32,000 nucleotides of DNA from Promethearchaeota archaeon. GTDB lineage: Archaea; Asgardarchaeota; Lokiarchaeia; Sigyniarchaeales; Promethearchaeaceae. How positions within the stretch are numbered: the stretch's first letter is position 1; each line of letters opens with the position of its first letter. A program made the translations under genes and the position numbers. This document shows positions 1-32,000 of this stretch, one piece after another. The notes beneath the pieces were generated by a model, which ran no database searches, was not told the origin of the DNA, and saw only the letters and a list, made by a program, of their open reading frames with translations. The DNA is taken from assembly GCA_016933055.1 (NCBI GenBank), contig JAFGBS010000001.1, forward strand, positions 240,001 to 272,000. Direction: 5' to 3'.

Positions 1-306
1 ATTAACCATTATTGGGAGATTTTGACTCGAAATCTCAAATTTCTTTACGAGTGGGGATCACGGGAGATCATTATCCGTCATTTGGTGATGCCGGGTCATT
101 TTGAGTGTTGTACAAAACCGATCTTAAAGTGGATTTCGAAACAGATTCCAGGGACAGTAACTAACCTTATGTCACAATACCATCCAGAACATAGAGTAAC
201 TTCCCTTCATTATCCTGAAATCAATAGGAGAGTATCACACTCAGAAATGATTGAAGCCTTTTCTCTTGCGGAACGTCTGAATATACCTTATCGATTTGTT
301 TCATAA
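1..306 (+). CDS. 3' end of PflX-like radical SAM protein (PFL-activating-enzyme-like); begins upstream of the window
   Basis: Frame is open from base 1 (INHYWEILTRN...). The C-terminal motifs IIRHLVMPGHFECCTKPILKWI and NLMSQYHP are typical of the PflX family. Confidence 0.75.
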   Translation: MNHYWEILTRNLKFLYEWGSREIIIRHLVMPGHFECCTKPILKWISKQIPGTVTNLMSQYHPEHRVTSLHYPEINRRVSHSEMIEAFSLAERLNIPYRFVS

Positions 307-311
307 TAATA

Positions 312-776
312 TTATGTCTTTTTTTCCTCATTCATGAGATTCTGAATAATTTTGGGGAGAACTCTCTCAATCCATTTTTGTTCTTCTTGGGATAAATCCC
401 GATAATAGGCAGCAGTCATTTCCACGAGAATTTCCTTATAGACCGATAGAAATTTATTGAAAGAACTTTCTTTTTTTTGGATATGGATTTTTCTTCTATC
501 TGAAGTGCTAGGAACTCGTTCGACAAGATCTTTTTGAACCAAACTGTCAATCAATTCAGTAAATGAGGAATTTGGAATTTTTAATTCATCTATCAAATCT
601 TGTATGGATTTTTGTGCAAGTGTAGTATTGTCCATTTGTTGAAGGTAAAACAATACTCTTCCTTGGGTGGCATTGAAATCTTCTAAGTTATGTGCCTTAA
701 GTTTGGATTCCATAAGACGATCCGATAAATTATGAATTGTGGCAATCCAAAGTCCTATTTCGGAAATTTTTACCAT
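312..776 (-). CDS. MarR-family transcriptional regulator
   Basis: wHTH signature (FTELIDSLVQKDLVERVPSTSDRRKIHI). Likely start is the ATG at 776 (MVKISEIG). The longer ORF call to 1004 overlaps the opposite-strand gene. Confidence 0.85.
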   Translation of the reverse strand: MVKISEIGLWIATIHNLSDRLMESKLKAHNLEDFNATQGRVLFYLQQMDNTTLAQKSIQDLIDELKIPNSSFTELIDSLVQKDLVERVPSTSDRRKIHIQKKESSFNKFLSVYKEILVEMTAAYYRDLSQEEQKWIERVLPKIIQNLMNEEKKT

Positions 777-804
777 AAGAATTATATATGGGAATAGCCA
801 TAAA

Positions 805-837
805 TATTTCGCGATAGAATATTTCGGATACGAAATA
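805..837. promoter_or_regulatory. Candidate MarR operator(s) in the divergent intergenic region
   Basis: Perfect inverted repeat TATTTCG-GATA-CGAAATA at 820-837, plus an imperfect copy TATTTCG-CGAT-AGAATA at 805-821. Confidence 0.55.
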
Positions 838-856
838 AATTTGGATGAGATGACAC

Positions 857-1720
857 ATGGAAAAATTTTTAGTAACAGGAGCGACAGGGAGAGTAGGTTC
901 GGTGGTCTTCCAACAGCTGAAAAATCATGCACCAGAAGGAAGTGAGATAATTGCGGGAGATATAGATGAGTCCTTGGTGAAGAAAATGCATGGAAATGAT
1001 GCACTTTTTCGTGAACTAAATTATGAAAAACCTCAAACTATAAAATCCGCTATCAAAGGTATAACTAAAGTATTTCTTATGCGGCCTCCCCAAATTGAAA
1101 AAATCAAGAAGTATATGGCTCCATTCATTATAGAAATGAAAGATGCAGGCGTTAAGCATGTCGTTTTTCTCTCTATAATTGATGCTAATCCGATGGTGCC
1201 ACATTTCCATGTTGAAAAATTCATCAAGAGGTATAACATTCCTTATACAATGCTTCGTTGCAGTTTTTTCATGCAAAACCTAGATATGGTGCATGGAGAC
1301 ATTATAAAGAAAGAGTTAGACATTTGTATTCCGGCAGGAACTGGAAAAACCTCATTCATTGATGCTCGGGATATCGGTGAAGCTGTAGCAATTTGTCTTA
1401 CAAATTCAGAAAAATATATTGGAGCAACGATTCCACTAACAGGGTCAGAATCTTTAGATTATAATGAAGTCTCCGAGAAAATGACTGAGATTCTTGGTTT
1501 ACCGATAAAATATTCTAATCCCGATCCTAAAGATTTTGTGGAAAAAATGACGAATGAATACGGATTTCCCAAAGATTATGTTCAAGTAATGAAAATGATA
1601 TGTTGGGTTGTTCGATCCGGTAAAGCTGGTAAAATCTATCCCGATCTTGAGAAAATATTAGGTAGAAAACCGAGATTAATGGACGACTATATAAAAGATT
1701 ATCAAAATTCATGGAGATAA
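857..1720 (+). CDS. NmrA-like / atypical SDR NAD(P)H-binding protein
   Basis: N-terminal Rossmann motif LVTGATGRVGS, plus GVKHVVFLS, LRCSFFMQNL and SFIDARDIG. Confidence 0.9.
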   Translation: MEKFLVTGATGRVGSVVFQQLKNHAPEGSEIIAGDIDESLVKKMHGNDALFRELNYEKPQTIKSAIKGITKVFLMRPPQIEKIKKYMAPFIIEMKDAGVKHVVFLSIIDANPMVPHFHVEKFIKRYNIPYTMLRCSFFMQNLDMVHGDIIKKELDICIPAGTGKTSFIDARDIGEAVAICLTNSEKYIGATIPLTGSESLDYNEVSEKMTEILGLPIKYSNPDPKDFVEKMTNEYGFPKDYVQVMKMICWVVRSGKAGKIYPDLEKILGRKPRLMDDYIKDYQNSWR

Positions 1721-1747
1721 AAAAAGGGTTTTATCCTGAATTAGCCG

Positions 1748-2623
1748 TCATTGATTTTTTTTTCCTGGAACAACCACTCCCAAGTACATAGTGAGATATC
1801 CGATAAAGAATAGAATATCTAAACCATATACAAATATAGCATCGTATTGGGAGGGGATAGATATAGCTTCAATGAACAAGAAATCAAATAACCGACCAAA
1901 GAATACTAATCCTAAAATTAATCCGGTTATCCCAAGCAAGAACAGTCCTGCACGTAATCTTTTTTCTTCAACTTTTGCACGTAAACGAAAAGCGTTGCGC
2001 ATAAGTAAAAAATGCAAGAATACATTAAGAAAAATATATACACCGCCAAATATATTTATAAATACTAACGGAACTCCTTCATACGGATTTGTAGGACCTC
2101 TCAAGGTTAATAGTAAGCCAATTACATTTGCAATTGTTGAGAACACCTGTGTTACAAAGAAAAGAAGTTGTCCTAGTTTTTGATCCATACTCTCGTAAAA
2201 AGTTTCAGCTATGAATGTAGCGAGGAACACTGTGCTACCTGGGACGAGAAAGAGGATAGCAAGTGATAGAAAATATTGCAGGTTTAGATCATTTGGAACG
2301 AAGATCGTCGTAATTGCGATAATTAATGAAGGAATACCGCTAAAGAAGAAAAATCCTGCTAAATAGAAATTTTGAAGACTTTTTCTTTGCTTCCAAAGAG
2401 ATAGGCTTCTAATCATCAAAGAAATACAAAATATTCCCGTAATCAGATTTGTAATCACGAGAATCCAATCTTCAATAACAATAATTGAGCTAAAATCCGT
2501 GATTCCTTTTACAATAATGATTACAATGAATACAGTAATATACATCATTACTTGCATTATCCAAAAGGAACGAACAAATCGGGTTTTACGCTTCATTTCA
2601 TCTGTTTGACTATTCATCCTCAT
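1748..2623 (-). CDS. Polytopic membrane protein (about 8 TM helices), function unknown
   Basis: 291-aa ORF with about 8 hydrophobic segments and short charged loops. Confidence 0.75.
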   Translation of the reverse strand: MRMNSQTDEMKRKTRFVRSFWIMQVMMYITVFIVIIIVKGITDFSSIIVIEDWILVITNLITGIFCISLMIRSLSLWKQRKSLQNFYLAGFFFFSGIPSLIIAITTIFVPNDLNLQYFLSLAILFLVPGSTVFLATFIAETFYESMDQKLGQLLFFVTQVFSTIANVIGLLLTLRGPTNPYEGVPLVFINIFGGVYIFLNVFLHFLLMRNAFRLRAKVEEKRLRAGLFLLGITGLILGLVFFGRLFDFLFIEAISIPSQYDAIFVYGLDILFFIGYLTMYLGVVVPGKKNQ

Positions 2624-2879
2624 TTACCTTAGCATTTTTTATATTACATCTATTTATTCTATTCACTGGTTAAAATATTAGTATATCTAGGGGGATGGTA
2701 TATTAACGGCCGAACTCTTTTTGGAAAGCATTTCAAGAAATTCGAGGGAAATTCTAGTTCTATTGAATACAAATTATAAATACAATATCAGCATAATATG
2801 TAATAACGCTCTCATTTAGAATTTACTTTCCCCGATATATACCGCACACCGACAAAAACACTAGAGAAGAAGGGTTAAG

Positions 2880-3200
2880 ATGGGCATCGAAGAAGTCAAA
2901 ATGTTTAGAAAATTCAAAAAGGAAGAAGAGTCAGATTCCGATCAGAAAAACAAAGAAATGACAGATGAAGAAATCCTAAAAAAAATTTATGCTAAAATTG
3001 AAGAAAGACGAGTTATCTCGCGTGAAGAGTTCAGAATATATGAGGATCACGAAAAATATGAGACTTATACCAAAGATTGGTATCCATTTTCATGTCCCAA
3101 ATGTGGGGATAGTTATGATGTTATTATACGCGGTAACACTGCAAATGAAAAAATAGTTCAAATCATTTATGTGGAAGATGGAAACATCGAAAAAGACTAA
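2880..3200 (+). CDS. Small hypothetical protein with a CPKC motif
   Basis: 106-aa charged ORF with plausible codon usage. It has a single CxxC (YPFSCPKCG). Confidence 0.55.
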   Translation: MGIEEVKMFRKFKKEEESDSDQKNKEMTDEEILKKIYAKIEERRVISREEFRIYEDHEKYETYTKDWYPFSCPKCGDSYDVIIRGNTANEKIVQIIYVEDGNIEKD

Positions 3201-3315
3201 TCAAGAAATTTAATGGATTTATTTTATCTATCCATGAATCCGCTAAGAGAAGGATTAAGGATTTTTAAAAAGTATTTTTTTATACGATAAATCAAGAAAT
3301 ATTAGAGGAAAAATA

Positions 3316-3579
3316 ATGCAAGAGGAACAAAATACTTGTCCACAATGTGGAGAGAGATTGAATAAAGGAGAGATTAGTCGAATTAATAGTGGCATTGATA
3401 TTGCCTGCCACACATGCGGAACAGAAATAACTGGTAAAGAGAGATCCGAGTTATCCTCACAATCTACAGACGATAAAAAAGATCTGGATGATCTTGGGGA
3501 AAAAATCAAAAAAGGTATTAAAACATTTGTACAAAGAGCAAAGGAATGGGCTGAAGAAAACTTTGTAGAAGAAAAATAA
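3316..3579 (+). CDS. Small Zn-ribbon protein
   Basis: CPQC...CHTC followed by an acidic/helical tail, with a purine-rich stretch upstream of the ATG. Confidence 0.7.
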   Translation: MQEEQNTCPQCGERLNKGEISRINSGIDIACHTCGTEITGKERSELSSQSTDDKKDLDDLGEKIKKGIKTFVQRAKEWAEENFVEEK

Positions 3580-3714
3580 CCTACAAATGCATATTCGGAC
3601 GATTAATAAGTATGTGAGTTAATTATTAAGGAACATTTCCTTTTTATCACCATGTAACACTATTCTGCTTGGAACTGTATGTATTTTATAATTATCTAGT
3701 TCAGATTATCGGAA

Positions 3715-4179
3715 TTAGTTCGTAAATTCTTTAGTATATACATTTACACCTAGTTCGTCAACTGATTCCAATTTGTAGCCTTGGCTAGTAAGAAAATCAG
3801 TTGCAAGGTTAGTATCAATAAAAGAATAGGCATTTAGTCGAATTTTTCCTTTTTTTCGACAGTGACTCTCGATATGATTTAGGATTTCTTTACCGATACC
3901 TCGTCTTCTTTTGCTGGGCAAGACGAAAGGTCCAATAAAGTGTGCTTCTTCTCCCTCACAACGCAATTTTCCATATCCTAATAATTCATCTTCTTCAAGA
4001 TAACCGAAATACTGGAATTTATTAATTCTCAATTCCTCCTCTATTTCTTCTTGACGGTCTTCGAGATCCTCTCTATCCTCATTCAGTGGATTATTTTGAT
4101 AAAATTGTTTGAGTGCATTCATATCCTCTAAATCTAACTTCCGCAATTCCATCTTCTCGTCCTTTAGTAAATTCTTCAA
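3715..4179 (-). CDS. GNAT-family N-acetyltransferase
   Basis: Acetyl-CoA motif A (FVLPSKRRRGIGKEIL) and motif B (ATDFLTSQGY). Confidence 0.85.
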   Translation of the reverse strand: MKNLLKDEKMELRKLDLEDMNALKQFYQNNPLNEDREDLEDRQEEIEEELRINKFQYFGYLEEDELLGYGKLRCEGEEAHFIGPFVLPSKRRRGIGKEILNHIESHCRKKGKIRLNAYSFIDTNLATDFLTSQGYKLESVDELGVNVYTKEFTN

Positions 4180-4292
4180 TTGAAATTATAACTACTTACT
4201 TTAGGAACGTTTGTAATATATTTTTTTAGTTTAATTTAGTTTTAGTAACCTTAGGAAAATGAATGAAAAAGAAAAAATAAAGATGAAAACGG

Positions 4293-5624
4293 TTAATTCT
4301 GTGGTATTTGATTTTTATATACAACTTTGTCGAATCTATCAATACGATCGGCTAAATATCGAATTTCCTCATGATTCATATTTGCTAAACTTGGAAGATA
4401 GACGATTCCGGAATTGAATTTTGAGTATTTTTCATCCCCCGGATAGGAAAAATTAAACATTTTATAAGTGGGATTATGGATTATACATATATCACTTCGG
4501 TTCATAAATCTCAAAAATTTATTGACGTATTTTTCATCTATGTAAATAGTATTATAGGGGGTAAGTGCAGCCTCCCTATACCATGGGAAATGCCGTTGAA
4601 TGAGATCATTTGATAAATAACTTCTAAACAGCATGTGTTTTTTTTCGTATAAATTCTCCATATTCCTATGATCATGGTAATGTTGTGACATTGATTTCAT
4701 CAAACCTTTTGATGGTTTCAATGTGAAATTATTTCGTTCAAAACCTGGATTTTTTTTACGATATGTATTAGTAAAATCGAGAAGGTTTAATTTTAACATC
4801 TTTATTATTCGTAAGAATAGAAATGTTATACCGCGTTGATTGTATAACAGATAGGTTGGAATTTTTTTCAATAAATCAATGAATCGCTTCCTAATAGGCT
4901 CAAGGGGATAATGCATTATCATTTCTAGTAAATTTTTGGCAATTTCTTCATGCTCCTTGCGAATGTACAAAAATGCACCCCCGAGTGCTATGGGACGTTT
5001 ATCCATAGCCATTGAGTAAAGTGCTAAGTCAGTCAAATCACTACTGAACTTTATATCGAGTGTTCCGCCTTGCACTCGATCCTCTATAATAATTGCTCCA
5101 GTCCTTTCCTTGAATTTAGCTAACCCTGTTAAGTCAAAATCTTGACCAAACATATGGGTTATGATTACTAAATCACATTTCTGGATATCAGGAAATTTTT
5201 CAAGACCATTAAATGAGTCGTTTAGGTCTATAATATGGATATTTTCGTGCTTCACAAATTTTTCAATTCCATCTCTCCAAGATGTATGATGCAATGGAGT
5301 TGTTGCAATTACTAGATCATCTTTTATTTTTGTAAAATATTTTAAACAGGTCTCCAACATTCCTCGATTTGCATAACCAATGATTTTTATGTAATCTTTA
5401 TGGGATTCCCAAAGATTATGTTCTTCCTTCGCTGTAATCAGATTTGTAAAATGCTGAATAAATTCAGTTGAACTCAAATATAGATAATCTGGTGCTGCGA
5501 GAATCTCACGAACTTTGATTTGATTTTCTAATTTCTGATATTTTTTAATTTCTTTAGAGGAGATACGTTTCTGAAGTTGAATTGCTTCAGATTTTACCTC
5601 TGTTTGTCGTTCCATGGTTTTCAC
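4293..5624 (-). CDS. DegT/DnrJ/EryC1/StrS-like PLP-dependent aminotransferase (divergent)
   Basis: THMFGQ, IIEDRVQG (the EDxAQ-type PLP Asp) and YSMAMDKRPIALGGA (putative Schiff-base Lys). The C-terminal YLPS resembles the family end motif. Confidence 0.65.
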   Translation of the reverse strand: MKTMERQTEVKSEAIQLQKRISSKEIKKYQKLENQIKVREILAAPDYLYLSSTEFIQHFTNLITAKEEHNLWESHKDYIKIIGYANRGMLETCLKYFTKIKDDLVIATTPLHHTSWRDGIEKFVKHENIHIIDLNDSFNGLEKFPDIQKCDLVIITHMFGQDFDLTGLAKFKERTGAIIIEDRVQGGTLDIKFSSDLTDLALYSMAMDKRPIALGGAFLYIRKEHEEIAKNLLEMIMHYPLEPIRKRFIDLLKKIPTYLLYNQRGITFLFLRIIKMLKLNLLDFTNTYRKKNPGFERNNFTLKPSKGLMKSMSQHYHDHRNMENLYEKKHMLFRSYLSNDLIQRHFPWYREAALTPYNTIYIDEKYVNKFLRFMNRSDICIIHNPTYKMFNFSYPGDEKYSKFNSGIVYLPSLANMNHEEIRYLADRIDRFDKVVYKNQIPQN

Positions 5625-5740
5625 TTAAGTTCTTGATTTTATTTAGCCTTTCTTCTAGTTAAATAGAAACTAATATGAGACAATTAAAACCATTCGAAAT
5701 ACAATAAAGTGAACAAAATGAGAAAAAACAAAAAAAGAAA

Positions 5741-7111
5741 TTATTTTTGAATACTTGAGATTCTGAAGGAAGGTAGTTTAATAGTTGGAACTTTAAAGGT
5801 AGAAGCATTGATTTTGGGATATGTTCCTAGTAAATCGATCCTGCCTAAAAAGCGAGGTGCTGCATCTGTGAATCGTAGTGTGCGAACTGGATATTTCACC
5901 TCTCCTTTTTCAATTTTCCACGTACCGTCTCTCGTTAATGCTGTAAAAATCCCCTCGGTCGGATTAACAGCATTTTGATAATGGAAATGAGTAATAAGAA
6001 GACCATCTTTTGTTTCGGAGATCATTTCGTTCAAATTGGAGTCTCCTTCCCCCACAAACATATTATTCGGAAATGGAAGTGAATGACCTTCTTCTTTATT
6101 GTGATGACCCGTACTTAACTTATTATCTCTTCCTGCAGTATAGCTATCATAGGCTAAATTTTTAATTATACCATTTTCTACTAAATCAATCTTCGATTTG
6201 GGAAAACCTTCATCATCAAAAAAAGTGCGGAATGTTGTACGTTCATCCAATGCGTCATCCCATAGATTAAATTTTTCCGAAAATAGTTTGGTGCCGATTT
6301 TATCCCGTAAGAACGAGATATATTCTTGGTACATTAAGGCACTAAAGCCAAAATAGGCAATATATACCAGCAATCCACTAAGTGCAGCCGGTTCCAAGAC
6401 AACTTCATAATCTCGAGGTTCTATCGCTTTCATCCCAAATCCTTCTGCTGCTTTTCTTGCAGCAATCTCCGCAACCTCTTTGAAATGTAATTTACCAAAA
6501 TCGGTATTATTATCCGCATACCATCCAGCAGTTTGTTCTTTTCCGTCTTCTGCTAGTATAGTTAAATTAACATTCGCATAGGTTCTTGCATCATAAGCTT
6601 CTACTCCCAATGAATTTAGTATAACTCGCTCCCCTATCCCATGAGAAATAGCCCCTGCAACTGCTTTTATGCGATCATCTACAGAATGTGCAGTATCAAT
6701 TACCATTTTTGCATGTTCAGCTCGTTGTTCTGGGGTTGTATTCATCGTATTTTTCGAAACCAAGTCTTCAATCGGTATGGAGTTATAAGGTAATGCTCCT
6801 GGTAAAGATTGAAAATCTTTGTCGTCTGGGGACATCTTTGCAATCTTAATAGCATTTTCTACCGCTTTTCTTATAGAATCATTATCTATTACTTCTACAT
6901 AAGTACTACCCTTCTTTTTCCCAACATAAATAATCGTTTGGATGGTAGCATGATGTTCTGCAACGTTTTGATCAATAATGCTATTAGCTAATCGTGTGAG
7001 AGCTGAATTTTGTATCCCTACAGTTACCTCGGTTTGGGTAGCTCCTAATTTTTCCGCCGTTTTCAAGACAAAACGACCTTTTTCTAATAACATTTCTTTG
7101 TCGAAATTCAT
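5741..7111 (-). CDS. pmbA: PmbA/TldE-family protein (non-catalytic partner of TldD)
   Basis: LTRLANSIIDQN, VVLEPAALSGL, FDDEGFP and LVENGIIKN. It lacks HExxxH and shares a TAATG overlap with tldD. Confidence 0.85.
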   Translation of the reverse strand: MNFDKEMLLEKGRFVLKTAEKLGATQTEVTVGIQNSALTRLANSIIDQNVAEHHATIQTIIYVGKKKGSTYVEVIDNDSIRKAVENAIKIAKMSPDDKDFQSLPGALPYNSIPIEDLVSKNTMNTTPEQRAEHAKMVIDTAHSVDDRIKAVAGAISHGIGERVILNSLGVEAYDARTYANVNLTILAEDGKEQTAGWYADNNTDFGKLHFKEVAEIAARKAAEGFGMKAIEPRDYEVVLEPAALSGLLVYIAYFGFSALMYQEYISFLRDKIGTKLFSEKFNLWDDALDERTTFRTFFDDEGFPKSKIDLVENGIIKNLAYDSYTAGRDNKLSTGHHNKEEGHSLPFPNNMFVGEGDSNLNEMISETKDGLLITHFHYQNAVNPTEGIFTALTRDGTWKIEKGEVKYPVRTLRFTDAAPRFLGRIDLLGTYPKINASTFKVPTIKLPSFRISSIQK

Positions 7112-8571
7112 TATTTTCCCTCCTCCTTAGTTATTCCTACATCTACATTTTGAAATCTTGCCATTCCTACACCATGTGCAACGTACATAACTTGTCCAGG
7201 TTGTCCCTTTCCGCAATTGGGAGTCCCCCAGATTCTCCAATCATCTTTTGTATGAGCGTCCATTGCATTCCAGAATTCAGGTGTTATTCCTGCATAGGTA
7301 GGGTTTTTGAAAATCTGACCTATTTCTCCGTTTACTATCTCCCATGCTATCTCAGTTCCGAATTGAAAATTCAAACGTTTATCATCTATGCTCCAACTTT
7401 TATTTGTTGATAAGAGAATACCATATTTCGTATCTGCAATTAACTCATCCCGGTTCCAATCTCCGGGTTCAAGATTTATATTTACCATTCGGATTAATGG
7501 TAGGTGTTGTGCATTATCCGCTCGCATACCAGCAGAACTTCGTTCAAGCCCAAGAATAGCAGCTGTTTCTCGGGAACTTTGATATCCAACAAAAAGCCCC
7601 TCTTTAATGAGTTCTGTTCTTCTTGCAGACACGCCCTCATCATCATAACCGAATGTACCCAACCCCCCATGTAAAGTTGAATCAGCGGTTATATTTACCA
7701 AATCGCTACCATATTTCAATTTGCCAACCAAATCAGGGGTCATAAAAGAAGTTCCCGCATATGCAGCTTCCGTTCCTAATACTCGATCTAATTCCGTAGG
7801 ATGCCCACAACTTTCGTGAACTTGGAGCATTAATTGATTTCCATCCAGTAATAACGTCATTTTTCCGGATGGACATTGTTTGGCATCTAGAAGCTGGACA
7901 GCTTCATCTACAGATTTCTCTGAGAGATCTATTAAATTCAGTTTTTCAAAATATTCAAATCCTTGAGTGGAGTAGTCTCCTCGGAAGGATGCAGGAAGGG
8001 ATCTGGTTTGGGGCTGTTTTCCTCCCTCGGCAACTGTAACTGATATCCCCCCTCCGCAAAATGTGATTTGTTGGTTAATAAAAGCCCCCTCATTACTTGC
8101 GAATATTTTATCTTCTCGAAATGCTCTGTAATCTGATTGTGTCATCTTCACTTTATCGGATGCTTCTCGCATTCGTTTATCTGCTTCCATCAGAATAGAG
8201 ATTTTATCTTCAGTAGGGATGGAAAATGGATCTTTTTTAAAAGGAGTTATGTAGGTATCTTCCACTGCAGGTTCATCCACAAATCGAATAGGTTTTTTTC
8301 GAGTTTTTCCTGAAGCTTTTGCAATTCGTACGGATAATTTTGCTACTCGTTCAATTTCTGGGGTATTTAACAAATAGGAACCAGCAAAACCTAATCCGCC
8401 ATTAGCTATGGTTCGGATTCCAAACCCTGTTCTTGTAGTAAGGTTTAAAACATCGATATTCCCGCGTTTGATGGTGATATCTTCATCCATGATGGTTACA
8501 ATGCGTATATCCGCATAGCTTGCACCTTCACCGACACACACATCAATCGCTTTTTGTGTGAGATCTTTCAT
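7111..8571 (-). CDS. tldD: TldD-family metalloprotease
   Basis: HESCGHPTELDR zinc motif, FGYDDEGV, PLIRMVN, FQFGTE and the C-terminal CGKGQPGQ. Confidence 0.92.
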   Translation of the reverse strand: MKDLTQKAIDVCVGEGASYADIRIVTIMDEDITIKRGNIDVLNLTTRTGFGIRTIANGGLGFAGSYLLNTPEIERVAKLSVRIAKASGKTRKKPIRFVDEPAVEDTYITPFKKDPFSIPTEDKISILMEADKRMREASDKVKMTQSDYRAFREDKIFASNEGAFINQQITFCGGGISVTVAEGGKQPQTRSLPASFRGDYSTQGFEYFEKLNLIDLSEKSVDEAVQLLDAKQCPSGKMTLLLDGNQLMLQVHESCGHPTELDRVLGTEAAYAGTSFMTPDLVGKLKYGSDLVNITADSTLHGGLGTFGYDDEGVSARRTELIKEGLFVGYQSSRETAAILGLERSSAGMRADNAQHLPLIRMVNINLEPGDWNRDELIADTKYGILLSTNKSWSIDDKRLNFQFGTEIAWEIVNGEIGQIFKNPTYAGITPEFWNAMDAHTKDDWRIWGTPNCGKGQPGQVMYVAHGVGMARFQNVDVGITKEEGK

Positions 8572-8618
8572 ATTCTAAATGCAGTTTGTATCTTTATTTA
8601 CTTTTTGCTATAGAGAAT

Positions 8619-9743
8619 TTAGTTAATGGAAGAGAGACTTCCTACATGTCGATTTTTTCCATAATACATTAATTCGTACAGAACCGAGGATTTAAATTCT
8701 CTAATTCTATTGTCAATTTCTAAATTTAAAGTGGAATCCCCCAAAAATCGATGATAATAAGGTCTTTTGCCGACTTGTTTGAAGAAAAGATGCAAACTTG
8801 GCATTAATTGCAAAGACTGTAATACAATGTCTCGTTTCCTCTCCAATTTTAATTGAAATTTGATTTCTTCATCGTTATAAGAAAACACGAGAGTGTTATT
8901 GATAAATTTCTTGGTTTTTGAATGAATGATTGGTTCAGACCTTCGGATGGAAACTTTGGTATAATCATCTGCAATAACTCTATTTTTGTCAAACAATACA
9001 ATGAAAGGAGCATGATTTGTGTTGTATTCTATTCGGGGAACTAAATCACAAGCCAGTAGGATATAATCTCCTATGTGGGAACGACTCCAATACCAATGAT
9101 TAAACAAACTGCAGGGATCTTCATTTCCCCAATTATGATCATGATACCCTCGCCCGATCACTTGTTTAGGTACTCCATTCACCGTGATCTCACCCGATAC
9201 TGACCCGTAGGGTACTGAGGGAAACCATGCAAAATATTTTTCCGCGTTATTTTTTTGGAAATACAAATGTCCTGTTCCGGGTCGCCAAGAGATGGATTTA
9301 TTGACTAATTTCAAGCGTGCTTTAATGGATTTTGTATTTACATAGATTTCATACTCATTCAGATCACCCCGAAAATAATTCTGGTTTATCACTATATTGC
9401 ATCGGTCTGAAGAGGAAGCATAATTCTCCTTGGCTTTTCTTTCGAAGTAAAAATCTCGAATTCTTTTACCATTTGGATACCTATATTCGACTGCAATAAT
9501 GGGAAAAATGCGAAAATGAGTATCAAAAAACGGTTTTGGACCGAAAATAATGACGATAACTGACCCATCATCCAATTCTGCGTCAAAATACCACCACTCA
9601 AAATGCTTCCTATCAAGAGGTGTCCGTTGTCCGTCTTCCCATTTCTCAGGAATTCTTTGCATCCCTGCTTTGTCAAAATCCTCGTCGGTAGTTCCTAAAT
9701 AGACTCTATTCGAATTATCCATATGAACATCATTTTTACACAA
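8619..9743 (-). CDS. CrtC/AttH-like (carotenoid hydratase / tocopherol-cyclase-fold) protein
   Basis: EWWYFDAELDDG near the N-terminus and GYHDHNWG. The start may be the ATG at 9722. Confidence 0.65.
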   Translation of the reverse strand: MCKNDVHMDNSNRVYLGTTDEDFDKAGMQRIPEKWEDGQRTPLDRKHFEWWYFDAELDDGSVIVIIFGPKPFFDTHFRIFPIIAVEYRYPNGKRIRDFYFERKAKENYASSSDRCNIVINQNYFRGDLNEYEIYVNTKSIKARLKLVNKSISWRPGTGHLYFQKNNAEKYFAWFPSVPYGSVSGEITVNGVPKQVIGRGYHDHNWGNEDPCSLFNHWYWSRSHIGDYILLACDLVPRIEYNTNHAPFIVLFDKNRVIADDYTKVSIRRSEPIIHSKTKKFINNTLVFSYNDEEIKFQLKLERKRDIVLQSLQLMPSLHLFFKQVGKRPYYHRFLGDSTLNLEIDNRIREFKSSVLYELMYYGKNRHVGSLSSIN

Positions 9744-9846
9744 TTATATTACTCTTTTCACCACGGTTTTGGGAGAGTAAAAATTAGGTTTTTCTTCTTT
9801 GAGATCTCTCTAATACCTTGCAAGGTGAGATAAGTAACATAGATAA

Positions 9847-10188
9847 TTACAAAATTTTCGTTTTCTGGTTTTTTGGAGAGGGTGTTTTTATTACTAAAAT
9901 CTTAAACGGAGTAGAACTTTCATTGTATAATCGGTGTACTTTATTTTTAGGACTAAATACTAAATCATCCTTATTCATTTTCTGCATTTCTTCTCCAATT
10001 TCTACCATGCCTTCTCCCTCCAATCCATAGAAGATAGCATCTACCGGCGTAACGTGTTTTTTGAGGGTTTCTCCTGGATTAAGAGTAATGTGAACTATTG
10101 TGGCATGTTCAAAAGAATATATAGTACGAGCTGCTACATTATGCGGATTATCTTTTACTTGTACTTCGTTTGCATTTATTTTTTTCAT
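9847..10188 (-). CDS. Cupin-domain protein
   Basis: Cupin motifs GETLKKHVTP...GLEGEG and VFSPKNKVHRLYN. Confidence 0.88.
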   Translation of the reverse strand: MKKINANEVQVKDNPHNVAARTIYSFEHATIVHITLNPGETLKKHVTPVDAIFYGLEGEGMVEIGEEMQKMNKDDLVFSPKNKVHRLYNESSTPFKILVIKTPSPKNQKTKIL

Positions 10189-10508
10189 ATATCTATTAAT
10201 ACATTTTGTCTTATGGATTCATGGACGAACATGTGAGCTCAAAAAAATTCAAGAACAGTTTAAAGAATTTTATTTTAAACTTCAATGTATTATATTAACG
10301 GGATGAAACGATTAGAATCCTTTTTATCTTTTTCTAATCATGCTTTCAAGCCCTATCATTATACTATATTCCACAGAATTATAGATCTAAATACATAGAA
10401 ACACATAATCACTAATTAAAGCTATCTTATTTGTTCCCAAATTTCGACATAATCATATAATTAAAAAAAATGGGGAAAAGTATACCAGAATGAAGAAATG
10501 GGGATAAG

Positions 10509-10566
10509 TACACTTCAATCCTTATATATTCACGAACAACACTTAAAACTTGGAATAGTTTTCCAA
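10509..10566 (+). promoter_or_regulatory. Candidate promoter of surface-protein cassette 1
   Basis: TACACTTCAA (10509-10518), then TTATATAT (TATA-like), then the inverted repeat TTGGAA-N5-TTCCAA (10550-10566). Confidence 0.4.
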
Positions 10567-10582
10567 CAAAAAGTGATTAAAG

Positions 10583-11269
10583 ATGAATAAAAAATACATA
10601 GCTTATCTTGTGCTTGGAATTTTTTTGATCGGTGCAGTAGCAACCCTTTCAGCTTCTATGGTAGCTGCTCAAGGAGATGTCGAAGTCGGTCAAAATACCT
10701 ATCAAATCAAGCAACAAGCTGGTGAAGAATACACATACAGATTCAGAATGCGTACACGTCTTCGTATAAATAGTTCAGCACCTGTGGATTTAAATATGGA
10801 CGTTGACGCATTAAATATCGGAGAGCACACCTTCTCAATTCGAGTTCTAAATGCAACACAGGAAATTGAGATGAATATGACTTGCAAGCAGAACACCTAT
10901 GAGTTAGGCATCCAAAATGGTTCCACCTTCCGATACCAAGAAAGAAATCAAGTACGAAGTGGTTTTGCAATTCAAATCCAGACCAATATGACTGTAAAAG
11001 CTCGAATAGGATTTGAAATGACTCAAGGTGAAGCCCGACGAGCCAATTGGGCTTATTTTGATGAGGGAACTGAAGAATGGGTAGCAGTGGAGTCTTCATA
11101 TGAAGATGGTGAGTTAGTTGCAGAAACCGAGCACTTCTCAGTATGGACAATTGCGGAAAGTAATATCATCAGCGCTGGAATATGGGCTGTTATTGGTGTC
11201 GGAATTGTTGCAGTTACCGCTTTAGCAGTAATTCTAATCCGAAAGAAGAAAGTACAAGTAATTCAATAA
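10583..11269 (+). CDS. Secreted, C-terminally membrane-anchored surface protein (cassette 1)
   Basis: Signal peptide (MNKKYIAYLVLGIFLIG...AAQ), beta-rich ectodomain, then a C-terminal TM followed by IRKKK. Confidence 0.8.
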   Translation: MNKKYIAYLVLGIFLIGAVATLSASMVAAQGDVEVGQNTYQIKQQAGEEYTYRFRMRTRLRINSSAPVDLNMDVDALNIGEHTFSIRVLNATQEIEMNMTCKQNTYELGIQNGSTFRYQERNQVRSGFAIQIQTNMTVKARIGFEMTQGEARRANWAYFDEGTEEWVAVESSYEDGELVAETEHFSVWTIAESNIISAGIWAVIGVGIVAVTALAVILIRKKKVQVIQ

Positions 11270-11283
11270 ATAAAATCATAATA

Positions 11284-11293
11284 TTTTTTTTTT
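11284..11293 (+). terminator. Oligo-T terminator between the surface gene and the regulator
   Basis: T10 tract 15 nt after the stop at 11269. Confidence 0.5.
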
Positions 11294-11317
11294 ATATTTA
11301 ATACAGAGGTTTAATCA

Positions 11318-12505
11318 TTGAAAACCCAGAGTCGATATCTAAAAATCATACTATTTTTGACCATCTGCTTAGTCCTATTATGTGGATTCCCCTTTGCTTT
11401 TGGTGGTAGACCAGTAAATGTCAATGGATTTATGAAGCAAGATCGAATTAAAGGAGGAGAAGGATGGGTCAACTATTCATTTAAGGAAAACAATAATCTG
11501 GATATTATTTCCAATGTCGATTTAGATGTAGATTTACAATTCAATGCTCAATTAAAAAACCGACATATTTCATTTAATGTAACTGACTCAGCGTCAGCAA
11601 CCATAACTATTGACACACAACTGTTTTCAGAACGTTTTAGCCAAAATAAAATAAAACAAGCACGAAATAGGTATCAGAATCGATGGGGTTCCTATATTCA
11701 TATTCAAACAAATCGATCAATTGATATATTGGAGATTTCAGTTATTGTGAATGAGTCTCAATTAGTTGCATCAGATGCCATTTGGGCGATTTATAATGAG
11801 ACAGAGGGTTGGACTTTATTAAATACAGTCCAATCTGATGAAAGTGTTAATACAACTATTACGTCTACTCCAACAGATATTTTCTTATCAGTTTTCGCAC
11901 CTGTGTTAAATACTACCCCCTTTATACTTATCGGGTCGATTGTTGGCGTAGTAATTATTTCCCTCACAATTTTAATGAGTAAAGCTGAATATCGGGAATA
12001 TGTCCGAAACCGAATTATCAGACAACCCATGAAATATACTTTATCCATTGATGATGTACTAGAAAATGAAAATCGATCAAAGATTATCGATTTAATAATC
12101 GATTCTCCTGGAATTCATTTCAATGAGCTTTTAAGACAGACAGAACTTAGTCCTGGGAATCTCGTATGGCATTTGGATGTATTAGAAACCTATCGCATAA
12201 TTGGAAAGAAAAATGTGGGTCAGTATCTCATCTATTTTCCTTACTATGAACACAATCCTATGTCAAATATCAATATAAAATTATCAAAAAGTGATACTAC
12301 CTTGCAAATTCTCTCTCTTATTGAAGAAAATCCAGGGACGTATGCGAATGAAATCGCTGACAAACTTGATCTGGATCATAAAACTGTTAAGTATCATATA
12401 GAAAAATTAAAAGAGAATGAATTGATAGAGGATAAGAAAATCGGACGTAAAAAATTATTGTATCCCCATCTAAATATCAATAAACTATACAAAAATAATA
12501 ATTAG
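11318..12505 (+). CDS. Membrane-spanning transcription factor: signal peptide + ectodomain + TM + tandem winged-HTH (COG3398-like)
   Basis: TTG start, N-terminal hydrophobic leader, TM at about 11921-11974. Two wHTH units follow: SKIIDLIIDSPGIHFNEL...NLVWHLDVL and ENPGTYANEIADKL...TVKYHIEKL. Confidence 0.85.
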   Translation: MKTQSRYLKIILFLTICLVLLCGFPFAFGGRPVNVNGFMKQDRIKGGEGWVNYSFKENNNLDIISNVDLDVDLQFNAQLKNRHISFNVTDSASATITIDTQLFSERFSQNKIKQARNRYQNRWGSYIHIQTNRSIDILEISVIVNESQLVASDAIWAIYNETEGWTLLNTVQSDESVNTTITSTPTDIFLSVFAPVLNTTPFILIGSIVGVVIISLTILMSKAEYREYVRNRIIRQPMKYTLSIDDVLENENRSKIIDLIIDSPGIHFNELLRQTELSPGNLVWHLDVLETYRIIGKKNVGQYLIYFPYYEHNPMSNINIKLSKSDTTLQILSLIEENPGTYANEIADKLDLDHKTVKYHIEKLKENELIEDKKIGRKKLLYPHLNINKLYKNNN

Positions 12506-12638
12506 AGCACCCCTCTAAACTATCCTTTCTGTACTACAATTGAGGACGAAATGAATCGATGATAAAATGCGATTAGGTTCAATCATCAAATCTTCTTAAT
12601 CATCAGCTTATTTATTGTAATTAATAGGATTTTTCAAC

Positions 12639-12921
12639 TAATCAAATTAAGTGCTATGGTATCCTACCTTACCTAACGGTTAGGTCTCTATTTTTAATTC
12701 TGCTGTAATTTAGAATCTTATTCTCTTAATTACGCTAAAAGCTTATTACGTAGTTCTATACCTGAGGATACGAACAATTGTAGGTTTTAGCATAGGGGTG
12801 CCTAAGCACCCATAAGGGTGTTCTATAGAACACCTTTTTGACGTTCGGTAGAGTTTTATGATAGTTTTACGTAGTTCCCTTTTACTTTTTAATTTAAAGG
12901 GTGGAATAAGTGTTGTGATTA
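12639..12921 (-). repeat. Structured non-coding repeat, copy A
   Basis: On the minus strand it starts TAATCA and ends TTGATTA. It shares colinear blocks with copy C (22/25 and 23/27 nt identical). Hairpins at 12796-12811 and 12817-12834. Confidence 0.75.
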
Positions 12922-13340
12922 GTCAACATCTATTCCGTGTTATCTAAAAATTTTCCCTTAGGTGAATAGAGGGTATATAATACGAAGTGCGATCCATTTG
13001 GTGTAAAATCAATATATACATGCGTCATGCTACGCATTCGGCTTTAGCGTGCGTGCTCAATAGAACACGTGATAGGGATCTTCCAATTGGACCACGTTCC
13101 CGCACTTCTTACTTAAGTATTCTACATCTGTTCGGGGTATTTAAACGAATCACGATATGTTACCAATCGTGTAACACCTATCCATCAGATGTCTTAGGCA
13201 AACTCGGATAGAAAAACCTATCAATCGTATTATTGGATCGTAATTTGATTCTGATTTATACGGTTGACGGTGTTTTACGATAGTATCATGTTGAAGGACT
13301 TCAATTTTTGATGGATAGACCCGTATAGATGTTGATTACA
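12920..13340 (-). repeat. Structured non-coding repeat, copy B, bounded by imperfect terminal inverted repeats (MITE-like)
   Basis: TAGTCAACATCTAT at 12920 and ATAGATGTTGATTA at 13325 are inverted (13/14). An ACTATCGTAA block lies about 55 nt from the right end. Several internal hairpins. Confidence 0.65.
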
Positions 13341-13492
13341 GAAAAAAATATTGAAGAAGGAATTATTCCACAATCTACAATACGGTTTTTTTCACATTTT
13401 TTAAATTCTGATTGTAAAATCAAATTGAAAATTCCTCTAAACAAGTTGTTTTTTCGAGTTAGATTTTATTTCTTTTTCATAACTAGTTATAA

Positions 13493-13879
<387 letters not shown>

Positions 13880-13920
13880 ATAAAAGAAAGACTACAATGA
13901 TTATTTAAAATTGAATATTA

Positions 13921-14175
13921 TGTAATCAACATCTATTCCGACCTTTCGAGCGAATAGGTAATCCCAAACACTTAAAACTATCGTAATACTCCACCGAATT
14001 GGAAAAGTTGCAACGTGACCAAAACCTATCCCATAGGATAGGTGGGTTTAAGGAACACCTACGGTATAACCTATGAATCTGTTCGACCAGAATAGAGGAA
14101 TAGGCTTATAGCGTAGTTAAAAGAAGAAGGTGTTGAAAACATCTAAACCCTAAAGGATAGCGTGGAAATTGATTA
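13921..14175 (+). repeat. Structured non-coding repeat, copy C
   Basis: Starts TGTAATCAACATCTATTCC. Blocks at 13974-13998 and 14099-14125 match copy A. Perfect hairpin ACCTATCC-CATA-GGATAGGT at 14024-14043. Ends TTGATTA. Confidence 0.75.
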
Positions 14176-14217
14176 ACAAAAATAAGTAAGAAAAAATATG
14201 GAGTTATTCTGAATTAA

Positions 14218-15231
14218 CTAACTGCTATTGCATGTACAGTTACCACAAGAGCAAGTACAGCTGTCGCTACAATTTTGAGTGCAACTGTCACAACAAGATT
14301 GACAAAAACTTTCAGCGCAGCGTGCTGTGCAACGTTCACAACAAGTTTCATCCTGTAAAATACTACTAATAGTACCACCGCCGGATGCAGCAACAAAACT
14401 GCAAGCGCTATTAAATCCTAAGATTACTAGAATTGAAGCAAGAACACTTGCTGCAGTCTTTGTTGTAGGTGCGTTTAATGAAATGATACTTTGCCTTGCA
14501 CATTTCGCACAAAATGATTGCGATTGCATAGCATACCGGACTACTGCATCAAATGCATTCTGGGAGGGCATTTTTTTCAAAATTGTGTTATTAACTGATT
14601 CTTGTATGGTTTGAATATCCCGCTGCAAAATCTGTATATTGTGATTAAAATAAGGGAGCACCTCTTCCTTGTTCATATAATGAAACGGATTGTATTTATG
14701 TAATTTCTTATCTATATCATAATCCTTAATCATATCCCTTAATGTGACAATTGTTCCGATTTTTTTGCCATACTCGAACATTATTTGGGCATATTTTCTA
14801 GCTTTTCCACTACCGATCGCTGCCCAGTAGAAGAAAAAGCCGTATCCGGAGCCTGCCTGTTCACAATATTCCATAGGTGTATATCTTCTCGGTTTAAATT
14901 CCATCTTAAACACACGATTTTCAATCGCGGTGTACTGTTTTTGAATGGAGTATGGATTACCGACTATTTGTGTCCCAATTTTATCCAGAAATTTGTATAC
15001 TAAAAATTTTAATTTTGATGGAACGGATTCTGGATGGAGAATATAATTATACTGGCTTTCGAATCGATTATCTTTCAATTTATTCAACAAAGACGTTCTG
15101 AAAGCATAACGAGCAAATCCCAAAGCAAAGGATTTGGAACCACCCATTTGAAGGATGAAATTTTCTATACCCACACATTTTTGGTGCAGAGAACATTTTG
15201 ACGTATCAAGCCCACGAAACATACATTCCAA
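14218..15231 (-). CDS. DUF5685-like protein with a TM segment and Cys-rich C-terminal tail
   Basis: GTIVTLRDMIKDYDIDKKLHKYNPF resembles the DUF5685 'D..D...D......NP' motif (from recall). Hydrophobic segment, then 14 Cys in 38 aa. Confidence 0.55.
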   Translation of the reverse strand: MECMFRGLDTSKCSLHQKCVGIENFILQMGGSKSFALGFARYAFRTSLLNKLKDNRFESQYNYILHPESVPSKLKFLVYKFLDKIGTQIVGNPYSIQKQYTAIENRVFKMEFKPRRYTPMEYCEQAGSGYGFFFYWAAIGSGKARKYAQIMFEYGKKIGTIVTLRDMIKDYDIDKKLHKYNPFHYMNKEEVLPYFNHNIQILQRDIQTIQESVNNTILKKMPSQNAFDAVVRYAMQSQSFCAKCARQSIISLNAPTTKTAASVLASILVILGFNSACSFVAASGGGTISSILQDETCCERCTARCAESFCQSCCDSCTQNCSDSCTCSCGNCTCNSS

Positions 15232-15350
15232 TTATTTATCACCGTTAGAATTAACAATGAAATAGTTATTTATGTATTTGTATTCGTTAGGAGTCGAACT
15301 CTATAAACCCCATTTTAAAAATGTCCCGCAAGTGAATTTAAGGTCCTATT

Positions 15351-16856
15351 TTAATCTGAATCTTCTGGAATGTTTGTATACAATAACAATTTTCTGCCTT
15401 TTTTCTGGATTCTAATTAACCCCACATCGGATAGTTTATCAATATGGTATTTTACAGTTCTATGGTCTAGTTCCATTCTATTTGCGATTTTACTGGGATA
15501 TGTACCAGGATTATCCCCGATTATTTCAAAAATTTCCAAAGCAGTTTTGCTCTTAGCAATACTTTGATTGAAATCTGCAAAAGGATTTTTATCTATATAT
15601 GGGTAAAACACCAGATAATTTCCTACTCGTGCTTTTTTAATGATTTTATAGGTTTCTAGTATATCCAAATGCCATGCTAAATTACTTGCTGAAGTCTCCG
15701 CTTTACGAAAAAGTTCTTTGTAATGAATACCTGGTTCATCAATAATCAAATCTAAAATTTTATTTCTCATTTCATTTTCAAATACTTCTTCTACCGACAG
15801 CATATGGACACCTTTATTTATGTATAATACTCGATTAAGGATGAATTCCCGATATTCGGTTTTACTCATCATAAGACCGAATATACTCAAAATTACGATA
15901 GAGCTTACGATTCCAATTATTAACCACAATGATGGGGAATAAAAGAATTTCAAAATACCCTCTAATCCTGTCTTTGGATCGTGGTATATACTATTTCCCC
16001 TTTCGTACGTAAAATACAATAATTGAGTTATCTCCTCGCCTTCAAATTCAGTTTCTACGGTAGAATTTACCGAGCTTTCTATACCATCTACTATGGCGAA
16101 TGTTTTCCAAGAAAAAAAACCACTATAATTGTTTTCAGTGGTTATTTTATAGGAATCTTCATCATCATCAAATCCATTCTCTTCATCTTCTGTTTCGTCA
16201 TCCTCTTCATATTCTTCTTCAGCTTCTAATTGAACTGCTAAACTGAGCTGACTATCTCCTTGAATATAAGGAAACTCATTGATTTCAAAATCGATTTTTA
16301 CTTCTGTTGGAGCAAGAAGTGATTGATGAATTTTTTCAAATTGCTCCGAAACATAGAGATGTAAGGTAAAAACGCCATCCTGACTAGTTGTATTAATATA
16401 GAATACCTTGGATTCCACTACTCCGCCAATCTCTCTGTATTGAGGATGAGTAAAATCTTTCAGTAAATATTCTTGAATAACCGTGTCATTTTCTTCATTA
16501 AAATATCCGTCCCCATTATCGATAAACTCAAAAATTCTATCAATATAAATTTCAAATTCTAACTCCGATTCTCCTGAACCAGATTCATTCTCAAATGATA
16601 TTTGAATTTTTATTCCATCAGATAACTCTACAACATAATTTATCTCATTGGATACGTTTTCGATTTCTTTTGATATTGAGTTGATTTCTATTTTGTTCGA
16701 CTCAATATCAAAGGAAATTAATCGTGCGTTTTCTCTCTCGAATTTATCATCAACACCATCACCATCATCATCGTCTGCATGAACTATGGAAACAAGACTG
16801 GTTGAAATTAAAAGTCCAATTAACATTGCAAATAATCTTTTAATTCTTGTTTTCAT
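15351..16856 (-). CDS. Membrane-spanning transcription factor: signal peptide + acidic ectodomain + TM + tandem winged-HTH (cassette 2)
   Basis: Likely start is MKTRIK at 16856 (ORF extends to 16871). TM is LWLIIGIVSSIVILSIFGLM. The C-terminal wHTH pair is clearly homologous to 11318..12505. Confidence 0.85.
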   Translation of the reverse strand: MKTRIKRLFAMLIGLLISTSLVSIVHADDDDGDGVDDKFERENARLISFDIESNKIEINSISKEIENVSNEINYVVELSDGIKIQISFENESGSGESELEFEIYIDRIFEFIDNGDGYFNEENDTVIQEYLLKDFTHPQYREIGGVVESKVFYINTTSQDGVFTLHLYVSEQFEKIHQSLLAPTEVKIDFEINEFPYIQGDSQLSLAVQLEAEEEYEEDDETEDEENGFDDDEDSYKITTENNYSGFFSWKTFAIVDGIESSVNSTVETEFEGEEITQLLYFTYERGNSIYHDPKTGLEGILKFFYSPSLWLIIGIVSSIVILSIFGLMMSKTEYREFILNRVLYINKGVHMLSVEEVFENEMRNKILDLIIDEPGIHYKELFRKAETSASNLAWHLDILETYKIIKKARVGNYLVFYPYIDKNPFADFNQSIAKSKTALEIFEIIGDNPGTYPSKIANRMELDHRTVKYHIDKLSDVGLIRIQKKGRKLLLYTNIPEDSD

Positions 16857-16944
16857 AATATTCAAGCTCATACTTTGACCGTAGTAAAAAAAAATGGTAT
16901 CAAATTATACATAAAATTTCCTCCAATAAAAAAAGGACAGAATT

Positions 16945-18000
16945 TTATTTTCTTTTCCGAACACCAACTACCACTAGGACAACAATTGCAATAACAGCTA
17001 CTGTACCTCCAATTAACAATCCTGTAGTCAACCAATTTATCCGATTAGCAGTTAATACTGCAAATCCGACCTTCGGATCATGGAAAATATGGTCTCCTCG
17101 AACATAGTTGAAATAGATACGTTCTTCCTCCGGATCATCATCATCTTCTCCAATAGGGGTTGTCTCAACGGTTTGCTCAACTCCATCTACTAAAGCCCAG
17201 TCTGCCCATGTGAAGAACCCATTCTCACCTTTGATTTTAGTCTTTACCCCTTCTTCATTTTCTGACCACCCTTCGTCTTCATCATGTGTTTTGGATTCAT
17301 ACTCATACTCAAATTCTGATTCGAGTTTGATATATAGAGCCAGTTGGGAATCTACTTCAAGATAGTTAAAATTGGTGATTTCTATGTCAATTTTTGCTTG
17401 CATAGGAGTCACTAACACACCATCAACTATTTCGAATTCTTCAACAATTCGAACATGAACAACAAATATATCGTCAGTAGTGTTAATCTTTACATAATGC
17501 AGGGTATTACCACTCTCTAAGATCTCGTACATATATTCGATTGGTTTGAATGAGGTAAGTCCGTACTCTTGAATGAATTCATCTACATCATCGCCATCAT
17601 AAATGTTGTTACCATTTAAATCCACAAATTCGATGAGTTTTTTGAATTTTACTTGAAACTCAAATTCCGATTCCTCTTCAATCTCAGATCCTCCGGTTTC
17701 AATTTCAACTTCCGATGAAAACCCTACTTCAATTTCGATATAATCGGATAGTTCTATGTCGATTTCAAACTTATCTTCTTGTTCTTTATTTTTTGAAACT
17801 GAATTGATTTCTACTTTATCACTTTCGACATCAATTTCAATTTCTCTTTCTTCTTGTTCTTCATAATCATCATCTACTCCATCACGGTCATCATCACGGT
17901 CATCATCATTTTCACCTGTATCTGCCATTGCGAACGAGATCGTAGATATAAGTAAAAATCCGACCATGAAAAGAGTTAGCAATCTTATTTTTGTTTTCAT
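16945..18000 (-). CDS. Secreted acidic surface protein with C-terminal TM anchor (cassette 2)
   Basis: Likely start is MKTKIRLL at 18000 (ORF extends to 18072). Signal peptide, very acidic ectodomain, then TM followed by RKRK. Confidence 0.8.
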   Translation of the reverse strand: MKTKIRLLTLFMVGFLLISTISFAMADTGENDDDRDDDRDGVDDDYEEQEEREIEIDVESDKVEINSVSKNKEQEDKFEIDIELSDYIEIEVGFSSEVEIETGGSEIEEESEFEFQVKFKKLIEFVDLNGNNIYDGDDVDEFIQEYGLTSFKPIEYMYEILESGNTLHYVKINTTDDIFVVHVRIVEEFEIVDGVLVTPMQAKIDIEITNFNYLEVDSQLALYIKLESEFEYEYESKTHDEDEGWSENEEGVKTKIKGENGFFTWADWALVDGVEQTVETTPIGEDDDDPEEERIYFNYVRGDHIFHDPKVGFAVLTANRINWLTTGLLIGGTVAVIAIVVLVVVGVRKRK

Positions 18001-18164
18001 TTTGGTATCACTGAGATCAAACAATATTTGAAGTGTATATAAGCGGTTAGGGACGATTTTCCCGATTTTCATTTAGAGAAAAAAATCTAAATTGTCTTTT
18101 TTAATAATTGTGCACCAAACAAATTAGTTATAATTTCTAATTTATGCTGAGATGGTAAGATTTC

Positions 18165-19676
18165 ATGAAACTAAAATTCTTCACATTAGGGATATCCCCT
18201 CTTTTCGCAATGCTAGGATATTTTATGGTGAAACTTGCATTATCCAGTTTTCGATTATTTGGCTTAGCAGGATTATCTCTTATTGGATTTGGGATTCTTC
18301 TTATATTTGGGTTGATAGGTTTCTTTTTTGTTTATAATTTCTCTATTGTAAAATTCATTGTGGGAATTGTACTCGGAATTTGGATGATTTTCACAATTTT
18401 AATTGGTTTTCTTCACATGTTTCAATATTTTCACCTATTTTCACTTACCGGATTGTGGGAGGGTATATTCGGTGTTTTTTTAATTCGGGATTCGATTCAT
18501 GAACGGAAAATGAAAAAATCAAGAAAGAAAACCAGTTTCAAGACTAAGCAAACAAAAATCAAGGCTATTTCACTTTCAGTGATGTTCCTACTTGGTGCAA
18601 TATTATTTGTATCACCCTTTTACAGCAAAAAAACATATACATTTGAAGTCACTGATACTCAAGCACAAAATTATGAATTGGTGCTGTATCTGCCTGCGAC
18701 GACGGAAGCAGTTAATGCATGCAGAGATGCAAATGCCACACTTTCATTCAATATGGTTCAAAGTTTATTCAATATCAGCAATCCCACCGGAATGGATTAT
18801 GCAAATATCGTGGATTATGCAAACCAAGAAGGTGTTTCTATTGAGATATGGCCTTTATTCGATTCTGGGGGGTATCATTATATTTCTGCTCGCAATACTG
18901 TGCATCTATGGGCATTATATCATGACTTCCATAATTGGACGGAATATCATAACATAACTGTTGATTATGTCTTATGGGATATTGAAGATTGGATTCAAAA
19001 AGAAGACTTAAATTATACAGGTTGGGCATGTAATATCCCCGTTCTGAATACAATAGGAAATCTCAGCATGTATGGAATAATATTTCAAGAAAATTTAAGA
19101 AATTGGTCGACAATCATTGATGAATAGAAATCTATGGCAATACAAGCATTGAGTGACGGACATGTTATGCGGGGGACCGTTAATCCCCGATCGTGGGACT
19201 ATGCAGATGGGGATTTAGATCTGAGTATAGCTTATCACATGCCTTCATATGAATTACTTCCTGAATTTCAATATGTTTCTTCCATGGTATACACAGGTTG
19301 CGAATGGGGCCTTGCAGCAAAAGGTGCTGGGCCTGAATACGTATATCAGAGTCTTACTCAAATAAAACGGGTAAATTCTGGACCCTTGGCTATATGTTTA
19401 GGATGTCTGAATTATATCCAATACCAAAATATTTCTGCAGTAAAAAATGATGTCATGCTTGCGATAGCAGCGGGAGCAGATGCAATAAGGTTATTTCAAG
19501 GGGGATCGTGGGTGAACGGATGGATTGGTCCCGCACATGGATATCAAGGCTTACTTGATTTATTACTCGCGTGCCGTACTGGCGGGACTGGTTCCTACAC
19601 ACATACCGGTGTGCTTGACTTAATGTATGTAGGAGGTACAATCGCTGATATATTGGTAGATTTTTTTAGAATATAG
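18165..19676 (+). CDS. Membrane-anchored protein with a putative glycoside-hydrolase-like barrel, interrupted by an in-frame TAG (pseudogene or readthrough)
   Basis: 18165..19127 and 19134..19676 are in the same frame, separated by TAG AAA TCT. About 5 N-terminal TM segments; VDYVLWDIE resembles a DxxxxDxE catalytic strand. Confidence 0.55.
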
Positions 19677-19684
19677 ATGATCTT

Positions 19685-20011
19685 ATGGAGTTCAAATCTG
19701 AATCTGATTTTGAGAAAGTATTGGGAAAGCAAATCACAATCGTTGGAAAAATATCCGCAATTATCTGGTAGCACATGATTGTTTTGCAACCAGAATATCC
19801 AGAAATTTCACATTTTTCACTTTTGGATGATGACGGTGAGGAATATCATCAATTAGTTGTGTATTCAAAAGAAATTCTTCCTAAATTCTCTAAGATAACA
19901 TTAGTAGGGAGAATGGTTAAAAGTGAGGGAGAAGCGAAACATCCGAATAGTGCAAAACACAAATACAACTACGAATATCAATTCATCGCAGATAAAATGA
20001 TTAAAAAATGA
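19685..20011 (+). CDS. Small hypothetical beta-rich protein interrupted by an in-frame TAG at codon 29
   Basis: ATG 19685 reads MEFKSESDFEKVLGKQITIVGKISAIIW*HMIVLQPEYP... in frame with the 19775..20011 ORF. Confidence 0.55.
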
Positions 20012-20090
20012 AAAATGAATTAGATGAACTAAGGAATAAAAAACTTAAGAAAATACTATATATTCATGGCATTTCTCTGTCGAATTCTCT

Positions 20091-20501
20091 CTATTTATTC
20101 CGTTTATTTATAACATAAGCAACAAGAAACAATACTCCTGTTAATAGAAGTGGAGTTGGTATTAGAGTGGCAGCGATAAATTTATTTGTTCCAGAGGTGT
20201 TATAGATCACAATTCCCCAAATAAGCGGCCAGAATATCGTCCCGATTAGTCCTATCAGTTCATTGAACCATGCAATTATAAAAAAAACAATCCATATTGA
20301 AATAATAATCAAAGTGGGGTATATTTCTGTGGTATCACTCGTTATCGCATACGGATCCTTTTCTCCGAAAAGATTACCAACTGCAATGAAAATGAAAATT
20401 AAAATAATCACTAACCCAATACTTCGACCCATCCATGAAAATACTCGTGATGTTTTTCGATTTGATTTATGGATTTTCACAATTACAATTGGATGGTTCA
20501 A
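20091..20501 (-). CDS. Small membrane protein (about 4 TM)
   Basis: 136-aa ORF with four hydrophobic segments and a basic C-terminus. Confidence 0.6.
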   Translation of the reverse strand: MNHPIVIVKIHKSNRKTSRVFSWMGRSIGLVIILIFIFIAVGNLFGEKDPYAITSDTTEIYPTLIIISIWIVFFIIAWFNELIGLIGTIFWPLIWGIVIYNTSGTNKFIAATLIPTPLLLTGVLFLVAYVINKRNK

Positions 20502-20549
20502 TAATTAAAATTCATTGGTACTAAAAAAAGTAAATATATTATTAGTTAT

Positions 20550-20640
20550 TAGTCAACACCTATCCTAACTTATCCGGACATCCAAGGATGTGTAATTAAA
20601 CACATTAACAAAATACTATCATATAGTACCCTAAAGAAGC
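20550..20640 (+). repeat. Partial/divergent copy D of the structured repeat
   Basis: TAGTCAACACCTATCC start, hairpin ACATCC-AA-GGATGT, then ATACTATCATA about 65 nt downstream. Confidence 0.45.
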
Positions 20641-21095
20641 GAGAGGGGCTTTATATTTTTCTACAATTATGTTTCTCATAGGAGATGGTGTTGCTAGTGC
20701 GGGGAATCATGTAGTATTGTTTGAAATTATCCCAACGCATGCGTCATGGCATAGTATCGCAGTGTTTGGGTTCATTTTATTATGGTATTTTAATAATGTC
20801 TGTTTTAATTTCATATTAAATGGGGGGAGTAATCTTTTTTTACCGAAGCTAACCGGTAAAATTTTCCCTTTTTTCTCCTTAGTACTGTGCGGTCATCTTC
20901 CTTCCCCCCAAGAATCCATCCAAAAATCGATTTTTGCATGCTATTATCAAGAATGCTAACTAAATTTCCATCGCACAGTATAATTAATCCTTTATTCATC
21001 TAATTATATGAAAAAAATAGAAAAAAATGTGATTAGGATCGACAAATGTAGATTAGATCTAATTTTATTGTAATTAAGAAATTGCAGTTGTTTAT

Positions 21096-21638
21096 TTGAC
21101 CGATTTTGGATTAGAAAGTGGTGCTGTTTTATTGGTGCATTTCAATCTTAAATGGAAATCCATGTTTGATAAAGAATCTCAGAGATTAAAGTCCATCCTC
21201 AATGAATTTATATTAAACATTCAGCATATTGGGAGTACTGCAATCCCTAATATCTTAGTAAAATCCATCATTGACATTGCAATAGCGATTAAACCCAAAT
21301 TCCTAAAGGAAATTTCGGCTATTGTAAAGATTATGGAATACAATGGTTATATTTATCGAGGAGAAATAGGAATTATCGATCGACACCTTTTCGTCAAAGG
21401 AACTCGTAATTTCCGAACACATCACATCCATTTAATACCTATAACCCATCCCCAGTGGACAAAGCATCAATTATTTCGTGATTATTTAATCGACCACCCA
21501 GAAACTGCCAAAAGATATGAAAAATTGAAGATCTCTCAAAAAAATCAATTCGCAATGAATCAGGAGGTTTATACGGAGGGTAAATCGCAATTTATTCAAA
21601 ATATAATTGCGAAAGCAACATCAATAGAAGATAAGTGA
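21096..21638 (+). CDS. GrpB family (UPF0157) protein
   Basis: QHIGSTAIP...KSIIDIAI, RTHHIHL, LFRDYLIDHP, Y..LK and YTEGKSQFI. Confidence 0.85.
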   Translation: MTDFGLESGAVLLVHFNLKWKSMFDKESQRLKSILNEFILNIQHIGSTAIPNILVKSIIDIAIAIKPKFLKEISAIVKIMEYNGYIYRGEIGIIDRHLFVKGTRNFRTHHIHLIPITHPQWTKHQLFRDYLIDHPETAKRYEKLKISQKNQFAMNQEVYTEGKSQFIQNIIAKATSIEDK

Positions 21639-21703
21639 TTTGTAAACACCCCCAGTTCCAAATGTACCATTTGGAGATTATCTATCTATTTTTAGTTCAA
21701 AAT

Positions 21704-22240
21704 TTAGTGAATATCCTCCGAGGTTTTTAGAAATTTTAAGATGTCTTCGGTGGTGATGTTTTGTTTCTCAAATTCCACGATCTTTCCGTAATCGGTGCCA
21801 TCTTTCATTGGATTTAGTACAACATGTGTATTTGTGCGGATAACATATCCCGAACCTAAAATGATTTTAATTAATTCACTTAATTCTTTCCGGGTTTTGA
21901 ATCTAACAAGGACTAAAGCGTCATAATCACCCGTGACATCCCATACACCGAACACATTCGGGTGACGTGCGATTATTTCTTCAAATTCGATTAATTTCCC
22001 TTGTGAAATGGATATTTCTATTATTGCGATAATATCATATCCCAATTTCTCATAATCAATCTCGATGGTATATTTCTTTATAATTCCCTTATTTACTAAA
22101 CGATCAATGTGTTTCTTTATGGTGGTGTGTGATCGTTGAAGATTCTCCGCAATTTTAGTATATCCTTTTGTGGAATCTTTCGAAAGTTCACTGAGGATCA
22201 GTTTATCTAACTCATCGATTTCAATACCTCTACTTACCAT
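21704..22240 (-). CDS. Lrp/AsnC-family transcriptional regulator
   Basis: IDELDKLILSELSKDS...IAENL...IDRLVNKGIIKKYTIEID HTH, plus a RAM domain (VWDVTGDYD). Confidence 0.92.
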   Translation of the reverse strand: MVSRGIEIDELDKLILSELSKDSTKGYTKIAENLQRSHTTIKKHIDRLVNKGIIKKYTIEIDYEKLGYDIIAIIEISISQGKLIEFEEIIARHPNVFGVWDVTGDYDALVLVRFKTRKELSELIKIILGSGYVIRTNTHVVLNPMKDGTDYGKIVEFEKQNITTEDILKFLKTSEDIH

Positions 22241-22618
22241 GAATATGTAGTTGGATCACCTTCTTGAAATACGTTACGGATAAAGATCAGCGACACTATG
22301 AAATAAGAATGCTGTAGTTGACCAAACCACAAAATAATGTCAATTCATATTGTAATAACAGAATTTATGAAGGATGGAATACTTCTAGTTTCTAGATATG
22401 CATAATTTCCAACAAATTAGATAAAGATTCAATCGAATTCTTTGATCTGAGTGAAATAATAAAAAAAGTCTCAAAAAACTTTATTCAAATACTTATCTAA
22501 GAAAATAATTTACAATTATTCACTCATTTAATGATATATTAATAATGATTTATTACGGTTTTTTTAGTCCCGATCTCATATAACTACATCCAAAGAACCG
22601 ACAGAAATCTTCTAAATA

Positions 22619-22700
22619 CTATCATATTATGATAGCTTATTAAGAAAATTCTTTATAAATATGATAGATAAATCATATTACATATAAGACTTTTATATAA
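22619..22700. promoter_or_regulatory. Candidate operator sites and TATA box upstream of the glt/etf operon
   Basis: Palindrome CTATCATA-T-TATGATAG (22619-22635), inverted repeat AATATGAT-N6-ATCATATT (22658-22679) and TTTTATATAA (22691-22700). Confidence 0.5.
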
Positions 22701-22774
22701 CAGTGACATTTGTAAAACTATTGTCTACTCTTTACTATTCCCACTAAAAAAGGTTAAAAAACAGGTTATAGGTA

Positions 22775-25246
22775 ATGATTGAGCGCTTTAAGGATGCCGC
22801 TAGCTGGCGGTTATCTATAAAAAGATACAAAACCCCTTTCTCTATGAATCCTACAAAACTTAGATATCACAATAAGGCAGGATATGTTCACTTTGGGCAA
22901 CTACCTTTTGGTGAATACAAGGAAACTGACACCTATTGGACTTCTCAAATTATTTCCCAAATTCATTATGTTGCAGAAACAGGGAAAATTCCAGTCTCTG
23001 GAGGAGGATATGGCGGCCCTTTTGCAGGAGAAGGCTTTGATGGGATCTGGTTTGACATGAGTGAGATTGTACGTCCAACCCGGGACGGGATTCATGGAAG
23101 AGAAACAATTTCGACTCAGATCAACTTGGGTAGAATGCCTATTCATCTTTTATTCGATGGTAAGAAACTGAAATCTCCTCAAATGAAAATAATCAAACTG
23201 CCATTTCCTATGATCTTTACCCCGATTCCATTCCAATCTGAGAACTTGGAATTAAACTTGGCTGTGTTAAATGCTGCTCAGCAATTAAAAACTATTAGCA
23301 TCATTGAAGACTCCGTTTTTATAAAAGAATTTTTACCATTTATTCCTAATATTTGTATCCGATTATCCGATTACCCTTCGGGTATAGTCCAAGAACATAT
23401 CGAAAAGTTTCCTTTAATTGAAATTACTAACCTTAATTTCGTCACAGTGGCACGAGAGTTATCGAAAAACGCGCCCCTCTCGTTGTATGTCGAACCTACG
23501 GTAGATATAGAACACCAAATCCTAATAGCAGTGGAAAAGGGGATAGATATAATTCATTTGGGTTTTAATGAGGTAGGAAATTCACCTATAGGATTGATCC
23601 CTGATGTGTTGCGTAAAGTTCATTTGAGTCTTGTGGAGAAGGGATTGCGAAATTCGATTAGTATTCTTGTTAGTGGGGGGATAGCAGCTGCTGAACATAT
23701 TCCCAAGTCCATGATCTGCGGGGCGGATTGTACAGGATTGGATATAGCTCTGCAAGTTGCCTTAGGATGCGGTTTGTGGGCGGATATAAGGTTTCCGTGT
23801 CCAGTTGAACATGAAAAAATCGATCTTAAGCTAGGGGCGCAAAGAATAGTAAATCTCGTGGGATCTTGGCATGATCAGTTGTTAGAAGTACTTGGAGCAA
23901 TGGGAATTCGGGAAGTAAGAAGAATTCGTGGGGAAGTTGGAAGAGCTATATGGTATAAAGAACGACAAGCTCGATTCAAAAGTTTATTTGAGATTTCAAA
24001 AAAGTCCAGTTATATCCTTCCTAGCAATGAACTGAGTATAGGTGACCAAAGATGGCCTCGTTGGCTTTTAAATGCTACTTTTGAGATGGCACGAACAGGC
24101 AATATCCCTCAGAAAACGGAATATAAAATCGGGAAAAGTGGAGGAGGCTTCGATCGTCTGATTTTCAAATTTGAAGAACAAGATATTGAACTCCCTCAAA
24201 ATCCGAGTGCAGATTTATCGTTAAAACTCAATCATCGAAATGATGGATTACCGCAGCACATTATCCCTATGCCGATTTATTCGGGAGGGATGTCATTCGG
24301 TTCTATTTCATTAAATGTTATGCTAGGTCGGGCAATGGCAGCTCAAAAACTCTTTTCTTTTGTGAGTACAGGTGAGGGTGGGTATCCAGATGCGATTATT
24401 CCATATTCCAAACATGTCATAACCCAAGTAGCGACAGGATTGTTTGGGGTGAGCGAAGAGTCGATTGGTCGAGCTCCTATAGTAGAGTTCAAATACGCCC
24501 AAGGTGCAAAACCGGGATTAGGTGGTCATTTACTCGCCGATAAAGTAACAGAGGTGGTTGCAAAAGCTAGAGAATCCGTAAAAGGAATTAGTTTGTTTTC
24601 ACCCTTTCCGTTCCATTCGGTGTACTCAGTAGAAGATCACAAAAAACACATTGATTGGATAAAGCAAGTGAATCCTAAAGCACTCATTAATGTGAAAGTA
24701 TCCACCCCAAGCGATGTTGATATGGTTGCTGTAGGATCCTATTATGCAGGGGCTCATATTATAAATTTAGATGGATCTTATGGAGGTACAGGTGCTGCAC
24801 CTGAAATTAGTAAGAAAAATATTGCTATGCCGATTGAATATGCAGTTCCTTTTGTACACAAATTTATGACTGAAGAAGGATGTCGGGATGAAATTACATT
24901 AATTGCTTCAGGAGGGATTCGAAACGGTTATGATATTGCTAAAGCAATAGCTCTAGGGGCTGATGGGGCTCAAGTAGGCACTAGCGATCTTATTGCGCTA
25001 ACTTGTGAACGTTTAGGAGTTTGTGAAAAGGATGATGGGTGTCCCGCGGGACTCACAACAACAAATCCGGAATTTGCATGTATGGTCGATTCATGTTGGG
25101 CAAGAGATAGAATTGTAAACCTAAGACACGCATGGGGATCACAGCTAAAACAGATCCTCTACGCATTAGACATGAAACACATTTCAGAACTACGAGGTCG
25201 AACTGATACGCTTCTATATTTAGAAAAAGCCAAGAGGTCCCTCTAA
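22775..25246 (+). CDS. Glutamate-synthase-related FMN-binding subunit with two tandem GltB2-type barrels
   Basis: The second barrel has GGMSFGS, STGEGG, EFKYAQGAKPGLGGHL, ASGGIR and the Fe-S motif CERLGVCEKDDGC. The first barrel is degenerate (DMSEIVRPTRDG, VSGGIAAAEHIPKSMICGAD). Confidence 0.85.
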   Translation: MIERFKDAASWRLSIKRYKTPFSMNPTKLRYHNKAGYVHFGQLPFGEYKETDTYWTSQIISQIHYVAETGKIPVSGGGYGGPFAGEGFDGIWFDMSEIVRPTRDGIHGRETISTQINLGRMPIHLLFDGKKLKSPQMKIIKLPFPMIFTPIPFQSENLELNLAVLNAAQQLKTISIIEDSVFIKEFLPFIPNICIRLSDYPSGIVQEHIEKFPLIEITNLNFVTVARELSKNAPLSLYVEPTVDIEHQILIAVEKGIDIIHLGFNEVGNSPIGLIPDVLRKVHLSLVEKGLRNSISILVSGGIAAAEHIPKSMICGADCTGLDIALQVALGCGLWADIRFPCPVEHEKIDLKLGAQRIVNLVGSWHDQLLEVLGAMGIREVRRIRGEVGRAIWYKERQARFKSLFEISKKSSYILPSNELSIGDQRWPRWLLNATFEMARTGNIPQKTEYKIGKSGGGFDRLIFKFEEQDIELPQNPSADLSLKLNHRNDGLPQHIIPMPIYSGGMSFGSISLNVMLGRAMAAQKLFSFVSTGEGGYPDAIIPYSKHVITQVATGLFGVSEESIGRAPIVEFKYAQGAKPGLGGHLLADKVTEVVAKARESVKGISLFSPFPFHSVYSVEDHKKHIDWIKQVNPKALINVKVSTPSDVDMVAVGSYYAGAHIINLDGSYGGTGAAPEISKKNIAMPIEYAVPFVHKFMTEEGCRDEITLIASGGIRNGYDIAKAIALGADGAQVGTSDLIALTCERLGVCEKDDGCPAGLTTTNPEFACMVDSCWARDRIVNLRHAWGSQLKQILYALDMKHISELRGRTDTLLYLEKAKRSL

Positions 25247-27700
25247 ATGGATGAAGAATTAATAAAATCGTTTAAACGAGTTCAAGAAGGTGGTTGCGGT
25301 GTTGTAGCTTTCTGTTCAAATATACCCATTCGCGGAAAACATATGTTACCTCCAAGTAAACAAATGCATAACAGGGGAAACGGTAAGGGTGGGGGGATCT
25401 TATCTCTCGGATTTGACCCTAAAGAACTTGGTGTGACCAAAGAAATTCTTAATTCTCACTTTATTGTAGTCATTTCCTATCTTGATACAAAAATCCGCAA
25501 GGATTTAGAAAAAGAGTTCATTTATGGTCCCTTTGACGTTTATTCTTCACATGAATTTGAAACAAAGGACTATAAAAAGATGCACTTACTTGTTGAACCT
25601 CCAACCGTGGTTCGATATTTTTGTAAACCCAAAGCAGACAAATTGGAATCTTTCCAGATTGCTGCTGGGATGAAAGATGATGCCAAAGCTGAAGACGAGT
25701 TTGTCTTCCAAAATAGTTACAAATTAAATAAGAAATACTACGCATCTCTTGGGGATAAGAAAGCATTCGTCATGTCTCATGGGAAAAACATGATGGTGTT
25801 TAAGATTGTGGGATATGCAGAAGAAGCTATTGAATACTATCATTTAGAAAATCTCAAAGCGAATATCTGGTTGGCGCACCAACGTTATCCAACCAAAGGC
25901 AGAGTTTGGCATCCAGCAGGAGCACATCCTTTCATTGGTTTAAATGTTGCGCTTGCCCATAACGGGGATTTCGCAAATTACCATACTATCTGTGAATATT
26001 TAAAACAACACAATCGTGAAGGTTTGTTTTTGACAGATACTGAAGTTGCAGCCTTGTTATTCGATTACTGGGACCGAGAACTTGAATATCCGTTAGAATA
26101 CGTGCTAGAAGCAATGGCTCCGACCACTGAGCGAGATTTTACAAAATTACCTCTAGAGAAACAAGAAATTTATGAAGCGATTCAAAATGTCCATGTTCAG
26201 AATTCACCAGACGGTCCGTGGTTCTTTATCATCGGACGGAATGATGTCCAAAATGATACATTGCAATTACTCGGTATTACGGACACTAGTATGTTGCGAC
26301 CACAAGTATTTGCAGTTCAGGAAAATGATGGATTCCAAATCGGATTAATTGCCTCAGAAAAACAAGCAATTGATTCAATCCTTGAGAGTATTTCTTATGA
26401 AGAGAAGCGGATTTTTCCCATAGCAGATAAATACTGGAATGCTCGTGGTGGATCCTACGAGAATGGTGGTTCATTTATCTTCTCCATTAAAGATGGAAAA
26501 ATGGAATGCACTGACAAATTCGGAAATCCTATCCATGGAGAGCAAGGGAAAACCTATCGGGGGGAACCTACCGAAGAGTTTGTATATGATTCCCTCGAGG
26601 AAAAAGAACATTACATTGAGAGGATGAAGGAAATTTCCTACGGGAAAGTAATAGGATTATTGAGAAGTGTTGCGGAATTTGGAAAAGTTTCAGATGAATC
26701 TCGTGCAAAAGCGATCGAATTTTTAACCGAATTACTTGATGGAATCTATAGTGTCGGAGAGAAAAAACGCTCTATCATCAACAGCTTCATTCACAAATAT
26801 CTTTACAATGTATTAAAAGCTACTCCAACGGAGTCAGAAAAATATTCACATATAGAATATTCTGAATTGATTCCTGAACCCCGATCTAAAAAAGCTACGC
26901 TAATCTTGAATGGTCGGAATTATCCTCCTGAAGGTACTAATTCATTAGCCGCTAATATTGTTAAAGCTCACAAGATGGGATGGAACAAATTTATTGTATA
27001 CGATCTACACGGTCAACGATTTATCGGATGCGGATTTGGACTGAAAACTCCTCACATCCGAATCGATTCCTATGGCTCCATTGGAGATTACTCCGCATCG
27101 GGCATTAGCAATAGTGAATTACATGTGCATGGGAACGGACAAGACCAGTGGGCTCAGATCATGAAAGCAGGTAAACTCGTGGTATATGGAGATGTAGGTC
27201 AGGCATTCGGATATGGGGCTAAAGGTGGTGAATTTTATATCCGAGGGAATGCCGCAGGTCGTCCATTTATTAATGCTGTTGGGAAACCTCGTGTTGTTAT
27301 CAATGGGACATGTCTGGATTATCTAGCTGAATCTTTTATGGCGGGAGATCCTCATAAGGGAGGAGGATTCGTTGTGTTAAATGCGATACAAGTTATGCCC
27401 AATGGAACTATCGAAGATTGTCCTGAACCTTATCCGGGAGTAAATCTTTTTTCATTAGCTTCAGGAGGAGCGATATTTATCAGAGATCCTTATAATAAAG
27501 TTGAATCTGATCAACTAAATGGAGGAGAAATTATCCAAATTACTGCAAAAGACTGGGAACTCATCAAACCTTATTTACAAGAGAATGAGAAACTGTTTGG
27601 AATCACCATTGATATTCTTTTAACCAGAGATGGAATTTTACGACAGCCTAACGAAATCTATCGAAAAGTACAAGTAAGTAGTAATGAGGTGTTACACTAA
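25247..27700 (+). CDS. Glutamate synthase GATase-2 (GltB1) domain fused to a GXGXG (GltB3) domain
   Basis: Ntn Cys after a short propeptide (EGG/CGVVAF), HQRYPT, AHPF and HNGDFANY. C-terminal Gly-rich beta-helix repeats (GDVGQAFGYGAKGG, GTCLDYLAESFMAG). Confidence 0.85.
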   Translation: MDEELIKSFKRVQEGGCGVVAFCSNIPIRGKHMLPPSKQMHNRGNGKGGGILSLGFDPKELGVTKEILNSHFIVVISYLDTKIRKDLEKEFIYGPFDVYSSHEFETKDYKKMHLLVEPPTVVRYFCKPKADKLESFQIAAGMKDDAKAEDEFVFQNSYKLNKKYYASLGDKKAFVMSHGKNMMVFKIVGYAEEAIEYYHLENLKANIWLAHQRYPTKGRVWHPAGAHPFIGLNVALAHNGDFANYHTICEYLKQHNREGLFLTDTEVAALLFDYWDRELEYPLEYVLEAMAPTTERDFTKLPLEKQEIYEAIQNVHVQNSPDGPWFFIIGRNDVQNDTLQLLGITDTSMLRPQVFAVQENDGFQIGLIASEKQAIDSILESISYEEKRIFPIADKYWNARGGSYENGGSFIFSIKDGKMECTDKFGNPIHGEQGKTYRGEPTEEFVYDSLEEKEHYIERMKEISYGKVIGLLRSVAEFGKVSDESRAKAIEFLTELLDGIYSVGEKKRSIINSFIHKYLYNVLKATPTESEKYSHIEYSELIPEPRSKKATLILNGRNYPPEGTNSLAANIVKAHKMGWNKFIVYDLHGQRFIGCGFGLKTPHIRIDSYGSIGDYSASGISNSELHVHGNGQDQWAQIMKAGKLVVYGDVGQAFGYGAKGGEFYIRGNAAGRPFINAVGKPRVVINGTCLDYLAESFMAGDPHKGGGFVVLNAIQVMPNGTIEDCPEPYPGVNLFSLASGGAIFIRDPYNKVESDQLNGGEIIQITAKDWELIKPYLQENEKLFGITIDILLTRDGILRQPNEIYRKVQVSSNEVLH

Positions 27701-28497
27701 TGAAAAAGAATCTGAATACGATCGTTCTCATTAAACAAGTTCCTGATGCCACAGACGTGAAAACCGACCCAGAAACTGGTCGATTAATAAGAGATGGAGC
27801 TGTCACTATTAATCCCTTTGATATGTTTGCAATCGAGCAAGCCATCCAATTAAAAGAGCAATATGGTGGAAAAGTAATAGTTCTTACAATGGGTCCCCCC
27901 AACGCGAAATATTCCTTAGAGTTTTGCCTTGCAATGGGGGCAGATGATGCAATATTACTGACTGATCGCGCTTTTGCAGGGGCAGATACCATAGCTACAA
28001 GTTATACTTTGGCTAAAGCCATAGAGAAAGTCCCGGAGTTTGACATAATCTTCTGTGGTATAAAAACTACCGACGGAGATACTGGTCAAATTGGTGCAGA
28101 TGTTGCAGAATTCTTGAATTTGCCCAATATTTATTATGTAAATAAAATCCATGAAATAGCTGAAAATTCTATTATTGTGGAAAAACAATTTGAAGATCGC
28201 ATGCAAGTGGTTCAATCCGAATTACCTGTGGTAATATCCATGATTAAAGGAGCAAATACTCCTCGATTCCCGACTTTAGAAGGAAAAATGGAAGCTTTCC
28301 GAAAACCCGTTACAACTTACACAGCTACTGATGTACAAGCGGATCCAAAACAAATTGGAGCAGAGGGATCCCCTACTAAAGTACTACGCGTATTTCCGCC
28401 ACCAAAGCGTGAAAAAGGGCGTATTTTGCCGGAAAGTGATGACAATATAGCCGAATTAGTTCAATTTTTAAAAGAGAAAAAATTTGTTACCGAATAG
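27700..28497 (+). CDS. etfB: Electron transfer flavoprotein beta subunit (EtfB/FixA)
   Basis: IKQVPD, INPFD, TMGPP, DRAFAGADTIATS and TTDGDTGQ. TAATG overlap with the upstream gene. Confidence 0.95.
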   Translation: MKKNLNTIVLIKQVPDATDVKTDPETGRLIRDGAVTINPFDMFAIEQAIQLKEQYGGKVIVLTMGPPNAKYSLEFCLAMGADDAILLTDRAFAGADTIATSYTLAKAIEKVPEFDIIFCGIKTTDGDTGQIGADVAEFLNLPNIYYVNKIHEIAENSIIVEKQFEDRMQVVQSELPVVISMIKGANTPRFPTLEGKMEAFRKPVTTYTATDVQADPKQIGAEGSPTKVLRVFPPPKREKGRILPESDDNIAELVQFLKEKKFVTE

Positions 28498-28525
28498 GTG
28501 AAATGGAAAAGGAAAACCAAGAAAA

Positions 28526-29752
28526 ATGGAAGTAGAATTTGAGCAAAGTAAGTGTATCAAATGCGGACTTTGCAAGGAAGCCTGTAACTTTAATGCAATC
28601 ATATGGGATTCTGAAGGATATCCCATAATCACAGACGAGTGTAAGCTCTGTGGTGTATGTATACGTGCCTGTCCCGAAAAAGCCTTGAAATTGGATAGAC
28701 CCACCAAGAAAAAAAGAACTCGAATCGAGGATTATAAGGGAATTCTTGTTTTTGGAGAACAAAGAGACAGCCAGCTCCTTGATGTCACGTTTGAACTCCT
28801 CAGTAAAGGAAGAACAATGGCTGACGAGTTAGGAGAGGATCTTATTTGTGTAGCTTTAGGGAATAATATAATTAACCTTCAAGAAATTGTGAAATATGGT
28901 GCAGATCGCGTTTATTATTACAACCATCCGGATCTGAAAATTTATAACAACGAGGTTTATTCGAACATCGTCTCAAATTTTATCAAGAAAGTGAAACCTA
29001 GTATTTTTCTCATAGGTGCAACCTTTATTGGCAGAGAGTTAGGTCCACGCGTAGCAGCTCATTTACGAACCGGACTTACTGCAGATTGCACAGGATTAGA
29101 TATTACAGAAGAAAAATTACTATTGCAAACTCGACCTGCCTTCGGTGGCAATATTATGGCTTCCATTATCTGCCCCGACACCCGACCCCAATGCGCGACA
29201 ATTCGACCTAAAGTTATGAAAATGATTCCAATAGAAAGTCATACATGCAAATTTATCGAGAAATCAGTCCAAACTGAGGATCTCCACTCCAAAATCAAAG
29301 TTCTCGACGAAATATTGTTTGAACAAGGAGAAGATATTACCAATGCTGAAGTAATCGTTTCAGGTGGAATGGGATTAGGTAAAAAAGAGGGTTTTGACCT
29401 ATTAGAAGATCTTGCCAACAAGTTCGATGGTGGCAGTTCTGTTGGAGCATCTCGTCCGACGGTGGATGAGGGATGGGTTGACTATCCAAAACAAGTAGGA
29501 ATGTCCGGGAAAACCGTAACTCCTAAATTATATATTGCTTGCGGTATTTCCGGCTCAGTTCAGCATAAAGTTGGCATGGAAACTTCGGAAATAATTGTCG
29601 CGATCAACAAGGATGAGCACGCTCCAATTTTTGACATCGCGGATTTTGGTATCGTAGGAGATCTCTATACCGTAATACCCAAACTTATCGAGATGTTGCG
29701 GGTAACTGACCAAAAAATTTTAGTGCAAACGCCACAAAACGTCTGTAACTAA
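28526..29752 (+). CDS. etfA: Electron transfer flavoprotein alpha subunit with an N-terminal 2[4Fe-4S] ferredoxin domain
   Basis: CIKCGLCKEAC and CKLCGVCIRACP, then GLTADCT, RPAFGG, VGASR, QVGMSG, GISGSVQH and AINKD. Confidence 0.95.
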   Translation: MEVEFEQSKCIKCGLCKEACNFNAIIWDSEGYPIITDECKLCGVCIRACPEKALKLDRPTKKKRTRIEDYKGILVFGEQRDSQLLDVTFELLSKGRTMADELGEDLICVALGNNIINLQEIVKYGADRVYYYNHPDLKIYNNEVYSNIVSNFIKKVKPSIFLIGATFIGRELGPRVAAHLRTGLTADCTGLDITEEKLLLQTRPAFGGNIMASIICPDTRPQCATIRPKVMKMIPIESHTCKFIEKSVQTEDLHSKIKVLDEILFEQGEDITNAEVIVSGGMGLGKKEGFDLLEDLANKFDGGSSVGASRPTVDEGWVDYPKQVGMSGKTVTPKLYIACGISGSVQHKVGMETSEIIVAINKDEHAPIFDIADFGIVGDLYTVIPKLIEMLRVTDQKILVQTPQNVCN

Positions 29753-30067
29753 TTTAATTTCTAGAAATACTTTATTTTTTGTTATTTTTGCGATTTTTAG
29801 TAAATTCTCCGTAAAAATGGATCAAAATGATGATCAAATGATGCAATATTATCTATTTGATGTTTTTTACACAATGCGATATTTGTACAATCTACAAAAG
29901 AAACAACATTTTTAGATATTTTCGCATTCGAGGGTGCTGCGATTATTGTGTATTCGACTTATCCTCAAAATAATATTCCTTGGAGCATTGGTTGGTTTAT
30001 AATTGGTTCAATTTCAGTAATAATTGGAATACTTCTAAAAAAAAGAGAATTTAAAAAATAAACTCAA

Positions 30068-30562
30068 TTATAACCCAGTTTTCAAGGATTGTCCAAAAGT
30101 TTTAGCATTTTGGAGGTCCTCGTCTGAGGGATGCTTTCGAACGTAATCAGGTTTTTTTTTTTCGAATTTTATATCCCCCTTGCAACAATATCTCTCTACC
30201 AAAATTTCGATATTGGGATTCTTTCGAAGCTTCGATTCCATTTTTTCCCACATTATATCTTTAATGAATTTTGGAGGTTTTCCCTCTTCTTTTCCAAACG
30301 GATATTCTTCTTCTGGACCTCCACTTGTGAAGAATAACGCAACTTTGCCAGAATAGTTCTTCGCTATTTTTTTAAACATGTTTGCCCCCATTAACATTCC
30401 TGCAGCCATCCATGAACCTGCTACAACAAGATCATAACGTGAGAAGTCTTTTGGGCAATTTTTTTTATCATAAGCTTCACATCCCAATCCTTCTGCAATT
30501 TTTAATCCTACTGCTTTTGTATTTCCACTCTTACTATTATACAACACAATTGCGTTAACCAT
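30068..30562 (-). CDS. Flavodoxin-like protein
   Basis: VLYNSKSGNTKAVGLKIAEGL phosphate-binding loop and VALFFTSGG. Confidence 0.8.
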   Translation of the reverse strand: MVNAIVLYNSKSGNTKAVGLKIAEGLGCEAYDKKNCPKDFSRYDLVVAGSWMAAGMLMGANMFKKIAKNYSGKVALFFTSGGPEEEYPFGKEEGKPPKFIKDIMWEKMESKLRKNPNIEILVERYCCKGDIKFEKKKPDYVRKHPSDEDLQNAKTFGQSLKTGL

Positions 30563-30830
30563 ACTAAATCACGTGATCATTTTTTAATCGGATCTTTTAT
30601 ACCTTACTGAGCTCAGATCTTATCAGATTTGGTTATGCAAAATTAAATTTGAATTTAGTTCCCAATTCAAGAATCATTTAGAAGTTTTATCCAATCTATG
30701 TGTTGGTTCTCATTACTGGGCGATCTATATGAAAACATAGCATGAAAGAAATCAAAGAAAAAGAGGAAATCAAAGAGTAATTAGAAGCTTTTTATAAGTA
30801 TCCAGAATTTCAGTTTTTTTTTTCAAAAAT

Positions 30831-31523
30831 CTACTTTTTTCTTAGCAAATAAAGGGAACCCACTGCTTGGATAGGGATCATTACTATCATAATATACACA
30901 ATAGCTTTTTGGGCCAGCACTTGGATAACACGTCCATCAAAATAGGATAAGTCTGGACCACCAAACAAGAACCACAAATATCCTCCCATAGCGACCGTAA
31001 ATACAATTAGTAACCACCCATAAACATTGGGATATGATTCCTCGATAAACACCGCAATACAAAGTAAAATACTATAAAAAGCAGATATGGGAAACGCAAA
31101 AAAAACAAAGAAAATATGTGGTGTTAGTAATACGTCCCATGGAGTAAAAGCAATTCCTACGAAACCCAATGCTGATAATACTGCAAATACTGAACCAGCA
31201 ACAGCCAATCTATATTGATGAGTATATTTTTGAAAATATGATGGCAATGTTATCGAATAAAACATAAATGATAACCCCATTAAAGTCAGCGCAAACCCAA
31301 ATAATATGCTCGATGTTAAATTAGGTAATCCTGTTTCCGTAGTGAGCATCCCTAAGTCGCTGAAGAAGTTCATTTCAAACTTATAATAAGTGGTTGGGAA
31401 TACGATGTCTCTAATACTATATCCTCCGGGAAAGAAGAACATCGCAAGTGTGGTTAAGACAACAAAAAAAATAGGGCTAATAAGCACTCCAATAGCAGCG
31501 ATTTTTTTAAAACCATCTTTCAT
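30831..31523 (-). CDS. Multi-pass membrane protein (DUF998-like)
   Basis: Likely start is MKDGFKK at 31523. Motifs NFFSDLG and TPWD...H, with about 6 TM segments. Confidence 0.65.
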   Translation of the reverse strand: MKDGFKKIAAIGVLISPIFFVVLTTLAMFFFPGGYSIRDIVFPTTYYKFEMNFFSDLGMLTTETGLPNLTSSILFGFALTLMGLSFMFYSITLPSYFQKYTHQYRLAVAGSVFAVLSALGFVGIAFTPWDVLLTPHIFFVFFAFPISAFYSILLCIAVFIEESYPNVYGWLLIVFTVAMGGYLWFLFGGPDLSYFDGRVIQVLAQKAIVYIMIVMIPIQAVGSLYLLRKK

Positions 31524-32000
31524 ATTCCAATTATGATAGGTTGATTTTTTAATTATATCTAAGGGTATTTTTAAAATTCTACTCTTTTTTAACAGACTAT
31601 CGAATTCTAAAAATGGAATTAATTTAATAAAATATAATGATGCTAATGAATCAATATTAGATTGTTGCCAATTATATGCTTTATTCAACAGCAGTCAATT
31701 CATGAATTTTTCTAAATTGTCTGGAATTTCGTATTACAGTCTTAGAAACATCATTTAATAGTAATATACCAACACGATTAGAATATCAATATCCTCATTA
31801 GTTTTTTCCATAGTTTCCATGTAATCATAAATTTCTGAAACCTCTAGCTCGGTTTTATTTTTCACTAAATTAGAATACTTGTTGGTGTTATCGTGAAATG
31901 CCGATTTCACGTAAAACGAGAAATATAGGAGTAACATCTAGAAATGACACAGATGTGATGAAAACTATCAATTCTTCGGGTATTTTGGTAAAATAGACAC

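Follow-up and report, generated by a model that had tools for sequence, protein, structure and literature searches.

Nitrogen enters biomass mainly through glutamate synthase, the known electron inputs of which are GltD (with NAD(P)H) and ferredoxin. The GltB/GltD enzymes of Azospirillum brasilense (1EA0, 2VDC, 6S6S) and Bacillus subtilis (7MFM) carry four domains in the alpha subunit, and the GltD partner of the NADPH-glutamate synthases (GltBD) is usually encoded next to it. The Synechocystis Fd-GltS (1OFD/1OFE/1LLW) is an alpha-only enzyme, a single 1500-aa chain with FMN and [3Fe-4S], and has no dedicated reductase gene. In the archaeal multi-piece GltS (GltB1/GltB2/GltB3-type, with FMN-domain proteins of ~507 aa), the domains are split over genes. 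Among the ETF-dependent enzymes, CarCDE of Acetobacterium woodii (6FAH) has as the partner of its ETF CarC, an FAD enzyme of the acyl-CoA-dehydrogenase (ACAD) fold. Ldh-EtfAB (LctBCD, 7QH2) and Bcd-EtfAB (5OL2, 4KPU) contain ETFs of the two-FAD type, and their lactate and crotonyl-CoA enzymes take electrons from flavin to flavin, whereas GltS normally takes them via an Fe-S cluster.

The locus analysed here belongs to a Loki-type Asgard archaeon. It lies in a stretch of 32,000 nt (the window) and consists of four same-strand genes at 22775-29752, identified from the ORF list and the sequence. By both sequence and fold, the closest matches were the GltB/GltD enzymes: all four domains of their alpha subunit were found, with the Ntn-Cys glutaminase, the AQGAKPG FMN domain and the three-Cys [3Fe-4S] motif in common, and the identity was ~35-40% in the FMN domain (by eye) and ~20% over the whole fold alignment. 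The locus differs from GltB/GltD in that the alpha subunit is formed by two permuted proteins, P1 and P2, EtfAB occupies the place of the reductase, and no GltD is linked. It differs from Fd-GltS in its split proteins and its co-transcribed, dedicated ETF, and from the multi-piece enzymes in having two large fusion proteins, the central domain and the ETF linkage. The 507-aa FMN protein, which is found in many Asgard relatives and is 38-40% identical to the FMN domain of P1, is of a type absent from the genome of the window. Given the domain content, the intact motifs, the arrangement as an operon and the repeated linkage of the genes, all of which were observed, the four genes probably encode an ETF-fed, NADH-driven glutamate synthase, in which a dedicated two-FAD EtfAB replaces GltD or free ferredoxin.

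Organization of the gene cluster

The junctions were read from the sequence (features in Table 1). P1 and P2 abut with 0 nt between them (TAA-ATG), P2 and EtfB overlap by 1 nt (TAATG), and EtfB and EtfA are spaced by 28 nt; the P2-EtfB-EtfA junctions suggest translational coupling. The T-rich stretch following the EtfA stop codon is likely the terminator closing the operon, and the gene downstream of it is convergent. The Lrp/AsnC-family gene is divergent from the operon at a distance of 534 bp upstream. The AT-rich region between them contains a 17-bp palindrome, CTATCATATTATGATAG, at 22619-22635 and an additional AATATGATAG copy at 22658-22667, upstream of P1, as found by the repeat scan, and may have a regulatory role. 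Lrp/AsnC genes also flank the cluster at other loci (L009/L015, L042, L061, L100, L103, L109 and L110).

The first-pass annotation, made from the sequence alone, had described a four-gene operon with these spacings and no GltD in the window, two CxxCxxCxxxC motifs in EtfA, and DRAFAGADT and DGDTGQ in EtfB, all of which were confirmed. The Lrp control that it had proposed is in line with the divergent upstream gene and with the recurrence of such a gene beside archaeal loci.

Table 1. Features of the glutamate synthase-ETF locus (positions in the window)
Feature	Position	Strand	Description or basis
P1	22775..25246	+	823 aa; GltS central domain and FMN (synthase) domain
P2	25247..27700	+	817 aa; class-II (Ntn) glutamine amidotransferase domain, with a GXGXG beta-helix at the C terminus
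EtfB, small subunit	27700..28497	+	265 aa; PF01012
EtfA with N-terminal 2x[4Fe-4S] ferredoxin domain	28526..29752	+	408 aa; Pfam Fer4 x2, ETF, ETF_alpha
Lrp/AsnC-family regulator, divergent from the operon	21704..22240	-	Pfam AsnC_trans_reg and HTH_24
AT-rich divergent region, putative control region	22241..22774		Sequence and repeat scan
T-rich stretch 3' of the EtfA stop	29760..29795	+	Sequence; likely archaeal terminator

Domains and conserved residues of the four proteins

P1 matched Glu_synthase (PF01645) in Pfam with an E-value of 5.5e-93 (312 bits), and a profile search of the genome showed it to be the sole strong PF01645 match. The Glu_syn_central match of its central domain was faint in Pfam and is supported by phmmer and Foldseek. 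Residues 501-821 matched 7MFM_G, 2VDC_A and 1EA0_A in phmmer, and the top seven Foldseek matches were all GltS large subunits (TMq ~0.6, ~860 columns). The three-Cys [3Fe-4S] motif C744-x5-C750-x5-C756 aligned with the cluster cysteines of GltS and was kept in 90-91 of 91 relatives. The residues of the 2-oxoglutarate site (Q576, K579, R599 and E534) were invariant and the AQGAKPG motif was kept. P1 reads GAKPGLGGH where the canonical GltS has GAKPGEGGQ; we take its L and H to stand at the positions matching E975 and Q978 of Fd-GltS.

Pfam analysis of P2 revealed the GATase_6 and GXGXG domains, the GXGXG beta-helix (PF01493) scoring 40.4 bits, above the cut-off of 32.5. The nucleophile Cys17, within GGCGVVAF, follows a 16-residue propeptide and was invariant in 66/66 sequences. 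Alignment with PurF/GlmS showed that the other glutaminase motifs were kept, i.e., the HQRYPT Arg (R213), the HNGD oxyanion pair (N239-G240) and the TDTE Asp. The AF2 model of P2 (pLDDT 81.5) had GltS large subunits as its best Foldseek matches. Judged by their sequences, P1 and P2 together are a complete GltS alpha subunit, split and permuted, with the catalytic and cofactor residues intact. Instead of a single polypeptide of the order GATase-central-FMN-beta-helix, two genes encode central-FMN followed by GATase-beta-helix; the alpha subunit is split over three genes in some other lineages. The predicted reaction of P1-P2 is glutamine + 2-oxoglutarate + 2 e- -> 2 glutamate. The one canonical GltD-like gene of the genome (475 aa) is present on contig C2 inside a NuoE-NuoF-FdhA/PyrK-like, Bfu-type cluster and, being embedded there, was rejected as the likely partner, i.e., the missing beta subunit.

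EtfBA was found to be the sole ETF in the genome, the assembly of which is 91% complete. The best PDB matches of EtfB were 5OL2_B, 6FAH_B, 7QH2_B, 4KPU_B and 7KOE_A (182-222 bits), compared with 69-104 bits to the one-FAD ETFs 1O94, 1EFV and 1EFP; likewise, EtfA scored 273-373 bits to characterized bifurcating ETFs and 110-149 bits to one-FAD ETFs. EtfA aligned with CarE over its full length, including the 2x[4Fe-4S] domain (373 bits), and EtfB aligned with CarD (216 bits). EtfB carries DRAFAGADTIATS and DGDTGQ, of the same type as in 5OL2_B and 6FAH_B, and both DRAFAGADT-x-AT and DGDTGQ were invariant in the EtfB alignment. In EtfA, the two CxxCxxCxxxC motifs comprise C10/13/16/20 and C39/42/45/49, and the eight cysteines were invariant in 17 homologs. 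R203 (in QTRPAFGGN) and R310 were invariant in the EtfA alignment; these correspond to the Bf-site Arg and the ET-site Arg, respectively (PMC8958531). By these residues, EtfBA is a two-FAD, group 2, CarE-like ETF of the bifurcating type with the residues for both FAD sites kept, the group being assigned from solved structures and motifs. This is in agreement with the type that the first-pass annotation had suggested.

A FAD dehydrogenase of the ACAD or GlcD fold, which would mark a Bcd-, Car- or Ldh-type system, is not adjacent to the ETF genes of the window. A Bathyarchaeota EtfA 52% identical to that of the window belongs to a cluster of the Lct type, EtfB-EtfA-GlcD-like. Six ACAD genes were counted in the genome of the window; none of them lies by the operon, and one is 2 kb from a contig end.

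Recurrence of the ETF linkage in the P1-P2 family

The P1-P2 pair was found in more than 581 species, mostly uncultured anaerobes. In general it has no ETF beside it, and glnA or nadE is often its neighbor. The family appears to be uncharacterized, with only generic 'glutamate synthase-related' names. Of the 80 best-matching genome loci, 75 had no adjacent ETF, and the same held for 15 of the 22 Asgard genomes having the family. At the ETF-less loci of bacteria and Asgard archaea inspected for another reductase, the neighbors were unrelated genes only, and a strong GltD-like neighbor occurred only at L024, on the opposite strand, among the 80 related loci. Since most members are without an ETF, the core enzyme works without it, probably on ferredoxin, and it is likely that the ETF-less majority operates in the Fd-GltS mode. 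Hence the first-pass view of an ETF in place of GltD holds as a recurrent linkage, described below, and the ETF is better regarded as an optional input module than as a fixed replacement of GltD.

EtfBA was found directly 3' of P2, in the same order as in the window, in four genomes of the taxonomic order to which the window belongs (G276, G288, G109 and G113), in two genomes from other Asgard families (G053 and G025) and at the loci L009/L015, L050, L109, L110 and L111. The reverse order, with EtfB-EtfA directly before P1, was observed at three Anaerolineales loci. A tree of the P1 FMN domain placed the ETF-linked copies in three clades with 4 changes, and none of 500 shuffles was as low; in the archaeal P1 clade of the window, all seven assessable members (7/7) were ETF-linked. 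The co-conservation of ETF and glt genes on which the first-pass annotation had staked its reading was thus seen in several independent lineages and two gene orders. The ETF phylogeny that it had called for was also favorable: in the EtfA tree, the window fell in a 25-row clade with a support of 99, all members of which with known context are P1-P2-linked, and the ETFs that are linked to ACAD or Ldh in relatives fell outside. A scan of metagenome contigs for EtfA gave two fragments only. Comparison of ETF-linked with ETF-less copies of P1 for separating residues yielded a few weak positions, such as N514 and N661, and no signature specific to the ETF, which speaks against an ETF-fed synthase.

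The frequency of loci with neither an ETF nor another reductase beside P1-P2 also speaks for a different reading, in which P1-P2 is a self-contained ferredoxin-dependent synthase and EtfAB a general NADH:ferredoxin or ACAD module (Bcd-Etf type) serving ACADs elsewhere; this module would either not touch P1-P2 directly or merely feed it reduced ferredoxin by an indirect route. We consider this unlikely. It draws further support from the presence of six ACAD genes with a single ETF, which makes a second, or even the main, duty of EtfBA with the ACADs possible, and from the fact that the partners of CarDE, Bcd-Etf and LctBC, to which EtfBA is closest, are FAD dehydrogenases. However, the coupling suggested by the P2/EtfB/EtfA junctions and the recurrence of the adjacency in three P1 clades and two gene orders argue against a general module. 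In addition, the ACAD-adjacent ETFs of G276 and G109 are separate, more distant paralogs, and in both the EtfBA ortholog stays with P1-P2. The ACAD partner encoded elsewhere, which had been named as an outcome that would overturn the first-pass reading, was therefore not supported by the relatives, and the gene counts of the present genome leave it some room.

Proposed function and implications

In the preferred reading of an ETF-fed glutamate synthase, all four gene products would act as one glutamine:2-oxoglutarate amidotransferase system, presumably as a physical complex. NADH, the putative donor, would reduce the FAD bound to EtfB, and the reducing equivalents would pass from EtfAB to P1-P2. 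Nitrogen assimilation in this Loki-type archaeon thus probably runs on NADH via EtfAB. In relatives, glnA and the glutamine-dependent nadE lie within the cluster or next to it, which fits nitrogen assimilation. A complex prediction with EtfA(78-408), EtfB and P1(421-823) gave a score of 0.01, i.e., 'no answer', which counts neither for nor against binding.

EtfAB may also bifurcate electrons to ferredoxin by way of its CarE-like domain. A true bifurcating glutamate synthase, with the reaction 2 NADH + oxidized ferredoxin + glutamine + 2-oxoglutarate -> 2 NAD+ + reduced ferredoxin + 2 glutamate, is a tentative extension that we hold to be somewhat doubtful. In such an enzyme, the strongly exergonic GOGAT reaction would be the high-potential branch and the CarE-like [4Fe-4S] domain the low-potential exit. 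The GOGAT acceptor couple, estimated from textbook free energies, is at about -60 mV, near the crotonyl-CoA and caffeyl-CoA couples. The potentials of GltS are -280 mV for the [3Fe-4S] cluster (-190 mV with 2-oxoglutarate) and -240 mV for FMN (PMC8097209), and characterized bifurcating ETFs have ASQ/HQ couples of -36 to -136 mV at their electron-transfer FAD (PMC8958531). The GltS cofactors are the more negative, which counts against the preferred reading of an ETF-fed synthase: electrons entering via the electron-transfer flavin would have to go uphill, or the cofactors would have to be retuned.

The GltS reaction is effectively irreversible owing to glutamine hydrolysis, which counts against the reverse, glutamate-oxidizing role that the first-pass annotation had offered as an option. 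A catabolic or confurcating role of this kind, in an organism that ferments amino acids, or a reductive aminase that uses glutamine and acts on some other 2-oxoacid, is very improbable: the peptide-based life proposed for Asgard archaea like this one (10.1101/2025.02.26.640444), the capacity of such ETFs for confurcation, known from Ldh-EtfAB (PMC9232219), and the GAKPGLGGH sequence of P1 would fit it, whereas the glutaminase nucleophile and oxyanion residues, invariant in 66 sequences, would be senseless in an oxidative enzyme, the recurrent neighbors are glnA and nadE, and three GDH-family genes are already present in the genome for glutamate oxidation.

Literature searches for published work on a link between ETF and glutamate synthase found nothing relevant. 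If the proposed ETF-fed synthase is true, a dedicated ETF would be a third kind of electron input to glutamate synthase, and an Fe-S/FMN partner, neither acyl-CoA nor lactate, would join the few enzymes that depend on an ETF. Should the enzyme bifurcate as well, it would represent a new class of bifurcating enzymes and the first with an anabolic driving reaction, such that anabolic nitrogen assimilation could be tapped for energy conservation. Asgard archaea are the closest known relatives of eukaryotes; an energy-starved member of the group would in that case regain reduced ferredoxin from nitrogen assimilation, which would bear on the NADH/ferredoxin balance in energy-limited Asgard archaea.

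P1 and P2 as a split glutamate synthase

The window, positions 240001-272000 of contig C16, belongs to assembly G000 (3.76 Mb, 91% complete), which represents a Loki-type Asgard archaeon, and P1 lies at the sole strong PF01645 locus of this assembly; elsewhere the genome harbors one glutamine synthetase and three GDH-family genes. P1 (823 aa) has a diverged central domain and, C-terminal to it, an FMN domain of the glutamate-synthase type with a strong PF01645 match (E = 5.5e-93). It is alignable to the synthase domain of solved glutamate synthase (GltS) large subunits and retains R599, E534 and the AQGAKPG substrate motif, as well as the cluster cysteines C744, C750 and C756, which were found in 90-91 of 91 relatives. 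P2 (817 aa) has an N-terminal class-II glutaminase domain and a C-terminal GXGXG beta-helix. Its Cys17, located in GGCGVVAF behind a 16-residue leader, was invariant among 66 sequences, as were the RYPT arginine, the HNGD oxyanion pair and the TDTE aspartate. The best structural matches of the AlphaFold models (pLDDT of 73 for P1 and 82 for P2) were the GltS large subunits 7MFM, 2VDC, 1EA0, 6S6S, 1OFD and 1OFE. From these domains, motifs and structural matches, it follows that P1 and P2 constitute a complete GltS alpha subunit, permuted and in two pieces. Every catalytic feature of the GltS alpha family that was tested is present in P1-P2; however, the single-chain architecture and the partnership with GltD, the usual NADPH-oxidising subunit, are not. 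The enzyme would work in a GltS-like manner.

The central domain of P1 also carries C315, C332 and C342, kept in ∼90% of relatives having this domain. To our knowledge, canonical GltB holds no cofactor at this position. A separate G000 cluster (L011), encoding NuoE-like, NuoF-like, 1040-aa FdhA/PyrK-like and 475-aa GltD-like proteins, is similar to NAD(P)H-ferredoxin modules of the Bfu/Stn type.

The first-pass annotation had described the split glt genes as operonic with EtfB and a ferredoxin-fused EtfA in place of GltD, and all its sequence statements, including the two CxxCxxCxxxC motifs of EtfA and the DRAFAGADT and DGDTGQ motifs of EtfB, held against the window sequence. The successive junctions are a TAA followed immediately by ATG, a TAATG overlap and a 28-nt spacer. 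An Lrp/AsnC gene is divergent from the operon, 534 bp upstream, and the interval between it and P1 holds CTATCATATTATGATAG, a perfect palindrome of 17 bp, together with another copy of AATATGATAG; these make up a candidate operator. The EtfA stop is followed by a T-rich stretch and a convergent flavodoxin-like gene (Pfam Flavodoxin_3), whose product could serve as a low-potential acceptor; this gene was not present at the related loci examined. The window also contains a PmbA/TldD metallopeptidase pair with no relation to the glutamate synthase or the ETF.

Coordinates of the operon and of other features described in the text
Feature	Sequence	Position	Orientation
P1	window	22775-25246	co-directional with P2, EtfB, EtfA
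P2	window	25247-27700	co-directional with P1, EtfB, EtfA
EtfB	window	27700-28497	co-directional with P1, P2, EtfA
EtfA	window	28526-29752	co-directional with P1, P2, EtfB
Palindrome and second copy	window	22619-22667	
P1 residues 315-342	window	23717-23800	
Flavodoxin_3 gene	window	30068-30562	(-)
PmbA/TldD pair	window	5741-8571	(-)
NuoE/NuoF/FdhA-PyrK/GltD-like cluster	G000:C2 (L011)	198612-205435	
EtfB/Fd-EtfA/GlcD-like cluster	L112	8205-11581	

The electron-transfer flavoprotein and its candidate partners

EtfB and EtfA, the only ETF genes in G000, were both far nearer to structurally characterised bifurcating ETFs (Bcd-Etf 5OL2, CarDE 6FAH, LctBC 7QH2, A. fermentans 4KPU and T. maritima 7KOE) than to one-FAD ETFs, and the match of EtfA to CarE, of the caffeyl-CoA reductase ETF, spanned the whole protein, 2x[4Fe-4S] domain included. 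The flavin-site residues were invariant in EtfB (T97/T100 and the DGDTGQ motif) and in EtfA (R203 and R310, the counterparts of R165 and R273 in R. palustris; PMC8958531). By these sequence features, EtfBA qualifies as a two-FAD, CarE-like ETF, but it has no FAD-dehydrogenase partner of the kind by which known ETF bifurcating complexes are defined.

Alternatively, EtfBA could be a general-purpose ETF serving acyl-CoA dehydrogenases (ACADs). The main argument for this is that G000 has six ACAD genes (contigs C17, C15, C16, C2 and C11), none close to an ETF, and one ETF pair. Given an incomplete assembly, in which one of the six genes is 2 kb away from the end of its contig, other ETF sets may simply be absent from it. 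Against a general-purpose ETF, ACAD genes of relatives have EtfBA of their own adjacent: G276 and G109, genomes of the same order, have three ETF sets apiece, of which those next to ACADs are distant paralogs (200-368 bits), whereas the ortholog of the window's ETF (∼500 bits) stays with P1-P2 within glnA-P1-P2-EtfB-EtfA-nadE. A Bathyarchaeota relative of EtfA also occurs in an Lct-type cluster. This cluster (L112), encoding EtfB, a ferredoxin-fused EtfA 52% identical to that of the window and a GlcD-like protein (FAD_binding_4 and FAD-oxidase_C), looks like an archaeal Lct-type lactate dehydrogenase-ETF set.

The gene-neighbourhood survey showed the ETF to be co-conserved with P1-P2, as a minority state. 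The family was present in 22 of the 301 Asgard genomes sampled, and EtfBA lay immediately 3' of P2 in seven of these, G000 included, spanning four families. The same order was seen at further archaeal contigs (L009/L015, L050, L109, L110 and L111), two of which have glnA in the cluster, with nadE too in L009. At three Anaerolineales loci the order was different, with EtfB-EtfA directly 5' of P1 and EtfA lacking the ferredoxin domain. In FastTree phylogenies of limited sampling, the ETF-linked P1 FMN domains formed three clades requiring four changes, a number as low being reached in none of 500 label shuffles; seven of the eight members of the window's archaeal clade were ETF-linked, and the remaining one stops at a contig edge. 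The window's EtfA fell inside a 25-member clade in which all members of known context are P1-P2-linked. Other P1-P2-linked ETFs were on separate branches, and the ETF side is thus polyphyletic. No alternative reductase was found adjoining the ETF-less P1-P2 loci, and no description of an ETF-glutamate synthase pairing was found in full-text literature searches or an Asgard physiology preprint.

Electron supply and energetics

An ETF-fed glutamate synthase is the best-supported reading of P1-P2-EtfBA. In it, the EtfB flavin would oxidise NADH, and the P1 [3Fe-4S]/FMN pair would receive electrons by this route instead of from GltD or ferredoxin. A caveat is that the published GltS potentials (cluster, -280 mV, or -190 mV with 2-oxoglutarate; FMN, -240 mV; PMC8097209) are more negative than those of the semiquinone/hydroquinone couples that characterised bifurcating ETFs have at their electron-transfer FAD (-36 to -136 mV; PMC8958531). 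The mismatch might be overcome by retuned cofactors, by substrate reduction pulling the uphill steps, or by entry via the low-potential [4Fe-4S] arm. By our own estimate the acceptor couple is at about -60 mV, a value at which bifurcation would be thermodynamically plausible.

Neighbours of P1-P2 and nitrogen assimilation

P1 has >5000 homologs of ∼825 aa (51-65% identical) in uncultured Chloroflexota, Armatimonadota, Desulfobacterota, Nitrospirota, Bathyarchaeia, Heimdall- and Promethearchaeota, and P1-P2 relatives occur in at least 581 species genomes, a large family carried under generic names only. Among the best 80 loci, P2 came after P1 wherever the contig reached far enough; 16 had glnA, and 14 glutamine-dependent nadE, no more than 10 kb away, and a strong GltD-like neighbour was found once, on the opposite strand. 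The adjacent regulators were GAF-kinase/ANTAR at bacterial loci and Lrp/AsnC at archaeal loci. At L006, L007 and L008 (Armatimonadota and another bacterium), P1-P2 follows a GAF histidine kinase and an ANTAR response regulator, often immediately 3' of a glutamine-dependent NAD synthetase.

The reverse, glutamate-oxidising role proposed earlier is unlikely, because the glutaminase site is invariant and glnA and nadE adjoin. The genes neighbouring P1-P2 point to a role in nitrogen assimilation.
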